Positions 1 through 64,000 of a stretch of 64,000 nucleotides of DNA are shown in pieces. The notes beneath the pieces were generated by a model that saw nothing but the letters and a program-made list of their open reading frames with translations, ran no database searches and was not told the origin of the DNA. The translations under genes were made by a program, and so were the position numbers. Location: the NCBI RefSeq assembly GCF_003334765.1, contig NZ_QOWT01000007.1. One strand, given 5' to 3'. How positions within the stretch are numbered: the stretch's first letter is position 1; every line of letters begins with the position of its first letter. The stretch is from Escherichia coli (GTDB lineage: Bacteria; Pseudomonadota; Gammaproteobacteria; Enterobacterales; Enterobacteriaceae).

Positions 1-273
<273 letters not shown>

Positions 274-294
274 TGGCGCTAACCATGCGAGCGT

Positions 295-392
295 GCCTGA
301 TGCGCTACGCTTATCAGGCCTACGAAAATCTTGCAATGTATTGAATTTTCATGATTTTGTAGGCCGGATAAGGCGTTCACGCCGCATCCGGC
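295..392. repeat. REP/RIP (BIME-like) intergenic element: two inverted REP units flanking an AT-rich core
   Basis: GCCTGATGCGCTACGCTTATCAGGCCTAC ... TTGAATTT ... GTAGGCCGGATAAGGCGTTCACGCCGCATCCGGC; a near-identical architecture recurs at 50402-50480. Confidence 0.55.
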
Positions 393-407
393 AAGAAGCT
401 ATAAGAA

Positions 408-438
408 AAGGGCGGAGATCATCTCCGCCCTTTTTATT
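408..438 (+). terminator. Rho-independent terminator downstream of gyrB
   Basis: GC-rich hairpin GGGCGGAGAT/ATCTCCGCCC followed by TTTTTATTT. Confidence 0.6.
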
Positions 439-512
439 TCTGCAATCCGCAATTATCATCCCGCAAATCTATACTTTTTGGGTCAACACGTAACGCTTTA
501 CAGGTGATTATC

Positions 513-911
513 ATGGGGCTTTTTGATGAAGTTGTCGGTGCCTTTCTGAAAGGCGATGCGGGGAAATATCAGGCTATTTTAAGTTGGGTTGAGGAGCAGG
601 GCGGCATTCAGGTGCTGCTGGAAAAACTGCAAAGTGGCGGCTTAGGGGCCATTCTCTCAACCTGGCTGAGTAATCAACAGGGCAATCAATCGGTTAGTGG
701 CGAGCAACTGGAATCGGCGCTCGGCACAAATGCGGTGTCCGATCTCGGGCAAAAACTTGGCGTGGATACCAGTACAGCTTCCATTTTACTGGCAGAACAA
801 TTGCCGAAGATTATTGATGCGCTCTCACCGCAAGGTGAAGTGTCACCACAAGCCAATAACGATCTGCTTTCCGCAGGCATGGAACTGCTGAAAGGGAAAC
901 TCTTCCGCTAA
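513..911 (+). CDS. yidB: DUF937 family protein YidB
   Basis: ORF 504..911; internal ATG at 513 gives 132 aa starting MGLFDEVVGAF, matching remembered YidB; the track start at 504 is GTG. Confidence 0.85.
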   Translation: MGLFDEVVGAFLKGDAGKYQAILSWVEEQGGIQVLLEKLQSGGLGAILSTWLSNQQGNQSVSGEQLESALGTNAVSDLGQKLGVDTSTASILLAEQLPKIIDALSPQGEVSPQANNDLLSAGMELLKGKLFR

Positions 912-1025
912 GCAAAAAGGGAGCACGCAACGCGCGTTGCATCCCCCTTTTCCCTCGGGTGTTGTACTGATTTTTGAGCGGAATCGCGTTAGCATGGGTC
1001 AGGAACCAATCTACCTGGGGAACTC

Positions 1026-1838
1026 ATGGCTATTAAACTCATTGCTATCGATATGGATGGCACCCTTCTGCTGCCCGATCACACCATTTCACCCGCCGTT
1101 AAAAATGCGATTGCCGCAGCTCGCGCCCGTGGCGTGAATGTCGTGCTAACGACGGGTCGCCCGTATGCAGGTGTGCACAACTACCTGAAAGAGCTGCATA
1201 TGGAACAGCCGGGCGACTACTGCATTACTTATAACGGCGCGCTGGTACAGAAGGCCGCTGATGGTAGCACCGTGGCGCAAACTGCTCTCAGCTATGACGA
1301 CTATCGTTTCCTGGAAAAACTCTCTCGCGAAGTCGGTTCTCATTTCCACGCCCTGGACCGCACCACGCTGTACACCGCCAACCGTGATATCAGCTACTAC
1401 ACGGTGCATGAATCCTTCGTTGCCACCATTCCGCTGGTGTTCTGCGAAGCGGAGAAAATGGACCCCAATACCCAGTTCCTGAAAGTGATGATGATTGATG
1501 AACCCGCCATCCTCGACCAGGCTATCGCGCGTATTCCGCAGGAAGTGAAAGAGAAATATACCGTGCTGAAAAGTGCGCCGTACTTCCTCGAAATCCTCGA
1601 TAAACGCGTTAACAAAGGTACGGGGGTGAAATCACTGGCCGACGTGTTAGGTATTAAACCGGAAGAAATCATGGCGATTGGCGATCAGGAAAACGATATC
1701 GCAATGATTGAATATGCAGGCGTCGGTGTGGCGATGGATAACGCTATTCCTTCAGTGAAAGAAGTGGCGAACTTTGTCACCAAATCTAACCTTGAAGATG
1801 GCGTGGCGTTTGCTATTGAGAAGTATGTGCTGAATTAA
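1026..1838 (+). CDS. yidA: HAD-superfamily (Cof-type) sugar phosphatase YidA
   Basis: 270-aa ORF with HAD motif I DMDGTLL near the N-terminus and a Cof-like C-terminal motif GDQENDIAM. Confidence 0.9.
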   Translation: MAIKLIAIDMDGTLLLPDHTISPAVKNAIAAARARGVNVVLTTGRPYAGVHNYLKELHMEQPGDYCITYNGALVQKAADGSTVAQTALSYDDYRFLEKLSREVGSHFHALDRTTLYTANRDISYYTVHESFVATIPLVFCEAEKMDPNTQFLKVMMIDEPAILDQAIARIPQEVKEKYTVLKSAPYFLEILDKRVNKGTGVKSLADVLGIKPEEIMAIGDQENDIAMIEYAGVGVAMDNAIPSVKEVANFVTKSNLEDGVAFAIEKYVLN

Positions 1839-1844
1839 TCTGTG

Positions 1845-1876
1845 GGCGGGCAAACAGCATAAACGCGTTTGCCCGC
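1845..1876. terminator. Bidirectional hairpin between convergent yidA and yidX
   Basis: GGGCGGGCAAAC ... GTTTGCCCGC inverted repeat in the 45-bp gap between the two stop codons. Confidence 0.5.
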
Positions 1877-1883
1877 TTACTGA

Positions 1884-2540
1884 TTATTGGTTTACTGCAT
1901 ATACAACCAGAAATTGCAGCGGTGCAGTAATGATGTCCAGCGTAACAGTCACTGGCAGTAATGCTGCGGAAACACCATCCGGAATGCCTCTGGGTGAATA
2001 GTATTCATAAAATCGCACTTTAAATGGATGGTAGAACGCCATCACCTTTGAGTAATCCATGTTTTTATTTTTCTCATGGATTGTGCCTTTTAGGTTTTCC
2101 AGTGACCTGGTACAGTGTTGAACACCACAGGCAAAACCATAATGCGTTGCCAGTGCCTTTTCTTCTTCGTTATTCCAGTAGTAGTAAAGCGATATTGTGC
2201 CGGTAAATTTCTTTTTCCCCGCATTTAAAACAAATCTTGCGTCATCGGCAACCTGAATATTGTGCCGGTTAAGTGCTGGATCATTGAGCATCTTAACGAT
2301 GTCATCGGCACCATCAGTGATAAGGTAATCCAGCGATTCCCCTACAAAAACATAGCCTTTTGTTCCATTACTATCTTTTGCCTGCGATAGCCCAGTGATG
2401 GTGTCTGACTGCGATTGATACTTTCCTGAACTACCCTTTGCGGTATGGGAAACCAGAGCATACGAGATACAGCCTGAAAGCATCAGCGCCAGTGGGAATA
2501 AACCGGCAGCCTTAAAAAATCCCTTAAAATTCAACTTCAT
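1884..2540 (-). CDS. yidX: Lipoprotein YidX
   Basis: Start moved to the internal ATG giving [24 protein letters not shown] (signal peptide plus lipobox LSGC); 218 aa. Confidence 0.75.
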
Positions 2541-2677
2541 GATTAATCCTTTAAACGAGTAGCTAAGCCGTTGAAAGCATACTCTTCTTTCCCTCCTGTT
2601 TAGCGCCTGATATCCCTTTTCAGATTTCTGCCCGACGCATGTCATTTTTTTATGCATTGTTCTTTTTGTGATCTAAA

Positions 2678-2753
2678 TTGTAGTACAACAATATAAGTTT
2701 GTACTACATTACACGCACGGCAAACGCGAACGTCATCACGCTGGTACTACAAA
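2678..2753. promoter_or_regulatory. Three GTA(G/C)TACA palindromic repeats in the dgo promoter region; candidate DgoR (GntR-family) operators
   Basis: TTGTAGTACAACA (2678-2690), TTTGTACTACATT (2698-2710) and CTGGTACTACAAA (2741-2753), 65-140 bp upstream of the dgoR start. Confidence 0.5.
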
Positions 2754-2817
2754 GTTGCCGCGTTATGCATCGATCGGGGTAAAGTAGAGAAGAACATACA
2801 GAGCACAAGGACTCTCC

Positions 2818-3507
2818 ATGACTCTCAATAAAACCGATCGCATTGTCATTACGCTGGGTAAACAGATCGTTCACGGCAAATACGTGCCAGGCTCGCCGCT
2901 TCCGGCTGAGGCGGAACTCTGTGAGGAGTTTGCAACCTCGCGCAACATCATCCGTGAGGTGTTCCGTTCGCTGATGGCGAAGCGGCTGATTGAAATGAAA
3001 CGTTATCGCGGGGCGTTTGTGGCACCGCGTAACCAGTGGAATTACCTCGACACTGACGTACTGCAATGGGTGCTGGAAAATGACTACGACCCACGGCTTA
3101 TCAGTGCCATGAGCGAAGTGCGAAATCTGGTGGAACCGGCGATTGCCCGTTGGGCAGCAGAGCGCGCGACTTCCAGCGATCTGGCGCAGATTGAATCGGC
3201 GCTGAACGAGATGATTGCCAACAATCAGGACCGCGAAGCGTTTAACGAAGCGGATATTCGCTACCACGAGGCGGTGCTGCAGTCGGTGCATAACCCGGTG
3301 TTACAGCAACTTAGCATTGCGATCAGTTCGCTGCAGCGGGCGGTTTTTGAACGAACCTGGATGGGCGATGAGGCCAACATGCCGCAAACGCTCCAGGAAC
3401 ATAAGGCGCTGTTCGATGCGATACGACATCAGGACGGCGATGCGGCAGAGCAGGCGGCGCTTACCATGATCGCCAGCTCGACACGAAGGTTAAAGGAAAT
3501 CACATGA
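2818..3507 (+). CDS. dgoR: GntR/FadR-family transcriptional repressor of the D-galactonate operon
   Basis: 229-aa ORF with an N-terminal winged-HTH and FadR-like C-domain; first gene of the dgoRKADT cluster. Confidence 0.9.
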   Translation: MTLNKTDRIVITLGKQIVHGKYVPGSPLPAEAELCEEFATSRNIIREVFRSLMAKRLIEMKRYRGAFVAPRNQWNYLDTDVLQWVLENDYDPRLISAMSEVRNLVEPAIARWAAERATSSDLAQIESALNEMIANNQDREAFNEADIRYHEAVLQSVHNPVLQQLSIAISSLQRAVFERTWMGDEANMPQTLQEHKALFDAIRHQDGDAAEQAALTMIASSTRRLKEIT

Positions 3508-4382
3508 CAGCTCGCTACATCGCAATTGACTGGGGATCGACCAATCTGCGCGCCTGGCTTTATCAGGGCGACCACTGCCTGGAGAGCAGGCAATCAGAAG
3601 CAGGCGTCACGCGCCTGAACGGAAAATCTCCGGCTGCGGTGTTAGCAGAAGTCACGACCGACTGGCGTGAAGAGAAAACGCCAGTGGTAATGGCAGGAAT
3701 GGTTGGCAGCAACGTCGGCTGGAAAGTTGCACCGTATTTATCTGTTCCTGCCTGTTTTTCGTCTATTGGCGAACAATTAACGTCAGTTGGCGACAATATC
3801 TGGATTATTCCCGGATTATGTGTCTCTCATGACGATAACCACAATGTGATGCGCGGCGAAGAAACACAATTGATCGGCGCGCGAGCTCTGGCTCCTTCCT
3901 CTCTTTATGTCATGCCCGGAACCCATTGCAAATGGGTGCAGGCCGATAGCCAGCAAATCAACGATTTTCGCACCGTGATGACCGGTGAATTACATCATTT
4001 ACTGTTAAATCACTCATTGATTGGCGCAGGTTTGCCGCCGCAGGAAAACTCTGCCGATGCCTTCACAGCTGGCCTTGAGCGTGGTCTTAATACGCCCGCC
4101 ATATTGCCGCAGCTTTTTGAAGTTCGCGCCTCGCATGTGCTGGGAACACTTCCCCGCGAACAGGTCAGCGAATTTCTCTCTGGTTTGTTGATTGGCGCAG
4201 AGGTCGCCAGTATGCGCGACTATGTGGCCCATCAACACGCCATCACCCTTGTCGCCGGAACATCGCTGACCGCGCGCTACCAGCAAGCCTTTCAGGCGAT
4301 GGGTTGCGACGTGACGGCGGTGGCGGGCGACACGGCATTTCAGGCTGGTATAAGGAGCATCGCTCATGCAGTGGCAAACTAA
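3504..4382 (+). CDS. dgoK: 2-dehydro-3-deoxygalactonokinase
   Basis: 292-aa ORF; start overlaps the dgoR stop (ATGA); position and sequence match DgoK. Confidence 0.9.
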   Translation: MTARYIAIDWGSTNLRAWLYQGDHCLESRQSEAGVTRLNGKSPAAVLAEVTTDWREEKTPVVMAGMVGSNVGWKVAPYLSVPACFSSIGEQLTSVGDNIWIIPGLCVSHDDNHNVMRGEETQLIGARALAPSSLYVMPGTHCKWVQADSQQINDFRTVMTGELHHLLLNHSLIGAGLPPQENSADAFTAGLERGLNTPAILPQLFEVRASHVLGTLPREQVSEFLSGLLIGAEVASMRDYVAHQHAITLVAGTSLTARYQQAFQAMGCDVTAVAGDTAFQAGIRSIAHAVAN

Positions 4383-4983
4383 ACTCCCGCTGATCGCCAT
4401 TTTGCGCGGTATTACGCCCGACGAGGCGCTGGCGCATGTTGGCGCGGTGATTGACGCCGGGTTCGACGCGGTTGAAATCCCGCTGAATTCCCCACAATGG
4501 GAGCAAAGCATTCCCGCCATCGTTGATGCGTACGGCGACAAGGCGTTGATTGGCGCAGGTACGGTACTGAAACCTGAACAGGTCGATGCGCTCGCCAGGA
4601 TGAGCTGTCAGCTCATCGTTACGCCCAATATCCATAGTGAAGTGATCCGCCGTGCGGTGGGCTACGGCATGACCGTCTGCCCCGGCTGCGCGACGGCGAC
4701 CGAAGCCTTTACCGCGCTCGAAGCGGGCGCGCAGGCGCTGAAAATATTTCCGTCATCGGCTTTTGGTCCGCAATACATCAAAGCGTTAAAAGCGGTATTG
4801 CCATCGGACATCGCAGTCTTTGCCGTTGGCGGCGTGACGCCAGAAAACCTGGCGCAGTGGATAGACGCAGGTTGTGCAGGGGCGGGCTTAGGCAGCGATC
4901 TCTATCGCGCCGGGCAATCCGTAGAGCGCACCGCGCAGCAGGCAGCAGCATTTGTTAAGGCGTATCGAGAGGCAGTGCAATGA
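4366..4983 (+). CDS. dgoA: 2-dehydro-3-deoxy-6-phosphogalactonate aldolase
   Basis: 205-aa ORF of the KDPG-aldolase family; overlaps the dgoK 3' end by 17 nt. Confidence 0.9.
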
Positions 4984-6128
4984 AAATCACCAAAATTACC
5001 ACGTATCGTTTACCTCCCCGCTGGATGTTCCTGAAAATTGAAACCGATGAAGGCGTGGTCGGTTGGGGCGAGCCCGTGATCGAAGGCCGCGCCCGTACGG
5101 TGGAAGCGGCAGTTCACGAGCTGGGTGACTATTTGATTGGTCAGGATCCATCGCGCATCAATGACTTATGGCAAGTGATGTATCGCGCCGGATTCTATCG
5201 CGGCGGTCCGATCCTGATGAGCGCCATCGCCGGGATTGACCAGGCGTTATGGGATATCAAAGGTAAAGTGCTGAATGCGCCGGTCTGGCAACTGATGGGC
5301 GGCCTGGTTCGCGACAAAATTAAAGCCTACAGTTGGGTTGGCGGCGATCGTCCGGCGGATGTTATCGACGGCATTAAAACGCTACGCGAAATCGGCTTCG
5401 ATACCTTCAAACTGAACGGTTGTGAAGAACTGGGGCTAATTGATAACTCCCGCGCGGTAGATGCGGCGGTTAACACCGTGGCACAAATTCGTGAAGCTTT
5501 TGGCAATCAGATTGAGTTTGGTCTTGATTTCCACGGTCGCGTCAGCGCGCCGATGGCGAAAGTGCTGATTAAAGAACTGGAGCCGTATCGCCCGCTGTTT
5601 ATTGAGGAGCCGGTGCTGGCGGAACAAGCCGAATACTACCCGAAACTGGCGGCACAAACGCATATTCCACTGGCGGCGGGTGAACGCATGTTCTCACGCT
5701 TCGATTTTAAACGCGTGCTGGAGGCAGGTGGTATTTCGATTCTGCAACCGGATCTCTCCCACGCGGGCGGTATTACCGAATGCTACAAAATCGCCGGAAT
5801 GGCAGAAGCCTATGACGTGACCCTTGCGCCGCACTGTCCGCTCGGACCGATTGCACTGGCGGCTTGCCTGCATATCGACTTTGTTTCCTATAACGCCGTA
5901 CTTCAGGAACAAAGTATGGGAATTCATTACAACAAAGGCGCGGAGTTACTCGACTTTGTGAAAAACAAAGAAGACTTCAGCATGGTCGGCGGCTTCTTTA
6001 AACCGTTAACGAAACCGGGCTTAGGCGTGGAAATCGACGAAGCTAAAGTGATTGAGTTCAGTAAAAATGCCCCGGACTGGCGTAATCCGCTCTGGCGTCA
6101 TGAAGATAACAGCGTAGCAGAGTGGTAA
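4980..6128 (+). CDS. dgoD: D-galactonate dehydratase (enolase superfamily)
   Basis: 382-aa ORF starting [31 protein letters not shown]; ATGA overlap with dgoA. Confidence 0.9.
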
Positions 6129-6247
6129 TTCCTGCCACGTAAGCCCCTCATCGGGCACTAAAACAGCAATACAAAAATATAACCCTCTGTAAATTACAGG
6201 GCATGGTGAGCGGCTTCGCTATGCCCAAAATCTGGAGAAAGCTCGCT

Positions 6248-7540
6248 ATGGATATTCCCGTTAATGCAGCAAAGCCGGGGCGTCGGCGTTATCTGACGCT
6301 GGTGATGATCTTTATTACGGTAGTCATTTGTTATGTCGACCGCGCCAACCTGGCCGTGGCTTCCGCCCATATTCAGGAAGAGTTCGGCATTACCAAAGCG
6401 GAAATGGGCTATGTATTTTCGGCCTTCGCCTGGCTTTATACGCTATGTCAGATCCCCGGCGGTTGGTTTTTAGATCGCGTAGGTTCTCGCGTGACTTATT
6501 TTATTGCGATATTTGGCTGGTCAGTGGCGACTTTATTCCAGGGCTTTGCCACGGGCTTAATGTCATTAATTGGTCTGCGCGCGATAACCGGTATTTTCGA
6601 AGCGCCTGCTTTCCCGACCAATAACCGGATGGTGACCAGCTGGTTCCCGGAACATGAACGCGCTTCTGCCGTTGGTTTTTATACGTCTGGTCAGTTTGTC
6701 GGTCTGGCGTTTCTGACGCCGCTGCTGATCTGGATTCAGGAGATGTTGAGCTGGCACTGGGTGTTCATTGTCACTGGTGGTATCGGCATTATCTGGTCGC
6801 TGATTTGGTTTAAGGTTTATCAGCCGCCGCGCCTGACCAAAGGTATCAGCAAAGCTGAACTGGATTACATTCGTGATGGCGGCGGTCTGGTGGATGGTGA
6901 TGCGCCGGTGAAGAAAGAGGCGCGTCAGCCGTTAACAGCCAAAGACTGGAAACTGGTGTTCCATCGTAAACTGATCGGCGTTTATCTTGGGCAATTTGCG
7001 GTGGCTTCTACACTGTGGTTTTTCTTAACCTGGTTCCCGAACTATTTAACCCAGGAAAAAGGAATCACGGCGCTGAAAGCAGGCTTTATGACCACGGTGC
7101 CATTCCTCGCGGCGTTTGTCGGCGTCCTGCTCTCTGGCTGGGTAGCGGATCTGCTGGTACGTAAGGGCTTTTCACTGGGCTTTGCGCGTAAAACGCCGAT
7201 TATCTGCGGCTTGCTGATCTCCACCTGCATTATGGGCGCTAACTACACTAACGATCCGATGATGATTATGTGCCTGATGGCGCTGGCATTCTTCGGTAAC
7301 GGTTTTGCTTCGATTACCTGGTCGCTGGTTTCTTCTCTGGCACCGATGCGCCTGATTGGTTTAACCGGCGGCGTGTTTAACTTCGCCGGTGGTCTGGGCG
7401 GCATCACCGTTCCGCTGGTGGTGGGGTACCTGGCGCAGGGTTACGGTTTCGCACCTGCACTGGTTTATATCTCCGCCGTCGCGTTGATTGGCGCGCTCTC
7501 TTATATCCTGCTGGTGGGCGATGTGAAGCGCGTTGGCTAA
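6248..7540 (+). CDS. dgoT: D-galactonate:H+ symporter (MFS)
   Basis: ORF 6203..7540; ATG at 6248 gives 430 aa ([15 protein letters not shown]...), matching remembered DgoT length. Confidence 0.85.
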
Positions 7541-8601
7541 TCCTTCAACTGTGGAATATGTGCCACACCACTGCGCATAATCCACTTTCTTAAAGCCGGT
7601 GCGGTCAGGCATCGGCTTTTTACTATCTTGCCGAAGAGTTTTAAACGCAGTTTGCGGGTGGCGCGCCAGTAAGCGGTATTGAGCTTCTCTGGCTGCTTCA
7701 GTAACACCGAACGCAGAATGTCTGTGCTATCCAGCGCATAGCTAATCCCCTCCAGCGAGCTGGCGCTGATAAATCCCGCCGCTTCACCAATCAGAAAGGC
7801 GTTGTCCTTACCGCAGACAAAATCCTGCCAGCGCGAGGGAAACAGCACCGTGCATTTTTCGCTTTTCACCGTCTTACCAAACTGGAACTGAAAGGCGCTC
7901 ATTTTCTCTTTCAGCGTCGTGAAACGCGTCTGACCGTCTTTCATTGGATAGGCACCGCCAAAGATAAAATAACCGTCTTTGCTGATACTCCATGAATAAC
8001 AGTTAGTTATCGAATTATCAAAGATGCAGGAGTAGAACGGCACCGGATGTTTCTCCGCGAACCACTGCTGGATAGCGACATATTTACGGATTTGATGATC
8101 CGGGTAGAGATGTCGCCGCACCATCGAGTTTGCGCCATCGGCACCGACCAGATAGCGGGCGGTAATATGTTGCTCCCAGCCGTCTGCACGAAAAATGACA
8201 TGCCATTTATCATCCTCACGCCAGATTTTTCGGCACAGGCTGTCGTGATAAACCTCAACGCTGGCGGGGATCAGCGATTTCATCCACAAGTCGAAAGCAT
8301 GGCGATTAATATTGATATAGCTTCGCTGGTAGTTACGCGTGAGCGATGCGGCGACGTCGACGGTTTTGACGCTGAAAATCTGCGGATTAGCGATCACATC
8401 GACAGGAAGCGTCAGCCCATCGCGAATAAAAGATCGCTGCGCGTCCGGTGCCAGCAGACCGCCGCAGGGTTTGCTGAAACCTTCAGTACCACACTGGTGC
8501 TTTTTATCCAGCGCGATCACCTGCATTTTGCCTGCTAACTTTCGTGCCAACGCCGATCCTGCCGGGCCGAGGCCAATAATCGCCACGTCGAAATGTTCCA
8601 T
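7537..8601 (-). CDS. cbrA: FAD-dependent oxidoreductase CbrA (colicin E2 tolerance protein, formerly YidS)
   Basis: Start [22 protein letters not shown] (Rossmann GxGxxG), 354 aa; the upstream in-frame GTG/ATG are probably not used. Confidence 0.8.
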
Positions 8602-8668
8602 CTTTTCACTCACATTCATCACGATGGCAAAAGACTATTGTCTGAAAGTGAAGTCCTTGTGAAGTATG

Positions 8669-9916
8669 ATGGCGGGACCCGTTTTGTATCAGGACCGCGC
8701 CATGAAACAGATAACCTTTGCTCCCCGTAATCACCTGCTCACCAATACCAATACCTGGACGCCCGACAGCCAGTGGCTGGTATTTGACGTGCGTCCTTCT
8801 GGCGCGTCGTTTACCGGCGAGACCATTGAGCGTGTGAATATCCATACCGGCGAGGTCGAGGTTATCTATCGCGCGTCACAGGGCGCACACGTCGGCGTGG
8901 TGACCGTTCATCCGAAGTCAGAGAAATATGTTTTCATCCACGGCCCGGAAAATCCTGATGAAACATGGCATTACGACTTCCATCATCGGCGCGGAGTGAT
9001 TGTTGAAGGCGGCAAGATGAGTAACCTTGATGCGATGGATATTACCGCGCCGTATACGCCAGGAGTGCTGCGCGGCGGCAGCCATGTGCATGTCTTTAGC
9101 CCGAACGGTGAAAGGGTGAGCTTTACCTATAACGATCATGTAATGCATGAACTCGATCCGGCGCTGGATTTGCGAAACGTCGGTGTTGCTGCGCCGTTTG
9201 GCCCGGTCAACGTACAAAAGCAGCATCCGCGTGAATACAGCGGTAGCCACTGGTGCGTGCTGGTGAGCAAAACCACGCCCACGCCACAGCCTGGCAGTGA
9301 TGAAATCAATCGTGCTTATGAAGAAGGATGGGTAGGAAATCACGCGCTGGCATTTATTGGCGACACACTTTCGCCAAAGGGCGAGAAAGTGCCGGAGCTG
9401 TTTATCGTTGAGTTACCGCAAGATGAAGCTGGCTGGAAAGCGGCAGGTGATGCGCCGTTAAGCGGAACGGAAACAACCCTGCCCGCGCCACCGCGTGGCG
9501 TCGTGCAGCGACGTTTAACCTTTACCCACCATCGGGCTTATCCGGGGTTAGTCAACGTCCCGCGCCACTGGGTGCGCTGTAATCCGCAGGGTACACAAAT
9601 CGCGTTTTTAATGCGAGATGATAACGGCATTGTGCAACTGTGGCTTATCTCGCCACAGGGCGGCGAGCCGCGCCAGTTAACCCATAACAAAACGGATATT
9701 CAGTCTGCATTTAACTGGCATCCGTCAGGAGAATGGTTGGGCTTTGTGCTGGATAATCGAATTGCTTGTGCCCATGCGCAAAGCGGCGAGGTTGAGTATT
9801 TAACCGAACACCACGCCAATTCACCTTCTGCGGACGCCGTGGTCTTCTCGCCGGATGGTCAGTGGCTGGCGTGGATGGAAGGCGGCCAGCTGTGGATCAC
9901 CGAAACTGATCGCTAA
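8669..9916 (+). CDS. yidR: Uncharacterized protein YidR (DUF3748, beta-propeller-like)
   Basis: 415 aa from the second ATG; sequence recognised as YidR. Confidence 0.75.
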   Translation: MAGPVLYQDRAMKQITFAPRNHLLTNTNTWTPDSQWLVFDVRPSGASFTGETIERVNIHTGEVEVIYRASQGAHVGVVTVHPKSEKYVFIHGPENPDETWHYDFHHRRGVIVEGGKMSNLDAMDITAPYTPGVLRGGSHVHVFSPNGERVSFTYNDHVMHELDPALDLRNVGVAAPFGPVNVQKQHPREYSGSHWCVLVSKTTPTPQPGSDEINRAYEEGWVGNHALAFIGDTLSPKGEKVPELFIVELPQDEAGWKAAGDAPLSGTETTLPAPPRGVVQRRLTFTHHRAYPGLVNVPRHWVRCNPQGTQIAFLMRDDNGIVQLWLISPQGGEPRQLTHNKTDIQSAFNWHPSGEWLGFVLDNRIACAHAQSGEVEYLTEHHANSPSADAVVFSPDGQWLAWMEGGQLWITETDR

Positions 9917-9917
9917 A

Positions 9918-10250
9918 TCAGTTATCAGGCATTCTGGCCGGTGGAATAACCGCATTGGTGGCTTGCGCGTTGGCTTCGCTTTTTTCAACGCGCGAGCGCA
10001 CCGAGCTGTCTTTGCGGAACACATCCCACGGCAGTAAAAGCGTGTCCATCACAGCGGTAAACGGCATATCGAGAATCGCCAGCGACTTAGTGCCCCAGTT
10101 GGTTTCATCGTCGCCAATCATGGTTGCGCTGGCGCGGGTGCCGGGATACGTTCCTTCTTTCCCTCCGGTATGGGACATCACGCTGGAGCATCCTCCGAGT
10201 AATGTCATTCCGCTGCATATCATGAACGCTAACAACACATTTCTTATCAT
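9918..10250 (-). CDS. yidQ: Putative lipoprotein YidQ (DUF1375)
   Basis: Start MIRNVLLAFMICSGMTLLGGCSS (signal peptide plus lipobox), 110 aa; the track ORF is extended upstream. Confidence 0.7.
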   Translation of the reverse strand: MIRNVLLAFMICSGMTLLGGCSSVMSHTGGKEGTYPGTRASATMIGDDETNWGTKSLAILDMPFTAVMDTLLLPWDVFRKDSSVRSRVEKSEANAQATNAVIPPARMPDN

Positions 10251-10423
10251 AATAAATTCATCTGTTGATCGTGGGTGTTGGCCTGATGAGTTATAGCGAT
10301 CCCTTGCTGAAAATAACATCATCATTACGTCGCACTGTGGCGGCTATCGCACTTTAACGTTTCGTGCTGCCCCCTCAGTCTATGCAATAGACCATAAACT
10401 GCAAAAAAAAGTCCGCTGATAAG

Positions 10424-10453
10424 GCTTGAAAAGTTCATTTCCAGACCCATTTT
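10424..10453 (+). promoter_or_regulatory. Sigma-32 heat-shock promoter of ibpAB
   Basis: CTTGAAA (10424-10430) and CCCATTTT (10446-10453) match the sigma-32 consensus CTTGAAA / CCCCATNT. Confidence 0.5.
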
Positions 10454-10459
10454 TACATC

Positions 10460-10555
10460 GTAGCCGATGAGGACGCGCCTGATGGGTGTTCTGGCTACCT
10501 GACCTGTCCATTGTGGAAGGTCTTACATTCTCGCTGATTTCAGGAGCTATTGATT
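10460..10555 (+). promoter_or_regulatory. ibpA 5' UTR (ROSE-like RNA thermometer region)
   Basis: About 95-nt leader between the sigma-32 promoter and the ibpA ATG, ending in SD AGGAGC; ibpA is a described RNA-thermometer-controlled gene. Confidence 0.45.
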
Positions 10556-10969
10556 ATGCGTAACTTTGATTTATCCCCGCTTTACCGTTCTGCTATTGGA
10601 TTTGACCGTTTGTTTAACCACTTAGAAAACAACCAGAGCCAGAGTAATGGCGGCTACCCTCCGTATAACGTTGAACTGGTAGACGAAAACCATTACCGCA
10701 TTGCTATCGCTGTGGCTGGTTTTGCTGAGAGCGAACTGGAAATTACCGCCCAGGATAATCTGCTGGTGGTGAAAGGTGCTCACGCCGACGAACAAAAAGA
10801 GCGCACCTATCTGTACCAGGGCATCGCTGAACGCAACTTTGAACGCAAATTCCAGTTAGCTGAGAACATTCATGTTCGTGGTGCTAACCTGGTAAATGGT
10901 TTGCTGTATATCGATCTCGAACGCGTGATTCCGGAAGCGAAAAAACCGCGCCGTATCGAAATCAACTAA
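10556..10969 (+). CDS. ibpA: Small heat shock protein IbpA
   Basis: 137 aa starting [24 protein letters not shown]; alpha-crystallin domain; the track start at 10550 is TTG. Confidence 0.95.
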
Positions 10970-11080
10970 TTCCCTAAGGCCGCCTGGCGCGGCCTGACAT
11001 CTCCATGCTCGCCGTCAGGGAGCATATGCGAATCTTCGGATTTGCAGGTACTTACTCGCTTCTTAGAAGGAGAAATGACT

Positions 11081-11509
11081 ATGCGTAACTTCGATTTATC
11101 CCCACTGATGCGTCAATGGATCGGTTTTGACAAACTGGCCAACGCACTGCAAAACGCCGGTGAAAGCCAGAGCTTCCCGCCGTACAACATTGAGAAAAGC
11201 GACGATAACCACTACCGCATTACCCTTGCGCTGGCAGGTTTCCGTCAGGAAGATTTAGAGATTCAACTGGAAGGTACGCGCCTGAGCGTAAAAGGCACGC
11301 CGGAGCAGCCAAAAGAAGAGAAAAAATGGCTGCATCAAGGGCTTATGAATCAGCCATTTAGCCTGAGCTTTACGCTGGCTGAAAATATGGAAGTCTCTGG
11401 CGCAACCTTCGTAAACGGTTTACTGCATATTGATTTAATTCGTAATGAGCCTGAACCCATCGCAGCGCAGCGTATCGCTATCAGCGAACGTCCCGCGTTA
11501 AATAGCTAA
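11081..11509 (+). CDS. ibpB: Small heat shock protein IbpB
   Basis: 142 aa from the ATG at 11081 ([24 protein letters not shown]); paralog of IbpA. Confidence 0.9.
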
Positions 11510-11523
11510 CTAGCTATTCTCTT

Positions 11524-11552
11524 TGCCCCGCCATTCTGGTGGGGCTTTTTTT
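11524..11552 (+). terminator. Rho-independent terminator of ibpAB
   Basis: GCCCCGCCA ... GGTGGGGC hairpin followed by TTTTTTTTG. Confidence 0.6.
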
Positions 11553-11704
11553 GTCTTACTTACTCAACAATGCGTTAAATTTCGACTGTTTAAGATATTT
11601 CGGCACGTTCTTTCCCGTGATAATGTGCGCTATAAGGCAAATCTGCTTCACCGATTCAGCCATAATCCGTAGCAATTAAAATGTTATCTCAAGAGAAATG
11701 GACG

Positions 11705-13366
11705 ATGAGTGATATAGCATTAACGGTCAGTATTCTGGCTTTGGTGGCAGTCGTCGGTTTGTTTATCGGCAACGTCAAATTTCGCGGCATAGGATTAGGT
11801 ATTGGCGGCGTGCTGTTTGGTGGGATCATCGTCGGCCATTTTGTTTCTCAGGCGGGGATGACATTAAGTAGCGATATGCTGCATGTTATTCAGGAATTTG
11901 GCCTGATCCTGTTCGTTTATACTATCGGGATTCAGGTAGGGCCGGGCTTCTTTGCCTCATTGCGCGTCTCCGGATTACGCCTCAACCTGTTTGCTGTTCT
12001 GATCGTCATCATCGGTGGTCTGGTTACCGCCATCCTGCATAAACTGTTTGATATTCCACTGCCGGTAGTGCTGGGGATTTTCTCCGGTGCGGTTACCAAT
12101 ACGCCAGCGCTGGGGGCAGGGCAGCAGATTTTGCGCGACCTGGGTACACCAATGGAAATGGTCGATCAGATGGGGATGAGTTACGCGATGGCGTATCCAT
12201 TCGGCATTTGCGGGATTTTGTTCACCATGTGGATGTTGCGGGTTATTTTCCGCGTCAATGTCGAGACAGAAGCTCAGCAGCACGAGTCTTCACGCACCAA
12301 TGGCGGCGCGCTGATCAAGACTATCAATATTCGCGTTGAGAACCCTAACCTGCATGATTTAGCCATTAAAGATGTACCGATTCTCAACGGCGACAAAATT
12401 ATCTGCTCGCGTCTGAAACGCGAAGAAACCCTAAAAGTTCCTTCGCCAGATACCATTATCCAACTGGGCGATTTGCTGCATCTGGTGGGTCAGCCAGCGG
12501 ATTTACATAATGCGCAACTGGTGATTGGTCAGGAGGTCGATACTTCGCTGTCCACGAAAGGCACTGATTTGCGCGTCGAGCGTGTGGTGGTCACCAATGA
12601 AAACGTGCTCGGAAAACGTATTCGCGACCTGCACTTTAAAGAACGCTATGACGTTGTTATCTCGCGCCTGAACCGTGCCGGGGTCGAACTGGTCGCCAGT
12701 GGCGATATCAGCCTGCAGTTCGGCGATATCCTCAATCTGGTGGGGCGTCCGTCCGCAATTGATGCCGTTGCCAATGTGCTGGGGAATGCGCAGCAAAAAC
12801 TGCAACAGGTTCAGATGCTGCCAGTGTTTATTGGCATCGGGCTAGGCGTATTGTTAGGTTCTATTCCCGTCTTTGTGCCAGGATTCCCGGCCGCGTTGAA
12901 ACTGGGGCTGGCGGGCGGACCGCTGATTATGGCGTTGATCCTCGGGCGTATCGGCAGTATCGGCAAGCTGTACTGGTTTATGCCGCCAAGCGCCAACCTC
13001 GCGCTGCGGGAGCTGGGGATCGTGCTGTTCCTCTCGGTCGTTGGTCTGAAATCTGGTGGGGATTTTGTGAATACCCTGGTCAATGGCGAAGGGCTAAGCT
13101 GGATTGGTTATGGTGCCCTGATCACCGCCGTTCCGCTGATTACTGTTGGCATTCTGGCGCGGATGTTAGCCAAAATGAATTACCTGACCATGTGCGGGAT
13201 GCTGGCAGGTTCCATGACCGATCCTCCGGCGCTGGCGTTTGCTAATAATCTTCATCCAACCAGCGGTGCGGCGGCGCTCTCTTACGCCACTGTCTATCCG
13301 TTGGTAATGTTCCTGCGCATTATCACCCCCCAATTACTGGCGGTGCTCTTCTGGAGTATCGGTTAA
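11705..13366 (+). CDS. yidE: Putative transporter YidE (AAE family, two TrkA-C domains)
   Basis: 553 aa from the ATG at 11705 ([20 protein letters not shown]...). Confidence 0.85.
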
Positions 13367-14079
13367 CTCTTTTCCGGGTGGAGTCGCCGTAAATGGTACT
13401 CCACCTGGTATTCGCTGGCATTTCTGAACATCACTGAATAATTCAAAAACTCCCCGCTCTCGCTATATGACAACGAGGTGATCCGCAGCAGTGGCGTGTG
13501 TTCCGCTACCTTCATTTGCCGCGCCAGCAGTCTATCGGCGAGCACTGGCGTCAGGCTTTCATAATTACCGCCAATCAAAATCCCGCACTCTTGTTCAATA
13601 TATTCAAACTTCGACCCTTCCAGATGTTGCAGCGAAAGATTACGGAACAGTTTTACCGGCATATAGCTGTCTTCCAGCATCAGCGGTTTCCCTTCCACAA
13701 AACGAACGCGACGGGAGAAGTAGATCTGCTCGTTGATTTGAATCCGTAACTGGCTGGCAATGGCCGGAGGCGCAGGCATGATTTCAAAAATCAGCACCTG
13801 GCTGGTGACCGTTTTTCCCTGCCGTTTTAACACCTCCACCAGCCCGGTCAGACTGGCGGTTTGATGCAGTACATCTTTGCGCACCAGGTAAGTGCCACTA
13901 CCGTGGCGGCGGACCACCAGCCCCCACGCTACCAGCAGGTCAATGGCTTTACGGATGGTCATCCGCGATACCGCAAACTCTTCCGCCAGCTTTTTTTCAC
14001 CGGGAAGAAGGCTGTTTAGCGTGAAATCTGCGGAGTTAAGTCGAATTCTTAACCGCTCCGCAATGCTTTTGTAGATCAT
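13363..14079 (-). CDS. yidP: GntR/HutC-family transcriptional regulator YidP
   Basis: 238 aa from [45 protein letters not shown] (HTH) with a UTRA-like C-domain; the track ORF is extended upstream. Confidence 0.8.
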
Positions 14080-14374
14080 CTCTAGATCTCTTTTTTGCCT
14101 GCAAGCCCGGGTAATGCGCACACAAGTTCTGCTTAATCGATTGAAAAAACATCTTTTTTTTAAAGATGTGTTCGATGCTGTGTACCTGTGCTCACAGAGG
14201 TCTACTTTTTCGCGAAAACGTAGATCTCTACCGCCCAACGAAAAGCATGAAAGCGATCACGAATCCCATTGGGTCGTCATGTTCTGCCGATCGCATCTTC
14301 CTATCCTCGCTCCAGGCCTGCCGCATAACCAATCAGGCTTCCTACTTACAGAATTGAGAAAAGAGGATGTGGAA

Positions 14375-17695
<3,321 letters not shown>

Positions 17696-17861
17696 TTTAA
17701 TATCCCTCCGGCGAATTATGCTCACAACCTGAACTTAACAGAAAACAATCCGTTCAGGGATACGACGTTTGTATTTTAAGAATCTGACTGCCTGACCCGA
17801 CGCATTTTACCTCTCCCTATATTCATGCGTCCGGGACATAAACATAAATAAGGGCTATGAG

Positions 17862-19814
17862 ATGAATTCGTTACAAATCTTGAGTTTTGTCGGTTTTACG
17901 CTGCTGGTGGCGGTGATCACCTGGTGGAAGGTCCGCAAAACAGATACCGGATCGCAACAAGGCTATTTTCTTGCCGGACGTTCACTAAAAGCGCCGGTTA
18001 TTGCCGCTTCGTTAATGCTAACCAACCTTTCCACGGAACAACTGGTCGGCCTTTCCGGGCAGGCCTACAAAAGCGGCATGTCGGTGATGGGCTGGGAAGT
18101 GACTTCAGCGGTGACGCTGATCTTCCTCGCGCTAATCTTTTTACCGCGCTATCTGAAGCGCGGCATTGCCACCATCCCCGATTTTCTGGAGGAACGTTAT
18201 GATAAAACGACGCGTATTATCATCGACTTCTGCTTCCTAATTGCCACCGGCGTCTGCTTTCTGCCGATTGTTCTCTACTCCGGCGCGTTGGCGCTCAACA
18301 GCCTGTTTCACGTCGGGGAATCGCTACAGATTTCTCACGGTGCGGCTATCTGGCTACTGGTAATTTTGCTTGGTCTGGCGGGAATTTTGTATGCGGTGAT
18401 CGGCGGACTGCGCGCAATGGCAGTGGCGGACTCCATCAACGGTATTGGGCTGGTTATCGGCGGGTTGATGGTGCCGGTATTTGGCCTGATCGCGATGGGC
18501 AAGGGCAGCTTTATGCAGGGCATTGAGCAACTCACCACCGTTCACGCCGAGAAATTAAACTCAATCGGTGGCCCGACCGATCCCTTGCCGATTGGCGCGG
18601 CATTTACCGGTTTGATTCTGGTGAACACCTTTTACTGGTGTACAAATCAGGGCATCGTGCAACGCACGCTGGCGTCAAAAAGCCTGGCGGAAGGGCAAAA
18701 GGGGGCGCTGTTAACGGCGGTGCTGAAAATGCTCGACCCGCTGGTACTGGTGCTGCCAGGGTTGATTGCGTTTCATCTGTATCAGGATTTACCGAAAGCC
18801 GACATGGCCTACCCGACGCTGGTCAATAACGTTCTGCCAGTGCCAATGGTGGGTTTCTTCGGCGCGGTGTTATTTGGTGCGGTGATCAGTACCTTCAACG
18901 GCTTTCTGAATAGCGCCAGTACGTTATTCAGTATGGGTATTTACCGTCGCATCATTAACCAGAATGCCGAGCCGCAGCAGCTGGTCACCGTCGGGCGCAA
19001 ATTTGGTTTCTTTATCGCTATCGTTTCGGTGCTGGTCGCGCCGTGGATCGCCAACGCGCCGCAGGGGCTGTATAGCTGGATGAAACAGCTCAACGGCATT
19101 TACAACGTGCCGCTGGTTACCATCATCATTATGGGCTTTTTCTTCCCGCGCATCCCGGCGCTGGCGGCAAAAGTAGCGATGGGGATTGGCATAATCAGCT
19201 ACATCACCATCAACTATCTGGTGAAGTTCGACTTCCATTTCCTCTATGTGCTGGCCTGTACGTTCTGCATCAACGTGGTCGTGATGCTGGTGATCGGTTT
19301 TATCAAACCGCGCGCCACGCCGTTCACCTTCAAAGATGCGTTTGCGGTGGACATGAAACCGTGGAAAAACGTCAAGATCGCGTCAATTGGCATCCTGTTC
19401 GCGATGATTGGCGTCTATGCCGGGCTGGCTGAATTCGGCGGCTACGGTACGCGCTGGTTAGCGATGATCAGTTATTTCATTGCCGCCGTAGTGATTGTCT
19501 ACCTGATTTTTGACAGCTGGCGGCGGAAGGTATTCGCTTTAATTCCGCCTACACCTGTTCACCGGTTTGTACGCCTGCACGGGCCGGACTATTTACCGGT
19601 ATCTACGCTAACCAGTCCGGCCCGTGGACCAACAACGTCGCGCCAGGCAAAAACATCTCCACTATGGGGCGCTACTTTAAGGATGCCGGCTATCACACCT
19701 GTTACATCGGCAAATGGCATCTCGACGGTCATGACTATTTCGGCACTGGCGAGTGTCCGCCGGAGTGGGACGCTGATTACTGGTTCGATGGGGCGAACTA
19801 TCTTAGCGAACTGA
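17862..19814 (+). CDS. yidK: SSS-family Na+/solute symporter YidK with an aberrant 3' end (reads out of frame into sulfatase DNA)
   Basis: Multi-TM transporter sequence to about codon 550 (...AAVVIVYLIFDSW), then about 100 codons of Pro/Arg/Ser/Thr-rich sequence overlapping the sulfatase gene in another frame; native end probably lost. Confidence 0.7.
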   Translation: MNSLQILSFVGFTLLVAVITWWKVRKTDTGSQQGYFLAGRSLKAPVIAASLMLTNLSTEQLVGLSGQAYKSGMSVMGWEVTSAVTLIFLALIFLPRYLKRGIATIPDFLEERYDKTTRIIIDFCFLIATGVCFLPIVLYSGALALNSLFHVGESLQISHGAAIWLLVILLGLAGILYAVIGGLRAMAVADSINGIGLVIGGLMVPVFGLIAMGKGSFMQGIEQLTTVHAEKLNSIGGPTDPLPIGAAFTGLILVNTFYWCTNQGIVQRTLASKSLAEGQKGALLTAVLKMLDPLVLVLPGLIAFHLYQDLPKADMAYPTLVNNVLPVPMVGFFGAVLFGAVISTFNGFLNSASTLFSMGIYRRIINQNAEPQQLVTVGRKFGFFIAIVSVLVAPWIANAPQGLYSWMKQLNGIYNVPLVTIIIMGFFFPRIPALAAKVAMGIGIISYITINYLVKFDFHFLYVLACTFCINVVVMLVIGFIKPRATPFTFKDAFAVDMKPWKNVKIASIGILFAMIGVYAGLAEFGGYGTRWLAMISYFIAAVVIVYLIFDSWRRKVFALIPPTPVHRFVRLHGPDYLPVSTLTSPARGPTTSRQAKTSPLWGATLRMPAITPVTSANGISTVMTISALASVRRSGTLITGSMGRTILAN

Positions 19815-20908
19815 CGGAAAAAGAGATTAGCCTGTGGCGCAATGGCCTAAACAGCGTCGAAGATTTACAGGCGAACCATATCGACGAAACCTTCACCTGG
19901 GCGCATCGTATCAGCAATCGGGCGGTGGATTTTCTGCAACAGCCTGCGCGCGCAGACGAGCCTTTCCTGATGGTGGTTTCGTATGATGAGCCGCATCACC
20001 CGTTCACCTGTCCGGTGGAGTATTTAGAGAAATACGCTGATTTTTACTACGAGCTGGGCGAGAAAGCACAGGATGACCTGGCTAACAAACCGGAACATCA
20101 CCGCTTATGGGCGCAGGCGATGCCATCGCCAGTCGGTGATGACGGGCTTTATCACCATCCGCTCTATTTTGCCTGTAATGACTTTGTTGATGACCAAATC
20201 GGACGGGTCATCAATGCCTTAACGCCAGAGCAACGTGAAAATACGTGGGTTATTTATACCTCCGATCACGGCGAAATGATGGGCGCACATAAGCTGATCA
20301 GTAAAGGGGCGGCGATGTATGACGACATCACCCGCATTCCGCTGATCATCCGTTCGCCGCAAGGGGAGCGGCGACAGGTCGATACGCCAGTCAGTCATAT
20401 CGATTTACTGCCGACAATGATGGCGCTGGCAGATATTGAAAAACCAGAGATTCTGCCGGGGGAAAATATCCTTGCCGTGAAAGAGCCACGCGGCGTGATG
20501 GTGGAATTTAACCGCTACGAGATTGAGCATGACAGCTTTGGCGGTTTTATTCCGGTGCGTTGCTGGGTGACGGATGACTTTAAACTGGTACTCAACCTCT
20601 TCACCAGTGATGAACTTTACGATCGCCGTAATGACCCAAATGAAATGCATAACCTGATCGATGATATCCGTTTTGCAGACGTTCGCAGCAAAATGCATGA
20701 CGCCTTATTGGATTACATGGACAAAATTCGCGATCCGTTCCGCAGTTACCAATGGAGTCTGCGTCCGTGGCGTAAAGATGCACGGCCGCGCTGGATGGGG
20801 GCGTTTCGTCCACGTCCACAAGATGGCTATTCGCCAGTTGTACGCGACTATGACACCGGCCTACCGACACAAGGGGTGAAGGTGGAGGAGAAAAAACAGA
20901 AGTTCTGA
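19514..20908 (+). pseudogene. yidJ: Cys-type sulfatase YidJ, 5'-truncated (no start codon ahead of the catalytic motif)
   Basis: Sulfatase frame is open only from 19514 (TGA at 19511-13) and begins QLAAEGIRFNSAYTCSPVCTPARAGLFTG (C-x-P-x-R FGly motif); first in-frame ATG is at 19664, downstream of the motif. Confidence 0.7.
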
Positions 20909-20954
20909 CGATAATGCCCGCTGATGATCACCCGGCGGGCATTATTCAGGCTGC

Positions 20955-21404
20955 TTAAACCAGTGAACCGCCGGTCAGGAAGGAAAAGATAAGGAATATC
21001 AGCAAAATGCTGCACACGATGCCGATACCAAAAAGCAAGGTATGGAAAGCCAGCGTCCCGCCGCCAAAAACCAGCGCGCCGCGAATGCCCCAGCGATTTT
21101 CCTTACGCATACCGCCAATAAATGCGCAAAGTAGCGCAGCAATGGCCAGTGCGATACCGCTTTGATTGAGGATTTTATCGACATCTACGTCCTCTTTTTT
21201 CTCCACGGTGGTAATTTTTTCGCCTTTTATTCCGGCGAGAAGACCTCTTTTAATTTCAGCCGTTTTGTCCGCCACGATGCTTTCAAACGTTGGCGGTGGT
21301 GCGGAGAAAGGGCCGAATGAAAAGTGGATAATCCCCATCATTAAAGCGATGGCACCGAACAGCATGCCCAATGAACTGATTTTATTTTGAGCTATGATAC
21401 CCAT
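20955..21404 (-). CDS. yidI: Inner membrane protein YidI
   Basis: 149 aa from MGIIAQNKISSLGMLFGAIALMMGIIHF; several TM segments. Confidence 0.75.
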   Translation of the reverse strand: MGIIAQNKISSLGMLFGAIALMMGIIHFSFGPFSAPPPTFESIVADKTAEIKRGLLAGIKGEKITTVEKKEDVDVDKILNQSGIALAIAALLCAFIGGMRKENRWGIRGALVFGGGTLAFHTLLFGIGIVCSILLIFLIFSFLTGGSLV

Positions 21405-21511
21405 CTGACCTCCTTGTAGCGGATGGCAAAAGCATATCAGGAAACGGGCGGACGAAATTCTTAAAAAAACCGCTAAAGGTAGAGCGTTAGTGAAATTGCA
21501 AAGGAGCAACA

Positions 21512-21859
21512 ATGAAAATTTCCCGCCTCGGAGAAGCGCCTGATTACCGCTTCTCGCTGGCTAATGAGCGTACTTTTCTGGCGTGGATCCGTACTGCACT
21601 AGGATTTCTGGCGGCGGGGGTTGGGCTTGATCAACTTGCGCCAGATTTCGCCACGCCCGTCATTCGCGAACTGCTGGCGTTGTTGTTGTGTCTGTTTTCC
21701 GGCGGGTTAGCGATGTATGGCTACTTGCGCTGGTTACGCAATGAAAAAGCGATGCGTCTGAAAGAGGACCTGCCCTACACCAACAGCTTATTAATCATTA
21801 GCTTAATATTGATGGTCGTGGCGGTGATCGTTATGGGACTGGTGTTGTATGCCGGATAG
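21512..21859 (+). CDS. yidH: Inner membrane protein YidH (DUF202)
   Basis: 115-aa ORF with hydrophobic segments. Confidence 0.8.
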   Translation: MKISRLGEAPDYRFSLANERTFLAWIRTALGFLAAGVGLDQLAPDFATPVIRELLALLLCLFSGGLAMYGYLRWLRNEKAMRLKEDLPYTNSLLIISLILMVVAVIVMGLVLYAG

Positions 21860-22211
21860 CCGCAAAGCCAGACGCATTGCCGACCCAGGACTGCAGCCGG
21901 AGCGCACATCACTGGCGTGGTTTCGTACCATGCTGGGCTACGGCGCGTTGATGGCGTTGGCTATCAAACACAACTGGCACCAGGCGGGCATGTTATTCTG
22001 GATTTCGATTGGCATTCTCGCCATCGTGGCGCTGATCCTCTGGCACTACACCCGTAATCGCAATTTAATGGATGTCACGAATAGCGATTTTTCCCAATTT
22101 CACGTAGTCCGTGACAAATTTTTGATCTCCCTCGCGGTGTTATCTCTCGCAATACTGTTTGCTGTAACGCATATACATCAACTTATCGTATTTATTGAGA
22201 GAGTCGCATGA
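21849..22211 (+). CDS. yidG: Inner membrane protein YidG
   Basis: 120-aa ORF; overlaps the yidH 3' end by 11 nt; membrane segments. Confidence 0.8.
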   Translation: MPDSRKARRIADPGLQPERTSLAWFRTMLGYGALMALAIKHNWHQAGMLFWISIGILAIVALILWHYTRNRNLMDVTNSDFSQFHVVRDKFLISLAVLSLAILFAVTHIHQLIVFIERVA

Positions 22212-22705
22212 CAGGAAGTCAGGTCATTGATGCTGAAGAGGACAGGCATAAACTGGTTGTAGAGTACAAGGATGCTCTGCAACCTGCCGATTTTTATCAC
22301 AATTTCAAACAGCGGGGCATCCGCTCCGTACAGCTCATTCCCTATCTTGAATTTGATGACCGGGGCGATCTGACGGCCGCTTCGGTGACAGCAGAGCTGT
22401 GGGGGAAATTTTTAATTGCCCTGTTCGAGTGTTGGGTGCGGGCAGATATCAGTCGTATCTCGATTGAGCTTTTTGACGCCACCTTACAAAAATGGTGTGG
22501 CAGCGAAAACCCGCAACCGCGCTGTGACTGCCAGGCGTGCGACTGGCATCGCCTGTGCCCGCACGCTCGGCAGGAGACGCCAGACAGCGTGCTTTGTGCG
22601 GGCTATCAGGCGTTTTATTCTTACTCCGCACCGCATATGCGGGTGATGCGTGATCTGATAAAGCAGCATCGTTCTCCCATGGAGCTGATGACGATGCTGC
22701 GGTGA
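22208..22705 (+). CDS. yidF: YidF, Cys-rich protein resembling the C-terminal (SPASM-like) part of an anaerobic sulfatase maturase
   Basis: 165 aa; Cys cluster CDCQACDWHRLCP; no N-terminal radical-SAM CxxxCxxC motif; ATGA overlap with yidG. Confidence 0.75.
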   Translation: MTGSQVIDAEEDRHKLVVEYKDALQPADFYHNFKQRGIRSVQLIPYLEFDDRGDLTAASVTAELWGKFLIALFECWVRADISRISIELFDATLQKWCGSENPQPRCDCQACDWHRLCPHARQETPDSVLCAGYQAFYSYSAPHMRVMRDLIKQHRSPMELMTMLR

Positions 22706-22712
22706 CGTGCGC

Positions 22713-23897
22713 TTAAACGGGCTGCCCCTGATGCGACATCCGCGTCGCCAGCGGCAGCCAGCACAGCACGATCAACAATCCCATTAAGGTCATCAACAAC
22801 CCCAGGCTGCCCTGACCGGTTTGCGGCAACATCGCAGAGAGCGACGCCAGCACGCCGGAACCAATGTTTTGCAGACCGCCGACCAGCGCGCCAGCCGTGC
22901 CCGCCAGGAAGGGGAACGGCTCCATCGCGCCGCTGGTCGCCAGCGGAAACAGCATCCCGGCACCGAAAAAGAACAGCGCGGCGGGAACGAGCAGCGTCCA
23001 GACATTCATCACGCCAAACCAGTCGGGGATCCACATCAGCAAGCCAGCCAGCAGGCAGCAGATAACCGACTGCCACATTAACGTGGAGAAGCGTTTATTG
23101 GGACGTCCGGCAAACCATGCGCCAAAAAACGCTGCCGGAATCGGCAGAATAAACAAAATACTGACCGTCATACTGCTCAGCCCTAACACCGCGCCCATCA
23201 GCACGCCGGAGCAGGCTTCAAAGGCGGCAATCCCGGCCAGACCGCCAATCAGCATCAGCAAATAACAGTTAAAACCGCTGTTACCGAAAAGCGTTTTATA
23301 ACTGGTAAGCAGGCGCGTGCGCGGTGCATCGACCGGACGCGTTTCCGGCATCCAGCGGGCCATACTGAAGGTCACACCAGCACAAAGAACCAACAAAAAG
23401 AGATAACAGGCGCGCCAGTTCCACATCGTATCCAGCAGACCGCCGATTAGCGGTGCGAGCAACGGACTGACGAGAATCCCCATGTTTAACAGGCTGTTAG
23501 CATGGCGCAACTGTGTCCGTTCATATAAGTCTCGCGGTAAAGTACGCGCCATTACGCCGCCAACGCCGGTGCCCATCCCCTGCATCGCGCTGGCGGCAAT
23601 CAACACCGTCAAACTGGAGGTCGTGACCGCGACCAGCGTTGCCAGCATAAAAATGGACATTCCGACGAGGATCACCGGTCGGCGGCCCACGCGGTCGGAA
23701 ATCGGGCCATAAAACAGCTGTGAGACACCGTAAGTCAGCAGATAAGCGCCCATTACGCTCTGCACCGCCCCTTCACGGACGTTGAGATCGCGCGCCATAT
23801 CGGCAATAGCTGGAATATAAATGGTTTGCGCCATCTGACCGACGGCCACGAGTAATACCAACATCAATAACAAATTGACGTTTCTTTGCCTTTTCAT
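22713..23897 (-). CDS. emrD: Multidrug efflux MFS transporter EmrD
   Basis: 394 aa from MKRQRNVNLLLMLVLLVAVGQMAQTIYIPAIADMARDLNV; the track start is an upstream GTG. Confidence 0.9.
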   Translation of the reverse strand: MKRQRNVNLLLMLVLLVAVGQMAQTIYIPAIADMARDLNVREGAVQSVMGAYLLTYGVSQLFYGPISDRVGRRPVILVGMSIFMLATLVAVTTSSLTVLIAASAMQGMGTGVGGVMARTLPRDLYERTQLRHANSLLNMGILVSPLLAPLIGGLLDTMWNWRACYLFLLVLCAGVTFSMARWMPETRPVDAPRTRLLTSYKTLFGNSGFNCYLLMLIGGLAGIAAFEACSGVLMGAVLGLSSMTVSILFILPIPAAFFGAWFAGRPNKRFSTLMWQSVICCLLAGLLMWIPDWFGVMNVWTLLVPAALFFFGAGMLFPLATSGAMEPFPFLAGTAGALVGGLQNIGSGVLASLSAMLPQTGQGSLGLLMTLMGLLIVLCWLPLATRMSHQGQPV

Positions 23898-24063
23898 TAT
23901 CACGGATGCTTTTATAAAAATAATTAGAATAAGTCACTACGCATTCCCATAAATGCGGGAGAGGAATCTATCACATTGATGAATGTTAGCCAGATATACG
24001 CCAGGAATGGGGAATTGTTTAGCGGCAGAATATGTAAACAAAAGCGGCAATAAATGTTGCCGG

Positions 24064-24101
24064 GAGAGATGGTAGGGCGGATAAGATGCGTCAGCATCGC
24101 A
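24064..24101. repeat. REP element
   Basis: GTAGGGCGGATAAGATGCGTCAGCATCGCATCCGACAC, a REP-type imperfect palindrome. Confidence 0.4.
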
Positions 24102-24127
24102 TCCGACACCAACCCGCACGCTAAATA

Positions 24128-24157
24128 TAAAAGGGGAGCGGTTTCCCGCTCCCCTTT
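24128..24157 (-). terminator. Rho-independent terminator downstream of tisB
   Basis: On the minus strand, GGGGAGCGG ... CCGCTCCCC hairpin followed by TTTTATATTT. Confidence 0.55.
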
Positions 24158-24176
24158 GGTGCGACTTGAATCTGAA

Positions 24177-24266
24177 TTACTTCAGGTATTTCAGAACAGC
24201 ATCAAGCAGTTGCAGTGCTGCAACAATGAGTTTGAGGATAAGAATGGCGATATCCACCAGGTTCAT
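24177..24266 (-). CDS. tisB: Type I toxin TisB (29-aa membrane peptide, SOS-induced)
   Basis: Reverse-strand translation gives MNLVDIAILILKLIVAALQLLDAVLKYLK, the TisB sequence; below the 60-aa track cutoff. Confidence 0.9.
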   Translation of the reverse strand: MNLVDIAILILKLIVAALQLLDAVLKYLK

Positions 24267-24502
24267 ACGCGTCTCCTGTGGTTCAGGAGCACTGCCAGCT
24301 GACGTACCTTTCCGCTGCCTGTTGCCAGCTGTTGTGCACGCGGTATCTCAAGGAGAAACGTTGTGCTTGTTGACATAACACAGTGTGCTCACGCGGGGTT
24401 AAGGCGCTGACGGCACCACCCGTTTCAGCCAGGACTTAGTGCGCCGGGTAACGATGCGGCCCCCGCATAACACATTGCGTACAGTGATATTATAGAAGTT
24501 TA

Positions 24503-24518
24503 CTGTATAAATAAACAG
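24503..24518. promoter_or_regulatory. LexA box (SOS operator) for the tisAB / istR-2 divergent promoters
   Basis: CTGTATAAATAAACAG, a perfect CTGT-N8-ACAG match, about 240 bp upstream of tisB. Confidence 0.7.
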
Positions 24519-24591
24519 TAATATTTGGACAAAACGCAAACTGTGATCGATACTCAACTATGCACTAAATACGTCAAAATTCGTGCCGAAA

Positions 24592-24620
24592 TTGCGCGTT
24601 CTGCGCGGAACACGTATACT
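24592..24620 (+). promoter_or_regulatory. Candidate sigma-70 promoter of IstR-1
   Basis: TTGCGC (24592-97), 17-bp spacer, TATACT (24615-20), placing the start near 24627. Confidence 0.4.
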
Positions 24621-24626
24621 TTCAGT

Positions 24627-24701
24627 GTTGACATAATACAGTGTGCTTTGCGGTTACCAGCCGCAGGCGACTGACGAAACCTCGCTCCGGCGGGGTTTTT
24701 T
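24627..24701 (+). ncRNA. istR: IstR-1 antitoxin sRNA (about 75 nt)
   Basis: Starts GTTGACATAATACAGTGTGCT, a 20/21 direct-repeat copy of 24369-24389 in the tisAB leader (so antisense to the divergent transcript); ends in hairpin CCTCGCTCCGGCGGGG plus TTTTTT. Confidence 0.55.
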
Positions 24702-24830
24702 GTTATCTGCAATTCAGTACAAAACGTGATCAACCCCTCAATTTTCCCTTGCTGAAAAATTTTCCATTGTCTCCCCTGTAAAGCTGTGCTTGTATAAATA
24801 TTGTTAAACACAAAACCAACAAGGTCCCCA

Positions 24831-24929
24831 ATGACTACTTCCATGCTCAACGCAAAACTACTACCAACTGCGCCATCCGCCGCAGTGGTCGTCGTGCGTG
24901 TGGTGGTGGTCGTCGGCAATGCGCCGTAG
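24831..24929 (+). CDS. ivbL: ilvB operon leader peptide
   Basis: MTTSMLNAKLLPTAPSAAVVVVRVVVVVGNAP, a 32-aa Val/Leu-rich leader, 100 bp upstream of ilvB. Confidence 0.9.
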   Translation: MTTSMLNAKLLPTAPSAAVVVVRVVVVVGNAP

Positions 24930-24952
24930 GGACTGGAACAACACACGATTCC

Positions 24953-24987
24953 AAAACCCCGCCGGCGCAAACCGGGCGGGGTTTTTC
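24953..24987 (+). terminator. ilvBN attenuator terminator
   Basis: AAAACCCCGCCGGCGCAAACCGGGCGGGGTTTTTCG, hairpin plus T-run immediately after ivbL. Confidence 0.7.
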
Positions 24988-25034
24988 GTTTAAGCACCTC
25001 CCGGAAAGTCGGCCCAGAAGAAAAGGACTGGAGC

Positions 25035-26723
25035 ATGGCAAGTTCGGGCACAACATCGACGCGTAAGCGCTTTACCGGCGCAGAATTTATCGTTCATTTC
25101 CTGGAACAGCAGGGCATTAAGATTGTGACAGGCATTCCGGGCGGTTCTATCCTGCCTGTTTACGATGCCTTAAGCCAAAGCACGCAAATCCGCCATATTC
25201 TGGCCCGTCATGAACAGGGCGCGGGCTTTATCGCTCAGGGAATGGCGCGCACCGACGGTAAACCGGCGGTCTGTATGGCCTGTAGCGGACCGGGTGCGAC
25301 TAACCTGGTGACCGCCATTGCCGATGCGCGGCTGGACTCCATCCCGCTGATTTGCATCACTGGTCAGGTTCCCGCCTCGATGATCGGCACCGACGCCTTC
25401 CAGGAAGTGGACACCTACGGCATCTCTATCCCCATCACCAAACACAACTATCTGGTCAGACATATCGAAGAACTCCCGCAGGTCATGAGCGATGCCTTCC
25501 GCATTGCGCAATCAGGCCGCCCAGGCCCGGTGTGGATAGACATTCCTAAGGATGTGCAAACGGCAGTTTTTGAGATTGAAACACAGCCCGCTATGGCAGA
25601 AAAAGCCGCCGCCCCCGCCTTTAGCGAAGAAAGCATTCGTGACGCAGCGGCGATGATTAACGCTGCCAAACGCCCGGTGCTTTATCTGGGCGGCGGTGTG
25701 ATCAATGCGCCCGCACGGGTGCGTGAACTGGCGGAGAAAGCGCAACTGCCTACCACCATGACTTTAATGGCGCTGGGCATGTTGCCAAAAGCGCATCCGT
25801 TGTCGCTGGGTATGCTGGGGATGCACGGCGTGCGCAGCACCAACTATATTTTGCAGGAGGCGGATTTGTTGATAGTGCTCGGTGCGCGTTTTGATGACCG
25901 GGCGATTGGCAAAACCGAGCAGTTCTGTCCGAATGCCAAAATCATTCATGTCGATATCGACCGTGCAGAGCTGGGTAAAATCAAGCAGCCGCACGTGGCG
26001 ATTCAGGCGGATGTTGATGACGTGCTGGCGCAGTTGATCCCGCTGGTGGAAGCGCAACCGCGTGCAGAGTGGCACCAGTTGGTAGCGGATTTGCAGCGTG
26101 AGTTTCCGTGTCCAATCCCGAAAGCGTGCGATCCGTTAAGCCATTACGGCCTGATCAACGCCGTTGCCGCCTGTGTCGATGACAATGCAATTATCACCAC
26201 CGACGTTGGTCAGCATCAGATGTGGACCGCGCAAGCTTATCCGCTCAATCGCCCACGCCAGTGGCTGACCTCCGGTGGGCTGGGCACGATGGGTTTTGGC
26301 CTGCCTGCGGCGATTGGCGCTGCGCTGGCGAACCCGGATCGCAAAGTGTTGTGTTTCTCCGGCGACGGCAGCCTGATGATGAATATTCAGGAGATGGCGA
26401 CCGCCAGTGAAAATCAGCTGGATGTCAAAATCATTCTGATGAACAACGAAGCGCTGGGGCTGGTGCATCAGCAACAGAGTCTGTTCTACGAGCAAGGCGT
26501 TTTTGCCGCCACCTATCCGGGCAAAATCAACTTTATGCAGATTGCCGCCGGATTCGGCCTCGAAACCTGTGATTTGAATAACGAAGCCGATCCGCAGGCT
26601 TCATTGCAGGAAATCATCAATCGCCCTGGCCCGGCGCTGATCCATGTGCGCATTGATGCCGAAGAAAAAGTTTACCCGATGGTGCCGCCAGGTGCGGCGA
26701 ATACTGAAATGGTGGGGGAATAA
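25035..26723 (+). CDS. ilvB: Acetolactate synthase I, large (catalytic) subunit
   Basis: 562-aa ThDP-dependent enzyme; sequence recognised as IlvB. Confidence 0.95.
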   Translation: MASSGTTSTRKRFTGAEFIVHFLEQQGIKIVTGIPGGSILPVYDALSQSTQIRHILARHEQGAGFIAQGMARTDGKPAVCMACSGPGATNLVTAIADARLDSIPLICITGQVPASMIGTDAFQEVDTYGISIPITKHNYLVRHIEELPQVMSDAFRIAQSGRPGPVWIDIPKDVQTAVFEIETQPAMAEKAAAPAFSEESIRDAAAMINAAKRPVLYLGGGVINAPARVRELAEKAQLPTTMTLMALGMLPKAHPLSLGMLGMHGVRSTNYILQEADLLIVLGARFDDRAIGKTEQFCPNAKIIHVDIDRAELGKIKQPHVAIQADVDDVLAQLIPLVEAQPRAEWHQLVADLQREFPCPIPKACDPLSHYGLINAVAACVDDNAIITTDVGQHQMWTAQAYPLNRPRQWLTSGGLGTMGFGLPAAIGAALANPDRKVLCFSGDGSLMMNIQEMATASENQLDVKIILMNNEALGLVHQQQSLFYEQGVFAATYPGKINFMQIAAGFGLETCDLNNEADPQASLQEIINRPGPALIHVRIDAEEKVYPMVPPGAANTEMVGE

Positions 26724-26726
26724 GCC

Positions 26727-27017
26727 ATGCAAAACACAACTCATGACAACGTAATTCTGGAGCTCACCGTTCGCAACCATCCGGGCGTAATGACCCACGT
26801 TTGTGGCCTTTTTGCCCGCCGCGCTTTTAACGTTGAAGGCATTCTTTGTCTGCCGATTCAGGACAGCGACAAAAGCCATATCTGGCTACTGGTCAATGAC
26901 GACCAGCGTCTGGAGCAGATGATAAGCCAAATCGATAAGCTGGAAGATGTCGTGAAAGTGCAGCGTAATCAGTCCGATCCGACGATGTTTAACAAGATCG
27001 CGGTGTTTTTTCAGTAA
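26727..27017 (+). CDS. ilvN: Acetolactate synthase I, small (regulatory) subunit
   Basis: 96 aa with an ACT domain, directly after ilvB. Confidence 0.95.
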
Positions 27018-27092
27018 CCGCTCAAGGCTTGAACAACATCGCGCTTATCGTTAAGGTAAGCGCGTATTTTTTTTACCCGCCAGGACAAGACC

Positions 27093-27683
27093 ATGATCAC
27101 CGTTGCCCTTATAGACGATCACCTCATCGTCCGCTCCGGCTTTGCGCAGCTGCTGGGGCTGGAACCTGATTTGCAGGTAGTTGCCGAGTTTGGTTCGGGG
27201 CGCGAGGCGCTGGCGGGGCTGCCGGGGCGCGGTGTGCAGGTGTGTATTTGCGATATCTCCATGCCCGATATCTCCGGTCTGGAGCTGCTAAGCCAGCTGC
27301 CGAAAGGTATGGCGACGATTATGCTCTCCGTTCACGACAGTCCTGCGCTGGTTGAGCAGGCGCTTAACGCGGGGGCACGCGGCTTTCTTTCCAAACGCTG
27401 TAGCCCGGATGAACTCATTGCTGCGGTGCATACGGTTGCCACGGGCGGCTGTTATCTGACGCCGGATATTGCCATTAAACTGGCATCCGGTCGTCAGGAC
27501 CCGCTAACCAAACGTGAACGCCAGGTGGCGGAAAAACTGGCGCAAGGAATGGCGGTGAAAGAGATTGCCGCCGAACTGGGCTTGTCACCGAAAACGGTAC
27601 ACGTCCATCGCGCCAATCTGATGGAAAAACTGGGCGTCAGTAACGACGTAGAGCTGGCGCGCCGCATGTTTGATGGCTGGTGA
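27093..27683 (+). CDS. uhpA: Response regulator UhpA (NarL/FixJ family)
   Basis: 196 aa with receiver domain and C-terminal LuxR-type HTH. Confidence 0.95.
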
Positions 27684-29185
27684 TGAAGACGTTGTTCTCC
27701 CGCTTAATTACCGTTATTGCCTGCTTTTTTATCTTCTCTGCCGCATGGTTTTGCCTGTGGAGTATCAGCCTGCATCTGGTTGAGCGCCCTGATATGGCGG
27801 TGCTGTTATTTCCGTTTGGTCTGCGTCTGGGGCTAATGCTGCAATGCCCGCGCGGATACTGGCCCGTATTGCTGGGCGCGGAGTGGCTGCTGATTTACTG
27901 GCTAACGCAGGCGGTCGGTTTAACCCATTTTCCGTTATTGATGATCGGTAGTTTACTGACGTTACTGCCCGTAGCGCTGATCTCGCGCTATCGCCATCAG
28001 CGTGACTGGCGCACCTTGCTGTTACAGGGGGCGGCGTTAACGGCGGCGGCGTTGTTGCAGTCGCTGCCCTGGCTTTGGCACGGCAAAGAGTCGTGGAATG
28101 CGCTGTTGCTGACTTTAACTGGCGGCCTGACGCTGGCCCCGATATGTCTGGTGTTCTGGCACTATCTCGCCAATAACACCTGGCTGCCGCTCGGTCCGTC
28201 ACTGGTTTCTCAGCCAATCAACTGGCGCGGGCGACATCTGGTCTGGTACTTGCTGCTGTTTGTTATCAGTCTCTGGCTCCAGTTGGGATTGCCGGACGAA
28301 CTGTCGCGCTTTACGCCATTCTGTCTGGCGCTGCCGATTATCGCGCTGGCCTGGCACTATGGTTGGCAAGGGGCGCTGATTGCGACGTTGATGAACGCCA
28401 TCGCGCTGATCGCCAGTCAAACCTGGCGCGATCATCCGGTGGATTTATTGCTCTCGCTGCTGGTGCAAAGTCTGACAGGGTTGTTGCTTGGCGCTGGCAT
28501 CCAGCGGTTGCGTGAACTTAACCAGTCGCTGCAAAAGGAACTGGCGCGCAATCAGCATCTGGCTGAACGGTTGCTGGAAACCGAAGAGAGCGTGCGCCGT
28601 GATGTGGCGCGTGAGCTGCATGATGATATCGGTCAGACCATCACTGCTATTCGTACTCAGGCGGGCATTGTTCAGCGGCTGGCGGCAGATAACGCCAGCG
28701 TGAAGCAGAGCGGGCAGCTCATCGAACAACTATCGCTGGGCGTTTACGACGCGGTGCGCCGTTTGTTGGGTCGGTTACGTCCGCGCCAGTTGGATGATCT
28801 CACCCTGGAGCAGGCCATCCGCTCACTGATGCGGGAAATGGAGCTGGAAGGGCGCGGTATTGTCAGCCATCTCGAATGGCGAATCGATGAATCAGCGTTA
28901 AGCGAAAACCAGCGCGTGACGCTGTTTCGTGTCTGCCAGGAAGGGCTGAACAACATTGTGAAACATGCTGATGCCAGCGCGGTCACCCTGCAAGGCTGGC
29001 AGCAGGATGAACGGTTGATGCTGGTTATTGAAGACGATGGCAGCGGTTTGCCGCCGGGTTCCGGGCAACAAGGTTTTGGCCTCACCGGAATGCGCGAGCG
29101 CGTAACGGCGCTGGGTGGCACATTACACATTTCCTGTCTGCACGGCACGCGTGTCAGCGTTTCTCTACCTCAACGCTATGTCTAA
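27683..29185 (+). CDS. uhpB: Sensor histidine kinase UhpB
   Basis: 500 aa from the ATG at 27683, overlapping the uhpA stop TGA (TGATG); N-terminal TM segments, H-box ELHDDIGQ, HATPase_c domain. Confidence 0.9.
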
Positions 29186-29194
29186 GGTTTGATG

Positions 29195-30514
29195 ATGTTG
29201 CCGTTTCTGAAAGCGCCTGCCGATGCGCCATTAATGACTGATAAATATGAAATTGATGCCCGCTATCGCTACTGGCGTCGGCATATTCTGCTGACCATCT
29301 GGCTGGGTTACGCGCTGTTTTACTTCACGCGGAAAAGTTTTAACGCCGCCGTACCAGAAATCCTTGCTAACGGCGTGCTCAGCCGTAGCGATATCGGCCT
29401 GTTAGCGACCCTGTTTTACATTACCTATGGCGTGTCGAAGTTTGTCTCCGGCATTGTCAGCGATCGCTCAAATGCCCGTTATTTTATGGGGATAGGGCTT
29501 ATCGCCACGGGCATTATCAACATTCTGTTTGGCTTCTCGACGTCGCTATGGGCGTTTGCCGTGCTCTGGGTGCTGAACGCCTTTTTCCAGGGCTGGGGTT
29601 CACCGGTGTGTGCGCGTCTGTTAACGGCCTGGTATTCACGTACCGAGCGCGGCGGTTGGTGGGCATTATGGAACACGGCGCATAACGTCGGCGGCGCACT
29701 CATTCCCATTGTGATGGCAGCGGCTGCGCTGCATTACGGCTGGCGTGCCGGGATGATGATTGCTGGTTGTATGGCGATAGTCGTGGGGATTTTTCTCTGC
29801 TGGCGGCTACGCGATCGCCCGCAGGCGTTAGGTTTACCGGCGGTCGGTGAATGGCGACACGACGCGCTGGAAATTGCTCAACAACAAGAAGGGGCAGGGT
29901 TGACGCGTAAAGAGATCCTCACCAAATATGTGTTGCTGAATCCGTATATCTGGCTGCTTTCGTTTTGCTATGTGCTGGTCTATGTGGTCCGGGCGGCGAT
30001 CAACGACTGGGGCAATTTGTATATGTCCGAGACACTGGGCGTCGATCTGGTCACGGCGAATACGGCAGTGACGATGTTTGAACTGGGCGGATTTATCGGT
30101 GCGCTGGTAGCCGGTTGGGGCTCGGACAAATTGTTTAACGGCAACCGAGGGCCGATGAATTTGATTTTCGCCGCCGGAATTTTGCTTTCAGTCGGCTCCC
30201 TGTGGCTGATGCCATTTGCCAGCTACGTGATGCAGGCAACCTGCTTCTTCACCATTGGTTTTTTTGTCTTTGGCCCACAGATGTTAATCGGTATGGCGGC
30301 GGCAGAGTGTTCCCACAAAGAGGCGGCAGGGGCGGCGACGGGGTTTGTCGGCTTGTTTGCTTATCTGGGGGCGTCGCTTGCTGGTTGGCCGCTGGCGAAA
30401 GTACTCGATACCTGGCACTGGAGCGGATTTTTTGTGGTTATCTCTATCGCCGCCGGGATTTCCGCACTGCTGTTACTGCCCTTTTTGAACGCCCAGACAC
30501 CGCGCGAAGCGTGA
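29195..30514 (+). CDS. uhpC: Membrane glucose-6-phosphate sensor UhpC (MFS, UhpT paralog)
   Basis: 439 aa from MLPFLKAPADAP; two in-frame starts upstream (TTG, ATG). Confidence 0.9.
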   Translation: MLPFLKAPADAPLMTDKYEIDARYRYWRRHILLTIWLGYALFYFTRKSFNAAVPEILANGVLSRSDIGLLATLFYITYGVSKFVSGIVSDRSNARYFMGIGLIATGIINILFGFSTSLWAFAVLWVLNAFFQGWGSPVCARLLTAWYSRTERGGWWALWNTAHNVGGALIPIVMAAAALHYGWRAGMMIAGCMAIVVGIFLCWRLRDRPQALGLPAVGEWRHDALEIAQQQEGAGLTRKEILTKYVLLNPYIWLLSFCYVLVYVVRAAINDWGNLYMSETLGVDLVTANTAVTMFELGGFIGALVAGWGSDKLFNGNRGPMNLIFAAGILLSVGSLWLMPFASYVMQATCFFTIGFFVFGPQMLIGMAAAECSHKEAAGAATGFVGLFAYLGASLAGWPLAKVLDTWHWSGFFVVISIAAGISALLLLPFLNAQTPREA

Positions 30515-30541
30515 TGCATCTCACCTTTTCACTTCATATCC

Positions 30542-30572
30542 GGCAAAACTAAGAAATTTTCCAGGTTTTGCC
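30542..30572. promoter_or_regulatory. UhpA binding site in the uhpT promoter
   Basis: Inverted repeat GGCAAAAC-N15-GTTTTGCC centred about 64 bp upstream of the predicted start (-10 TACAAT at 30609-30614). Confidence 0.55.
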
Positions 30573-30651
30573 TGGACGCTATCTCAGGCCTGATTTGCTG
30601 CTGATTTTTACAATGCATGCCTCACGCAGGTATTCATTTCAGGAGTAACCC

Positions 30652-32043
30652 ATGCTGGCTTTCTTAAACCAGGTTCGCAAGCCGACCCTGGACCTTCCGC
30701 TCGAAGTGCGGCGCAAAATGTGGTTCAAACCGTTCATGCAATCCTACCTGGTGGTCTTTATCGGCTACCTGACGATGTACCTGATTCGCAAGAACTTTAA
30801 CATCGCGCAGAACGATATGATTTCGACCTACGGGTTGAGCATGACGCAGCTGGGGATGATCGGCCTGGGTTTCTCCATCACTTATGGCGTGGGTAAAACG
30901 CTGGTTTCCTACTACGCCGACGGCAAAAACACCAAACAATTCCTGCCGTTCATGCTGATCCTCTCTGCTATTTGTATGCTGGGCTTCAGTGCCAGTATGG
31001 GCAGCGGCTCGGTTAGCCTGTTCCTGATGATTGCCTTCTACGCCTTAAGCGGCTTTTTCCAGAGTACCGGCGGTTCGTGCAGTTACTCCACCATCACCAA
31101 ATGGACGCCGCGTCGTAAACGCGGGACATTCCTCGGTTTCTGGAATATTTCTCACAACCTTGGCGGTGCAGGCGCAGCAGGTGTGGCGCTGTTCGGGGCA
31201 AATTACCTGTTCGATGGCCATGTCATCGGCATGTTTATCTTCCCGTCGATTATCGCGCTGATTGTCGGTTTTATCGGCCTGCGTTACGGCAGCGACTCCC
31301 CGGAATCTTATGGCCTCGGCAAAGCTGAAGAACTGTTCGGCGAGGAGATCAGCGAAGAGGACAAAGAGACAGAATCTACCGATATGACCAAGTGGCAGAT
31401 CTTTGTTGAGTATGTGCTGAAAAACAAAGTGATCTGGCTGCTGTGCTTCGCCAACATTTTCCTCTATGTGGTACGTATTGGTATCGACCAGTGGTCAACC
31501 GTATACGCGTTCCAGGAACTGAAACTCTCTAAAGCGGTGGCGATTCAGGGCTTTACGCTGTTTGAAGCTGGTGCGCTGGTCGGTACGCTGCTGTGGGGCT
31601 GGCTCTCTGACCTGGCGAACGGTCGCCGTGGCCTGGTGGCCTGCATCGCGCTGGCGCTGATTATCGCCACGCTCGGTGTGTATCAACATGCCAGTAACGA
31701 ATATATCTATCTGGCTTCTCTCTTTGCGTTGGGTTTCCTGGTCTTTGGCCCGCAATTGTTGATTGGTGTGGCTGCTGTTGGCTTTGTACCTAAAAAAGCG
31801 ATTGGCGCTGCCGATGGTATTAAAGGCACCTTTGCTTACCTGATTGGTGACAGCTTTGCCAAGTTAGGTCTGGGAATGATTGCCGATGGGACGCCGGTAT
31901 TCGGCCTTACCGGCTGGGCAGGCACCTTCGCCGCGCTGGATATCGCCGCGATTGGTTGTATCTGCCTGATGGCGATAGTGGCGGTAATGGAAGAACGCAA
32001 AATCCGCCGCGAGAAAAAAATTCAGCAGTTGACAGTGGCATAA
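30652..32043 (+). CDS. uhpT: Hexose-6-phosphate:phosphate antiporter UhpT
   Basis: 463-aa MFS protein; sequence recognised as UhpT. Confidence 0.95.
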
Positions 32044-32061
32044 ACGTAACTGGTGACTTTT

Positions 32062-32087
32062 GCCCGGCATGACGCCGGGCTTTTTTT
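32062..32087. terminator. Hairpin terminator between convergent uhpT and ade
   Basis: GCCCGGCATGACGCCGGGC followed by TTTTTTT. Confidence 0.65.
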
Positions 32088-32088
32088 A

Positions 32089-33855
32089 TTATTCCGTGAC
32101 TTCCAGCGTAGTGAAGGCAAACTTCTCGCCATCAAATAGCCCCTGACTGGTTAGTTTTAGCGCGGGGATCACTGGCAGAGAAAGAAACGCCATCTGAATA
32201 AACGGCTCATCGGGTAACGGACCGCATTCACGGGCGGCGGCTTTCAAGGCGTCAATTTGTTCCGCCAGCGACTGCGCCGTGTCGGTGCTCATCAGCCCGG
32301 CAATGGGTAACGGCAGATGACTTTGTACCTGGCCGTTACGTACCACGCACAGCCCGCCGCCATCCTGAATCACCTGATTGACCGCCAGCGCCATCTCTTC
32401 GGCACTGCGACCGATCACCACAATATTATGGCTGTCATGGCTGACCGTCGCAGCCAGCGCACCTTCATTCAGTCCAAAGCCGCCAAGCAAACCACAAGCC
32501 GGAGCCAGCCGTTGCCCGTAACGCTCAAGTACGGCAATAAAGCTCACATCATCGCGATCAAAACCATTTTCGCTGTAGACGCTGGAGTGGGAGTGCGTAA
32601 TCAATTCGTTATGGATGACGTCAATGACCCGATAGCGTTTTCCGGGCGTAAATTGCAGGGCAAAGTCGCTGGCGGAAACTGGCTGGCGGGCAATGGTGTT
32701 GCCATATGGCGGAGCGGATTGTGCCAGTCTCGCCGACTCTTCCGCCTGTAAGGTTTGCGCATCAATCGGCTCGCCTTTCACCAGTACCTGCTGCACCGTG
32801 ACCTTACGCGCATCGCTCAACAGGACGATATCGGCCTGCTTGCCGGGTGCCAGTAAGCCGAGGTGATTCAGACCAAAGTGGCGCGCCGTCGACCAGCTGG
32901 CGACGCGATATGCCACATGCAGCGGCACATTGTGTTGTTCGATCAGGCGGCGAATTAAGGCATCGATGTGTCCTTCATGGGCGATCTCCCACGGGTTACG
33001 GTCATCGGTACAGAGCATGCATTGCGGGCTGTTAAATTCGTTGATCAACGGTGCCAGCGCGTTGAGATTGCGGGCAGCGGACCCTTCGCGGATCATCAAC
33101 GACATGCCGAGTTGTAATTTCCGGCGTCCTTCTTCCAGCTGATAACTTTCGTGGCAGTTTTCAATACCCGCAGTAATATAGGCGTTAAGTTCTTTACCAC
33201 CCAAACCCGGGCAGTGACCGTCCAGCGTCAGGTGGCGAAATGCATCCAGTTTATCGAGCAGCGCATTCTGCCCGCTAATTACGCCAGGGTAGTCCATCAT
33301 TTCTGCAAGGCCGGTAACCTGCGGATGGTCCCGCCAGGCGAGCATCTGTTCAAGGGTAAAACTGGCACCGTTAACATCGCAGCCTTCCAGGGCGGGTACG
33401 CAAGAGCTGACCTGTAAGTACTGGTTTTGCCTTGCCTGTTCGGCACAGCGGGCAAACCAGGCGAATCCGGCTTCGCCCATCACGTTGACGATTTCATGAG
33501 GGTCGCAAATAACGGTCGTCAGGCCGCGCGGCAGGGTAGCGGTTTCAAAAGTGACCGGCGTCATCATGCTGGATTCAATATGCAGGTGAGCATCAATAAA
33601 CCCTGGCACCGCCGTTGCGCCGCGAGCATCAATCCGCTGCAAAGCCGGAGCATCAGTGTATTCTGCGCCAACACCGGCAATGTAACGTCCTTTAATCACA
33701 ATTGGGCCGGAAATTTCTCCGCCATTGATCAGGTCGAGAATAGAGACATTATCAATAATATAATCGGCAACAGCGTCGCCACGGGAAACGGCTAACAATT
33801 CCTGGTATTCAGCCCGGCTAATGTGATGAAATTTATGGTTAATAGAATTATTCAT
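32089..33855 (-). CDS. ade: Adenine deaminase
   Basis: 588-aa amidohydrolase-family ORF recognised as Ade (YicP). Confidence 0.9.
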
Positions 33856-34029
33856 ATTTTTCTCATTTTGATTTTATCAATTTGATTATTATTTATCATA
33901 AAGAAACGTCGCGAGATTATTAAAGAATATCCATTAATGTGCAATTGAAATGTGATAATTATCACTGAACCGTTGTTGTCATTTGTTTTACAAAAGCAAG
34001 GGATTAAATCTCCTCCAATGGACAAAAAA

Positions 34030-35364
34030 ATGAATAATGACAATACCGATTACGTGAGTAATGAATCAGGGACGCTTTCGCGATTATTTAAACTACCTCA
34101 GCATGGGACCACCGTCCGCACAGAATTGATTGCGGGGATGACCACTTTTTTAACCATGGTGTACATCGTTTTTGTGAACCCGCAAATCCTCGGCGCGGCA
34201 CAAATGGACCCGAAAGTGGTGTTTGTTACCACCTGTTTGATTGCCGGTATCGGCAGTATTGCGATGGGGATATTTGCTAACTTACCCGTGGCGCTGGCTC
34301 CGGCAATGGGGCTGAACGCCTTCTTTGCCTTCGTGGTCGTGGGGGCGATGGGCATCTCCTGGCAGACCGGGATGGGCGCAATATTCTGGGGCGCAGTTGG
34401 ACTATTTTTGCTCACGCTGTTTCGTATCCGGTACTGGATGATCTCCAACATTCCCTTAAGTTTACGTATTGGTATCACCAGCGGAATTGGATTATTTATC
34501 GCCTTAATGGGATTAAAAAATACTGGCGTTATTGTCGCCAATAAAGACACGCTGGTGATGATTGGCGATTTAAGTTCTCACGGCGTGTTGTTAGGTATTT
34601 TAGGGTTTTTTATTATAACCGTGTTGTCATCACGTCATTTTCATGCCGCGGTGCTGGTTTCTATTGTGGTGACGTCTTGCTGTGGATTATTTTTCGGTGA
34701 TGTTCATTTTAGCGGCGTCTATTCCATTCCGCCTGATATTAGCGGCGTCATTGGTGAAGTAGATTTGAGCGGCGCGTTAACACTTGAACTCGCCGGTATC
34801 ATTTTCTCCTTTATGCTGATCAACCTATTTGATTCATCAGGAACATTAATTGGTGTAACTGATAAAGCGGGCTTAATAGATGGTAACGGTAAATTCCCCA
34901 ATATGAATAAGGCGCTGTATGTTGATAGCGTCAGTTCGGTGGCGGGTGCGTTTATCGGCACCTCGTCTGTTACTGCCTATATTGAAAGTACTTCTGGTGT
35001 GGCAGTCGGTGGCCGCACGGGGCTGACTGCGGTTGTGGTTGGCGTTATGTTCCTGTTGGTTATGTTCTTCTCACCGCTGGTGGCGATAGTTCCTCCTTAC
35101 GCAACCGCCGGAGCGTTAATCTTTGTTGGCGTGCTGATGACTTCGAGCCTGGCGCGCGTTAACTGGGATGATTTTACCGAATCGGTGCCTGCGTTTATTA
35201 CCACGGTGATGATGCCCTTTACTTTCTCGATCACCGAAGGGATTGCACTCGGCTTTATGTCGTACTGCATCATGAAAGTATGCACCGGGCGCTGGCGCGA
35301 TCTGAACCTGTGTGTGGTGGTGGTCGCAGCTCTGTTTGCACTGAAGATTATTCTGGTGGATTAG
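34030..35364 (+). CDS. adeQ: Adenine permease (NCS2/AzgA family), YicO/AdeQ
   Basis: 444 aa from MNNDNTDYVSNESGTLSRLFKLPQHGTTVRTE; divergent from ade. Confidence 0.85.
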   Translation: MNNDNTDYVSNESGTLSRLFKLPQHGTTVRTELIAGMTTFLTMVYIVFVNPQILGAAQMDPKVVFVTTCLIAGIGSIAMGIFANLPVALAPAMGLNAFFAFVVVGAMGISWQTGMGAIFWGAVGLFLLTLFRIRYWMISNIPLSLRIGITSGIGLFIALMGLKNTGVIVANKDTLVMIGDLSSHGVLLGILGFFIITVLSSRHFHAAVLVSIVVTSCCGLFFGDVHFSGVYSIPPDISGVIGEVDLSGALTLELAGIIFSFMLINLFDSSGTLIGVTDKAGLIDGNGKFPNMNKALYVDSVSSVAGAFIGTSSVTAYIESTSGVAVGGRTGLTAVVVGVMFLLVMFFSPLVAIVPPYATAGALIFVGVLMTSSLARVNWDDFTESVPAFITTVMMPFTFSITEGIALGFMSYCIMKVCTGRWRDLNLCVVVVAALFALKIILVD

Positions 35365-35416
35365 TAACTGGCGAGGGTTTCCAGATATCATGAGTTCTGA
35401 TTACGCAGGAGAACTC

Positions 35417-35869
35417 ATGATCTGGATAATGCTCGCCACGCTGGCGGTAGTGTTTGTGGTTGGTTTTCGGGTGCTGACATCCGGGGCCAGAAAAGCGATT
35501 CGCCGTCTCAGCGATCGGCTGAACATCGATGTCGTACCCGTGGAGTCGATGGTCGATCAAATGGGAAAGTCAGCTGGTGACGAATTTTTACGTTATTTGC
35601 ATCGTCCGGATGAGTCGCACCTGCAAAACGCCGCGCAGGTGTTGCTCATCTGGCAAATTGTCATTGTCGATGGTAGCGAACAGAACCTGCTGCAATGGCA
35701 TCGGATTTTACAAAAAGCTCGCCTCGCCGCGCCGATTACCGACGCTCAGGTCAGGCTGGCGCTAGGTTTTCTGCGCGAAACCGAACCTGAAATGCAGGAT
35801 ATTAATGCTTTTCAGATGCGCTATAACGCGTTCTTTCAGCCTGCCGAGGGCGTTCACTGGTTGCATTGA
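35417..35869 (+). CDS. yicN: Uncharacterized protein YicN (DUF1198)
   Basis: 150 aa from the ATG at 35417, preceded by SD AGGAGA; N-terminal TM helix. Confidence 0.75.
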   Translation: MIWIMLATLAVVFVVGFRVLTSGARKAIRRLSDRLNIDVVPVESMVDQMGKSAGDEFLRYLHRPDESHLQNAAQVLLIWQIVIVDGSEQNLLQWHRILQKARLAAPITDAQVRLALGFLRETEPEMQDINAFQMRYNAFFQPAEGVHWLH

Positions 35870-35877
35870 AACCGTTT

Positions 35878-35945
35878 CGTCTTATCAGCCTACAGACCGC
35901 GCCTGACCTGTCGGGTGGATAAGACGTTCACGCCGCATCCGGTAA
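35878..35945. repeat. REP element
   Basis: CTTATCAGCCTACAGACC ... GGATAAGACGTTCACGCCGCATCCGG, imperfect REP-type palindromes. Confidence 0.45.
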
Positions 35946-36079
35946 TCTTTGCCCTGTTCCGTTTCGATCTTAACTCCAGCTCAAGCAACACCGTAAAAGT
36001 TGCAAAAACGTTAAATGCGTCACACATTTCAATGTTAAAGTGGTCGGCTTTTCCCCTGAAACATGCCACGGGTAACACC

Positions 36080-37270
36080 ATGAGTGAATTTATTGCCGAA
36101 AACCGCGGCGCGGATGCCATCACCCGACCGAACTGGTCAGCCGTTTTCTCGGTGGCGTTTTGTGTCGCCTGTCTGATTATCGTTGAGTTTTTGCCCGTCA
36201 GTTTGTTGACGCCAATGGCCCAGGATTTAGGCATTTCGGAAGGGGTTGCCGGGCAATCGGTGACCGTGACCGCCTTTGTGGCAATGTTTGCCAGTTTGTT
36301 TATTACCCAGACAATTCAGGCTACTGACCGCCGCTACGTTGTTATTTTGTTTGCCGTTTTGCTGACGCTCTCCTGCTTGCTGGTTTCCTTTGCTAACTCA
36401 TTCAGTTTGCTTTTAATCGGTCGTGCCTGTCTGGGGCTGGCGCTGGGCGGGTTCTGGGCGATGTCGGCGTCGCTGACCATGCGTCTGGTGCCGCCGCGTA
36501 CGGTGCCGAAGGCGCTGTCGGTGATCTTCGGCGCGGTTTCTATTGCGCTGGTGATTGCCGCGCCGTTGGGCAGTTTTTTAGGCGAGCTTATCGGTTGGCG
36601 CAATGTCTTTAATGCGGCGGCGGTGATGGGCGTGCTGTGTATTTTCTGGATTATCAAATCATTGCCTTCACTGCCAGGCGAACCCTCGCATCAGAAACAA
36701 AATACTTTCCGCTTATTACAACGTCCGGGTGTGATGGCAGGGATGATCGCCATCTTCATGTCTTTCGCCGGGCAGTTTGCTTTCTTCACGTATATTCGCC
36801 CGGTGTATATGAACCTGGCGGGATTCGGCGTGGATGGCTTAACGCTGGTGCTGTTGAGTTTTGGTATCGCCAGCTTTATTGGTACGTCGCTTTCGTCGTT
36901 CATTCTTAAACGTTCGGTAAAACTGGCCTTAGCAGGCGCGCCGTTAATACTGGCTGTGAGTGCGTTGGTACTGACGTTGTGGGGAAGCGATAAAATCGTT
37001 GCTACCGGCGTGGCGATTATCTGGGGGCTAACTTTTGCATTGGTTCCCGTCGGCTGGTCAACGTGGATCACCCGCTCGCTGGCCGATCAGGCAGAAAAAG
37101 CCGGGTCTATTCAGGTGGCGGTTATTCAGCTTGCTAATACCTGTGGCGCGGCAATCGGCGGTTATGCGCTGGATAATATTGGTCTGACTTCGCCGTTGAT
37201 GTTGTCCGGCACATTGATGTTGCTGACTGCATTGTTGGTTACTGCAAAGGTGAAAATGAAGAAATCCTGA
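36080..37270 (+). CDS. nepI: Purine ribonucleoside efflux pump NepI (MFS)
   Basis: 396 aa from [23 protein letters not shown]; the track ORF runs upstream through the REP. Confidence 0.85.
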
Positions 37271-37310
37271 TATCAGGTAAAGAAGCGTTGGTCAGTAGTT
37301 GTTGCTGTTC

Positions 37311-37604
37311 TTACATATCCGGGCATTCTACCTTACCCAACGCTTCCCAATAATTGCTCTGATTATTACGTTCCATCGCCACGATGGCCTCGCGTATATG
37401 TTGTTTATTGTTTTCATCTGACAACATTAACTTTTCCCACGCTTCATCTGATAATGACGCCTGTGGCGTGCAAATTTTACGTAAATCTTGTAATACCGTG
37501 GTTTTCTCTTTTGCGGACTGCAGTGAGCTAAAAGGCGACTCGGCGTATACGATGCCTGGCATAGCGAAAAAAGTGAAAATAAGCAGTAGTGTCGTTGGTT
37601 TCAT
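37311..37604 (-). CDS. yicS: Small secreted protein YicS
   Basis: 97 aa with signal peptide MKPTTLLLIFTFFAMPGIVYA. Confidence 0.75.
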   Translation of the reverse strand: MKPTTLLLIFTFFAMPGIVYAESPFSSLQSAKEKTTVLQDLRKICTPQASLSDEAWEKLMLSDENNKQHIREAIVAMERNNQSNYWEALGKVECPDM

Positions 37605-37825
37605 GGATTCAACCTTTTACAAATGTGTATCGAATGAAGCATAAGTGTAGTTTGCTTTCATCGCTCTCATCATGCTGTACGAAACGCGCTTGCGTGGTCA
37701 GTAAGAAGTGCCAGACTTTATATTCCACTTTTATTCCTTTTTATTCTTATCGATAGCGTTTCGTTTTTTAAACCGCAGCGACCTTACCGCTATAGTCAGG
37801 TAATCATTAATAAAAGGATAAAAAA

Positions 37826-38644
37826 ATGAAACTGACAACACATCATCTACGGACAGGGGCCGCATTATTGCTGGCCGGAATTCTGCTGGCAGGTTGCGAC
37901 CAGAGTAGCAGCGATGCAAAACACATTAAAGTTGGCGTTATAAATGGCGCAGAACAAGATGTCGCGGAAGTCGCTAAAAAGGTGGCAAAAGAGAAATATG
38001 GCCTCGATGTTGAACTGGTAGGATTTAGCGGTTCGTTGCTACCGAACGATGCGACAAATCATGGCGAACTTGATGCGAATGTCTTCCAGCATCGACCCTT
38101 TCTTGAACAAGATAATCAGGCGCATGGTTATAAACTGGTAGCGGTGGGAAATACGTTTGTCTTCCCTATGGCGGGTTATTCCAAAAAAATCAAAACCGTG
38201 GCGCAAATAAAAGAAGGCGCGACAGTGGCGATCCCCAACGACCCGACCAACCTTGGTCGCGCACTTTTACTGTTGCAAAAAGAGAAGCTAATTACTCTGA
38301 AAGAGGGAAAAGGGTTATTACCTACCGCGCTGGATATAACCGATAATCCTCGTCATTTGCAGATTATGGAACTCGAGGGGGCGCAGCTCCCGCGCGTACT
38401 GGATGATCCCAAAGTTGATGTAGCGATTATCAGCACCACTTACATTCAGCAGACCGGGCTTTCTCCGGTGCACGACAGCGTATTTATTGAAGATAAGAAT
38501 TCGCCGTATGTGAATATTTTGGTGGCACGGGAAGATAATAAGAATGCAGAAAACGTGAAGGAATTTCTGCAATCTTATCAATCACCCGAAGTCGCTAAAG
38601 CGGCAGAAACCATTTTTAACGGTGGCGCGGTGCCTGGCTGGTAA
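37826..38644 (+). CDS. nlpA: Lipoprotein 28, methionine-binding (MetQ paralog)
   Basis: 272 aa with lipobox LLAGC; sequence recognised as NlpA. Confidence 0.9.
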   Translation: MKLTTHHLRTGAALLLAGILLAGCDQSSSDAKHIKVGVINGAEQDVAEVAKKVAKEKYGLDVELVGFSGSLLPNDATNHGELDANVFQHRPFLEQDNQAHGYKLVAVGNTFVFPMAGYSKKIKTVAQIKEGATVAIPNDPTNLGRALLLLQKEKLITLKEGKGLLPTALDITDNPRHLQIMELEGAQLPRVLDDPKVDVAIISTTYIQQTGLSPVHDSVFIEDKNSPYVNILVAREDNKNAENVKEFLQSYQSPEVAKAAETIFNGGAVPGW

Positions 38645-38647
38645 TTC

Positions 38648-39571
38648 TCACTTATGCCGCGCCGGACGATTTATTTTTCTGGCGCGGCGACGGGAATCCA
38701 TTGAAATCAAAATCACCGATGACAGAATCAGCAGCGTTCCCAGCCAGTCCGGTAATGTGAACGTGATCCCCAGCAACAGCAAAGAGAGTAGCGCGCTACT
38801 TAATGGTTCTGCACAGCTCAAAATGCTGGCTTTTGGACCGCCAATTAATTGTGCTCCTTTCAGGTACAGACTAAATGTCAGGGACGTACCAATGACCACC
38901 AAATAAAAAAACGCCAGAATCAAACTGCCGTTAACGACAAAGTTTGTTCCTTGTCTGGCATAAAAAGGCAACAGAATCAGACCGCCAATCAGCATACTCC
39001 AGCCGACGACTGGTAACGTGCCATAGCGGGCAATTAGCGTTGAGGGATAGGTGGTATAGAATGCAGCAGCAAATGCCGAGGCAATGCCCCAGAACAACGC
39101 GGCAGGAGAGATCGATAATGACGTCGGATTACCGTGTGTCACCAATAAAAAAGTCCCGACCAGCGATGTCAAAATAGCGCAGAAAACCAGAATGCCCGGG
39201 CGCGATTTACGCACCAGTGAGAACCAGGCGACGATAATCGTCGGTGAGAGGAATTGCAGCACCGTTGCCGTGGCTGCGTTCGATTTTTCGATGGTTAGCA
39301 AAAAAGTGAGCTGTACAGTTAGCGCGCCAACCACGGAAAAAATCAGCAGGCTAATGGCATCTTTATGATTGTTAATAATAGAAAAGATTTTATCGCCATG
39401 AACAAATGACAGCGTCAGTAGAATCAAACCGGCGAATATCAAACGCGTCATAGTCAAAAACTGCGACGACATCTGGCTTTGCTCCATGATGTATTGCGCG
39501 CAGACCCCTGAACTTCCCCACAACACGGCGGCAATCAGAACGTTCAGCATCCCCTTTCTGGTGGAACCCAT
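38648..39571 (-). CDS. yicL: EamA-family (DMT) inner membrane transporter YicL
   Basis: 307-aa 10-TM ORF. Confidence 0.85.
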
Positions 39572-39681
39572 TTTTCCCTCTGCATACTGTTTTGTCGTTT
39601 ATGTATGCAGGCATGATAGCAAAAATGGCGAGGATGGCTCTGTTTGCGCCACGCCGATTTTTCTTAGCCCAGACTGGTGAG

Positions 39682-40866
39682 CTAAATATCTTTAATAAAC
39701 AGCAGGCAAATCATCGCAATACCCAACATCCCTATCGCCAGCCAGAACAACGCATGGTAGCTCCAGATTTCAACCATAATTCCGTCAACAGAGCCGGCGA
39801 TAATCCAGCCGACGCGTGAAGTATTTGCATATAACGTTGTCGCAGAGCCTATTTTTTCAGGCATCAAGTCCTGAAAATAAAGCATGCCGATACCACAGAG
39901 AATACCAAGGAAGATGGCATTAAGAATTTGCAATTCCAGCTCAACCGCCGGAGTCGTCGCCATGAGTACGCTGGCGTAAAAACACATTCCACTCACGATA
40001 GCAATGAGCATTAATAGTCGCTTGCCAATACGTTTCATGTAATAGCCTGCGATTAACATCATCGGAATTTCCAGACCGGCAGCGATACCAATCATTTCTC
40101 CAGCCAGTTTATCGGTTAGATGCAGTTCATCAATAATAAATAGCGGCATATTTATCATGTAGAGATTATTCGCCGCCCACATCATTGAACAGACCACAAA
40201 AAGTAGCCGCGTATCCCGCTTCCTGTGGGTGGAGGGTAAAATTTCTACGGGTTGGGTAACGACAGGAATATTTCTTTGTATTGATGGCAAAAACAACCAG
40301 ACTATCAGTCCGCAAACAACAAATGCGATGGCAGCGGTGAGATACATCACTTTAAAACTAAATCCCATTGCCAGTTCATAAGCGAGCGGTGGCCCGATAA
40401 CCCAGGCAAGCGAGATCTGAGCACGTAAAAATGTACTGAACATGACCGTCTCACGGCCTGTTCTGTCGGCGTGTTCACGGGCGAGGGCGAACATTTGCGG
40501 GTTTGCGGTGGAAGCAAAACTACTCAGAAGTACGCCCGTTGAGAGGAGAATGAAGTAGTTGCGATTCCACGCAAAAAGCGTGCAGGCCAGCACTCCAAAT
40601 AAGCAACATAGCAGAATCAGTAATTTACGGTCGCCTTGTTTATCGGAGTGCCTTGCCAGAAATTGACTGACCAGAATTCCCATAATAGCGCTACCGGTGA
40701 AGAAAAAACCTACCATTATAGGACGGGCTTTCAGTTCATCTGCGAGGAATATACTTAGGGTAGGAGTCTGAAGAGCGCCCGCAATACCCGTCAGAAAGGC
40801 GACAAGTAAAAATGCCGCGGCAGTGAGATCAAGTATTTTTGATGGAGTGGTAGCCGTTTTTTGCAT
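39682..40866 (-). CDS. setC: Sugar efflux transporter SetC (MFS)
   Basis: 394-aa MFS ORF starting MQKTATTPSKILDLTAAAFLLVAF. Confidence 0.85.
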   Translation of the reverse strand: MQKTATTPSKILDLTAAAFLLVAFLTGIAGALQTPTLSIFLADELKARPIMVGFFFTGSAIMGILVSQFLARHSDKQGDRKLLILLCCLFGVLACTLFAWNRNYFILLSTGVLLSSFASTANPQMFALAREHADRTGRETVMFSTFLRAQISLAWVIGPPLAYELAMGFSFKVMYLTAAIAFVVCGLIVWLFLPSIQRNIPVVTQPVEILPSTHRKRDTRLLFVVCSMMWAANNLYMINMPLFIIDELHLTDKLAGEMIGIAAGLEIPMMLIAGYYMKRIGKRLLMLIAIVSGMCFYASVLMATTPAVELELQILNAIFLGILCGIGMLYFQDLMPEKIGSATTLYANTSRVGWIIAGSVDGIMVEIWSYHALFWLAIGMLGIAMICLLFIKDI

Positions 40867-41502
40867 TCTTCTGAATCACCGGGCGAAAAAATATAACTGA
40901 GTTACAAATAAGTACCAGTCGAATGAGTATTGTATTAAGAATTTTTGAGTATCGCTGATACAACCAGAAAGCAATGCTAGCGCAATATTATAGGGCCAGC
41001 AATTGAGATTATTAGTAAAAGCATGTTAAGAATTAATTACCGAATTTATATATTAATTATAGTAAGGCAATGAGCTATTTTTGATAGTAAAAATAAAACA
41101 AGTTGATTTGATATATTAAATGAACAAATTAATCTTGATGGCAGTCTGATTATTGGTGAAGTTTATAGTCAGTTTTTTTCGCCAGCGGTTAAAGAAATAG
41201 AATAGTCGTATAAAAAAGGGTGTTCTGGGGCGAGTAAAACAACATCTTCACCTTAATGGCGATACAGTTGGCTGAGAGTCAGCAGGGGGGCAAATCACCT
41301 GCAAATAAACACGGCGCATACTGGCGTGAATATCGCGGATGCGTTCGAGGACAGAAGAACCGACAGGCGGATTCTTCAGCCGCTCATCGTCCATCACAAA
41401 ACCTTAGACCAGGTATTCCTGAAGCCGATTGAATATTGAGCAGTAGAAAATATCTGGATTGACAGTATTACAAGGGGTTGGAGAACGTCAGGAGAGGCAT
41501 TT

Positions 41503-41597
41503 TGGCGGAAGATCACAGGAGTCGAACCTGCCCGGGACCGCTGGCGGCCCCAACTGGATTTGAAGTCCAGCCGCCTCACCGGAGACGACGATCTTCC
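41503..41597 (-). tRNA. selC: tRNA-Sec (selenocysteine tRNA, UCA anticodon)
   Basis: Reverse complement is GGAAGATCGTCGTCTCCGGTGAGGCGGCTGGACTTCAAATCCAGTTGGGGCCGCCAGCGGTCCCGGGCAGGTTCGACTCCTGTGATCTTCCGCCA, the 95-nt E. coli selC sequence with the long variable arm. Confidence 0.97.
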
Positions 41598-41889
41598 GCG
41601 CCTCGATTGCTACATGGAGGCGGGGCGCATTATAGCTACTTCCTTGAGTTTCTACATCCCCCAGATCAGTTTTTTCCGCCTAATACACGCAGCGTATTAT
41701 CACGAAAGCATTATAGTTCATATAAAATCCATATTTTACAATGATATATGAGCGGAATTAACGCTACCACGATCACATAAAACAAGAATCATAAATTAAT
41801 AACCAGATATCGGAATATTCGCTCTCACAGGGATGGTTTACAAAATGCGTTATCGGTCTCAGCACCCCTATAGCATCAAGGAAAAGTAG

Positions 41890-43272
41890 ATGAAGAGTGA
41901 AGTGTTGTCCGTTAAAGAGAAAATTGGTTATGGCATGGGAGACGCCGCCAGCCACATTATTTTCGATAACGTAATGTTATATATGATGTTCTTTTATACC
42001 GATATTTTTGGCATTCCTGCCGGATTTGTCGGAACCATGTTTTTGGTCGCTCGTGCACTGGATGCGATTTCCGATCCTTGCATGGGGTTGTTGGCCGATC
42101 GAACGCGCTCTCGCTGGGGTAAATTTCGTCCGTGGGTACTGTTTGGCGCACTGCCATTTGGGATCGTCTGTGTACTGGCCTATAGCACGCCAGATCTCAG
42201 TATGAACGGAAAAATGATTTATGCAGCAATTACTTACACCCTACTTACCTTACTTTATACCGTCGTCAATATCCCTTACTGCGCATTGGGTGGTGTAATC
42301 ACCAATGACCCGACTCAGCGTATCTCGCTGCAATCCTGGCGTTTTGTGCTGGCGACCGCGGGAGGCATGCTTTCTACGGTTCTGATGATGCCACTGGTTA
42401 ATTTAATTGGTGGTGATAATAAACCACTCGGTTTCCAGGGTGGTATCGCGGTCCTTTCCGTGGTGGCATTCATGATGCTGGCATTCTGTTTCTTCACCAC
42501 TAAAGAACGCGTTGAAGCACCACCTACAACGACGTCTATGCGGGAAGATTTACGTGATATCTGGCAAAACGACCAGTGGCGGATTGTCGGTTTACTAACC
42601 ATTTTCAATATCCTGGCGGTGTGCGTACGCGGTGGAGCGATGATGTATTACGTCACATGGATTTTGGGTACGCCGGAAGTGTTTGTCGCTTTTCTCACCA
42701 CTTATTGCGTGGGTAACCTGATTGGTTCCGCTCTGGCAAAACCGCTGACCGACTGGAAATGTAAAGTCACTATTTTCTGGTGGACGAACGCCCTGCTGGC
42801 AGTGATTAGCCTCGCGATGTTCTTTGTTCCCATGCAGGCCAGCATCACTATGTTTGTCTTCATCTTCGTGATTGGTGTGTTGCATCAACTGGTGACACCT
42901 ATCCAGTGGGTAATGATGTCCGATACCGTCGACTACGGCGAGTGGTGCAATGGTAAACGCCTGACCGGGATCAGTTTTGCTGGCACGCTGTTTGTGCTCA
43001 AACTGGGGTTGGCCTTCGGCGGCGCTCTTATCGGCTGGATGCTGGCTTATGGCGGATATGATGCGGCAGAAAAAGCGCAGAACAGCGCCACGATTAGCAT
43101 CATTATTGCGCTATTCACGATTGTTCCGGCGATCTGTTATTTGCTGAGCGCGATTATCGCTAAACGCTACTACTCACTCACGACGCACAATCTGAAAACC
43201 GTTATGGAACAGCTGGCCCAGGGCAAACGCCGTTGCCAGCAACAATTCACCTCTCAAGAAGTGCAGAACTAA
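41890..43272 (+). CDS. yicJ: GPH-family sugar (xyloside-type) transporter YicJ
   Basis: 460-aa ORF; upstream of and co-oriented with the GH31 gene. Confidence 0.85.
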   Translation: MKSEVLSVKEKIGYGMGDAASHIIFDNVMLYMMFFYTDIFGIPAGFVGTMFLVARALDAISDPCMGLLADRTRSRWGKFRPWVLFGALPFGIVCVLAYSTPDLSMNGKMIYAAITYTLLTLLYTVVNIPYCALGGVITNDPTQRISLQSWRFVLATAGGMLSTVLMMPLVNLIGGDNKPLGFQGGIAVLSVVAFMMLAFCFFTTKERVEAPPTTTSMREDLRDIWQNDQWRIVGLLTIFNILAVCVRGGAMMYYVTWILGTPEVFVAFLTTYCVGNLIGSALAKPLTDWKCKVTIFWWTNALLAVISLAMFFVPMQASITMFVFIFVIGVLHQLVTPIQWVMMSDTVDYGEWCNGKRLTGISFAGTLFVLKLGLAFGGALIGWMLAYGGYDAAEKAQNSATISIIIALFTIVPAICYLLSAIIAKRYYSLTTHNLKTVMEQLAQGKRRCQQQFTSQEVQN

Positions 43273-43281
43273 GGAACGGCA

Positions 43282-45600
43282 ATGAAAATTAGCGATGGAA
43301 ACTGGTTGATTCAACCTGGCCTCAATTTGATTCACCCGCTTCAGGTGTTCGAGGTTGAACAGCAGGGTAATGAAATGGTGGTCTATGCTGCCCCCCGTGA
43401 TGTGCGTGAACGTACCTGGCAGCTTGATACGCCTTTATTTACGCTGCGCTTTTTCTCCCCACAGGAAGGTATTGTCGGTGTACGGATTGAGCATTTTCAG
43501 GGGGCGCTGAATAACGGTCCTCATTACCCACTCAATATTTTGCAGGACGTGAAGGTCACAATCGAAAACACAGAGCGTTATGCTGAGTTTAAAAGTGGCA
43601 ACTTAAGTGCGCGTGTCAGCAAAGGTGAGTTCTGGTCACTGGATTTTCTGCGCAACGGCGAACGTATTACCGGTAGTCAGGTGAAAAATAATGGCTACGT
43701 GCAGGACACGAATAATCAACGAAATTATATGTTTGAGCGGCTGGATCTTGGCGTTGGCGAAACAGTTTATGGTCTGGGAGAGCGCTTCACTGCCCTGGTG
43801 CGCAATGGTCAAACGGTAGAGACCTGGAACCGGGACGGCGGCACAAGTACTGAACAGGCGTATAAAAATATCCCGTTCTACATGACTAACCGTGGTTATG
43901 GGGTACTGGTCAATCATCCCCAATGCGTCTCTTTTGAAGTGGGATCGGAGAAAGTCTCCAAAGTGCAGTTCAGCGTTGAGAGTGAATATCTCGAATACTT
44001 TGTTATCGACGGTCCGACGCCGAAAGCGGTACTTGATCGTTATACCCGCTTTACTGGTCGTCCGGCGCTGCCGCCCGCGTGGTCCTTCGGTCTGTGGCTA
44101 ACCACTTCATTTACCACCAACTACGACGAGGCGACAGTAAACAGCTTTATCGATGGTATGGCGGAACGCAATCTGCCACTGCATGTTTTCCACTTTGACT
44201 GTTTCTGGATGAAAGCCTTCCAGTGGTGCGATTTTGAGTGGGACCCGCTGACTTTCCCGGACCCGGAAGGGATGATCCGCCGCCTGAAAGCGAAAGGGCT
44301 GAAAATCTGCGTCTGGATTAACCCCTATATCGGGCAAAAATCCCCCGTCTTTAAAGAGTTACAAGAGAAAGGCTATTTACTCAAACGCCCGGACGGTTCG
44401 CTGTGGCAGTGGGATAAATGGCAGCCAGGTCTGGCGATTTATGACTTTACCAATCCGGATGCCTGCACATGGTACGCCGACAAACTGAAAGGTCTGGTCG
44501 CGATGGGCGTTGATTGCTTTAAGACCGACTTTGGCGAACGTATCCCAACCGATGTTCAGTGGTTTGACGGTTCCGATCCGCAGAAAATGCATAACCATTA
44601 TGCGTACATCTACAACGAACTGGTGTGGAACGTGCTCAAGGACACCGTTGGTGAGGAAGAAGCCGTCTTGTTTGCCCGCTCGGCCTCCGTTGGTGCGCAG
44701 AAATTCCCGGTACACTGGGGTGGTGACTGTTACGCTAACTACGAATCAATGGCGGAAAGCCTGCGCGGTGGTTTGTCTATTGGCCTTTCAGGTTTTGGCT
44801 TCTGGAGCCACGATATCGGCGGCTTTGAAAATACCGCTCCGGCACACGTTTACAAACGCTGGTGCGCGTTTGGTTTGCTCTCCAGCCATAGCCGTTTACA
44901 TGGCAGCAAATCTTATCGTGTGCCGTGGGCCTACGATGATGAGTCCTGTGATGTGGTGCGCTTCTTCACGCAACTGAAATGCCGCATGATGCCGTATCTG
45001 TATCGTGAAGCTGCGCGTGCAAACACGCGGGGTACGCCGATGATGCGGGCCATGATGATGGAGTTCCCGGACGATCCGGCTTGTGATTACCTTGACCGTC
45101 AATACATGTTAGGCGACAACGTGATGGTTGCGCCGGTGTTCACTGAAGCGGGCGATGTGCAGTTCTACCTGCCGGAAGGTCGCTGGACACACCTGTGGCA
45201 CAACGATGAACTCGACGGTAGTCGCTGGCATAAACAGCAGCACAGCTTCCTGAGTCTGCCCGTTTATGTGCGTGATAACACTCTACTGGCGCTGGGCAAC
45301 AACGATCAACGTCCCGATTACGCGTGGCACGAAGGCACGGCATTCCACCTCTTTAATCAGCAAGACGGGCATGAAGCCGTCTGTGAAGTGCCCGCTGCTG
45401 ACGGTTCGGTGATCTTTACTCTAAAAGCAACACGTACTGGTAACACGATTACTGTGATTGGTGCGGGCGAGGCGAGGAACTGGACACTGTGCTTGCGCAA
45501 TGTTGTGAAAGTAAATGGTCTGCAAGGCGGTTCGCAGGCTGAAAGTGAGCAGGGGCTGGTGGTGAAGCCTCAAGGGAATGCGCTGACAATTACGTTGTAA
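43282..45600 (+). CDS. yicI: Alpha-xylosidase (GH31)
   Basis: 772-aa ORF with GH31 hallmarks (WIDMNE-like and GGDCY regions). Confidence 0.9.
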
Positions 45601-45652
45601 TCTATTGATGGAATGCCGGGTACGTCTGAGTCGTACCCGACGAGATTGATGT

Positions 45653-47362
45653 TTACTGCACCGGCTCCGTCGATGTAACTTCACCGCTGGAAACGACGCC
45701 CGCATTCATGGTTTGAGTCACTTGCTGCTTTGCGGCGTTCACGGCATGCAATTGCCCGCTAACCGTAGGTTTCAGCGGGGCATTGGCCTGAATATCTCCA
45801 CTGGCGGTAAGCTGAATATTGCCGTCGCCAGTCAACGGTAATTCAGGCCATCCCCATTGTTGCAAAATATTCACCGGCACACCGCGTCCATTCAGGCTGA
45901 TATGGGTCTGACGTTGTGGCGTTTGTGAAACACTGGCGGTGGCTTCCAGAATGCCTTTTTCAGTAAATGCACTCAGTTCGCTGATATTCACCGTGCTGCT
46001 GTTGGCGGTCAGCGCCAGCGACGGGCGACGAACATCAACACGATTGAATGTCGCGGCGGCGGCATTCAGATTCGCCGAGCCACTCCAGACGCCCCATTTA
46101 TGATCGGTAACCAGCGTCAGGTTGGCACCGTAACCATCGAGCGTGGTGAGCTGCCACGGGAAGTCAGGGTCGATATCAATGATCAGATTGCGGCTGGCGC
46201 TAAATCTCTTCAGTTGCAGGCTGTTTAACCAACCGGGTGTCGTTTCCATCCACAACTGTTGCCAGTTTTTCGGCAAGGTATATTCCAGCCCGGCAATTGC
46301 CGCATCATCAAGGATCAACGTTTTCCCGTCACGCAGCCAGTTCCCTGACGTTCTGACCATACCCCCTTCCCAGCGGCTGGTGAACTGGCGCAGCGCTACG
46401 CCCTGCGGGGAAAATTCCGCGTTTATAATCGGGTCAAATAAATGCAGCGAACCATAAATGAACTCGCTAGCGTTCATCGACAGTTTGCCTTCTTGTGTCT
46501 GCCAGTCATCTTTACTGAAGGTCATGTTGCGCAAGCTGAGATCGAGGTCGGTCACCGCCCAGTCCGGACCTTGCAAACGAGCATCGATCACTTCCAGGCG
46601 ACCAATCTGCAACGACGGGACAGAGCGTAATGGCGCAAAGAAGTCGGTTAGCGATTTTTCGCTTTGTAGACGGATATCCGCCATGCGCAGGTTTTCCACT
46701 TGCCAGCTGCCGTCGGCGTTACGCTGCGCGTTTCCGGTTAATGTCCCGCGCGCGATGTCGGCACCCAGGTTAGTCAGCGTAACGCGATCGTTATCAATAC
46801 TGCCTTCAATCAGTACATTGGTGGCAGGAACATCATTGAGCGAAAGCGATCCGGCACTAAACTGAATCTGCGCCTTCGTACCCAGCACTTTACCGGCTTC
46901 TGGTGACCACGGAACCACGCCGCCATTTACCCGCTGCGCGCTCAGTTTCCATTCGCTATTCGGGCTATTAAACGCCATATCACGCAGTTGCAGACGATCG
47001 GCTTTGAACGGTAGCGGCGCGGTCTGGTCGGTGAGATTCAGCGTCCCGTTTTCCAGCAGGATGGTATCGACATGGCGTGGTTCGGTCAGTTGCCGACTAC
47101 TTAGCGCAATGTCGACACTTTTGGCCACCAGGGTCGCGGGCTGGCCATCACGACCAAACGTGACATTCTCCAGCACGATATGAGATGGCGCGGAAAAACG
47201 GTGATCCATCGCCCCGAAGGCCAGATGATAGTCGCTATTCTCGGAAACCCATGCGCTGATATGTTCTGCTCCCCAGCGGGTTTGCAGAAGAAAATAGAGG
47301 CCAGCGATCACCACTAACAGAGCGATGAGAATGTAGAGAAGCAGCTTCCCAATAAATTTCAT
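45653..47362 (-). CDS. yicH: AsmA-family protein YicH
   Basis: 569 aa from MKFIGKLLLYILIALLVVIAGLYF (N-terminal TM anchor). Confidence 0.8.
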   Translation of the reverse strand: MKFIGKLLLYILIALLVVIAGLYFLLQTRWGAEHISAWVSENSDYHLAFGAMDHRFSAPSHIVLENVTFGRDGQPATLVAKSVDIALSSRQLTEPRHVDTILLENGTLNLTDQTAPLPFKADRLQLRDMAFNSPNSEWKLSAQRVNGGVVPWSPEAGKVLGTKAQIQFSAGSLSLNDVPATNVLIEGSIDNDRVTLTNLGADIARGTLTGNAQRNADGSWQVENLRMADIRLQSEKSLTDFFAPLRSVPSLQIGRLEVIDARLQGPDWAVTDLDLSLRNMTFSKDDWQTQEGKLSMNASEFIYGSLHLFDPIINAEFSPQGVALRQFTSRWEGGMVRTSGNWLRDGKTLILDDAAIAGLEYTLPKNWQQLWMETTPGWLNSLQLKRFSASRNLIIDIDPDFPWQLTTLDGYGANLTLVTDHKWGVWSGSANLNAAAATFNRVDVRRPSLALTANSSTVNISELSAFTEKGILEATASVSQTPQRQTHISLNGRGVPVNILQQWGWPELPLTGDGNIQLTASGDIQANAPLKPTVSGQLHAVNAAKQQVTQTMNAGVVSSGEVTSTEPVQ

Positions 47363-47482
47363 GGTCTTCCATCCCGTGAAATGCACATAAGGGAGTTATG
47401 CACGATTTACGCGCAATCCTCAAGGCGGGAATGGTGAAAGAGGTGAGACTGCGGCGGTAATTATCTTACCGCCGCCAGTGAA

Positions 47483-48874
47483 TTACTGTTTTTCTGGTGG
47501 GAAAATCAGATTCAGCACGATGGCAGTAATACCGCCCGCGGCGATCCCGGAGGAGAGCAGGTTTTTCAGCCATTCAGGGGCAAACTGCAAAATCAGCGGC
47601 TGCTGAGACACGCCCAGACCAACCGCCAGCGACAGCGCGATAATCAGAATCGCCCGACGGTTCAGCGGCTCACGAGAAACGATACGCACACCGGAGGCGG
47701 CGATGGTGCCAAACATTACAAGCGTTGCGCCGCCCAGAACCGGTTCTGGAATGTGTTGTACAAAACCGCTCACTGCCGGGAACAGACCCAGCACGATCAA
47801 CATCAGCGCGACGACAAAACCGACATAGCGGCTGGCAACACCAGTCAACTGGATCACTCCGTTGTTTTGCCCGAAGCAGGAGTTCGGGAAGGTGTTAAAC
47901 ACCGCCGAAACAAACGAGTTCAGGCCGTTTGCCAGCACGCCACCTTTCAGGCGTTTCATGTACAGCGGACCGGACACTGGCTGTTCGGAAACGTCAGAGG
48001 TCGCCGTGATATCGCCAATGGTTTCCAGCGAAGTGATCATAAAGACCAGCATCAGCGGCAGCAGCAGACTCCATTCAATGCCAAGACCGTAATAGAGCGG
48101 CGTTGGCACCATAATCAGTTCTTGCGTCATCGGTTCGTTGCTTTCTGGCAACATGCCCATAAACCACGCCAGCGCATATCCGGCCGCCATCGCAATCACC
48201 AGTGAGGCCACGCGTAAGTAAGGGTTACGTTGACGGTTAAGCAGGATAATTAAGGCTAAGACCACGCCTGCCAGCAGCAGATTTTTCGGTGCGCCGAAGG
48301 TGTTATCGCTCATGGCTGCGTAACCGCCGCCAATGGACGTTAACCCAACCTGAATTAGCGACAGGCCGATAATCATCACCACAACGCCAGAAACCAGCGG
48401 CGTAATAATGCGGCGCGCCAGATGCAGAACGCGGGAGATCACCATCTCGGTGCAACTTGCCAGCATCAACGTGCCGAACAAAGCCGCCATCATGGTAGGA
48501 ACATCAGCACCACCGGTTTTCAGCGCGGTACCGCCCATAATCAGCGGGGCAACAAAGTTGAAGCTGGTGCCCTGAATAGACAACAGCCCGGAGCCAACCG
48601 GACCCCAGGCCTTAATTTGAATAATCGATGCCACACCGGAGGCAAACAGCGACATACTAATAATGTGTTGCGTGTCTTGTGCCGGTAAACCCAGCGCCTG
48701 GCAGATTAATAGCGCTGGCGTGATCACCGCAACGAACATCGCCAGCAGATGCTGACAGGCGGCAAACAGGGTTTGAGGAAGCGGCGGACGATCTTCAAGA
48801 CGGTAAATCAGTTCGCTGTTTTGAGTCTGCGCAACCGGTTGCGCATTTTCTGACTCGAGGGTGGAAACAGACAT
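47483..48874 (-). CDS. xanP: Xanthine permease XanP (NCS2 family)
   Basis: 463 aa from [13 protein letters not shown]. Confidence 0.9.
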
Positions 48875-49153
48875 CGAAAACAATCCCGTGGTAGCAAAGC
48901 GGGCATTTTAGCTGACCGAAAGAGAAAAGCAAACGTTTGCCACATCCTCATCTAAATATTTAAATGAGATAAATGCACTTTTTTATATAACTTTTGGTAT
49001 TTTTCTGCTTAAAATCCATGCCATTTGTTCATTAACAGCTGAGAATTTGACCCAGGAAAGCATAACTCGATACCCGTCATAGTTCATGAAGTTGCCACTG
49101 CGCGATGAAGTATGACGAGTATGAAAGAGTGATGCGGATACAAAGGAGTAACT

Positions 49154-50359
49154 ATGTTTCATCTCGATACTTTAGCAACGCTTGTTGCCGCAACGCTGAC
49201 GTTGCTGCTCGGGCGTAAGTTGGTCCATTCCGTCTCCTTTTTGAAGAAATACACCATACCGGAACCTGTTGCGGGTGGTTTGTTGGTGGCGCTGGCGCTA
49301 CTAGTACTGAAAAAAAGCATGGGCTGGGAAGTCAACTTTGATATGTCCCTGCGCGATCCGTTAATGCTGGCTTTCTTCGCCACCATTGGCCTGAACGCCA
49401 ACATTGCCAGTTTGCGTGCCGGTGGGCGTGTGGTTGGCATCTTCTTGATTGTGGTTGTTGGTCTGTTGGTGATGCAAAATGCCATTGGCATTGGTATGGC
49501 TAGCCTGTTAGGGCTTGATCCGCTGATGGGGCTGTTGGCCGGTTCTATTACGCTTTCCGGCGGTCACGGTACGGGCGCTGCGTGGAGTAAATTGTTCATT
49601 GAACGTTATGGCTTCACCAATGCGACGGAAGTGGCGATGGCCTGTGCAACGTTCGGTCTGGTGCTGGGCGGCTTGATTGGCGGTCCGGTGGCGCGCTATC
49701 TGGTGAAACACTCCACCACGCCGAACGGTATTCCGGATGACCAGGAAGTCCCGACGGCGTTTGAAAAGCCGGATGTGGGCCGCATGATCACCTCGTTGGT
49801 GCTGATTGAAACTATCGCGCTGATTGCTATCTGCCTGACGGTGGGGAAAATTGTTGCGCAACTTTTGGCTGGCACTGCTTTTGAACTGCCGACCTTCGTC
49901 TGTGTACTGTTTGTTGGCGTGATTCTGAGCAACGGTCTGTCAATAATGGGCTTTTACCGCGTCTTTGAGCGTGCGGTATCCGTGCTGGGTAACGTAAGCT
50001 TGTCGTTGTTCCTGGCGATGGCGTTGATGGGGCTGAAACTGTGGGAGCTGGCTTCGCTGGCGCTGCCGATGCTGGCGATTCTGGTGGTACAGACCATCTT
50101 CATGGCGTTGTATGCCATCTTCGTTACCTGGCGCATGATGGGCAAAAACTACGATGCGGCAGTGCTGGCTGCGGGTCACTGTGGTTTTGGCCTCGGTGCA
50201 ACGCCAACGGCAATCGCCAACATGCAGGCGATCACTGAACGCTTTGGCCCGTCGCACATGGCGTTTTTGGTGGTGCCGATGGTCGGTGCGTTCTTTATCG
50301 ATATCGTCAATGCGCTGGTAATTAAGTTGTATTTGATGTTGCCGATTTTTGCCGGTTAA
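49154..50359 (+). CDS. gltS: Sodium/glutamate symporter GltS
   Basis: 401-aa ORF recognised as GltS. Confidence 0.9.
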   Translation: MFHLDTLATLVAATLTLLLGRKLVHSVSFLKKYTIPEPVAGGLLVALALLVLKKSMGWEVNFDMSLRDPLMLAFFATIGLNANIASLRAGGRVVGIFLIVVVGLLVMQNAIGIGMASLLGLDPLMGLLAGSITLSGGHGTGAAWSKLFIERYGFTNATEVAMACATFGLVLGGLIGGPVARYLVKHSTTPNGIPDDQEVPTAFEKPDVGRMITSLVLIETIALIAICLTVGKIVAQLLAGTAFELPTFVCVLFVGVILSNGLSIMGFYRVFERAVSVLGNVSLSLFLAMALMGLKLWELASLALPMLAILVVQTIFMALYAIFVTWRMMGKNYDAAVLAAGHCGFGLGATPTAIANMQAITERFGPSHMAFLVVPMVGAFFIDIVNALVIKLYLMLPIFAG

Positions 50360-50401
50360 CCGATGAAGCGGCGGTAGAAGTGCCGCCGCAACAAAGACAA
50401 A

Positions 50402-50480
50402 TGCCTGATACGCTTCGCTTATCAAGCCTGCGTATTGATTCATAATTTATTGAATTTGTAGGGTGAATCGCATCCGGCAG
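50402..50480. repeat. REP/RIP (BIME-like) element
   Basis: TGCCTGATACGCTTCGCTTATCAAGCCTGCG ... TTGAATTT ... GTAGGGTGAATCGCATCCGGCAG; same family as the element at 295-392. Confidence 0.5.
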
Positions 50481-50524
50481 GAAGGTAGGGTAACCTGAAA
50501 TGGCGGTCTTCTCACTGCCGCCTT

Positions 50525-52606
50525 TTACGCATTCGAGTAACGTTCTGTCTCCGGCATCCAGCGTTCTATCAAGGCTTTTGCCTGTTGTGGGTAACGTTCG
50601 TGAATATGTCGCGCCAGGCGCTGAACTTCCGGGATCATCGCCTGATCGCGCAGTAAATCCGCCACTTTAAATTCAGCATTACCCGTCTGACGCGTGCCTA
50701 ACAATTCGCCAGGGCCGCGAATCTCCAGATCTTTTTGCGCAATCACAAAACCGTCGTTACTGTCGCGCAGCACTTGCAGGCGAATTTGCGCCGTTTTAGA
50801 AAGCGGCGTTTTGTAGAGCAGCACGCAGTGAGAAGCCACCGCGCCACGACCTACGCGCCCGCGCAGCTGGTGTAACTGCGCCAGACCCAGACGCTCAGGG
50901 TTTTCGATAATCATCAGGCTGGCGTTAGGCACATCAACACCGACTTCAATAACGGTAGTGGCAACCAGCAGATGTAGCTCACCTTGTTTAAACGACGCCA
51001 TCACCGCCTGTTTCTCGGCTGGTTTCATCCGCCCGTGTACCAGGCCAACATTCAATTCTGGTAGCGCCAGTTTCAACTCTTCCCAGGTAGCTTCCGCCGC
51101 CTGCGCTTCCAGTAACTCTGACTCTTCAATCAACGTACAAACCCAGTACGCCTGACGACCTTCAGTTATGCAGGCGTGGCGCACGCGGTCAATGATGTCG
51201 GTACGGCGGGTATCAGGAATAGCGACCGTAGTCACTGGCGTGCGGCCTGGCGGCAGCTCATCTATCACCGAGGTATCGAGATCGGCATACGCCGTCATTG
51301 CCAGCGTGCGGGGGATCGGCGTGGCGGTCATGATCAACTGATGCGGATGGAAGCCCTGCTGCTGGCCTTTCTCCCACAATGCCAGACGCTGATGCACGCC
51401 AAAACGATGCTGTTCGTCGATAATCACCAGCGCCAGGCCGTTAAACTGCACCTGTTCCTGGAAGATGGCGTGTGTACCGACAATCATCTGCACCTGACCG
51501 CTGGCGATGGCTTCCTGCTGAGACAGTCGCGCTTTGCCTTTCTGCTTACCGGCGAGCCAGCCCACTTTGATACCGAGCGGTGCAAACCAGTTGCGGAAGT
51601 TATTGGCGTGCTGCTCGGCGAGTAATTCGGTTGGTGCCATCAGTGCCACCTGTTTGCCGTGGGCAATCGCACGCAGCGCGGCGAGGGCGGCGACCAGCGT
51701 TTTACCGGAACCTACATCGCCCTGTACCAGGCGCATCATCGGCACATCCAGCGCCATATCATGCTCGATCTCCGCCACTACGCGTGCCTGTGCGCCCGTT
51801 GGCTTGAACGGTAAGGCGGCGAGGAGTTTATTTTTCAGCGTGTCATTGGCGCTCAGCGGCTGGGCATGAAAACGCTGTGCTCCGGCACGTAAGGCTAACA
51901 TGCTGAGGTTGTGCGCCAGCAGTTCTTCCAGAATCAGACGACGTTGCGCCGGATGCTGCCCGGTTTCCAGATCGCTAAGCTGTAGCGTCGGTGGCGGGCG
52001 GTGCAAAGTGCGCAACGCTTCCGGTAGCGTCATCATTCCTTGTGACAGTTCCGGCGGCAGGAGTTCTTCAATGGCGCAGGTGTCGAGCAGATCCAGCGCC
52101 TGGTCGGTTAATTTACGCAGCGTGGCCTGCTTTACGCCTTCCGTTGTTGGATAAACCGGCGTGAGCGTTTCCTGTAATTCTGGCGTGCTGAGATCGCCCT
52201 GCACGCGGTATTCCGGGTGGATCATCTCCGCACCATATTTACCGCGCTTTGCTTCGCCATAAGCCAGTACACGGCGGCCCGTCGCCAGGCTATTTTTCAT
52301 TGCCGCGCTGAAATTGAAAAAGCGCATGGTGAGGATGCCGGAACCGTCGCTGATCTGGCAGGTCATCATCCGCCGACCGCCGAAGGAGATATTGCAGTTC
52401 AGCACTTCGCCTTCCACCGTGGCATAAACGCCCGGCAGTAGTTCTCCGATGGGGTAGAGATGGGTGCGATCTTCGTAGCGCAGGGGAAGGTGTAAGAGTA
52501 AATCCTGCACGGTATGCAGGTTGATTTTCGCCAGTTTGTTACTAAGCGCTGCGCCAACGCCCGTTAGGGAACTGAGCGGGACAGTATCTAACAGGCGGCC
52601 TTTCAT
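50525..52606 (-). CDS. recG: ATP-dependent DNA helicase RecG
   Basis: 693 aa from MKGRLLDTVPLSSL; DEQH helicase motifs. Confidence 0.95.
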   Translation of the reverse strand: MKGRLLDTVPLSSLTGVGAALSNKLAKINLHTVQDLLLHLPLRYEDRTHLYPIGELLPGVYATVEGEVLNCNISFGGRRMMTCQISDGSGILTMRFFNFSAAMKNSLATGRRVLAYGEAKRGKYGAEMIHPEYRVQGDLSTPELQETLTPVYPTTEGVKQATLRKLTDQALDLLDTCAIEELLPPELSQGMMTLPEALRTLHRPPPTLQLSDLETGQHPAQRRLILEELLAHNLSMLALRAGAQRFHAQPLSANDTLKNKLLAALPFKPTGAQARVVAEIEHDMALDVPMMRLVQGDVGSGKTLVAALAALRAIAHGKQVALMAPTELLAEQHANNFRNWFAPLGIKVGWLAGKQKGKARLSQQEAIASGQVQMIVGTHAIFQEQVQFNGLALVIIDEQHRFGVHQRLALWEKGQQQGFHPHQLIMTATPIPRTLAMTAYADLDTSVIDELPPGRTPVTTVAIPDTRRTDIIDRVRHACITEGRQAYWVCTLIEESELLEAQAAEATWEELKLALPELNVGLVHGRMKPAEKQAVMASFKQGELHLLVATTVIEVGVDVPNASLMIIENPERLGLAQLHQLRGRVGRGAVASHCVLLYKTPLSKTAQIRLQVLRDSNDGFVIAQKDLEIRGPGELLGTRQTGNAEFKVADLLRDQAMIPEVQRLARHIHERYPQQAKALIERWMPETERYSNA

Positions 52607-52611
52607 GGCGC

Positions 52612-53301
52612 TTACCCTGCGGCCTGCATGGTGGACCACCAGTCAGCATCAGCTTCGATCTCGCCTTGCTGATTGACGTGGGGGTAAGGCAGGCCTTTGC
52701 GTTTTGCGACTTTCGCCAGCACCGGATAGCCGCCTTCAAACAACAGGCGTTGTTGCTCTGCTTCCGGCAACATGCTGTTTTCACGCAGGTACATGCCTGC
52801 ATTTTGCCGCTGACGCTGGGCTTCGTAAAGAATGAGGGCTGAGGCAACGGAAACATTCAGCGACTGCACCATGCCGATCATCGGAATGATGATGTCCTGA
52901 TCCGCCAGGGCCAATGCTTCCTGCGTGATGCCCGTTTTCTCCTGTCCCATCAAAATGCAGGTCGGGCGAGTGTAATCAATTTCGCGGAAATCGACAGCAT
53001 TATCAGAAAGATGGGTTGCCAGAATCTGCATGCCCTGGCCTTTCAGATGAGCGACGGCATCGCCAATGGTGCGGTGTGTTTTCACCTGTACCCAGCTGTT
53101 ACTACCCGCCGCTGCCGAAGCCATGGTGCGCATCCGGCTACCAGGCCAGACGGCGTGAACTTCATGTACGCCAACGGCATCTGCGGTACGAATAATCGCA
53201 GAAACGTTATGAGGTTTGTGGACCTGCTCCATGCAGACGGTCAGGTCAGGCTGCCGCCTGGCGAGCATTTCGCAGATGCGTGCATAACGTGTTGGGTTCA
53301 T
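52612..53301 (-). CDS. trmH: tRNA (guanosine18-2'-O)-methyltransferase TrmH (SpoU)
   Basis: 229-aa SPOUT-class methyltransferase. Confidence 0.9.
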   Translation of the reverse strand: MNPTRYARICEMLARRQPDLTVCMEQVHKPHNVSAIIRTADAVGVHEVHAVWPGSRMRTMASAAAGSNSWVQVKTHRTIGDAVAHLKGQGMQILATHLSDNAVDFREIDYTRPTCILMGQEKTGITQEALALADQDIIIPMIGMVQSLNVSVASALILYEAQRQRQNAGMYLRENSMLPEAEQQRLLFEGGYPVLAKVAKRKGLPYPHVNQQGEIEADADWWSTMQAAG

Positions 53302-53307
53302 AAAACA

Positions 53308-55416
53308 TTAATTTCGGTTTCGGGTGACTTTAATCACGTCTGGCATCACGCGGATTTTGCGCATGATATTCGCCAGATGCACACGGTCACGAGCGGTCAG
53401 ACGAATAAAGGCGCTGTAGACGCGACCATCTTTCTCTTCCGTATTCAAACTTTGAATATTCGAGGTCGTGGTGTTAATTGCCGCCGTCAGGTTTGCCAGC
53501 GCACCCTGATGATTGAACATCTCCACCTTGATTTCGGTGATGAATTCCTGCGCCGTCTCTTTATCCCATTCCACAGCCATAAACTTCTCTGGCTCTTTCT
53601 GGTAGCCACGGATGTTACGGCAGGATTCATGGTGGATCACCAGACCTTTACCGGGGCTGACGTGGGCGATAATCGGGTCGCCAGGAATAGGGCGGCAGCA
53701 TTTCGCAAAGGTGATCAGCACGCCATCGGCACCTTTAATTGGCAGATGTCCGTGACTTTGGGTTGCCGGTGGAATGGAGGCGTCCCCATGTTGTAGATTT
53801 TTCGCGACCACCACGCTCATTGCGTTACCAAGGCCGATTTCAGCCAGCAGATCGTCAAGCGTTGCCAGCTTCATGCGATCCAGCTCGCGCTGAATATTTT
53901 CCTGCGGGATTTCATTCAGCTTACGGCTACCACCCAAAGCATGGTTGAGCAGACGACGGCCCAGGCTTACAGAATCATCACGCTTGAGGTTTTTCAGCAA
54001 CTGACGAATTTTGGCGCGCGCTTTTGAGCTAACGACAAAGTTCAGCCACGCGGCATTCGGGCGAGCGCCCGGTGCGGTAATGATTTCAACGGTTTGACCG
54101 CTGGTAAGCGGCTGCGACAGCGGGTAAGGCTGGCGGTCAACGCGTGCGCCCACGCAGGCATGACCGATATCGGTATGCACTGCATAAGCGAAGTCGACGG
54201 GCGTTGCACCGGCAGGCAGCTCGACAATGCGCCCTTCCGGTGTGAAAACGTAAATCTCATCCGGGAAGAGATCGGATTTAACGCTCTCGATAAATTCAAA
54301 CGAACTACCGGCGCTCTGTTGCAGCTCCAGCAGGCTTTGCATCCAGCGCTGGGCGCGGATTTGTGCGGTAGTACTGGTTTCGCCGTGCTCTTTATAAGCC
54401 CAGTGCGCGGCAACACCCATCTCCGCCATCTGATCCATATCTTCGGTACGGATCTGGACCTCAACCGGCACGCCGTGCGGGCCAATCATCGAGGTGTGCA
54501 AAGACTGATAGCCGTTCGCTTTTGGAATGGCGATATAGTCTTTCACGCGGCCCGGACGCGGCTTGTACAGGCTGTGCATCTGGCCCAGCACGCGATAACA
54601 GGTGTCAGAATCATTGACGATCACGCGGAAAGCGTAGATGTCCATGATTGAGTGAAAACGCTGCTCTTTGAGCACCATTTTGCAGTAAATCGAATAAAGA
54701 TGCTTTTCGCGACCACTGACGCGGCACGGTATTCCCGCTTCCTGCAAACGCCCTTCGATTTCAGAAAGAATCTTCTGGATCATCTCTTTACGGTTGCCGC
54801 GCGCGGCTTTCACCACTTCTTTGATTACGCGATAACGGTTGGGATACAGCGCCTCAAAACCCAGCTCTTCGAGTTCGGTTTTAATGTGGTGGATACCTAA
54901 ACGGTGCGCCAGCGGGCTGTAAATTTCGAGAGTTTCACGGGCGATGCGGCGACGTTTGTCCGGGCGAAGTGAGCCCAGCGTGCGCATGTTGTGGGTACGG
55001 TCGGCAAGTTTGATGAGGATGACGCGGATATCCTGCACCATCGCCATAATCATCTTGCGAAAGTTTTCGGCCTGCGCCTCTTTCTTATCGCGGAACTTGA
55101 GTTTATCAAGTTTCGACACCCCCTCTACCAGCTCGGCGACGCTTTTACCAAAAAGCTGTTCCATATCCTGGTAGGTGGCGGGAGTATCTTCAATCACGTC
55201 ATGCAGCAGCGCCGCCATCAGCGTTTCATAGTCGAGTTTCATCTCGGCCAGAATGCAGGCAACCGCTACCGGGTGCGTGATATAGGGTTCACCGCTTGAA
55301 CGTGTTTGCCCCTCGTGAGCATCACGTGCAACGAGATACGCCTGCCGCAGACGCTTGATTTGGTCTTCCGGCAGGTAGGTTTGAATCAGTTGATTCAGGC
55401 TTTCAAACAGATACAA
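53308..55416 (-). CDS. spoT: Bifunctional (p)ppGpp synthase/hydrolase SpoT
   Basis: 702-aa ORF with HD, RelA/SpoT synthetase, TGS and ACT regions; the start codon at 55414-55416 is TTG. Confidence 0.95.
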   Translation of the reverse strand: MYLFESLNQLIQTYLPEDQIKRLRQAYLVARDAHEGQTRSSGEPYITHPVAVACILAEMKLDYETLMAALLHDVIEDTPATYQDMEQLFGKSVAELVEGVSKLDKLKFRDKKEAQAENFRKMIMAMVQDIRVILIKLADRTHNMRTLGSLRPDKRRRIARETLEIYSPLAHRLGIHHIKTELEELGFEALYPNRYRVIKEVVKAARGNRKEMIQKILSEIEGRLQEAGIPCRVSGREKHLYSIYCKMVLKEQRFHSIMDIYAFRVIVNDSDTCYRVLGQMHSLYKPRPGRVKDYIAIPKANGYQSLHTSMIGPHGVPVEVQIRTEDMDQMAEMGVAAHWAYKEHGETSTTAQIRAQRWMQSLLELQQSAGSSFEFIESVKSDLFPDEIYVFTPEGRIVELPAGATPVDFAYAVHTDIGHACVGARVDRQPYPLSQPLTSGQTVEIITAPGARPNAAWLNFVVSSKARAKIRQLLKNLKRDDSVSLGRRLLNHALGGSRKLNEIPQENIQRELDRMKLATLDDLLAEIGLGNAMSVVVAKNLQHGDASIPPATQSHGHLPIKGADGVLITFAKCCRPIPGDPIIAHVSPGKGLVIHHESCRNIRGYQKEPEKFMAVEWDKETAQEFITEIKVEMFNHQGALANLTAAINTTTSNIQSLNTEEKDGRVYSAFIRLTARDRVHLANIMRKIRVMPDVIKVTRNRN

Positions 55417-55434
55417 GGGCGACCCGCTTTGTGA

Positions 55435-55710
55435 TTAACGACGACCTTCAGCAATAGCGGTAACGGCTTGTAATTCAGCGGCTTCCTGCTCTTGCTGTTC
55501 CTGGCGTTCGCGAACGTCGAGGATCTGGTTGTTGATCAGACCTTCTTCGATTTCGCGCAGCGCGATTACAGTGGTTTTATCGTTTTCTTCCGGTACCAGC
55601 GGATCCTTTCCGCCTACCTGCATCTGACGAGCGCGACGCGCGGCGACCAGTACCAGGTCAAAACGGTTACCAATTTTCTCTACAGCGTCCTGAACAGTTA
55701 CGCGTGCCAT
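55435..55710 (-). CDS. rpoZ: RNA polymerase omega subunit
   Basis: 91 aa starting [29 protein letters not shown]. Confidence 0.95.
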
Positions 55711-55764
55711 ACTTAAAAAGCTCCACAGGTGAAGAAATGACTGGGCATGATACTGAAATCAGGT

Positions 55765-58942
<3,178 letters not shown>

Positions 58943-59233
58943 GGTTCTCTCCCTAAAAATCTGTCTGGCAGGGTAGCGATTTGTGCGTATTGTCACGATT
59001 GAGATTTTTTAAGGTGAGAGGAAATTGATAACTTGTAGTTATGTGAAATCGCTATTTTCTGTAGCGTAGATGCATTCTTCTGACTTCTTGTCTGAGAAAA
59101 TGCATAAGAAAAAATAGGTTAAAATTGAGGGGTGGAAAAGAAAGGTGCAATGTTTAGCCATTGTGTTCACCGCACCTGGACTTTGGCTTACGCATCGGGT
59201 ATCTCAATCAACAAAAAGAGTTTTTAGTTTCTG

Positions 59234-60058
59234 CTATTTCTTCTCTGTAATTTTTACACTGTTTTCCAACTGCTTGATGCTGACCTGCGGGGTCGGCAAC
59301 TCCTCAGGCATGGTTCCGCCAAGTTCCTGAATGGTTTGCATCACCTTGCTACCCACGTCAAAGTGTGTGGTATTAGCTTGCTGTTTTGAATTCACGCCAT
59401 CCCGCTTGAGTTTTTCTTCTGTTTGGGTAGCTCGAAAGAGATTAGCCGCCAGTTCTGTTGAACCCATATGATCCAGGATCTTCTGATTCTTTTTCAGCCC
59501 CTTCCGCTGATGAATAGCTTTCTGATCTAATCCACCATACAGCCCCTGGTAACCATGATTCTGAAATATGGCGAAATCAGTAGCTGTCGCTACCCCAGCT
59601 TGCTGTGCTGCCTCAACCAATTGTTTGTTATGTTCTTTCAACTCATTTCTCAGAAACAGACGCTTTTCGTCTTCACGAAGTTGCTTAAATGCTTCATCGT
59701 CAGCAAGCTCCTGCCGTCGGGTCTGGATAGCAAAATAAGTCTGCCCTGCCGCAATGACCGGTTTCGCAGGGTCGCCGTTTTGTACTACCAGGTAACAGGC
59801 ATAGCGGGAGAGTACGATGTCTTTTAATGCTCTTTTGGCATTTGAGCCAATTTTGACCATATCGAGGATCTCCTCGAAATGGTCATCAATTGTGTGACCA
59901 CTGTTCTCACAGGCTTCTTTGGCGCGCGTTAATACAGGTATAAAGTGACGATACTCTGAATAACCCAGTAGTTTCCCAAGTTGTCTTGCTGACCATTGTT
60001 CTGCTCCGTTTGCATTAATCAGTTTTATCTCTTCAAAAGGTTGATGATGTTCGTTCAT
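59234..60058 (-). CDS. dinD: DNA damage-inducible protein D
   Basis: 274 aa from MNEHHQPFEEIKL; LexA box 46 bp upstream. Confidence 0.85.
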   Translation of the reverse strand: MNEHHQPFEEIKLINANGAEQWSARQLGKLLGYSEYRHFIPVLTRAKEACENSGHTIDDHFEEILDMVKIGSNAKRALKDIVLSRYACYLVVQNGDPAKPVIAAGQTYFAIQTRRQELADDEAFKQLREDEKRLFLRNELKEHNKQLVEAAQQAGVATATDFAIFQNHGYQGLYGGLDQKAIHQRKGLKKNQKILDHMGSTELAANLFRATQTEEKLKRDGVNSKQQANTTHFDVGSKVMQTIQELGGTMPEELPTPQVSIKQLENSVKITEKK

Positions 60059-60103
60059 TGCCCACTCCATGTGATATCAATTGCAAAGAAAGTAAATCTG
60101 TAA

Positions 60104-60119
60104 CTGTATTTATATACAG
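60104..60119. promoter_or_regulatory. LexA box of dinD
   Basis: CTGTATTTATATACAG, a perfect CTGT-N8-ACAG match. Confidence 0.7.
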
Positions 60120-60206
60120 TTGTGAGTATCTCACGTTCTCAGTGTGCTGGGCAAAAAAACATCGCAAAATCTGGAGCAGGCACGAAAAACAGAATTGAAA
60201 GTTGCG

Positions 60207-60244
60207 GGGAAGAAAAATGCCGCTCTGTTTGAGTGGGCGGCATT
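60207..60244 (-). terminator. Candidate terminator downstream of yicC
   Basis: AATGCCGC ... GCGGCATT inverted repeat with a T-run on the minus strand. Confidence 0.45.
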
Positions 60245-60279
60245 TGTGAAGGCTGAAAAGTAAGAATTGGCGTTACGAG

Positions 60280-61143
60280 TTATTCAATATTCTGAATCTG
60301 CTCGCGCATCTGCTCAATCAACACTTTCAGCTCAATCGCGGAGTTTGTCACTTCGGCATTGATAGACTTCGACGCAAGAGTGTTCGACTCGCGGTTGAAC
60401 TCCTGCATCATAAAGTCCAGACGACGACCAACGGCTTCTTTTTTCTTCAGAATGTTGTAGGTCTCTTTGACATGCGCTTCGAGGCGGTCCAGTTCTTCGG
60501 CAACGTCAATTCGTTGTGCCAGCAGAACCAACTCCTGCTCCAGACGGTTGTTTTCCAACTGAACCTGAGCATCTTCCAGCTTCGCGACCAAGCGTTCACG
60601 CTGCCATTGCAGGATTTCCGGCATATGGGAGCGGACTTTGACCACTTCGGCGGTGACGCCTTCCAGACGCTGCTCGATCAATGCTTTCAGTGCCTGACCT
60701 TCGGTTTCGCGCGCGACAATAAAGTCGTCCAGCGTACCATCCAGCGCCGCGAGAATTTCAGCGGCAATGGCGTCAAGATCCTGCTCCTGGGCTGCCATCA
60801 CGCCCGGCCAGCGTAGAATATCAACCGGGTTGATTTCCCCTTCGTCACTCTGCATTTTTACCCAGTTCGCGGCAGTTACCAGCTGTTTAGCCAGTTTTTC
60901 GTTGAGGATCAGCTCACCTTGCGCGCTAACATCTGGCTCATAGCGCAGGGTACATTCCACTTTACCGCGCGTCAGGCGAGAACGAATACGCTCGCGAACG
61001 ACAGGTTCAAGGCTACGGAACTGCTCCGGCAGACGAAAGTAAGTTTCCAGATAACGCTGGTTTACCGAGCGCATTTCCCAGGTTGCGCTCCCCCATTCAC
61101 CCTTGATTTCACGCCGGGCGTAGGCGGTCATACTGCGGATCAT
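60280..61143 (-). CDS. yicC: YicC-family stress-induced protein (UPF0701)
   Basis: 287-aa ORF starting MIRSMTAYARREIKGEWGSATWEMRSVNQRYLE. Confidence 0.9.
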   Translation of the reverse strand: MIRSMTAYARREIKGEWGSATWEMRSVNQRYLETYFRLPEQFRSLEPVVRERIRSRLTRGKVECTLRYEPDVSAQGELILNEKLAKQLVTAANWVKMQSDEGEINPVDILRWPGVMAAQEQDLDAIAAEILAALDGTLDDFIVARETEGQALKALIEQRLEGVTAEVVKVRSHMPEILQWQRERLVAKLEDAQVQLENNRLEQELVLLAQRIDVAEELDRLEAHVKETYNILKKKEAVGRRLDFMMQEFNRESNTLASKSINAEVTNSAIELKVLIEQMREQIQNIE

Positions 61144-61269
61144 AGACGTTCCTGTTTATAAAAGGAGAGGTGGAAGGATTATAGCCATCGATGCCTTGTC
61201 AGGATAGGAATAACCGCCGGAAGTCCGTATAATGCGCAGCCACATTTGTTTCAAGCCGGAGATTTCAAT

Positions 61270-61986
61270 ATGCGTCCAGCAGGCCGTAGCAATAATCAGG
61301 TGCGTCCCGTTACCCTGACTCGTAACTATACAAAACATGCAGAAGGCTCGGTGCTGGTCGAATTTGGCGATACCAAAGTGTTGTGTACCGCCTCTATTGA
61401 AGAAGGCGTGCCGCGCTTCCTGAAAGGTCAGGGCCAGGGCTGGATCACCGCAGAGTACGGCATGCTGCCACGTTCTACCCACACCCGTAACGCTCGTGAA
61501 GCGGCGAAAGGTAAGCAGGGTGGACGCACAATGGAAATCCAGCGTCTGATCGCCCGTGCGCTTCGCGCGGCAGTAGATTTGAAAGCGCTGGGTGAGTTCA
61601 CCATTACGCTGGACTGCGACGTGCTTCAGGCTGATGGTGGCACGCGTACCGCTTCGATTACGGGTGCCTGTGTGGCGCTGGCAGATGCGCTACAGAAGCT
61701 GGTGGAAAACGGCAAGCTGAAAACCAACCCGATGAAAGGGATGGTAGCCGCGGTTTCTGTCGGGATTGTGAACGGCGAAGCGGTTTGCGATCTGGAATAC
61801 GTTGAAGACTCTGCCGCAGAGACCGACATGAACGTAGTGATGACCGAAGACGGGCGCATCATTGAAGTGCAGGGGACGGCAGAAGGCGAGCCGTTCACCC
61901 ATGAAGAGCTACTCACCTTGTTGGCGCTGGCCCGAGGGGGAATCGAATCCATTGTAGCGACGCAGAAGGCGGCGCTGGCAAACTGA
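61270..61986 (+). CDS. rph: Ribonuclease PH, full-length (238 aa)
   Basis: 238 aa from [14 protein letters not shown] to ...[18 protein letters not shown]; no frameshift near the 3' end. Confidence 0.9.
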
Positions 61987-61993
61987 TTTTTAA

Positions 61994-62019
61994 GGCGACT
62001 GATGAGTCGCTTTTTTTTG
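61994..62019 (+). terminator. pyrE attenuator hairpin
   Basis: GGCGACTGATGAGTCGC followed by TTTTTTTT, between rph and pyrE. Confidence 0.6.
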
Positions 62020-62050
62020 TCTGTAGAAAAGTAAGATGAGGAGCGAAGGC

Positions 62051-62692
62051 ATGAAACCATATCAGCGCCAGTTTATTGAATTTGCGCTTAGCAAGCAGGT
62101 GTTAAAGTTTGGCGAGTTTACGCTGAAATCCGGGCGTAAAAGCCCCTATTTCTTCAACGCCGGGCTGTTTAATACCGGGCGCGACCTGGCACTGTTAGGC
62201 CGTTTTTACGCTGAAGCATTGGTGGACTCCGGCATTGAGTTCGATCTGCTGTTTGGCCCTGCTTACAAAGGGATCCCGATTGCCACCACAACCGCCGTGG
62301 CGTTGGCGGAGCATCATGACCTGGACCTGCCGTACTGCTTTAACCGCAAAGAGGCAAAAGACCACGGTGAAGGCGGCAATCTGGTTGGTAGCGCGTTACA
62401 AGGACGCGTAATGCTGGTAGATGATGTGATCACCGCCGGAACGGCGATTCGTGAGTCGATGGAAATTATTCAGGCCAATGGCGCGACGCTTGCTGGCGTG
62501 TTGATTTCGCTCGATCGTCAGGAACGGGGGCGCGGCGAGATTTCGGCGATTCAGGAAGTTGAGCGTGATTACAACTGCAAAGTGATCTCTATCATCACCC
62601 TGAAAGATCTGATTGCTTACCTGGAAGAGAAGCCGGAAATGGCGGAACATCTGGCGGCGGTTAAGGCCTATCGCGAAGAGTTTGGCGTTTAA
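62051..62692 (+). CDS. pyrE: Orotate phosphoribosyltransferase
   Basis: 213 aa from [23 protein letters not shown]. Confidence 0.95.
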
Positions 62693-62728
62693 AGAAACTC
62701 GCCGGATGAAAATTCATCCGGCGTCATA

Positions 62729-63325
62729 TTACTGCAACTGCGCGGCAATTAGCGGCCAGCGGGCGTCAAAATCATCCGTCGGGCGGTATTTAAATTCGCT
62801 GCGGACAAAACGTGACAGCATACCTTCACAGAAGGCCAGGATCTGGCTTGCCAGCAGGGTTTCATCGGTGGTGTAACCTTCACCCTCACGCATTCTCTTT
62901 TCACGCAATACCTGGCGCAGCTGCGCTTCAATACGCTCGAACAGCTGGTTGATGCGCCCTTGCAGGCGATCCTGTTCAAACATTAGCGCATGACCAGTGA
63001 GGATGCGGGTCAGGCCAGGATTACGCTCACCAAAACCGAGAAGCAGCAACACAATCAGACGCAGGCGCGCTGTGGTGTCTTTCTCATCTTTCAGAATCAG
63101 ATTGATGCGAGTAATCAGGCTATCTTCGATAAACTCAATCAGGCTATCGAACATGCGGGTCTTACTGGGGAAGTGGCGATACAGTGCCGCTTCGGAAACG
63201 CCGACAGAGGCGGCCAGTTTTGCCGTCGTGATACGTTGGCTTCCATCGCTGGATTCCAGCATCAGCGCCAGAGACTGAAGTATTTCCTCGCGACGGTTCC
63301 TTTTCGCAGTTTGTTTTTCTGCCAT
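62729..63325 (-). CDS. slmA: Nucleoid occlusion factor SlmA (TetR family)
   Basis: 198 aa from [24 protein letters not shown]. Confidence 0.9.
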
Positions 63326-63431
63326 GTTACAAAATACCCCTGAAAATAAGCACTTGCCAGGCGGCACCCACGCTATGACCGCAAACGAAATGTTTGCGGC
63401 TATGTTATGACGTTATTCGGATGCGTATGTG

Positions 63432-63890
63432 TTACTGACGACCAGAGTGACCAAAGCCGCCTTCACCGCGGTCGGTGGCGTCGAAATCTTCCACCAGATT
63501 AAATTCAGCCTGTACTACCGGAACAAAAATCATCTGGGCGATGCGTTCGCCAGGTTGAATGGTGAAGCTGTCCTGACCACGGTTCCACACGGAAATCATC
63601 AACTGGCCCTGATAGTCGGAATCGATCAATCCTACCAGGTTACCAAGCACGATACCGTGCTTATGTCCCAATCCGGAGCGCGGCAGCATCATTGCCGCCA
63701 GTGAAGGATCGGCAATATGAATCGCCAGCCCGGTCGGAACCAGCGTAGTGTCACCCGGAGCCAGTTCTACGGCGTCGTCGAGACAGGCACGCAGGTCAAG
63801 TCCGGCAGAGCCAGAGGTGGCATAAGTCGGGAGCGGAAATTCCTTCCCAACGCGCGGGTCCAGAATCTTAACGTCGATTTTTTTCATCAT
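63432..63890 (-). CDS. dut: dUTP diphosphatase
   Basis: 152 aa starting [15 protein letters not shown]; ends ...GGFGHSGRQ. Confidence 0.9.
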
Positions 63891-64000
63891 AACGGGTCAC
63901 GATCTCGTCGAGTAATAATTGGCCAAGGAGCTCTTTGCGCTCAAGCGGTAAGACTTTATCTCCGTCCTGCCAGAAAAGGTGTAATGCGTTGTTGTCGCTG
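63868..64000 (-). CDS. coaBC: Phosphopantothenoylcysteine decarboxylase / phosphopantothenate-cysteine ligase CoaBC (Dfp), C-terminal fragment
   Basis: Minus-strand frame ...[25 protein letters not shown] then stop at 63868-63870; overlaps the dut start by about 23 nt; 5' end outside the window. Confidence 0.85.

Follow-up and report, generated by a model that had tools for sequence, protein, structure and literature searches.

Four intergenic segments in a 64,000-nt stretch of Escherichia coli DNA (in the following, the window) raise the question whether they are copies of a single dispersed repeat family and, if so, what kind of element each of them represents. An earlier note on the same DNA had read them as REP/RIP elements (BIMEs), two of them composite and two single. 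REPs (palindromic units) are short, imperfect palindromes found in intergenic DNA and 3' untranslated regions, where they occur singly or in pairs known as BIMEs. REP elements are defined by the tetranucleotide GTAG located 5' of the foot of a palindrome; they fall into the classes y, z1 and z2, and a BIME-1 combines a z1 and a y unit with the linker L and its IHF site (PMC3333891). The long L linker of BIME-1 is well conserved and often carries the IHF site, and the element occurs in single copy (PMC3333891, PMC2817692). In MG1655, 355 REP elements have been annotated, most of which are transcribed (PMC4550694).

Judged from their sequences, the four segments are almost certainly copies of the enterobacterial REP family, among them an intact BIME-1 downstream of gyrB (site A), a decayed BIME-1 downstream of gltS (site B), a solo REP between ysdE and tisB (site C) and a truncated REP pair downstream of yicN (site D). 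The earlier reading was right in kind, and site A has what defines a BIME-1 at the sequence level. REP/BIME repeats are already a known, catalogued feature of E. coli K-12 and the finding is not new; REPs belong to the usual make-up of 3' UTRs and intergenic DNA in E. coli, and the four sites leave this picture unchanged.

Genomic setting

By alignment, the window is the reverse strand of MG1655 from ~3,877,977 down to ~3,813,800 and extends from gyrB to dfp. A megablast search with positions 200-520 found a match in all of the 5426 complete E. coli genomes, and the genes annotated under it are gyrB and yidB. When the MG1655 annotation is mapped onto the window, gyrB ends at 271-273 and gltS at ~50358-50360, so that the gene names given in the earlier note are correct. 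All four sites are located between coding sequences of the mapped annotation and at gene 3' ends: between gyrB and the yidB gene downstream of it (A), between the convergent pairs gltS/recG (B) and ysdE/tisB (C), and between yicN and the nepI gene downstream of it (D). The RefSeq annotation of the corresponding MG1655 region lists no repeat_region features at the sites and no tnpA-REP (RAYT) gene anywhere in that region; the RAYT gene of K-12 is located elsewhere on the chromosome.

Several other features of the window were recorded on the way. Identity to MG1655 is 99.97% in positions 1-32819 and 99.2% beyond (231 mismatches, 8 gaps), and with this step at ~32819 the window resembles a mosaic in which K-12-identical DNA adjoins diverged DNA. 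A 159-bp deletion relative to MG1655 at 19524/19525, flanked by 8-nt direct repeats (CTGGCGGC), eliminates the stop codon of yidK together with the start of yidJ; the undeleted form is present in 10 of 10 E. coli genomes sampled across the ranking, where it is seen as two-piece matches of ~370 nt. Gathering-level Rfam matches are a ROSE_2 thermometer in the ibpA leader (10490-10562, plus strand), istR (24572-24701, plus strand) and tRNA-Sec (41507-41597, minus strand). In addition, a 58-nt direct repeat (10524-10581 and 11049-11106, 74% identical) joins the start regions of ibpA and ibpB.

Membership in the REP family

Local alignment against a null of mononucleotide shuffles of the four segments, as delimited in the earlier note, ties site A to each of the others: the score is 48 for A and B (null 14.4 +/- 2.1; z=16), 48 for A and D (z=15.6) and 24 for A and C (z=5.6). 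No significant similarity was found by the same alignment between B and C (z=0) or between B and D (z=2.3), so B is connected to C and D only via A and the family models. The mutual resemblance of the four segments that the earlier note had put up for checking is hence borne out for every pair that includes A, but not for the two pairs of B with C and D. Searches by blastn-short with the three parts of A gave matches with E<0.01 at the four sites only.

Profile HMMs, one each for the z1, y and long classes, were built from independent metagenomic REP copies. The harvest comprised 232 REP units from the 120 metagenomic enterobacterial loci listed (1.02 Mb), and its units form three main classes, namely 29/30-nt units with T at position 8 (z1), 34/35-nt units with G at position 8 (y) and 36/37-nt units (z2-like); the class lengths and position 8 agree with the E. 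coli classes (PMC3333891). The class HMMs match at exactly the four sites (E from 5e-14 to 5e-7), and REP units are recognisable at B, C and D by models that are independent of the window. Beyond the four sites, none of the three HMMs gave a match with E<0.1 in the 64 kb, indicating that no REP was missed. The y HMM gave one marginal match at 26494-26520 (E=0.14), which by its coordinates falls within ilvB and which we regard as a chance hit.

Simpler patterns perform poorly by comparison. A full-REP pattern of fixed spacing has no match in the window because the REP classes differ in length, and the 14-mer CTTATCMGGCCTAC, with 3 mismatches allowed, is found 11 times where 6.3 are expected, which makes it a poor detector. 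The copy number is high, as for REPs in general: a gyrB-yidB query that contains A matches at 40 or more places per genome in the majority of the 5426 E. coli genomes (4242 records), and the median over the 5426 genomes is likewise at least 40.

An intact BIME-1 downstream of gyrB

Site A occupies 294-393 and is made up of a z1 REP and a y REP on either side of a 35-nt L linker, an arrangement for which BIME-1, RIP and RIB are synonyms. Its parts and the neighbouring terminator are as follows.

294-323, minus strand: z1-type REP, reading TGCCTGATGCGCTACGCTTATCAGGCCTAC on the plus strand, with GTAG on the minus strand
324-358, no strand assigned: L linker, 35 nt, GAAAATCTTGCAATGTATTGAATTTTCATGATTTT, fitting the family consensus ..CTGCAATATATTGAATTTGCACGATTTT
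334-346, minus strand: IHF-consensus-like core, ATTCAATACATTG compared with WATCAANNNNTTR, 1 mismatch
359-393, plus strand: y-type REP, GTAGGCCGGATAAGGCGTTCACGCCGCATCCGGCA
405-440, plus strand: intrinsic terminator of gyrB, GC stem at 410-430 followed by the U-run TTTTTATTT, outside the BIME

The composite with two inverted REPs that had been noted after gyrB is confirmed, but the coordinates given for it (295-392) were one base short at each end. The z1 unit matches its HMM with E=1.4e-11 and folds into a hairpin of -13.2 kcal/mol (z=-4.1); the corresponding values for the y unit are E=4.8e-14 and -20.9 kcal/mol (z=-4.6). In the 65 distinct z1-L-y elements among the matches listed, the most frequent left arm and the most frequent right arm have exactly the sequences of the two arms of A. 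The y unit retains GTAG as well as the AA/GC mismatch inside the stem. In vitro, GTAG and the stem mismatch are needed for binding and cleavage by TnpA-REP (PMC3333891).

The composite as a whole was captured in the pattern GGCCTAC-N(10-22)-ATTGAATTT-N(6-16)-GTAGGCC, for which 0.00 chance occurrences are expected in the window and which is found in at least 120 stretches of metagenome contigs. The matches listed contain 55 distinct linkers, mostly of 34-36 nt, with a conserved TGCAATATATTGAATTTGCA core, and among them TGCAAT(A/G/T)TATTGAATTTGCA is kept beyond the bases that the pattern forces. Against the consensus of the 65 distinct elements listed, the conserved core of the A linker aligns without gaps. 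In MG1655 coordinates, the A linker corresponds to 3,877,620-3,877,654 and the linker of B to ~3,827,363-3,827,388, the latter being approximate owing to indels relative to MG1655. At both A and B the z1-L-y unit is single and non-iterated, with flanks free of tandem copies.

The A linker is a predicted IHF site. Matches to WATCAANNNNTTR with 1 mismatch number 72 in the window compared with 52 expected, which is weak on its own; as such matches are common by chance, IHF binding at A is inferred from family homology: the IHF-like core occupies the same position in all harvested L linkers listed and occurs also in site B. The text of an IHF ChIP-seq study (PMC3333857) mentions neither REPs nor gyrB.

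The stop codon of gyrB is separated from site A by a 20-nt gap, and the gyrB terminator on the other side folds with -23.3 kcal/mol (z=-6.45) into a 14-pair hairpin with nine G-C pairs. From this position between stop codon and terminator, A would be transcribed into the gyrB 3' UTR. A consensus terminator scan called no plus-strand terminator in 200-560; since it missed the obvious terminator of gyrB, its negatives are not to be trusted.

Of the 5426 genomes, 4625 carry site A, and in ~800 genomes 35 nt of unrelated DNA take its place between the gyrB stop codon and the terminator. In strain 2017.17.01CC, an IS200C of 711 nt (L142, 340-1050) is found at the position corresponding to window 438/439, in the T-tract after the gyrB terminator, i.e. 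45 nt downstream of the BIME-1 and outside the REP.

A decayed BIME-1 between gltS and recG

Site B spans 50402-50479 and comprises the following parts.

50402-50431, minus strand: degenerate z1-type REP, TGCCTGATACGCTTCGCTTATCAAGCCTGC, in which CTAC is changed to CTGC
50432-50457, no strand assigned: shortened L-like linker containing TTATTGAATTT, the only core in common with the family of A
50443-50455, minus strand: IHF-like core, ATTCAATAAATTA, 1 mismatch to WATCAANNNNTTR
50458-50479, plus strand: y REP reduced to a stump, GTAGGGTGAATCGCATCCGGCA, by deletion of its interior

Of the two-armed composite that had been described after gltS, the z1 arm and the linker stand, but the y arm exists only as a stump. 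The z1 unit is found by its HMM with E=5.5e-7 (50402-50429, minus strand) and is 89% identical to the z1 unit of A; its hairpin is weak (-6.7 kcal/mol, z=-1.9). The stump joins the GTAGG head (GTAGGGTGAAT) to the last 11 nt (CGCATCCGGCA) without the palindrome interior; the y model sees the last 11 nt only (50467-50479, E=1.9), and folding of the stump yields no REP hairpin (z=-1.65). Of the z1 and y units that make up a BIME-1, site B accordingly has the z1 unit and merely an 11-nt 3' remnant of the y unit. MG1655 carries 3 extra nt inside the stump relative to the window, and in strain AHM8C212RI a longer, more complete linker is followed by the same kind of stump. The mutated z1 unit, the short linker, the stump and the AHM8C212RI allele together identify B as a decaying BIME-1.

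The site is polymorphic: 1872 of 5426 genomes, about a third, carry at least 80% of the query. The gltS-recG spacer measures 166 nt in the window (50361-50526) and 33 nt in NU14, 1532MA and PEC1021, which represent an empty allele. The extra segment of ~133 nt consists of the BIME-1 relic and, on its left side, a second hairpin (50368-50389, -18.7 kcal/mol). A 12-nt direct repeat, TGAAGCGGCGGT and TGAAATGGCGGT, flanks the segment; in the terminator hairpin, this repeat constitutes the left arm. The 7-bp stem of the hairpin at 50368-50389 also occurs in the terminator of the empty allele, and AGAAG is common to the loop of the hairpin and the reverse complement of the loop of that terminator.

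The ~133-nt segment may reflect either an insertion or a deletion between the 12-nt repeats. That B preserves the footprint of a BIME-1 arriving at or leaving a site is an unlikely interpretation. The direct-repeat flanks fit poorly with the mechanism of a Y1 transposase, which to our knowledge makes no target duplication. We know of no demonstration of REP/BIME mobility in vivo in E. coli; should a hairpin-targeted insertion, and not a deletion between the repeats, be true, the thousands of occupied and empty E. coli genomes would constitute a natural experiment on this mobility.

A solo REP and a truncated pair

The two remaining sites had both been described as single REP units, which holds for site C and not for site D. 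Site C and its neighbour are:

24072-24108, plus strand: solo long-type REP, 37 nt, GTAGGGCGGATAAGATGCGTCAGCATCGCATCCGACA
24131-24158, minus strand: terminator of tisB, separate from C

The solo unit is confirmed, but the interval originally given for it (24064-24101) starts 8 nt early and ends 7 nt short. The unit is recognised by the long-class HMM with E=7.3e-10 and forms a hairpin of -20.6 kcal/mol (z=-5.0). It lies between the convergent genes ysdE (stop codon at 24054) and tisB, just past the tisB terminator. A y-like G at position 8 places C in a rare long/G subclass, of which the harvested units listed include 2 distinct copies.

Other genomes differ at this locus. In ~1500 genomes, a 177-nt GC-rich palindromic repeat replaces C with a near-full-length copy; in strain 05-3629 (L143, 192-368) it takes the place of window 24071-24108 and has long inverted arms beginning CCCTCTCCCCAAAGGGGCGAGGGG. 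The element is multi-copy, with a median of 3 and up to 8 places per genome. A search of Rfam with the copy at C gave no match, and we take the element to be possibly a boxC-type repeat. The tisB/istR toxin-antitoxin locus is missing from some strains, among them WGS1363 (L144, 2634-2792), in which it is absent between ysdE and ivbL; the left breakpoint corresponds to window 24063, 8 nt before the REP of C.

Site D, in contrast to the single unit claimed for it, is composed of half a z2-like inverted REP, a 16-nt linker and a y REP:

35878-35893, minus strand: 3' half of a z2-like inverted REP, CGTCTTATCAGCCTAC, with a one-base deletion
35910-35944, plus strand: decayed y-type REP, GTCGGGTGGATAAGACGTTCACGCCGCATCCGGTA, in which GTAG is changed to GTCG

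Site D begins 7 nt downstream of the stop codon of yicN. Its y unit is found by the HMM with E=1.4e-7 (35917-35942, plus strand) and is 86% identical to that of A, with four substitutions. The z2-like half is marginal when taken alone (E=0.32 against a z2 consensus, E=0.6 with positions 1-17 of the long HMM) and is supported by its head-to-head position and by its pairing with the y unit. The y unit alone does not form a stable hairpin (z=-0.4); its head pairs instead with that of the z2-like half, at -24.8 kcal/mol (z=-2.0). The linker is unmatched to the S, l, r and s motifs, the number of short head-to-head linkers in the harvest being too small for a comparison. As strain 2009C-3554 (L145) retains GTAG and AAGG at D, it is the copy of K-12 that has decayed.

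The same strain carries a pair of genes for a RelE/ParE toxin and an HTH antitoxin (L145, 2686-3525) right after the y REP of D. This insertion, which is present in some strains, falls between window 35944 and 35986.

Alternative readings

The Rfam family ES036 (CssrF, RF02751) matches the centre of A at 316-358 on the minus strand with 44.8 bits, above its gathering score of 37.6, which at face value would make the centre of A a genuine minus-strand small RNA with the REPs being incidental. The ES036 consensus is, however, the reverse complement of the BIME-1 linker and the z1 head, and the model scores above gathering at the linkers of 12 of 20 unrelated BIME-1 loci (L037, L044, L049, L053, L062, L063, L072-L075, L095 and L100). 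It is consequently a model of the repeat, and the match confirms A as a BIME-1. The small-RNA reading, furthermore, has to contend with the minus strand being antisense to the gyrB 3' UTR, with a scan of 200-560 that detected no sigma-70-like promoter on either strand, and with the stem of the model, which is short and contains two non-canonical pairs in A; overall, we consider it very unlikely. At B the model reaches 15.8 bits over its positions 11-24 only, below threshold. Our search of the literature on ES036/CssrF found no relevant paper, and annotations that use the model will call an 'sRNA' at many BIME-1 copies. A further Rfam family, naRNA4 (CssrE, RF02564), remains below threshold at 362-436 on the plus strand (47.1 bits, gathering score 59.5). 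It describes an RNA made of a y and a z2 unit from REP325 (PMC4550694).

All four palindromes are located just 3' of stop codons and form hairpins, as they also would if they were mere terminators of gyrB, gltS, yicN and ysdE/tisB that belong to no dispersed family. None of the four, however, is followed by a U-run, and the terminators are found next to them: textbook examples beside A (405-440) and C (24131-24158, minus strand), and beside B a weaker hairpin with a T-run (~50501-50526). Together with the recurrence of the segments across E. coli and metagenomic enterobacterial contigs, including the conserved GTAG, the AA/GC mismatch and the linker, this leaves the terminator reading highly improbable. 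Even less credit is due to a chance resemblance among GC-rich hairpins. The lack of similarity between B and C (z=0) and B and D (z=2.3) and the barely enriched 14-mer CTTATCMGGCCTAC (11 compared with 6.3 expected) are what such a coincidence would produce, but the alignments of A with B and D (z ~16), HMM E-values down to 5e-14 and a composite pattern whose exact form is expected 0.00 times in the window make its probability practically nil, and it was rejected on these three grounds.

Consequences for annotation

The earlier note had blamed the composite elements for spurious ORFs called in the gaps, which is plausible. Over A, a 66-aa ORF (293-493, plus strand) starts in the z1 unit with MPDALRLSGL..., a translation typical of REPs, and 33- and 36-aa ORFs are found on the minus strand. 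The gltS-recG gap over B contains only ORFs of 22 aa or fewer. The ATG of a 167-aa ORF that runs antisense to gltS lies in the linker of B, and the mechanically called nepI ORF extends upstream to a GTG in the y unit of D. The repeats give rise to hairpins, IHF-like sites and spurious ORFs as well as to matches with Rfam 'sRNA' families that derive from repeats. Recognition of REPs and BIMEs is a matter of annotation hygiene, as it stops false calls of genes, small RNAs and terminators in genome scans.

Preservation and proposed roles

The state of preservation differs between the units. A 30-40-nt imperfect palindrome that folds into a hairpin is found for both units of A and for C; the stump of B and the y unit of D on its own form none. 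GTAG is present in both units of A, in C and in the stump of B, and is mutated in the z1 unit of B (CTGC) and in the y unit of D (GTCG). Because B and D have lost GTAG or the stem, they would be decaying remnants, whereas A and C may still be competent substrates of TnpA-REP; on this view, the four sites divide into two putative substrates and two remnants.

REP elements could act at the level of RNA, of double-stranded DNA and of single-stranded DNA. As RNA, the hairpins that A contributes to the gyrB 3' UTR could delay degradation by 3'->5' exonucleases or cause attenuation of transcription. REP hairpins protect the mRNA upstream of them from 3' exonucleases, and translation can be lowered by a REP that follows a stop codon within ~15 nt; the latter rule would hold for yicN with D (7 nt) but not for gyrB with A (20-nt gap). 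In double-stranded DNA, the BIME-1 linker L would be bound by the DNA-bending protein IHF, and the REPs may bind gyrase and Pol I. As single-stranded DNA, GTAG-bearing REP hairpins would be substrates of the Y1 transposase TnpA-REP (RAYT), which may spread and reshuffle REPs. Among the activities invoked here, those involving IHF, gyrase, Pol I and termination are described in PMC2817692, and recognition and cleavage by TnpA-REP in PMC3333891. Variation at REP/BIME loci like that at A-D has been described as well (PMC3333891), and the apparent turnover at the four sites, i.e. presence and absence, replacement and breakpoints, is as would be expected of such elements.

Comparison with known repeats

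Compared with the known BIME-1 (RIP, RIB), site A has an inverse z1 and a y unit whose GTAG/CTAC heads face a 35-nt L linker, and it shares the IHF-type core, the single copy and the location where a transcription unit has its 3' end. There is no difference at the sequence level; the linker reads TTTTCA in place of the majority TTTGCA, a variant that occurs in other copies too. Site B has the same layout in a degraded form: the y arm is not intact, CTAC is mutated and the linker is 7-10 nt shorter than that of the sister allele.

The two small RNA families that overlap A differ from it in distinct ways. A passes the ES036 threshold, but ES036 models a repeat and not a locus-specific gene. In naRNA4, a y REP comparable to 362-393 of A makes up the first hairpin, but the family needs a pair of y and z2, and the alignment at A has to place the second hairpin on the terminator of gyrB.

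Site C has in common with the known solo REPs that it is an imperfect palindrome (37 nt) carrying GTAG at its 5' end, is extragenic and forms a stable hairpin; in length and interior it agrees with the z2 class. It differs by a y-like G instead of T at the diagnostic position 8, and from the two long/G copies harvested by three further mismatches. Site D, finally, resembles BIME-2 and atypical BIMEs in its head-to-head arrangement of a z2-like inverted unit and a y unit across a short linker of 16 nt. BIME-2 elements are usually tandem, whereas D is a single pair with half a z2-like unit and GTAG changed to GTCG, and it therefore falls outside BIME-2.

Follow-up and report, generated by a model that had tools for sequence, protein, structure and literature searches.

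The locus and its gene context

How many operators for its own repressor does the D-galactonate operon of Escherichia coli, dgoRKADT, carry? The question is raised by three short palindromes (S1, S2 and S3) in the intergenic region between the divergent genes yidX and dgoR, upstream of dgoRKADT, on a 64,000-nucleotide stretch of E. coli DNA (contig NZ_QOWT01000007.1, hereafter the window; Table 1). The published experimental model has two sites, IR1 and IR2, and S3 falls outside it.

The gene downstream of the palindromes is dgoR, as given in the original prediction. Many complete E. coli chromosomes contain the 271 bases around the sites with 100% identity, and the RefSeq gene name at this position is dgoR; the encoded protein matches the Pfam domains GntR (7e-14, N-terminal winged HTH) and FCD (3e-27, C-terminal) as well as PDB entry 7C7E, the latter along all 229 residues. 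Three of the four ORFs that follow have NCBIfam matches (2-dehydro-3-deoxy-6-phosphogalactonate aldolase, galactonate dehydratase and D-galactonate transporter). Going by sequence, the site cluster lies within the control region of the D-galactonate operon.

On the other side of the sites, a mechanical ORF call gives yidX (minus strand) as nt 1884–2657, or 257 aa, versus 218 aa in RefSeq, where the start codon is at nt 2538–2540. Taking the RefSeq start at nt 2540, yidX and dgoR are actually separated by 277 bp, and the distance from the divergent yidX start to S1, upstream of it, is about 138 bp. The dgo operon is wholly missing in E. coli 2018-05-2CC (NZ_AP027877.1; locus L081, 3001–3230), where a gene remnant of 114 nt and then cbrA come after yidX. 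The promoter query has a match in 5,425 E. coli genomes, about 400 of which cover less than 80% of it, so that loss or disruption of the region is not rare.

Table 1. Features of the dgo control region and operon (window coordinates; distances are from the dgoR ATG).
Feature	Position (nt)	Strand	Description
Class II CRP site	2667–2682	+	left half TGTGA, 2667–2671; weak right half TTGTA, 2678–2682
S1 (IR1)	2678–2688	.	TTGTAGTACAA, perfect; at -140; overlaps P1 -35 region
S2 (IR2)	2699–2709	.	TTGTACTACAT, one mismatch; at -119; overlaps P1 -10
P1 -10 hexamer	2705–2710		TACATT; overlaps S2
S3 (predicted third DgoR operator)	2742–2752	.	TGGTACTACAA, one mismatch; at -76
Basal promoter P2	2755–2785	+	weak -35-like TTGCCG, 2755–2760; -10 TAAAGT, 2780–2785
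dgoR	2818–3507	+	first gene of dgoRKADT; GntR/FadR-family repressor; 229 aa ORF
dgoK	3504–4382		dgoRKADT, by ORF order
dgoA	4366–4983		dgoRKADT, by ORF order
dgoD	4980–6128		dgoRKADT, by ORF order
dgoT	6203–7540		dgoRKADT, by ORF order

Three copies of an 11-bp inverted repeat

Three near-identical palindromic sites of 13 bp had been described between nt 2678 and 2753. The 13-mers at these coordinates, TTGTAGTACAACA (nt 2678–2690), TTTGTACTACATT (nt 2698–2710) and CTGGTACTACAAA (nt 2741–2753), are indeed present, and beyond chance expectation, but they are in different registers, and the unit common to all three is an 11-bp inverted repeat of 5-1-5 form, TTGTA-N-TACAA. The AT-rich setting that had been ascribed to the sites applies to S1 and S2 (G+C of 0.24 over nt 2640–2710) but not to S3, around which the G+C is 0.53. 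Assignment to the GntR/FadR-type operator pattern holds for the whole set. The motif of the FadR subfamily consists of TKGT and ACMA boxes with 3 nt between GT and AC, and DgoR has been named among the regulators that use it (PMC4494728); S1 reads TTGT-AGT-ACAA, S2 TTGT-ACT-ACAT and S3 TGGT-ACT-ACAA.

The pattern TKGTASTACAW has 5 strand-hits in the window of 64 kb, where shuffled sequences lead one to expect 0.12, and a count of 5 or more was reached in 0 of 100 shuffles. When TTGTANTACAA is searched with at most one mismatch there are 5 sites against 1.48 expected, 3 of which fall within 75 bp, and the Poisson probability that 64 kb contains any 75-bp stretch with at least three sites is estimated at about 6e-5. 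The two remaining matches at this threshold are isolated and probably fortuitous: one (nt 59780–59790, TTGTACTACCA) is inside the dinD coding sequence, and the other (nt 33983–33993, TTGTTTTACAA) has no GTA/TAC core. They do illustrate that single occurrences of a short AT-rich palindrome arise by chance, which is what could be said for reading the three motifs as a chance cluster. The probability of such clustering, the shuffled controls, the conservation of all three repeats among 79 promoters (see below) and the direct experimental evidence for S1 and S2 (PMC6003448) refute that reading, and the chance that it is correct is negligible.

The centres of S1 and S2 are separated by 21 bp, those of S2 and S3 by 43 bp, and those of S1 and S3 by 64 bp. 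As these distances correspond to 2.0, 4.1 and 6.1 helical turns, the three repeats lie on the same face of the DNA.

Published binding of DgoR to S1 and S2

S1 is the DgoR operator known from the literature as IR1, and S2 is IR2, without any difference in sequence. IR1 and IR2 at the dgoRKADT promoter are reportedly also described by Singh et al. 2019 (J Bacteriol 201:e00281-18) and Arya et al. 2021.

The dgoR promoter was mutagenised and analysed by Sort-Seq by Belliveau et al. 2018 (PNAS; PMC6003448). In that paper a repressor-type footprint is placed at -140 to -110 from the dgoR ATG, which converts to nt 2678–2708 of the window, i.e. to S1 and S2. The footprint vanishes in a dgoR deletion strain and in D-galactonate, and DgoR was captured by DNA affinity on DNA spanning -145 to -110. 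According to work from the Chaba laboratory, DgoR binds as a dimer to a pair of inverted repeats that lie close together and overlap the promoter; IR1 is perfect (CTAAATTGTAGTACAACAATAT) and IR2 has one mismatch. EMSA gave an apparent KD of about 0.5 uM, and DgoR is released by D-galactonate (PMC11705089; PMC12288454). Galactonate-sensitive binding of DgoR to a 250-bp promoter fragment was also reported by Lin et al. 2020 (PMC7674646). The two-site model was current up to 2025, with a 55-nt EMSA probe described as spanning both inverted repeats (PMC11705089; PMC12288454). The oligomeric state described for DgoR is a dimer, and no tetramer is known (PMC11705089).

Promoter elements around the repeats

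A simple scan for sigma-70 promoters and terminators over nt 2400–3000 returned nothing at threshold, and the promoter elements were therefore taken from the Sort-Seq paper and from conservation. For the inducible promoter, P1, that paper shows a TGTGA logo at -160 to -140 from the ATG, interpreted as class II activation with the right half of the CRP site where a -35 element would be, and gives the wild-type -10 as TACATT, which is non-optimal (PMC6003448). In the window this right half, TTGTA (nt 2678–2682), doubles as the left arm of S1. The sequence TGTGATCT is almost invariant in the 79 promoters compared (1.81 bits per column). Given the CRP centre at 2674.5 and the geometry of class II sites (-41.5), the P1 start would lie near nt 2716, which would put the centre of S1 at about -33, that of S2 at about -12 and that of S3 at about +31.

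The CRP site also contains a GATC (nt 2670–2673), the A of which is at -147 from the dgoR ATG. This matches the position of the single hemimethylated GATC of Salmonella dgoR, which is at -147 within a putative CRP site; ON/OFF heterogeneity of dgoR in Salmonella is influenced by Dam methylation and CRP (PMC7708049).

The Sort-Seq paper also describes another site for RNA polymerase, distinct from P1, which spans -30 to -70 relative to the ATG and is visible in glucose-grown cells (PMC6003448). The hexamers TTGCCG and TAAAGT (P2) are the probable counterparts of this site in the window. TAAAGT is part of GGTAAAGTAG (nt 2778–2787), which is nearly invariant across Enterobacterales, and itself scores 1.91 bits per column. 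The conservation extends beyond the hexamer to the flanking GG and AG, and the 10-mer as a whole is more conserved than most of the leader. That GGTAAAGTAG could be the -35 element of a sigma-28 promoter was considered and rejected, as no GCCGATAA follows it. With TAAAGT as the -10 of P2, the centre of S3 would be at about -45 from the P2 start. S3 itself was rejected as the -35 of P2, because the 27 bp between S3 and TAAAGT is the wrong spacing.

Conservation across Enterobacterales

A scan with the DgoR protein, using one genome per species, retrieved 80 Enterobacterales loci with 79–99% protein identity, 78 of which had enough upstream DNA. For column statistics, 79 promoters were aligned with MAFFT and the information per column was expressed in bits. 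Both S1 and S2 were detected in 77 of the 78 loci, at a constant distance of 21 bp; the exception is Tatumella (L074), in which S1 is degenerate. Across the 79 promoters S1, S2 and S3 carry 1.94, 1.76 and 1.62 bits per column, while the S1–S2 and S2–S3 spacers carry 0.63 and 0.51. Conservation of the repeats in orthologous promoters, which the original prediction had put forward as a test of its reading, was thus observed for all three.

S1 is a perfect repeat in 73 of the 79 promoters. Exactly one mismatch is present in S2 in 72 promoters and in S3 in 67, and S3 is perfect in none (0/79). Of the single mismatches in S3, 51 fall in the right half and 16 in the left; shuffled controls for S3 never had fewer than two mismatches. 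The spacing between S2 and S3 is 43 bp in 70 of the 79 promoters; in the others it is 42 bp (6 promoters) or 44 bp (3 promoters). In most genera the S3 position reads TTGTACTGCAA or TTGTACTTCAA, and in Escherichia, Salmonella, several Citrobacter and the Klebsiella oxytoca group it is T(A/G)GTA(C/G)TACAA. Its central base is C or G depending on genus, in keeping with the N of the motif. In the loci furthest removed (Pantoea, Tatumella and Affinibrenneria), S3 is decayed. Within E. coli, divergent alleles with 94–97% identity over the region have altered spacers but unaltered S1, S2 and S3.

Status of the third repeat

All three repeats had been predicted before. The FadR sheet of S1 File in Suvorova, Korostelev and Gelfand 2015 (PLoS One 10:e0132618; PMC4494728) gives three DgoR sites for E. 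coli b4479, namely CTAAATTGTAGTACAACAATA, TAAGTTTGTACTACATTACAC and CACGCTGGTACTACAAAGTTG, the last being the DgoR_ECO row that corresponds to S3. Three predicted sites each are also given for E. fergusonii, Enterobacter 638, Cronobacter sakazakii, Klebsiella pneumoniae, Shigella flexneri, Salmonella Typhimurium and Serratia proteamaculans, and the third-site forms TTGTACTGCAA and TTGTACTTCAA are present in the same table (PMC4494728). The three sites are the same as those described here, but the source is a table of predictions, to which the present analysis adds the spacing, the constant single mismatch and the position relative to two promoters. S1 and S2 are thus experimentally proven sites, the three together are a published prediction, and the feature as a whole was already known. 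A search of the literature found no DgoR binding experiment on S3, the sequence of which is absent from the main texts of the DgoR papers searched, and gave nothing specific on ChIP-exo, SELEX or DAP-seq data for DgoR.

In Shigella flexneri (SF3769, row DgoR_SFL; PMC4494728) the first operator is given as TTGTAGCGCAA, with a mutation in the TAC arm of S1, which elsewhere hardly varies. This could reflect a derepressed or decaying dgo operon in that lineage.

In the original prediction all three repeats were likely sites of autoregulation by DgoR. The published footprint, affinity capture and EMSA bear this out for S1 and S2, while S3 stands as a predicted, conserved operator. The cluster itself is real, and its interpretation as a set of DgoR operators is supported.

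A different function for S3 deserves consideration, namely that it is no working DgoR operator and has been kept for P2, as an upstream or extended -35 determinant, or for another factor, with control exerted by S1 and S2 alone. In the Sort-Seq text the segment from -30 to -70, which reaches into the right arm of S3, is attributed to RNA polymerase, and a repressor shift is described only at -140 to -110, with none at -76 to -66 (PMC6003448); the published experiments are also explained with IR1 and IR2 alone (PMC11705089; PMC12288454). Moreover, S3 has conserved neighbours unlike DgoR half-sites: TCACG at nt 2736–2740, TG(A/C)GG after S3, and GGTAAAGTAG. The internal structure of S3 speaks for DgoR instead. 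In the 67 of 79 promoters with a single mismatch, one full half-site and four of the five positions of the other are always kept, and the mismatch switches halves between clades, which fits a dimeric reader of a palindrome and not a promoter hexamer. In addition, S3 ends at least 5 bp upstream of any placement of the -35, it is held at 43 bp from S2 and in helical phase with it, and an independent comparative genomics study assigned it to DgoR (PMC4494728). A role of S3 that does not involve DgoR is accordingly considered unlikely, and a third DgoR operator remains the preferred reading.

The flanks of S3 have features of their own. TCACG(T/C) just upstream is conserved, and TG(A/C)GG is found just downstream in most genera; at the latter position (nt 2755–2760) E. 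coli has TTGCCG instead, which provides a better -35-like TTG. In many genera the flanks (ctcacgt...aagtgagg) form an inverted repeat with a possible 5-bp stem, and conservation around S3 might on that ground be attributed to RNA structure in the P1 leader of about 100 nt, such as a CUCAC...GUGAG hairpin. RNAalifold, applied to 30 diverse leaders, predicted zero consensus pairs and an energy of 0, the E. coli leader is no more stable than its shuffles (z = -0.59), and E. coli does not have the flanking inverted repeat, its sequence there being agttgccg. An RNA structure around S3 was rejected on the RNAalifold result for 30 species and the z value, and is very improbable.

Taken together, it is very probable that DgoR dimers acting at S1 and S2 control dgoRKADT and that S3 is a third, sub-optimal operator of the same protein.

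A model for dgo control

As the literature shows, DgoR dimers occupy S1 and S2 when D-galactonate is absent. The bound protein covers the right half of the CRP site, together with the P1 -35 region, and the -10 TACATT, so that both RNA polymerase and CRP are kept out. As dgoR is the first gene of the operon, DgoR thereby represses itself. D-galactonate, again according to the literature, binds the C-terminal FCD domain and causes DgoR to leave the DNA, upon which cAMP-CRP activates P1.

S3 most likely serves as a weak auxiliary operator, placed on the same face of the DNA as S1 and S2, and its most likely effect would be to raise local DgoR occupancy. This might come about through cooperative or looping contacts with the dimers at S1 and S2, or S3 might act as a downstream block to transcripts from P1; it may also tune P2, the presumed source of the basal DgoR level. 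The phasing of 21, 43 and 64 bp is compatible with bridging but is no proof of it. Assemblies larger than one dimer have precedents in the family, namely the tetramer of Atu1419 and the binding of NanR to direct repeats (PMC11705089). P2 is active in glucose, when DgoR is bound, according to the Sort-Seq paper (PMC6003448), and this indicates that S3 does not strongly repress P2. A more specific proposal, which we put forward only tentatively, is that S3 is a functional, deliberately weakened third operator, held by selection one mismatch short of a perfect palindrome, that either bridges over the short, in-phase distances of 43 or 64 bp to the dimers at S1 and S2 or, as FadR does at fabA, positively tunes P2 from about -45. 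If S3 is functional, the two-site experimental model would be incomplete, and if it tunes P2, DgoR would keep the inducible promoter repressed and at the same time maintain its own basal production.

The finding is a rediscovery of the textbook-level D-galactonate control region of E. coli, and by itself is of little import. What interest remains lies in setting two-site EMSA probes, molecular-dynamics models and the interpretation of reporters against a third site of fixed phase and fixed, sub-optimal strength. S3 could refine quantitative models of dgo induction, dgo being a gold standard in Sort-Seq and Reg-Seq. There is also a relevance to gut colonisation, as dgoR variation affects the use of D-galactonate by strains.

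Comparison with known systems

The arrangement of a strong operator at the promoter with weaker, in-phase operators, one of them downstream of the transcription start, would be analogous to lac O1/O2/O3 and gal OE/OI. LacI is a tetramer, and GalR forms loops with the help of HU. DgoR, in contrast, is known only as a dimer (PMC11705089). The dgo distances of 43 and 64 bp are also shorter than the natural loops of lac (92 bp) and gal (113 bp), and looping by DgoR is hypothetical.

A closer relative is FadR of E. coli, which has in common with DgoR the fold family (winged HTH and FCD), the motif class TKGT-N3-ACMA and the binding of a dimer to a palindrome. FadR, the type member of the subfamily, is a dual regulator, and its activation of fabA depends on a site near -40. 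S3 would have a similar position with respect to P2, and we know of no report of activation by DgoR. The two regulators differ in effector, which is acyl-CoA for FadR and a sugar acid for DgoR, and FadR has a single site per target, whereas the dgo control region has two proven sites and a predicted third.

Follow-up and report, generated by a model that had tools for sequence, protein, structure and literature searches.

Four-nucleotide shared stop codons of four convergent gene pairs in a 64-kb Escherichia coli segment, with terminator-like hairpins inside the partner genes

From the sequences of the stop codons alone, an overlap of 1–3 nt between two facing stops is impossible, and at 4 nt only the tetramers [C/T]TA[A/G] (YTAR) can occur: wherever TAA or TAG is preceded by a pyrimidine, the other strand, one base over, also reads TAA or TAG. 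Such 4-nt convergent stop overlaps have reportedly been the subject of further work by Fukuda in 2003, Johnson and Chisholm in 2004, and Kingsford in 2007. Lillo & Krakauer (2007, PMC2174442) described a jump in the number of convergent pairs at an overlap length of 4, with CTAA, TTAA, CTAG, and TTAG as its four-base sequences, and among the convergent overlaps of E. coli (n = 58), they reported predicted rho-independent terminators within the coding sequence of the partner in 21. A second system that resembles the present one is arfA/mscL (PMC10070815), a TTAA overlap in which a strong stem-loop past one stop lies in the 3' coding sequence of the other gene, as it does here, and in which the intergenic distance varies among Enterobacterales, as it does for the pairs described below. 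The arfA stem-loop, however, is a proven RNase III site that yields a non-stop mRNA together with an antisense regulator, whereas neither processing nor regulation of this kind is known for our four pairs. Convergent 3' ends that overlap around a stem-loop of unclassic form, again as here, have also been described as bidirectional terminators or sites of polymerase collision by Ju et al. (2019), as summarized in bioRxiv 10.1101/2022.10.23.513370; in that summary, the elements are intergenic and act both ways, whereas the hairpins reported here have no intergenic space and are U-tailed in one direction.

The window analyzed here (the whole stretch of DNA, 64 kb in length) is an E. coli chromosomal segment that runs from gyrB to dut. 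Its identity to the MG1655 record NZ_CP032667.1 is 99.97% over the first 19.5 kb and 99.46% over the remainder, with one 159-bp deletion, and because of this close identity, gene names could be transferred from the RefSeq annotation. Both the sequence and the list of open reading frames place the two stops of four convergent pairs within a single tetranucleotide.

7537-7540, CTAA: dgoT stop TAA at 7538-7540 (+ strand), cbrA stop TAG as the complement of 7537-7539; listed ORFs 6203-7540 (+) and 7537-8622 (-)
13363-13366, TTAA: yidE stop TAA (+ strand), yidP stop TAA (- strand); listed ORFs 11681-13366 (+) and 13363-14238 (-)
16802-16805, TTAA: glvG (pseudogene) stop TAA (+ strand), yidL stop TAA (- strand); listed ORFs 16593-16805 (+) and 16802-17725 (-)
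58325-58328, TTAG: ligB stop TAG (+ strand), yicG stop TAA (- strand); listed ORFs 56640-58328 (+) and 58325-58996 (-)

The initial annotation had named these four pairs, and its gene names, coordinates, and tetranucleotides agreed with the sequence, the ORF list, and RefSeq, in which the genes of all four pairs of MG1655 (NZ_CP032667.1) have the same ends. In every case, the genes lie on opposite strands tail to tail, the shared letters are [C/T]TA[A/G], and the stops are TAA or TAG, with no TGA. Seven of the eight genes match curated NCBIfam family models, mostly near full length, and the eighth, glvG, is a pseudogene here and intact in other species with the same 4-nt overlap. In strand arrangement, TAA/TAG stops, tetramers, the commonest convergent length, and the presence of terminators in the partner coding sequence, the pairs correspond to the YTAR class (PMC2174442), and nothing essential differs; what is added here are the cross-species histories and a YidL-type protein tail that is the antisense of the glvG hairpin. 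The four overlaps are an already described, annotated kind of convergent gene overlap, and the commonest one.

The initial annotation had further held that overlapping stops leave no room for separate terminators, and this part did not stand, because at every junction a strong terminator-like stem-loop lies past one of the two stops, inside the ORF of the partner. We folded the 120 nt 3' of each stop and ranked the results among all 40-nt windows of both strands across the 64 kb. The coding sequences and the stem-loops are as follows.

6203-7540, + strand: dgoT, D-galactonate MFS transporter, final gene of the dgoRKADT block
7537-8601, - strand: cbrA, FAD-dependent lipid reductase
7551-7629, + strand: two stem-loops in the dgoT 3' region, within the last ~28 cbrA codons
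7551-7585, + strand: first dgoT stem-loop
7592-7619, + strand: second dgoT stem-loop, 11-bp stem AAAGCCGGUGC/GCAUCGGCUUU followed by UUACUAUCUU
11705-13366, + strand: yidE, AAE-family transporter
13363-14079, - strand: yidP, GntR/HutC-type regulator
13374-13408, + strand: yidE stem-loop with a 14-bp stem, 8 nt 3' of the yidE stop, within yidP codons ~224-235
15991-16805, + strand: glvG-type 6-phospho-alpha-glucosidase pseudogene, frameshifted
16802-17695, - strand: yidL, AraC-type regulator, its last ~12 residues beyond the family domain
16808-16850, + strand: glvG hairpin resembling an intrinsic terminator, its 16-bp stem (16808-16842) leading into UUCUUUAG, located 3 nt 3' of the glvG stop
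56646-58328, + strand: ligB, NAD-dependent DNA ligase B
58325-58942, - strand: yicG, TRIC-type channel family
58270-58305, - strand: yicG terminator-like hairpin, 20 nt past the yicG stop, within the last ~18 ligB codons

There is one strong stem-loop per junction (-18 to -24 kcal/mol, in the top 0.02-0.5% of the window), located 5-55 nt past the stop of one gene and within the last 2-28 codons of its partner. The hairpin-bearing genes are dgoT, yidE, glvG, and yicG, and the regions 3' of their partners, judged by the best 40-nt fold ≤100 nt past the stop, are ordinary. The best 40-nt folds are -18.4 kcal/mol 3' of dgoT (top 0.54% of the window; z = -3.77 for the 120-nt fold) against just -9.2 downstream of cbrA, -24.2 3' of yidE (top 0.02%; fold z = -2.90) against -14.2 downstream of yidP, -20.6 3' of glvG (top 0.18%) against -10.4 downstream of yidL, and -18.6 3' of yicG (top 0.48%) against -14.2 downstream of ligB. 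At a random position, a fold at least as stable as -18.4 kcal/mol is found in either direction 8.8% of the time, and at all four junctions with a probability of ~6e-5. The same one-sided hairpin also occurs at pairs of the window that nearly abut, yidR/yidQ (+1), nlpA/yicL (+3), and yidF/emrD (+7; positive values are gaps and negative values overlaps), and at four of the six -4 junctions of the background sample described below.

The anatomy of an embedded intrinsic terminator, a G+C-rich stem with a U tract soon after the stop, is found 3' of glvG, yicG, and dgoT. The yicG hairpin has a 9-bp stem with 7 G-C pairs (58305 to 58280) followed by UUCUUGAUUU, and in the second dgoT stem-loop, a run of five U's spans the end of the stem and the tail and is followed by ACUAUCUU; the same U run coincides with Lys-Lys codons of cbrA. 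The yidE stem is the strongest of the four junctions, yet its tail is weak in U (UAUUCGCU), and because of this weak tail, it more likely represents a 3'-end stem or a pause site than a classic terminator. None of the four junctions has the form of a bidirectional intrinsic terminator, given that there is no intergenic space, the hairpins lie past one stop only, and the tails in the reverse direction are U-poor. A consensus terminator scan found only the yicG hairpin at these junctions and missed those of dgoT, glvG, and yidE, the first two probably since extension of the stem consumes the U's and the third because its U tail is too weak. From their sequence and position, the hairpins may terminate or stabilize transcripts in vivo.

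Published bicyclomycin data also speak against the view that separate termination is precluded, as on the strands of yidE and yicG they place Rho termination within the facing gene. We used the bicyclomycin DirectRNA-seq table of Rho termination regions in Supplementary file 2 of Adams et al. (2021, PMC7815308), with window positions converted to NC_000913.3 coordinates via gyrB and the mapping verified on the ibpB, dgoD, pyrE, and spoT rows of that table. One region, at 3864468 (-) (Rho score 4.0, p 2e-13), is antisense to yidP and falls 144 nt beyond the yidE stop, and another, at 3819922 (+) (Rho score 18.3, p 3e-56), is antisense to ligB and falls 431 nt beyond the yicG stop; the regions resolve to ~800 nt, and their transcripts need not begin at yidE or yicG. 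These bicyclomycin-sensitive "antisense" regions within yidP and ligB are of the kind described in that study for Rho termination of antisense or untranslated RNA, whereas the dgoT/cbrA and glvG/yidL junctions, and the cbrA, yidP, yidL, and ligB strands, are without entries. The 3'-end mapping that the initial annotation had suggested is answered in part by published data: Rho regions are listed for the yidE and yicG strands and for none of the other six, and no curated Term-seq 3' ends lie at the four junctions or the hairpins in PMC7815308, probably because of low expression in LB and M63. The published 3'-end tables that were searched list no entries for cbrA, dgoT, yidL, yicG, yidE, glv, dut, or dfp. 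Downstream of yidE, yidP, yidL, and yicG are stretches whose excess of C over G ranks among the top 1% of the window; they agree with Rho loading on rut-like RNA but are unspecific, and the check does not discriminate, since richness in C is general in RNA that is antisense to coding sequence.

Comparison across species gave each junction its own history. A single scan for yidE relatives returned 80 Enterobacteriaceae loci, each spanning three of the junctions (all but ligB/yicG), in which orthologues and their stops were located by script; the conservation of ligB/yicG was traced via YicG homologues. In this strain, glvG is a dead gene, the frame that ends at 16805 being open for 95 codons only, but other species with the -4 overlap have an intact glvG. 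Among 14 species, glvG and yidL overlap by -4 in five and by -7 in two and are separated by +7 to +82 in six, and the one other locus (Dryocola, -495) probably represents a pseudogene or an artefact. In Escherichia, Citrobacter, Klebsiella, and Kluyvera, all with the -4 overlap, a hairpin of the form GACCGGCATCC-NNN-GGGTGCCGGTC lies 3' of the glvG stop; Enterobacter sp. JUb54 (glvG/yidL +45) has this hairpin too, but between the two genes. AraC-family profiles end at YidL residues 280-288 of 297. In species with a gap, the YidL C terminus extends 2-7 residues beyond the conserved ...APSAVLK, whereas in the -4 species, YidL has a tail of 12-13 residues (xxDRHPxDAGQxx) that is the glvG hairpin read on the other strand. 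This provides direct evidence that the yidL ORF has extended through the glvG terminator until halted by the glvG stop codon.

The dgoT/cbrA junction is also labile. The second dgoT hairpin is kept within Escherichia and is not clearly conserved outside it. In five Citrobacter species, the overlap is again -4, but CbrA is 14-18 codons longer there, and cbrA crosses a different G+C-rich hairpin, directly 3' of the dgoT stop, before it reaches that stop. In E. whittamii, a synonymous change from GGC to GGG in the last dgoT codon abolishes the CTA stop of cbrA, such that CbrA gains 12 residues and the overlap grows to 40 nt. E. albertii has GGA and likewise 12 extra CbrA codons, with only a 3' remnant of dgoT left; in Escherichia sp. 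E1V33, CTAA is kept and dgoT is reduced to a 3' remnant.

The yidE/yidP junction is highly labile, with a range from -54 to +352: the overlap is -33 in 22 species, -44 in five, -54 in three, and -21 and -6 in two each, the remaining loci lie between 0 and +352, and -4 is confined to E. albertii, Phytobacter diazotrophicus, Kluyvera cryocrescens, and one metagenome genome. A stem-loop 8-10 nt 3' of the yidE stop is nevertheless kept in most of the genera and loci compared. A single pair of the stem covaries (CG 13, UG 12, UA 9, GC 2), and 74% of cells are paired compared with 27-48% in slid controls, although YidP coding also constrains the 3' arm; the covariation is suggestive rather than decisive and is confounded by this coding constraint.

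The ligB/yicG junction, in contrast to these three, keeps its length. The overlap is -4 in five other genera, with TTAA in Citrobacter, CTAA in Salmonella, CTAA in Leclercia, CTAG in Kluyvera, and TTAA in Cedecea, and all four YTAR variants occur among the ligB/yicG junctions. The last YicG residue is always His (CAY), which is the source of the pyrimidine, and the last LigB codon is always NNY. Citrobacter and Salmonella both retain the yicG hairpin within ligB, where GGG/CCC has changed to GAG/CUC in a compensatory manner. In Enterobacter ludwigii, which is without ligB, the yicG stop is TGA, and a hairpin and T run of the classic kind lie 3' of it in the intergenic space.

The window also holds one same-strand overlap, of the type found in operons.

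63868-63890, - strand: 23-nt overlap of coaBC (dfp) and dut, coaBC stop TAA at 63868-63870, dut ATG at 63890-63888

That dfp and dut are co-directional and overlap by about 23 nt had been noted in the initial annotation, and both the sequence and the RefSeq annotation of MG1655 bear this out; dut begins with ATGATG, and use of the second ATG (63887-63885) as the start would give an overlap of 20 nt. The downstream start lies within the upstream ORF on the same strand, and the 23-nt arrangement recurs in each of the five genera whose gene calls were usable (Citrobacter, Leclercia, Kluyvera, Cedecea, and, as Enterobacter ludwigii, Enterobacter). Short, translationally coupled operon overlaps (Huber et al. 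2023, PMC10666635) are likewise co-directional, and coaBC/dut is conserved as a pair as they are, but they typically measure -4 and -1 nt, whereas coaBC/dut measures 23 nt. It is a separate, conserved operon-type overlap. The conservation check that had been suggested for the overlaps thus divides them: ligB/yicG and dfp/dut are conserved, whereas dgoT/cbrA, yidE/yidP, and glvG/yidL are labile.

Considering these results together, we favor, with a probability of roughly 0.8, the reading that these are ordinary YTAR overlaps in which an ORF has been trapped at the stop of its neighbor, a stem-loop is embedded in its tail, and transcription ends inside the partner. An ORF facing a gene that ends in YTAA or YTAG, if it enters in the right frame and meets no earlier stop, would be halted at the stop of the neighbor. 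The genes dgoT, yidE, glvG, and yicG would keep their own 3' stem-loops, and cbrA, yidP, yidL, and ligB would read through to the shared tetranucleotide; as the partner ORF crosses the stem-loop, part of its C-terminal tail becomes an antisense translation of the terminator region of the neighbor. The hairpin-bearing transcript would still end at the embedded hairpin, inside the partner gene, and the transcripts that read through it, as well as, we infer, those of cbrA, yidP, yidL, and ligB, would be ended by Rho on untranslated, C-rich antisense RNA. Once reached, the overlap would be "sticky," because a change from pyrimidine to purine at either flank lengthens a protein, which may account for the retention of ligB/yicG, and its easy loss at the other three junctions may follow from the tail being dispensable there. 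Passive trapping is the best-supported reading of the mechanism.

A more ambitious proposal, which we consider doubtful, is that the hairpins are of dual use, each acting as the terminator or 3' stabilizer of one gene and as an antisense or RNase III switch that couples the regulator on the opposite strand to an operon for sugar use or transport; hairpin-encoded tails of the YidL type would then be a recurrent, evolvable by-product, and terminator capture a general route to 4-nt overlaps. The pairs named for this proposal are glvG-yidL, yidE-yidP, and rhaT-rhaR, and its model is arfA-mscL, whose type of complementarity (a 3' UTR against the structured 3' coding sequence of the partner) is present, judging from the anatomy, at the junctions studied here.

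Loci of the "excludon" type are a precedent for overlap-based cross-regulation, and the overlaps might themselves be selected devices, the complementary 3' ends allowing the pairs to regulate each other by antisense pairing with RNase III cleavage or by polymerase collision. This is the main rival reading, and we judge it unlikely. Antisense regulation of mscL by the stem-loop in the 3' coding sequence of arfA is published (PMC10070815), and in RefSeq, arfA/mscL is itself a 4-nt TTAA overlap, whose strong hairpin lies within arfA, immediately 3' of the mscL stop; a collision model of termination between convergent genes exists as well (bioRxiv 10.1101/2022.10.23.513370). A transporter or sugar gene faces a transcription regulator in yidE/yidP, glvG/yidL, and the background pair rhaT/rhaR, and ligB/yicG holds its -4 overlap in Citrobacter, Salmonella, Leclercia, Kluyvera, and Cedecea despite the use of all four YTAR variants, so that its persistence across six genera, Escherichia included, could reflect selection instead of a neutral trap. 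On the other hand, only one of the four junctions conserves its length (yidE/yidP ranges from -54 to +352, glvG/yidL from -7 to +82, and dgoT/cbrA is either -4 or -40), entire partners have been deleted without replacement in close relatives, and this strain already carries glvG as a pseudogene. Moreover, any convergent pair with read-through yields complementary RNAs, and complementarity alone is no sign of function. Because of the three labile junctions, the deletions in relatives, and the glvG pseudogene, selected cross-regulation is disfavored as a general explanation relative to passive trapping.

We also consider it very improbable that four overlaps in 64 kb mark a special region, such as one scarred by repeated insertion and deletion of gene blocks. 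As a background, we sampled ten 50-kb stretches (500 kb) of the MG1655 annotation around the chromosome. Of 79 convergent pairs in this sample, six have a -4 overlap (arfA/mscL, srsR/scpC, yfgJ/xseA, yeiW/setB, rnhA/yafS, and rhaT/rhaR, all six TTAA) and five have longer overlaps, which extrapolates to ~56 -4 pairs per MG1655 genome (95% interval 20-121). Convergent pairs number 15 in the window, whereas the sample averages ~10 for the same length of 64 kb, and four of the 15 are -4 compared with six of 79 (Fisher p = 0.05); against 0.77 expected, the Poisson probability of at least four in 64 kb is 0.008, and ~0.57 windows this rich in -4 overlaps are expected per genome. The local excess is mild and, given the number of windows and the post hoc choice of this one, unremarkable; with statistics this marginal, the notion of an overlap hot spot was dropped. 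Members of Escherichia do differ in whether they carry the dgo and yidP-glv blocks, but the end points of these deletions lie off the shared tetranucleotides: genomes without dgo carry a deletion that ends at window positions ~2677 and 7426 and keep a 114-nt dgoT remnant, and Escherichia without the yidP-glv block lack window positions 13467-16831 and retain 100 nt of the yidP 3' end. Because these dgoT and yidP 3' remnants persist, the overlaps predate the rearrangements. We had also considered the TTAA sites that flank yidP-glvCBG as scars of an inserted island, a reading that was rejected because the 13467-16831 deletion leaves a yidP remnant. Finally, that the overlaps are annotation artefacts, from a wrong stop or an ORF that is not a gene, is scarcely credible, because even though glvG is frameshifted here and the dut start could be the second ATG, the stop codons are unambiguous, the family models match all of the genes but glvG, and orthologues in other genera end alike (ligB/yicG and the intact glvG/yidL).

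As a discovery, the four overlaps carry little weight: they are annotated, their class is textbook, and the window is mildly enriched. The additions are small, namely the hairpin-encoded YidL tail, the CbrA end altered by a synonymous dgoT change, and the Rho regions for two of the four pairs. Overall, the results correct one point, in that a 4-nt overlap of stop codons does not abolish the terminator; a terminator-like hairpin can lie within the C-terminal codons of the neighbor, and as a consequence, the ends of such proteins can be evolutionary accidents, as in the tail of YidL, a mirror of the glvG hairpin, and in the 12 residues that CbrA gains through a silent change in dgoT. In practice, this bears on the annotation of C termini, on the design of clean deletions of convergent genes, and on the choice of loci in which to look for antisense regulation at 3' ends.

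Three further convergent gene pairs in the window nearly abut, and their ends are separated by gaps of 1, 3, and 7 nt.

Near-abutting convergent pairs (window positions)
yidR/yidQ, 9916/9918, convergent, gap of 1 nt; hairpin of -21.8 kcal/mol, one-sided
nlpA/yicL, 38644/38648, convergent, gap of 3 nt; hairpin of -24.1 kcal/mol, one-sided
yidF/emrD, 22705/22713, convergent, gap of 7 nt; hairpin of -22.5 kcal/mol, with -19.0 reached on the other strand too

In all three cases, the strong hairpin lies past the stop of the plus-strand gene and within the coding end of its partner, and these pairs share the anatomy of the 4-nt overlaps. In the MG1655 background samples (L089-L098), TTAA is used by each of the six 4-nt convergent overlaps, and in several of these pairs (rhaT/rhaR, srsR/scpC, and arfA/mscL), the gene of a transporter or an enzyme is joined to that of a regulator or a small protein.

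Comparison of the window with MG1655 revealed that 159 bp of the latter (19525-19683 of its segment L001), flanked by two 8-bp direct repeats (CTGGCGGC), are absent at 19510-19524, the yidK/yidJ junction. With this deletion, yidK has lost its stop codon and yidJ its start codon, and a yidK-derived ORF of 650 codons (17862-19814) remains, which enters yidJ out of frame. Because the identical junction is found in several further complete E. coli genomes (e.g. FORC 064, ML35, and an O157:H16 strain), the deletion is a natural polymorphism. Identity to MG1655 is 99.97% in window 1-19524 compared with 99.46% in 19510-64000, and the step falls exactly at the deletion point, suggesting a recombination boundary and, in turn, a non-K-12 origin of the window, with a left part that is K-12-like.

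Whole gene blocks are missing from relatives, as seen when loci L003, L005, L006, and L004 were compared with window 13467-16831 and ∼2677-7426. In E. coli E69, E. whittamii, and Escherichia sp. E1V33, a clean deletion has removed most of yidP together with glvCBG and the final 27 nt of yidL, leaving yidE and yidL convergent across a gap of 74-89 nt. The dgo operon is deleted in Escherichia sp. E1V33, E. albertii, and E. coli E69, and a 114-nt dgoT remnant is left in the first two. An Enterobacteriaceae-type yidE-yidP-glv-yidL locus (L021) was also found on contig CACSKA010000004.1, labelled 'Chryseobacterium sp. 18061'; its YidE is 85% identical to that of E. coli, and the contig is closely similar to 'Citrobacter sp. 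18056', which belongs to the same project. Probably, the label is wrong or the culture was mixed.

In Salmonella enterica GCA_017844855.1 (locus L084), nearly all genes surrounding yicG (ligB, spoT, trmH, and recG) are in fragments, a pattern that resembles an assembly rich in indels more than genuine pseudogenes. The CTAA junction of yicG and ligB can still be read. In Enterobacter ludwigii (locus L088), ligB is missing from its usual place downstream of yicG at 8618. The stop codon of yicG is TGA here, and an intergenic hairpin with a T run comes after it. This locus is a natural example of yicG with a conventional terminator when the convergent partner is absent.

Follow-up and report, generated by a model that had tools for sequence, protein, structure and literature searches.

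Sigma-32 promoter and ROSE-type thermometer leaders in the native control region of the Escherichia coli ibpAB operon

How is a two-gene small heat-shock operon controlled from the DNA that precedes each of its genes? The locus analysed here raised this question because a first-pass annotation, made from the letters of the sequence, had read positions 10424-11080 as heat-shock control elements of ibpAB, that is, a sigma-32 promoter followed by structured leaders. All coordinates refer to the window, the whole stretch of 64,000 nucleotides of E. coli DNA that was analysed. Positions 10300-11600 of the window were 100% identical to RefSeq E. coli chromosomes, and this segment occurred once in 5,420 of 5,426 complete genomes; a query coverage of at least 80% was reached in 5,418 of the 5,426. 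In the annotated genome, the operon is preceded by yidQ on the minus strand and followed by yidE. The coding frames, listed in Table 1, run from an ATG at 10556 to a stop codon at 10967-10969 for ibpA and from an ATG at 11081 for ibpB. The wider window, with istR and tRNA-Sec, also fits the chromosomal surroundings of ibpAB. In a scan of the window with Rfam models, ROSE_2 was the sole cis-regulatory family to exceed its threshold. These results lead us to conclude, with high confidence, that the region natively controls ibpAB, the small heat-shock operon of E. coli, and comprises a sigma-32 promoter and ROSE-type thermometers before both genes. The promoter and the thermometers are textbook elements of heat-shock control and the ROSE element is already annotated in RefSeq; the locus serves as a positive control, its sigma-32 promoter and thermometer leader having been recognisable from raw sequence. 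What the comparative data provide are small additions: a division of the ibpB spacer into modules supported by covariation, parts of which may already stand in Gaubig et al. 2011, and a conserved hairpin core as a candidate for mutation.

Table 1. Features of the ibpAB locus and of the surrounding window, in window coordinates
Feature	Position	Strand	Evidence and details
ES036/CssrF sRNA, short match	316-358	-	44.8 bits vs threshold 37.6
Sigma-32 promoter, -35 box CTTGAAA	10425-10431	+	Exact match; ortholog conservation
Sigma-32 promoter, -10 box CCCATTTT	10446-10453	+	Exact match, 14 nt past CTTGAAA; ortholog conservation
ibpA 5' untranslated leader	10460-10555	+	~96 nt; putative +1
Hairpin I	10460-10498	+	-18.5 kcal/mol at 37 C; stem, bulged G and CC/GG step closing a 4-nt loop in the apex at 10470-10492
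ROSE_2 (Rfam RF01832)	10490-10562	+	Full length, model 1-73 of 73; 100.4 bits vs gathering score 65, E = 2.9e-23
Hairpin II, CCUGUCC...GGAAGG	10501-10522	+	-9.0 kcal/mol at 37 C; in ROSE_2 consensus structure; near-invariant sequence in orthologs
Hairpin III (thermosensor), CUC-G-CUG / AUUU / CAGGAG	10530-10546	+	ROSE_2 alignment; UCGCU 10531-10535, bulged G10533, SD AGGAG 10542-10546
ibpA CDS	10556-10969	+	137 aa; ORF list and RefSeq annotation transferred from identical chromosome
Reported sigma-54 motif for ibpB, TGGTAAATGGTTTGCT	10890-10905	+	Inside ibpA; PMC2831329, -185 to -168 from ibpB ATG
Spacer hairpin a (GC clamp)	10977-10995	+	8 nt past ibpA stop; -12.8 kcal/mol; without U-run
Spacer hairpin b, AUGCUC-G-CC-GUCA-GG-GAGCAU	11005-11025	+	Covariation; aligns to first hairpin of Rfam ROSE RF00435
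Spacer hairpin c (variable)	11027-11046	+	-8.4 kcal/mol
Spacer hairpin d (ibpB SD hairpin), CUC-G-CUUC / UUA / GAAGGAG	11055-11072	+	UCGCU 11056-11060, bulged G11058, GAAGGAG 11066-11072, SD 11068-11072
ibpB CDS	11081-11509	+	142 aa; ORF list and RefSeq annotation transferred from identical chromosome
Operon intrinsic terminator	11525-11552	+	Terminator scan; GCCCCGCCA-UUC-UGGUGGGGC then U-run
istR sRNA	24572-24701	+	150 bits
tRNA-Sec (selC)	41503-41597	-	RNA-family match

For the comparative part of the analysis, orthologous loci were gathered with a coding seed, the MRNFDLSP N-terminus of IbpA, so that the RNA elements did not bias the sampling. In this way, 61 unique regions upstream of ibpA and 44 spacers from tandem ibpA-ibpB loci were obtained from Enterobacterales.

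The promoter had been written in the first-pass annotation as CTTGAAA-N15-CCCATTTT. Both boxes were found as stated but the spacing was not, since the gap between them is 14 nt and becomes 15 only when it is counted from TTGAAA to CCATTT. The match to the sigma-32 consensus was nevertheless borne out: the site fits NNCTTGAA-N13-18-CNCCATAT as quoted in PMC3669281, where the -35 element is CTTGAA(A) and is followed, after about 13-18 nt, by a -10 element of the CCCCATNT type. When both strands of the 64-kb window were searched, the strict form TTGAAA-N13-16-CCCAT occurred once. A relaxed sigma-32 pattern occurred twice in the window; the second site, at 2415-2443, is antisense within a 257-aa ORF and was taken as a chance match. 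Among the 61 unique Enterobacterales upstream regions, 49 carried both boxes at a fixed spacing (the -35 box as TTGAAA or TTGATA) and the remainder were mostly near-variants; the -10 box had the form CCATTT in 39 of the 49 matching orthologs. Uniqueness of the strict form in the window, together with its conservation in orthologs, argues that the ibpAB promoter pattern is not due to chance. Published work places ibpAB transcription under sigma-32 control (bioRxiv 10.1101/2020.04.20.050740; PMC10474464). From the geometry of the promoter and the start of the conserved hairpin I, the +1 of ibpA was placed near 10460 as a putative position, which gives a leader of about 96 nt before the ATG and agrees with the length of about 95 nt estimated earlier. 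The sigma-32 holoenzyme would thus initiate near this point and produce a bicistronic transcript reaching the terminator downstream of ibpB. At 10404-10416, some 10-20 nt ahead of the -35 box, a run of A residues is followed by GTC (AAAAAAAAGTCCG), and many ibpA promoters of Enterobacterales carry a similar AAAGTC(A/C)G in the corresponding position. Judged by its letters and position, this site is a possible UP-like element or site for a regulator.

We then examined the leader of ibpA. The earlier reading that ibpA is an RNA-thermometer gene was supported by the Rfam score, by the RefSeq annotation, whose ROSE feature spans exactly the interval 10490-10562, and by the literature (bioRxiv 10.1101/2020.04.20.050740; PMC3669281). 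According to PMC10474464, a ROSE element comprises 2-4 hairpins, lies in the 5' UTR of a small heat-shock gene and measures from 60 to over 100 nt; with its three hairpins and approximately 96 nt, the ibpA leader falls within this size and layout. The Rfam model begins at 10490 and most of hairpin I consequently lies outside it. In 58 aligned leaders, five pairs of the hairpin I apex each showed 7-15 double-sided compensatory changes around an invariant GCC/GGG core. Hairpin III followed another pattern; its pairs in 58 sequences were either invariant or changed on one side, from C to U, leaving a G.U pair. Because CUC-G-CUG pairs with CAGGAG, the ibpA SD lies opposite the ROSE signature UCGCU, and the pairing of U(U/C)GCU with the SD across a bulged G is the hallmark of ROSE elements (PMC3669281). 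Of the ibpA-like leaders, 60 of the 61 close ones and 47 of the 49 distant ones, the latter from alpha- and gamma-proteobacteria, had the U(U/C)GCU signature no more than 60 nt from the start codon. Evaluated singly, hairpin III had a free energy of -5.0 kcal/mol at 30 C, -4.1 at 37 C and -3.4 at 42 C, and it was the weakest hairpin of the ibpA leader. Thermometers in the 5' UTRs of ibpA and ibpB have been reported from probing and reporter assays, according to bioRxiv 10.1101/2020.04.20.050740, which cites Waldminghaus 2009 and Gaubig 2011. As far as the E. coli ibpA ROSE-like thermometer (RF01832; Waldminghaus et al. 2009) is described in the papers that cite it (PMC3669281, PMC10410725), the element in the window is identical to it, with no differences from that description.

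Next, the sequence between the two genes was analysed. The spacer had been given as 111 nt and this value is exact, with limits at 10970-11080. It folds into four hairpins, designated a, b, c and d. When whole spacers were aligned with MAFFT and folded with RNAalifold, the SD hairpin d was the only one recovered, and motif-anchored sub-alignments were needed for the hairpins upstream. In hairpin b, 96.2% of cells were paired, compared with 84.9% in shuffles (0 of 500 reached the observed value) and 38-58% when the partners were slid, and three of its pairs showed double-sided changes. Hairpin c was represented in orthologs by other sequences or by no hairpin, being missing from several Citrobacter and Kluyvera loci with spacers of 92-97 nt. 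In hairpin d, on the other hand, seven pairs were essentially invariant in 41 sequences, with a variable loop and UUGCU as the only variant of the motif; its free energy, evaluated singly, was -5.1 kcal/mol at 30 C, -4.0 at 37 C and -3.2 at 42 C. None of the ROSE models reached its gathering score on the spacer (19.3 bits vs 45 for RF00435, 18.5 vs 43 for RF02523 and 15.2 vs 65 for RF01832), although these three families ranked as the top 3 of 4,227 Rfam families when the spacer was scanned alone (E = 0.06-0.6). For this reason, we call the ibpB leader ROSE-like in design and not a member of the family by curated score. A thermometer upstream of ibpB has been reported, as stated in bioRxiv 10.1101/2020.04.20.050740 with reference to Gaubig 2011; in so far as this source and the Gaubig et al. 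2011 study that it cites are represented there (Miwa et al.), the element concerned is the same 111-nt spacer, through which IbpA represses translation.

The GC-rich hairpin that the first-pass annotation had singled out in the spacer, GGCCGCCTGGCGCGGCC, is present at 10978-10994 and corresponds to hairpin a. This hairpin does not occlude the SD; the SD of ibpB pairs with UCGCU across a bulged G in the separate hairpin d. Alignment of 35 sequences showed that the GC clamp has seven pairs, four of them with compensatory changes. Work by Gaubig in 2011 is said to have found that RNase E cuts the bicistronic ibpAB mRNA into monocistronic transcripts. The most probable roles of the clamp would be to guard the processed, monocistronic ibpA mRNA at its 3' end against 3' exonucleases and to keep ribosomes terminating at the ibpA stop from interfering as the ibpB leader folds.

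Folding of the leaders at 30 and 42 C had been proposed as the way to check the thermometers, and its outcome was mixed. The SD hairpins do exist when they are considered singly and they weaken on warming, their stability falling by 1.6-1.9 kcal/mol from 30 to 42 C, but neither the minimum free energy (MFE) fold of the whole ibpA leader nor the predicted SD exposure gave clear temperature-dependent sequestering of the SD. At 30 and 37 C, an alternative 3' pairing replaces hairpin III in this MFE structure, and the ensemble exposure of the SD, obtained from a temperature series on full leaders, was predicted to be about 0.45-0.5 at all temperatures. Stability z-scores of the whole leaders were -1.79 for ibpA and -1.42 for the spacer and were not significant alone. 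At 37 C the two SD hairpins had energies of -4.1 and -4.0 kcal/mol, compared with -8.4 to -18.5 kcal/mol for the other hairpins. RNA-thermometer hairpins are marginally stable by design, and ROSE elements use non-canonical pairs that are absent from the energy model. The first-pass annotation would have given up the thermometers if no stable SD-sequestering structure was predicted; this yardstick was badly chosen because a genuine thermometer nearly falls short of it. The case for the thermometers rests on the covariance model, on conservation and on published probing and reporter work, and not on MFE folding. This is also a caution, since MFE folding alone, at two temperatures, would have left a real thermometer in doubt.

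These elements can be assembled into a working model. At low temperature, the weak SD hairpins would shut the ribosome-binding sites of both ibpA and ibpB. On the ibpA side, two stable hairpins (I and II) would precede the short and weak hairpin III that holds the SD; warming would weaken hairpin III and allow the 30S subunit to bind. The spacer would repeat this thermometer logic for ibpB by means of the diverged ROSE-like hairpins b, c and d. A rise of about 12 C, which removes 1.6-1.9 kcal/mol from each SD hairpin, would probably be sufficient for the modest induction reported, a ROSE-type thermometer alone giving an approximately 4-fold effect (PMC3669281). IbpA oligomers would act as a second lock on the leaders, one that answers to aggregates rather than to temperature.

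Two alternatives concern the transcript that carries the ibpB leader. If the GC hairpin after ibpA were an intrinsic terminator or attenuator, most transcripts would end there. The strong 7-bp GC stem directly past the ibpA stop would suit such a role, and in Erwiniaceae with a single ibpA (loci L107, L037, L068, L050 and L014) a similar GCCGC/GCGGC stem after the gene does continue into a U-run and forms a true terminator. However, the U-run is missing in E. coli, where GACAUCUCC follows the stem, and in the other tandem species as well, and the terminator scan called only the site after ibpB. Because no U-run follows, we do not consider the clamp a terminator in E. coli, and regard termination at this point as very improbable. 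We infer instead that the clamp may be a terminator relic of the tandem ibpA duplication, from which the U-run was lost. The other alternative gives ibpB a sigma-54 promoter of its own within ibpA, so that the leader of ibpB would be no intercistronic spacer but a primary 5' UTR with a length of about 165 nt. In its favour, TGGTAAATGGTTTGCT fits the sigma-54 core pattern GG-N10-GC (TGGCAC-N5-TTGCA), is listed as a known promoter and gave a ChIP signal under sigma-54 overexpression (PMC2831329). A genome-scale sigma-54 ChIP study, in contrast, recorded background signal only at the ibpB motif and termed it misannotated (PMC4591121). In the orthologs, GG-N10-GC was kept in 30 of 32 unique segments, a figure that is confounded by codon usage: the motif overlies the Leu-Val-Asn-Gly-Leu-Leu codons of ibpA, its -12 TTGC reads CTGC in 27 of the 32, and since preferred CTG codons explain the retention of GG and GC, this conservation is uninformative on sigma-54. 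An internal sigma-54 promoter therefore seems to us decidedly unlikely, if slightly less so than termination at the clamp, and the sigma-32-driven bicistronic transcript is retained.

A further alternative accepts that transcript and concerns what its leaders do. They could act chiefly as operators for IbpA, in an autorepression coupled to decay by PNPase, with melting of the SD hairpins playing a minor part; this proposal overlaps the thermometer account. It has been published that IbpA binds the ibpA and ibpB leaders and the 5' region of rpoH and represses translation of all three through these regions until aggregates titrate it, and that SL1/SL2 variants lose repression whether they are weakened or strengthened (bioRxiv 10.1101/2020.04.20.050740; PMC10410725; PMC10981312). 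Involvement of PNPase in the post-transcriptional control of ibp is likewise taken from the literature. Also in favour of this proposal, the thermometer by itself achieves no more than about 4-fold induction (PMC3669281), and the loop-closing core YGCC-N4-GGG is kept more strictly than structure alone demands. Against it, SD hairpins with UCGCU and a bulged G work as thermometers in reporters whose transcription is temperature-independent (PMC3669281). Moreover, a motif scan found no YGCC-N4/5-GGG in the rpoH 5' region, itself an IbpA target, so that no shared operator sequence is evident; YGCC-N4-GGG as a common IbpA operator gained no support, although it may still serve as one in the two ibp leaders. 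On balance, a mainly operator role is a serious possibility, but we consider it somewhat less probable than its opposite. Clearly less likely still is a reading in which the Y-G-CC/4-nt loop/GG-G core does more than support the structure: it would be recognised specifically by IbpA oligomers or by some other factor and, jointly with the GC clamp, could determine the ratio of IbpA to IbpB expression. The conserved hairpin core is nonetheless a candidate to mutate in the search for the determinant of IbpA binding.

The same core bears on the origin of the ibpB leader. The hairpin I apex and hairpin b share one layout, consisting of a 6-bp stem, a bulged G, a CC/GG step and a 4-nt loop, and the invariant core Y-G-CC-N4-GG-G is common to both and to the first hairpin of RF00435. 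Over 128 kb of window sequence there were three occurrences of this core with a 6-bp flanking helix, two of them being the hairpin I apex and hairpin b. The third, a YGCC-N5-GGG hairpin at 20355-20366, lies inside a 414-aa ORF and was treated as a chance match. The rare core layout shared by the two leaders, together with the alignment of RF00435 to hairpin b, suggests that ibpB has as its leader a copy of the ibpA leader that was retained and has diverged. A profile of ibpA leaders, searched with nhmmer, found the ibpA leader only and did not detect the spacer; the resemblance behind the proposed copy is therefore confined to short modules.

Comparison with known thermometers placed both leaders in a wider context. 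Alpha-proteobacterial ROSE elements (RF00435; Bradyrhizobium ROSE1) have in common with them the multi-hairpin 5' UTR of a small heat-shock gene and the pairing of U(U/C)GCU with the SD across a bulged G, and in the first hairpin of RF00435 there is a GCC-N4-GG core, which aligns with hairpin b of the spacer. They differ in that the E. coli sequences are sub-threshold for this family (19.3 vs 45 bits) and in that transcription in E. coli starts from a sigma-32 promoter. The short ROSE-like ibpA thermometers of Pseudomonas (PMC3669281) share the sigma-32 promoter, the U(U/C)GCU-SD hairpin upstream of ibpA and an induction of about 4-fold, whereas they consist of two hairpins before a single ibpA, without a second thermometer in an operon spacer.

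Two minor observations were made on the 3' side of the genes. Sub-threshold matches to the anti-hemB, Hrs1, PrrF and GcvB sRNA families, at 11481-11553, all fall on the terminator hairpin of ibpB and look like terminator look-alikes. In two Aeromonas loci (L042 and L045), ibpA is followed by a second ORF that starts with ATGCGTATCGAC, after a short spacer with its own ROSE-like hairpin (UAUUGCUUGAAUGAGGAUAG). The sequence of these loci suggests an independent arrangement of two genes that includes a second thermometer.

Follow-up and report, generated by a model that had tools for sequence, protein, structure and literature searches.

The closest described systems to the yidP/glvC locus of Escherichia coli are aglA/aglB of Klebsiella pneumoniae and glvA-glvR-glvC of Bacillus subtilis, which comprise similar genes, encoding an EIICB and a family 4 phospho-alpha-glucosidase. 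In B. subtilis, GlvR, an activator of the RpiR type, controls the glv operon, whereas the regulator encoded at the yidP/glvC locus is a GntR protein. In E. coli K-12, the homologues of these alpha-glucoside PTS genes are cryptic or truncated (PMC5309279). In the searchable literature, we found no operator or regulon for YidP or this enterobacterial GntR regulator, and no YidP binding or expression data.

For the regulator itself, the best comparison is with NagR of B. subtilis and DasR of Streptomyces, whose operators are termed dre sites. In these sites, the recognition elements lie 6 nt apart, with the two DNA-binding domains touching; NagR uses its Arg48 to read G-4, and native half-sites frequently have T in place of G-5 (PMC4333415).

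The yidP/glvC locus and its orthologues

The window analyzed here, a 64,000-nt stretch of DNA, is from E. coli and shows a single base difference from K-12 over 7.6 kb. An ORF on the minus strand (13363-14079) encodes a GntR/HutC-type regulator of 238 aa, named yidP in the K-12 MC1061 annotation, whose start codon appears as CAT at 14077-14079 (ATG at 14079-14077 on the minus strand). On the plus strand, the glvC(B) ORF (14375-15991), intact in the window and starting with the ATG at 14375, encodes an alpha-glucoside PTS EIICB of 538 aa. It is followed by a glvG remnant (15991-16805, plus strand) of a family 4 phospho-alpha-glucosidase gene, which has lost an internal part (residues about 208-366) and is frameshifted. 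The 295 bp between the two start codons (14080-14374) are most likely the control region common to yidP and to the divergent glvC(B)-glvG' operon, which forms part of our best explanation of the locus.

The orthologue set comprised 76 species in which yidP and glvC are likewise divergently arranged; the divergent neighbor of yidP in these 76 loci was 70-92% identical to the glvC(B) product. Column conservation was scored in bits over 60 non-redundant species, and chance was estimated from shuffles (2000 dinucleotide-preserving ones of the intergenic region for the 8-bp repeat, and 500 for the long dyad described below).

The 8-bp inverted repeat lies in a hypervariable spacer

An earlier note on this sequence had put forward, as candidate YidP sites, a perfect 8-bp inverted repeat and two AGATCT-centered palindromes. 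The inverted repeat, ACATCTTT-N5-AAAGATGT, is indeed present between yidP and glvC at 14149-14169, its arms (14149-14156 and 14162-14169) flanking a TTTTT loop, and an inverted-repeat search extended it to 11-nt arms at 91%. A perfect palindrome located between a regulator and its presumed target, with arms that are kept in three E. coli strains while the T-run loop varies, would suit an operator read by YidP. However, a perfect inverted repeat of at least 8 bp with a loop of at most 12 was obtained in 5.5% of 2000 intergenic shuffles, a marginal value (p≈0.055), and ACATCTTT bears no likeness to the conserved TAGAC motif of the region or to HutC-type half-sites. The repeat falls within a single-copy hypervariable spacer segment (14096-14195), 100 bp over which E. 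coli and E. albertii are 36% identical, against 92% and 84% in the flanks; E. albertii does not keep the repeat although its YidP is 97% identical to that of E. coli. This segment is a gap in about half of the 76 orthologous loci (roughly 30 short-spacer species), and in long-spacer species the part holding the repeat is not alignable to E. coli. Since its segment is absent or unalignable across orthologous loci, the repeat, specific to E. coli, is not a conserved operator. The proposal that YidP binds it failed this comparison across 76 species, and appears on these alignments close to refuted; we consider it extremely unlikely. A repeat-element origin of the variable segment was also rejected, as the segment occurs once per genome, at one place, in 4279 E. 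coli genomes.

The repeat could alternatively matter as a structure, namely a hairpin of the yidP 5′ leader that works as a weak attenuator, or it could overlap a weak yidP promoter. Its RNA was predicted to fold at -7.7 kcal/mol on the minus strand, where UUUUUU follows the stem, and at -11 kcal/mol on the plus strand, with z about -3 in both cases. E. albertii carries its own, different perfect repeat of 10 bp (ACATTGAAAA-N8-TTTTCAATGT) at the homologous place, and among 33 spacers of the long type or of intermediate length, 13 had a best repeat at p<0.1 in mononucleotide shuffles, which understate the repeats expected in A/T-tract DNA. Yet repeat positions in the spacers of other species are scattered (offsets 16-101), the E. 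albertii hairpin has no U-tract, and the AT-rich E. coli stem, with 2 G-C pairs, was not recognized as an intrinsic terminator by the terminator scan. As for a promoter, the sole leftward sigma-70-like match places its -10 hexamer TAAAAA at 14162-14157, inside the repeat, but it scores only 8/12 and has no T at position 6 of this hexamer. Taken together, these observations make a structural or promoter role quite unlikely.

A conserved dyad and a third copy of the TAGAC motif

AGATCT occurs at the two places indicated, 14084-14089 and 14222-14227, but neither surrounding 12-mer is a perfect palindrome. The first (14081-14092, TCTAGATCTCTT) consists of two overlapping 6-bp palindromes, TCTAGA and AGATCT, while the second (14220-14231, GTAGATCTCTAC) reads GTAGA-TC-TCTAC, with 5-bp arms centered off AGATCT. 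Nor are these palindromes conserved: the species consensus is AGACCT or AGACAA, and only 8 of the 60 species at 14087, and 2 at 14225, have the T needed for AGATCT. What stood of this proposal is the choice of positions, as both spots fall on TAGAC(C)TCT, the motif that is best conserved in the region, in its two most conserved rightward copies. In E. coli these give an exact 9-bp direct repeat, TAGATCTCT, at 14083-14091 and 14221-14229, which as a bare repeat is not exceptional in shuffles (p≈0.12). The motif TAGAYCTCT, however, has 3 matches on both strands of the 64 kb for 0.29 expected, all within 14083-14229, a number reached by none of 100 shuffles. Among the 60 species, GTAGAC was the only non-AT-rich hexamer found at least twice in half of the regions (30/60).

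The best operator candidate is a 28-bp dyad, TGTCTA-N16-TAGACA, at 14199-14226, formed by two inverted TAGAC copies around an axis at 14212.5. In the window, its half-sites read GGTCTA (14199-14204, consensus TGTCTA) and TAGATC (14221-14226, consensus TAGACA), the right one containing the second AGATCT, and a T-tract (14207-14209) and an A-tract (14216-14219) lie inside the dyad. Conservation over the 60 species is symmetric about the axis, with 1.0-2.0 bits in the half-site columns and 0.06-0.49 at the center; G14200 is kept in 59 species and the second-position A of TAGACA in all 60. The TG (14199-14200) and CA (14225-14226) dinucleotides are 24 nt apart in every orthologue and paralog. The pattern GTC[TC]A-N16-TAGAC matched 113 times in 596 kb of locus sequence, every time upstream of yidP. 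The E. coli sequence forms a longer palindrome at 14196-14229, AGAGGTCTACTTTTTCG|CGAAAACGTAGATCTCT, with 17-nt arms complementary at 15 of 17 positions, matched by none of 500 shuffles. This symmetry, the largest of the region, and the inverted motif copy at 14199-14204 had gone unseen in the earlier note.

Five paralogous systems, each with a regulator and an EIICB, retain the 6-N16-6 geometry. Their half-sites are TGTCTA/TAGACA in one, altered on the right only in another, and both altered to the GTATA/GTACA type in the remaining 3 of 5. From the motif, its conservation and its geometry, the dyad at 14199-14226 is likely to be the real operator candidate of the region, and we infer that YidP would be its binder.

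The third motif copy, H1 (CTAGATCTCT, consensus GTAGACCTCT), is located at 14082-14091 and holds the first AGATCT. It lies 2 nt from the yidP start codon and overlaps its Shine-Dalgarno sequence (AGAGG on the minus strand, in other species). Over the 60 species, 8 of its 10 columns (14084-14091) score 1.43-2.0 bits, with 1.48 at 14083 and only 0.63 at 14082. H1 is retained in the five paralogous loci and lost in all three cases where the yidP orthologue is the second gene of its operon. The spacer between H1 and the dyad, unalignable in sequence, falls into two length classes, 118 bp (32 loci) and 43-44 bp (30 loci).

A CRP-like site and the predicted glvC promoter

The CRP consensus is TGTGA-N6-TCACA (PMC1635313). 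A CRP-like site, CATGA-AAGCGA-TCACG, was found at 14246-14261 in a conserved block that reaches 14237-14268; it has the correct N6 spacing and matches the core at 3/5 and 4/5 positions. Most of its columns carry 1.0-2.0 bits (0.75 at 14252; 60 species), and its distance to the dyad, 41 bp from the axis, is fixed, with no indel in any orthologue. As in class I CRP promoters of the lac type, the same geometry is found with one good half (TCACG, or TCACA in paralogs), the site has its center some 60 bp ahead of the predicted start, and the promoter would be a weak one of a secondary-sugar operon. The left half departs from the CRP consensus, reading CATGA in all species, with another base in place of the G that the 22-mer has at position 5. 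The 6-nt spacer is conserved too among orthologues, which leaves room for another reading, and the site matches a LacI-family pattern, TGnAAnCGnTTnCA, at 8/10 positions. An operator of the LacI-family or Cra-like kind is the less likely reading, as the paralogs lose the central CG and keep CATGA-N6-TCACA; CRP thus seems the better guess for this block. In the paralogs whose dyad half-sites differ, the CRP-like block is unchanged and CATGA-N6-TCACA is retained. A half-site change beside a constant CRP-like block is as expected if the dyad were the operator of a local regulator next to the site of a global one.

A predicted glvC -10 hexamer, TATCCT (consensus TATTCT), lies in a conserved block on the plus strand at 14302-14307. 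It would put the glvC start near 14314, the center of the CRP-like site (14253.5) near -60.5 and that of the dyad near -102, an odd position for a simple repressor. Where the glvC transcript is predicted to begin, RNAalifold proposed a small hairpin (GGCC...GGCC, 14314-14340, plus strand) of 4 pairs, 2 of them with changes on both sides, in 3 sequence-pair cells over 16 sequences, which makes it a weak candidate for a conserved structure. Scans for consensus sigma-70 promoters and for terminators, covering the window and three orthologous regions, gave nothing useful. A relaxed promoter scan yielded no candidate of at least 8/12 with A2 and T6 in the -10 hexamer, and further relaxation returned weak candidates; these scans located no yidP promoter and did not place the glvC promoter with confidence. 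Rfam covariance models had no match at E≤1 on either strand of 13300-14700. A small ORF starting at the conserved ATG 14247 (MKAITN...) was discarded, since it varies between 2 and 49 codons in length from one species to another and its stops are not conserved.

The dyad and H1 could be real elements that are not read by YidP, namely divergent promoter elements, the site of another factor, or, for H1, a ribosome-binding site only. TAGACA matches 5/6 of the -35 consensus TTGACA, and TAGACA/TGTCTA resemble outward-pointing -35 hexamers, but the invariant second-position A stands where a -35 element favors T, and no -10 hexamer is found 16-18 bp from either half-site. Regarding H1, AGAGG is at a proper distance from the yidP start codon, and the ribosome-binding site inside H1 alone explains part of its conservation. 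Moreover, H1 does not covary with the dyad, remaining TAGACC in paralogs whose dyads are TATACA, and the dyad position is unusual for repression. Against a ribosome-binding site only, translation of yidP as a second gene does without the TCTAC of H1, which is lost there. For the dyad, conservation is symmetric, inner T and A tracts included, and points to a dimeric protein, and the half-sites differ between paralogous regulators while the geometry is kept. A reader other than YidP therefore appears distinctly unlikely to us, and YidP remains the favored binder of the dyad.

YidP compared with NagR and DasR

The precomputed Pfam annotation of the YidP cluster (PF00392 and PF07702) gives an N-terminal GntR winged helix-turn-helix and a C-terminal UTRA domain; by this domain composition, YidP is a GntR regulator of the HutC subfamily. 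Using phmmer, its closest solved relatives were NagR/YvoA over the full length (3e-24) and DasR over residues 22-149 (1e-13). In a gap-free alignment with NagR/YvoA, Arg48 and Gly69 are kept as R39 and G60, whereas Arg38 is replaced by Lys29. Covariation between residue 29 and the half-site base was considered and rejected: Asn accompanies TGTATA in 3 of 3 paralogs, yet residue 29 varies (K, V, I, Q) among orthologues that all have identical TGTCTA half-sites.

The dyad has the character of HutC-type operators, being an inverted repeat with half-sites of the GT...AC or GTCTA type (TGTATA/TATACA in paralogs). TGTCTA corresponds to positions -5 to +1 of the dre half-site, and its T-G fits the NagR reading, since G-4 is read by Arg48 and G-5 is often T. 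As for NagR and DasR, the inverted repeat lies within the regulator's own sugar-utilization locus; for these two, the releasing effector is a sugar phosphate, a likeness that we propose for YidP. The spacing, however, differs from that of dre, TG and CA being 24 nt and not 6 nt apart, and the YidP locus further differs by conserved T and A tracts between the half-sites and by a third, distal copy. With half-sites two helical turns apart (24 versus 6 nt), one NagR-like closed dimer cannot span both. YidP-type regulators may read half-sites separated by two helical turns together with H1 at a locked distance, which would require a dimer in an open (splayed) form, a dimer of dimers or looping of the DNA.

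Escherichia-specific changes and the state of the operon

In Escherichia, derived C-to-T changes in the half-sites led to the AGATCT palindromes first noticed. The E. coli sites depart from the consensus at 14199, 14219, 14225 and 14087, departures that could reflect decay rather than function. The E. coli elements would then be non-functional relics, the AGATCT forms resulting from mutational decay of a former operator. The target operon in E. coli is a decayed pseudogene remnant: tblastn with a full-length GH4 protein of 440 aa recovered glvG residues 1-207 and 367-440 in two frames, while the GH4 gene is full length in 73 of 78 other loci. glvG is annotated as frameshifted in K-12, where glvC, intact in the window, is interrupted at codon 369 by a stop that is due to a single base, 15479. 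The locus is absent from about 1136 of 5426 genomes (21%), and one strain has an IS element in the region. E. coli is off consensus at several operator and -10-like positions. Nevertheless, about 4275 genomes have an intact yidP ORF, at or close to full length and at least 95% identical. Also unexpected under random decay, the same C-to-T change affects the same motif position in copies H1 and H3 and, for O157, in H2 as well, and the symmetry is preserved or even improved. In O157-type E. coli, symmetric substitutions at 14200/14225 and 14199/14226 produce a perfect 34-bp palindrome, present in 309 genomes. We therefore hold the relic reading to be possible but unlikely, and keep an operator read by YidP as the preferred one.

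Operators sensitive to Dam methylation are exemplified by agn43/OxyR and pap/Lrp. As in these systems, GATC sites are clustered within the presumed regulator-binding sites at yidP/glvC: five of them share 219 bp, a density found nowhere else in the 64-kb window. Unlike in those systems, 2 of the 5 are ancestral parts of other conserved elements. With all the copies converted to AGATCT, which contains GATC, YidP binding might have become Dam-methylation-sensitive in Escherichia, and by analogy the operator might work as a methylation-sensitive switch. Considered jointly, either a new HutC-family binding mode or such a switch seems to us very unlikely.

Proposed regulation and its significance

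The motif statistics, conservation, geometry and synteny observed, together with the family of YidP, underlie an explanation that we judge moderately probable, in which YidP would repress the yidP/glvC region through a three-copy TAGAC motif (the dyad and H1), with activation by CRP. In the absence of inducer, YidP dimers would sit on the dyad, and the third copy, H1, may be reached through cooperative binding or looping; the inducer is probably an alpha-glucoside that the transporter has phosphorylated. As a result, yidP would be repressed, and glvC would be repressed directly or indirectly. The CRP-like site, at about -60 from the weak glvC promoter, would provide catabolite control, all promoter positions here being predicted ones.

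For the physiology of E. coli, the stakes are low, as the operon survives as a pseudogene remnant and a fifth of strains lack the locus; the informative species are those with an intact operon encoding the transporter and the phospho-alpha-glucosidase. YidP is still listed among the uncharacterized transcription factors of E. coli, and our analysis offers a 28-bp candidate site for it, with its critical bases named. If true, recognition of half-sites 22 bp apart center to center would broaden the view of how GntR regulators of the HutC type engage DNA.

Palindromes and repeated motifs between yidP and glvC

A 295-bp intergenic region (14080-14374) separates yidP (13363-14079, minus strand, start codon 14079-14077), which adjoins yidE, from the divergent glvC(B) gene (14375-15991, plus strand), followed by a glvG remnant (15991-16805) and then yidL. 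This Escherichia coli window matches K-12 derivatives at 100% identity over 13900-14500, and a single base differs from K-12 MC1061 across the 7.6-kb stretch around the region.

Three palindromes had been proposed in an earlier note as candidate YidP binding sites. Inspection of the sequence confirmed the presence of all three: a perfect 8-bp inverted repeat, ACATCTTT-N5-AAAGATGT, at 14149-14169, and AGATCT at 14084-14089 and 14222-14227. When the intergenic region was shuffled with its dinucleotides preserved, 5.5% of the shuffles contained a perfect repeat of such size, so that the 8-bp repeat taken alone is marginal. Both AGATCT sites lie within an exact 9-bp repeat, TAGATCTCT, of which an inverted relative, TAGACCTCT, is found on the minus strand at 14196-14204. 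The motif TAGAYCTCT occurs three times in the 64-kb window (expected 0.29), each time inside the same 150 bp, a count reached in none of 100 shuffles. A 34-bp near-palindrome (14196-14229), missed in the earlier note, is made up of two of these copies and has 15 of 17 arm positions complementary; none of 500 shuffles equalled it.

Phylogenetic footprinting of the control region

YidP orthologs were aligned and 80 loci retrieved, with one genome per species; in 76 of them the divergent gene upstream encodes a GlvC ortholog (70-92% identity). The alignment of these 76 intergenic regions and that of the window was reduced to 60 sequences below 90% identity and revealed four conserved blocks. The first (14082-14091, consensus GTAGACCTCT), hereafter H1, adjoins the yidP start codon. 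The second is a dyad of TGTCTA (14199-14204) and TAGACA (14221-14226) around an unconserved centre, with T and A tracts on the inner side of the half-sites, and its conservation is symmetric around 14212.5. The third (14237-14268, AAAACCATGAAAGCGATCACGAATCG) is separated from the dyad without any indel in any ortholog, and the fourth comprises TATYCT (14302-14307) and the glvC ribosome-binding site.

Apart from AT-rich hexamers, GTAGAC/GTCTAC alone occurred two or more times in half of the regions (30/60), and the corresponding pentamer was present at least three times in 27 of the 60. The strict pattern GTC[TC]A-N16-TAGAC gave 113 matches in the 596 kb of retrieved loci, of which 110 fall between yidP and glvC in 65 loci; the remaining three, upstream of yidP, come from two loci excluded because their flanks were short or partial, and none was found elsewhere in these 596 kb.

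The consensus at both AGATCT positions is AGACCT or AGACAA, with T at 14087 in 8/60 species and T at 14225 in 2/60, both being common to E. albertii. AGATCT is a derived Escherichia form, so the two sites do not hold as conserved palindromes but do mark two of the three copies of a conserved motif.

As a conserved operator, the 8-bp repeat did not withstand footprinting, the check named in the earlier note itself. The segment that holds it (14096-14195) is a gap in short-spacer species and unalignable in others, and shares 36% identity with E. albertii between flanks at 92% and 84%. A mobile repeat was ruled out, as the segment is single copy. The repeat may nevertheless have a local role: it forms a modest RNA fold (z about -3), followed by U6 on the yidP sense strand, E. 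albertii carries a different 10-bp repeat in the same place, the variable spacers of other species show some enrichment of such repeats, and the sole leftward promoter-like match puts its -10 hexamer inside it. These pointers are weak and none implicates YidP. The YidP-site interpretation survives in spirit with another element, the dyad at 14199-14226 being the supported candidate operator and H1 a possible partner.

Candidate regulator and geometry of the dyad

YidP contains GntR and UTRA domains, and its nearest solved relatives are the HutC-subfamily repressors NagR/YvoA and DasR. In the literature that names it, YidP is mentioned solely as an uncharacterised factor; one source calls its orthologs "glv operon transcriptional regulator". 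The gap-free YidP-NagR alignment matches R39 with NagR Arg48, G60 with Gly69 and K29 with Arg38. In NagR bound to DNA, G-4 is read by Arg48 and G-5 by Arg38; native half-sites often have T in place of G-5, and 6 nt separate the recognition elements in that structure (PMC4333415). TGTCTA of the dyad fits positions -5 to +1 of the NagR half-site, and G14200 is retained in 59/60 species. On these comparisons, we infer that YidP is the probable binder of the dyad.

A paralogous cassette beside yidP, encoding a regulator about 54% identical to YidP, an EIICB transporter and a 440-residue GH4 enzyme, was found in five retrieved loci (L044, at 878-4235, and L082, L083, L084 and L085), whose hosts include Citrobacter rodentium, Scandinavium (deposited as Citrobacter sp. 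18056) and Kluyvera georgiana. In three cases the yidP ortholog lies downstream of the cassette's regulator paralog in the same orientation. In all five paralogous examples the 6-N16-6 geometry is preserved, and the CATGA-N6-TCACA block still lies downstream. Both half-sites are altered to the GTATA/GTACA type in three (TGTATA with TATACA or TGTACA), the right one alone in a fourth (TGTCTG with TATACA), and the fifth retains TGTCTA/TAGACA. Such a pattern would arise if the neighbouring regulator used the dyad and a global factor the CATGA-N6-TCACA block, and it supports a local regulator for the dyad. A clean residue-to-base code between regulators and half-sites was looked for and not found.

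The TG and CA of the dyad, the steps that the conserved arginine would read, are 24 nt apart versus 6 nt for the NagR elements, so a closed NagR-like dimer could not reach both half-sites. Two dimers with one specific half-site each, an open dimer or a higher oligomer are possible arrangements.

The H1 copy and its spacer

H1 overlaps the yidP Shine-Dalgarno sequence (AGAGG on the minus strand in most species), which partly accounts for its conservation. Three observations suggest that H1 serves more than translation: its TCTAC spacer is identical to the operator half-site; the motif is lost in 3/3 cases where the yidP ortholog is second in an operon, with the ribosome-binding site still there; and H1 is kept at one of two locked distances from the dyad, 118 bp in 32 loci or 43-44 bp in 30 loci, despite sequence in between that is unalignable between genera. 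Against this, H1 stays TAGACC in paralogs with TATACA dyads. An auxiliary role for H1 is put forward only tentatively. The spacer itself measures 109 bp in most species of the long type; E. coli and E. albertii have 107 bp, and short-type species have a spacer about 75 bp shorter.

Next to H1, 63/76 yidP orthologs start with GTG instead of ATG, and the Ile2 codon is ATC in 76/76. As a result, GTGATCTAC makes up a further TCTAC-containing repeat, 11 bp from the motif copy at the ribosome-binding site; the first codons may be under DNA- or RNA-level constraint.

CRP-like block and promoters

CATGA-AAGCGA-TCACG (14246-14261) is arranged like a CRP site, with one of its halves good; the paralogs have TCACA. 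If TATYCT is the -10 hexamer, glvC would start near 14314 with the CRP-like site centred near -60.5, resembling a lac-like class I promoter. Promoter scans detected no consensus promoter, which fits an activator-dependent glvC promoter, a putative assignment. From the same predicted start, the dyad centre would lie near -102 for glvC, unlike the usual position of a simple repressor. A yidP promoter was searched for and not located.

A small GGCC...GGCC hairpin (14314-14340) is found where the 5' end of the glvC mRNA is predicted. Changes on both sides affect two of its four predicted pairs (G-C to A-U, C-G to U-A), representing three sequence-pair cells among 16 sequences, and the loop varies in length, as would suit an RNA hairpin better than a protein site. 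A 36-codon ORF (14247-14357, MKAITN...) begins at a conserved ATG in the CRP-like block and was judged non-coding because its length is unconserved (2-49 codons in other species).

State of the system in E. coli

The K-12 genes have been described as cryptic or truncated (PMC5309279). Compared with a full-length 440-residue GH4, only residues 1-207 and 367-440 are matched by the window's glvG, in two frames, as left by an internal deletion of about 160 codons and a frameshift according to this alignment; full-length glvG is present in 73/78 related loci. At 15479, the one base that differs from MC1061, C in the window encodes Gln369 of GlvC and T in K-12 makes codon 369 a stop, so that GlvC and GlvB are one intact 538-aa EIICB protein in the window; GlvC is also annotated as intact in O157:H7 and one urinary isolate. 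Of 5426 complete E. coli genomes, about 1136 have no yidP-glv locus (13363-16805) at all, and yidE abuts yidL in these; strain MB53 carries the IS4-like ISVsa5 at about 14186, just left of the dyad.

Simple decay does not account for the E. coli operator. Its departures from consensus are the identical C-to-T change at the same motif position in two copies, and in the O157:H7 lineage the symmetric partner changes too, giving a perfect 34-bp palindrome (309 genomes, with the K-12-like form in 3446). Five GATC sites (14074, 14085, 14223, 14255 and 14289) fall within 219 bp (14074-14292), the sole 220-bp stretch with five in the 64-kb window. Two are made by the Escherichia-specific C-to-T changes in TAGAC half-sites, and O157-type strains have a sixth at 14199.

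The element is of an ordinary kind, a local repressor's candidate site beside a CRP-like site, with a spacing unusual for the family. The regulator to which this candidate operator is assigned is uncharacterised, and its operon is decayed.

Follow-up and report, generated by a model that had tools for sequence, protein, structure and literature searches.

A 159-bp deletion is the best explanation for the disrupted yidK-yidJ boundary in a lineage of Escherichia coli

We have analysed a stretch of 64,000 nucleotides from the Escherichia coli contig NZ_QOWT01000007.1 (hereafter the window), and the best explanation for the arrangement found at its yidK-yidJ boundary, to which we assign a probability of about 0.93, is that the yidK-yidJ operon is present in the window as an allele with a 159-bp deletion. 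These 159 bp are absent from the window and present in K-12 MG1655, in BL21 and in about 5,060 further complete E. coli genomes. The locus is that of the intact operon of K-12 MG1655 (b3679, a putative SSS transporter, and b3678, a putative sulfatase/phosphatase), with the same neighbours (yidL, the glv genes, yidI-yidF and emrD), and its remaining codons are the same as in WP_001087145.1 and WP_000828527.1, two intact alleles that are common. Compared to K-12 MG1655, the window lacks the 159 bp and with them the stop codon of yidK, the ATGA at which the two genes are coupled and codons 1-34 of yidJ. The features of the region, in window coordinates, are the following:

17862..19523, + strand: retained part of yidK, codons 1-554, a 554-aa prefix identical to intact YidK (WP_001087145.1 type)
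19524..19814, + strand: new tail of the yidK ORF, 96 codons and a stop, out of frame over the beginning of the yidJ remnant
19517..20908, + strand: yidJ remnant, codons 35-497 and the stop, 100% identical to intact YidJ (0 differences)
19568..19582, + strand: CTPAR motif, Cys52-Arg56 in intact numbering, the formylglycine active site as aligned with solved S1 sulfatases
19664..20908, + strand: 414-aa ORF from M84 (intact YidJ numbering), the first canonical start in the sulfatase frame
19517..19524, + strand: deletion junction, a single 8-bp copy of CTGGCGGC, located by alignment to intact genomes and by in-silico deletion
19161..19168, + strand: a third copy of CTGGCGGC, lying within yidK and 356 bp upstream of the copy at the junction
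16802..17695, - strand: yidL, an AraC-family regulator gene divergent from yidK, intact (WP_001013540.1 in carriers and non-carriers alike)

Translation of the window gives an ORF of 650 aa on the + strand that begins with an ATG at 17862 and ends with a TAA at 19812-19814. An earlier note, made from this DNA alone, had described this ORF as normal transporter sequence up to about codon 550 followed by about 100 codons rich in Pro, Arg, Ser and Thr, and we have found 554 native codons followed by 96 out-of-frame ones. It had also correctly located the opening of the sulfatase frame, which is closed by a TGA at 19511-19513 and open from 19514, where it reads QLAAEGIRFNSAYTCSPVCTPAR... Between this point and the ATG at 19664 no ATG, GTG or TTG is found in the sulfatase frame, so that the absence of an earlier in-frame start noted there holds, as does the prediction of a 414-aa product, from 19664 to 20908, devoid of the catalytic Cys. 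The lengths that the note had given for the intact proteins are those of K-12 MG1655, in which yidK (1716 nt, 571 aa) and yidJ (1494 nt, 497 aa) overlap by 4 nt.

A 701-bp query spanning the junction was compared to 5,426 complete E. coli genomes and matched 5,115 of them; all the full-query matches that we sampled were split in two pieces, which together extended over about 860 bp where the window has 701 bp. When a BL21 derivative and strain MLI104K2 were aligned to the window, one clean gap flanked by CTGGCGGC was seen; this octamer is present in two copies 159 bp apart in intact genomes and in one copy in the window. In K-12 MG1655 it likewise occurs twice at a spacing of 159 bp, and the intervening 159-bp segment is identical. 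The ancestral copies lie in yidK codons 552-555, near the 3' end of the gene, and in yidJ codons 35-37; the loss of the 159 bp removes the last 17 yidK codons and stop, the ATGA overlap and the first 34 yidJ codons. Furthermore, when positions 19526-19684 were removed in silico from the intact locus of strain BR1220 (L011, with CTGGCGGC at 19518-19525 and 19677-19684), the result was the window sequence from 17000 to 22000 with 0 mismatches, and in this 5-kb comparison neither filler or inserted bases nor remnants of IS or other mobile elements were detected at the junction. The gap of roughly 160 bp that had been predicted for an alignment to K-12 MG1655 is therefore there, at the yidK-yidJ boundary as proposed and 159 bp long, although its junction, which had been placed near 19505-19516, turns out to be the 8-bp repeat copy left at 19517-19524. 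The proposal that yidJ would be inactive and the C-terminal tail of yidK altered is also supported by the alignment with intact genomes. The converse possibility, that the 159 bp are an insertion in the other genomes, was rejected because the segment encodes a sulfatase N-terminus that is conserved in distant solved structures.

The same allele is found well beyond this assembly. With a 60-bp junction-spanning query and an E-value limit that excludes half-matches, the identical junction was recovered in 45 of the 5,426 complete genomes, among them ML35 (NZ_CP025747.1), O157:H16 98-3133 (NZ_CP051001.1), SHP24 (NZ_CP104788.1), NCTC9100 and FORC 064; between the window and the allele in these 45 RefSeq genomes nothing of substance differs. 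The exact 650-aa ORF is present in at least 1,000 public contigs and the exact 414-aa ORF in 798, and both have database entries under ordinary NCBI and UniRef names. The junction in 45 complete genomes and the ORFs on public contigs indicate therefore that the allele is real, heritable, widespread and already in databases. Both genes are already annotated as partial pseudogenes in RefSeq carriers: in each of the eight carriers for which we read the annotation, PGAP describes yidK as 'missing C-terminus' and yidJ as 'missing N-terminus'.

These data also bear on the possibility of an assembly or consensus error, in which the source strain would be intact and the 159 bp would have been dropped by collapse of reads over the 8-bp repeat. 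The probability of this is close to nil: the junction is not unique to one assembly and is shared by 45 independent complete ones from different laboratories, hosts and countries, the mutant ORFs occur on some 800 to more than 1,000 public contigs, and a repeat of 8 bp is much shorter than would be needed for reads to collapse. We have found no positive support for such an error, apart from the fact that the spot can be mis-assembled, as the related MLI104K2 assembly is garbled in the same 159-bp interval. In that assembly (NZ_CP116925.1; about 3410-3478 of locus L001) a homopolymer-like garble, e.g. ATGGGGGGGGGGTTAGGGGGAAACCCCCGAAAAAAAAAAAAAATATTTTTTT, replaces the normal 5' codons of yidJ, which is annotated there as 'frameshifted'. 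Of the 159 bp that the window lacks, the garble coincides with the right half. Over the 701-bp query the sequence on either side of it shows 100% identity to the window, and the garble has the appearance of an artefact of consensus calling or polishing, perhaps in a region that was mixed or poorly covered.

Residues 2-444 of intact YidJ can be aligned with S1 formylglycine sulfatases of solved structure (PDB 9ihk, S1_30A, and 6pt4, an exo-2S-iota-carrageenan sulfatase; E 3e-46 to 4e-44). Like them, YidJ has a C-x-P-x-R motif and an N-terminal Asp that is conserved, and the Pfam Sulfatase domain (PF00884) covers its residues 4-341. The alignment with the solved enzymes begins at residue 2 and includes a conserved N-terminal '...TD'; in YidJ this is the strand 'FVMTD', in which Asp12 is aligned with the N-terminal Asp that is conserved in the solved enzymes. 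In the window this strand is lost, and with it the whole of codons 1-34 (MKRPNFLFVMTDTQATNMVGCYSGKPLNTQNIDS), the ribosome-binding region and the ATG, which in intact genomes overlaps the yidK stop as ATGA. The catalytic Cys52 is still encoded in the DNA, upstream of M84, the first usable start, so the 414-aa product from M84 contains neither Cys52 nor Asp12; with the first canonical start downstream of Cys52, the gene, judging from its sequence, cannot give rise to an active formylglycine sulfatase. Compared to the S1 sulfatases, the window copy is a gene remnant that cannot be translated from a start ahead of the motif and is devoid of the first 34 residues, with neither a complete domain bearing the N-terminal Asp nor a C/S-x-P-x-R motif within a translatable ORF. 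No Shine-Dalgarno-like sequence precedes the ATG at 19664. Rescue from a rare start was considered and rejected, as none of the in-frame codons CTG 19517, ATT 19532, ATC 19601 and ATC 19655 has a properly spaced Shine-Dalgarno sequence and the product would in any case lack residues 1-34. Judged from its sequence, the yidJ of the window is a null allele.

In YidK, residues 1-554 (...VIVYLIFDSWR) are unchanged and include the last hydrophobic membrane helix, and the SSF domain (Pfam PF00474; residues 35-442, E 1.5e-49) is complete. The native tail of 17 residues, HRHDPAVTFTPDGKDSL, and its stop are gone and are replaced by 96 out-of-frame residues, among which there are 14 T, 10 P, 10 S and 9 R; no Pfam domain is found in residues 555-650. 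As a member of the Sodium:solute symporter family the variant keeps the SSF domain and the helices and lacks the native C-terminus and stop. With all helices and the SSF domain kept, membrane insertion and transport may still be possible; alternatively, the long basic, Pro/Ser/Thr-rich tail may destabilise the protein.

One could go further and regard the 650-aa YidK, new tail included, or a fusion of YidK and YidJ arising from ribosomal frameshifting, as a new protein that has been selected. The untouched core of residues 1-554, with all the helices and the SSF domain, and the abundance of the allele in public data would agree with this. However, the tail results simply from reading yidJ in the wrong frame, no domain was matched in it, and both genes are called pseudogenes by PGAP. 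As for the fusion, no canonical slippery heptamer (X XXY YYZ) was noted when the stretch from the junction to the motif was read by eye, and the fused protein would still be devoid of sulfatase residues 1-34. The tail is invariant among carriers, so that comparing them has no power to detect constraint. We consider such a functional remodelling very improbable.

Regarding the origin of the allele, the ancestor would have had yidK (571 codons) and yidJ (497 codons) overlapping by ATGA, with one copy of CTGGCGGC in each. Misalignment of the two direct repeats would then have removed one copy and everything between them, most likely, to judge from the anatomy of the junction, through slipped-strand mispairing during replication. 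Deletions of this kind, which take place between short direct repeats and are RecA-independent, are a classic class of spontaneous mutation in bacteria and have been described at lacI of E. coli. As in those, the 159-bp segment has on both sides a direct repeat that is short and GC-rich, and of which one copy is left, without filler or mobile-element DNA. There is no palindrome or hairpin between the yidK-yidJ repeats that would promote the event: no unusual hairpin was found in the 183-nt interval that spans both of them, and hairpin assistance was rejected because the folding of this interval did not surpass that of shuffled sequences (z = 0.58). The site of the deletion is not obviously special, since the repeat is only 8 bp long and yidK and yidJ together contain 34 pairs of 8-mer repeats within 300 bp.

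It is conceivable that the clustered CTGGCGGC copies form a hotspot at which deletions have arisen repeatedly, so that the 45 carriers would have several origins. There are three copies, at spacings of 356 and 159 bp, and carriers come from diverse hosts and serotypes (e.g., O157:H16 and O2:H16). Moreover, strain APEC-O117H42 (NZ_CP172331.1; 2349-2358 of locus L016) has independently lost exactly 356 bp between the upstream and the junction copies, with a 10-bp microhomology (GCTGGCGGCA), which has truncated its yidK and left yidJ intact; yidL is also frameshifted in this strain. Nevertheless, this deletion is present in only one of the 5,426 complete genomes, and the 515-bp deletion between the outer copies in none of them. 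The carriers themselves also argue against recurrence: the region is present in at least 5,107 genomes, and yet no carrier was seen on a divergent background; the eight that were examined have a near-identical local haplotype in common, and nested derived SNPs are shared among carriers. We consider a recurrent hotspot unlikely, and the broader claim that the clustered repeats switch off yidKJ recurrently across lineages, and/or that the 650-aa YidK is a stable and selected functional variant, very unlikely.

The comparison of haplotypes is consistent instead with one origin. In a 24-kb search (window 8000-32000) SHP24 (NZ_CP104788.1) was a perfect match, and carriers and many intact genomes alike were about 100.0% identical to the window. 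Loci of 40 kb were then compared for five carriers outside the top 60 of this search and for three close intact genomes. The five carriers had been expected to lie on divergent backgrounds, an idea that was rejected as they showed only 5-7 differences from the window over 40 kb (SNPs, with one 1-bp indel). Three other carriers showed 1-2 differences over 8 kb, and the three intact genomes 3-8 SNPs over 40 kb in addition to the deletion. The eight carriers examined and the intact strains NCTC9041, BR1220 and Ecol_AZ155 thus have a common haplotype, no carrier on a divergent haplotype was found among these eight, and intact NCTC9041 would represent essentially the ancestral haplotype. Three carriers have in common the derived SNPs at 24734, 27449, 31086 and 37521, none of which was found when the three intact genomes were compared over 40 kb. 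All this fits a single and fairly recent origin followed by clonal spread, which is unproven because the local SNP diversity is too low for a tree. According to this, the allele would have arisen once on a phylogroup-A-like haplotype and then spread clonally, and it may have persisted with the cryptic yidKJ system being probably dispensable in the carrier lineage.

Two positions distinguish the window itself: its T at 9136 is C in all eight fetched 40-kb loci, and its G at 23529 is A in every fetched genome that covers the site, carriers and non-carriers. Another carrier, NZ_OZ547038.1, matches window 8000-32000 perfectly in two pieces that extend over about 29 kb with a Tn3-family transposase inside, which indicates a Tn3-like insertion of about 5 kb within the interval.

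Other lesions were found at the locus and next to it. In strain 300709 (NZ_CP025903.1) an IS1A element at 748-1445 of locus L015 has split yidK into two pseudogene fragments, an independent disruption, and 311 of the 5,426 complete genomes (about 6%) have no match to the 701-bp yidK-yidJ query, the region being absent or replaced. Together with the 356-bp deletion, these observations are consistent with a locus that is dispensable and decaying. On the other side of yidL, downstream of a PTS gene, the window contains at 15991-16805 (+ strand) a family 4 glycosyl hydrolase gene (a glvG-like 6-phospho-alpha-glucosidase) that is annotated as a frameshifted pseudogene in carriers and in close non-carriers; glvG is also annotated as a pseudogene in K-12, and in the BL21 derivative a longer, intact gene is found.

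In the literature on yidJ, yidK and yidF/sulfatase maturases we have found neither a published description of this deletion allele nor a demonstrated substrate of YidJ. YidJ is named only as a putative sulfatase/phosphatase (PMC7716201), and yidK has been listed among the 'extended-core' genes of E. coli (PMC12595684). What we describe is an ordinary, lineage-specific microhomology deletion, by which a cryptic sulfatase gene has become a pseudogene and the transporter that is its partner has acquired a different tail. Its importance is small beyond correct annotation: yidJ should be regarded as a pseudogene in the carrier lineage, and the 650-aa 'YidK' and 414-aa 'sulfatase' entries of the databases as products of the deletion and not as genuine variants. 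Finally, carriers such as ML35 and O157:H16 98-3133 are natural yidJ nulls, and could be useful controls if the substrate of the sulfatase is ever identified.
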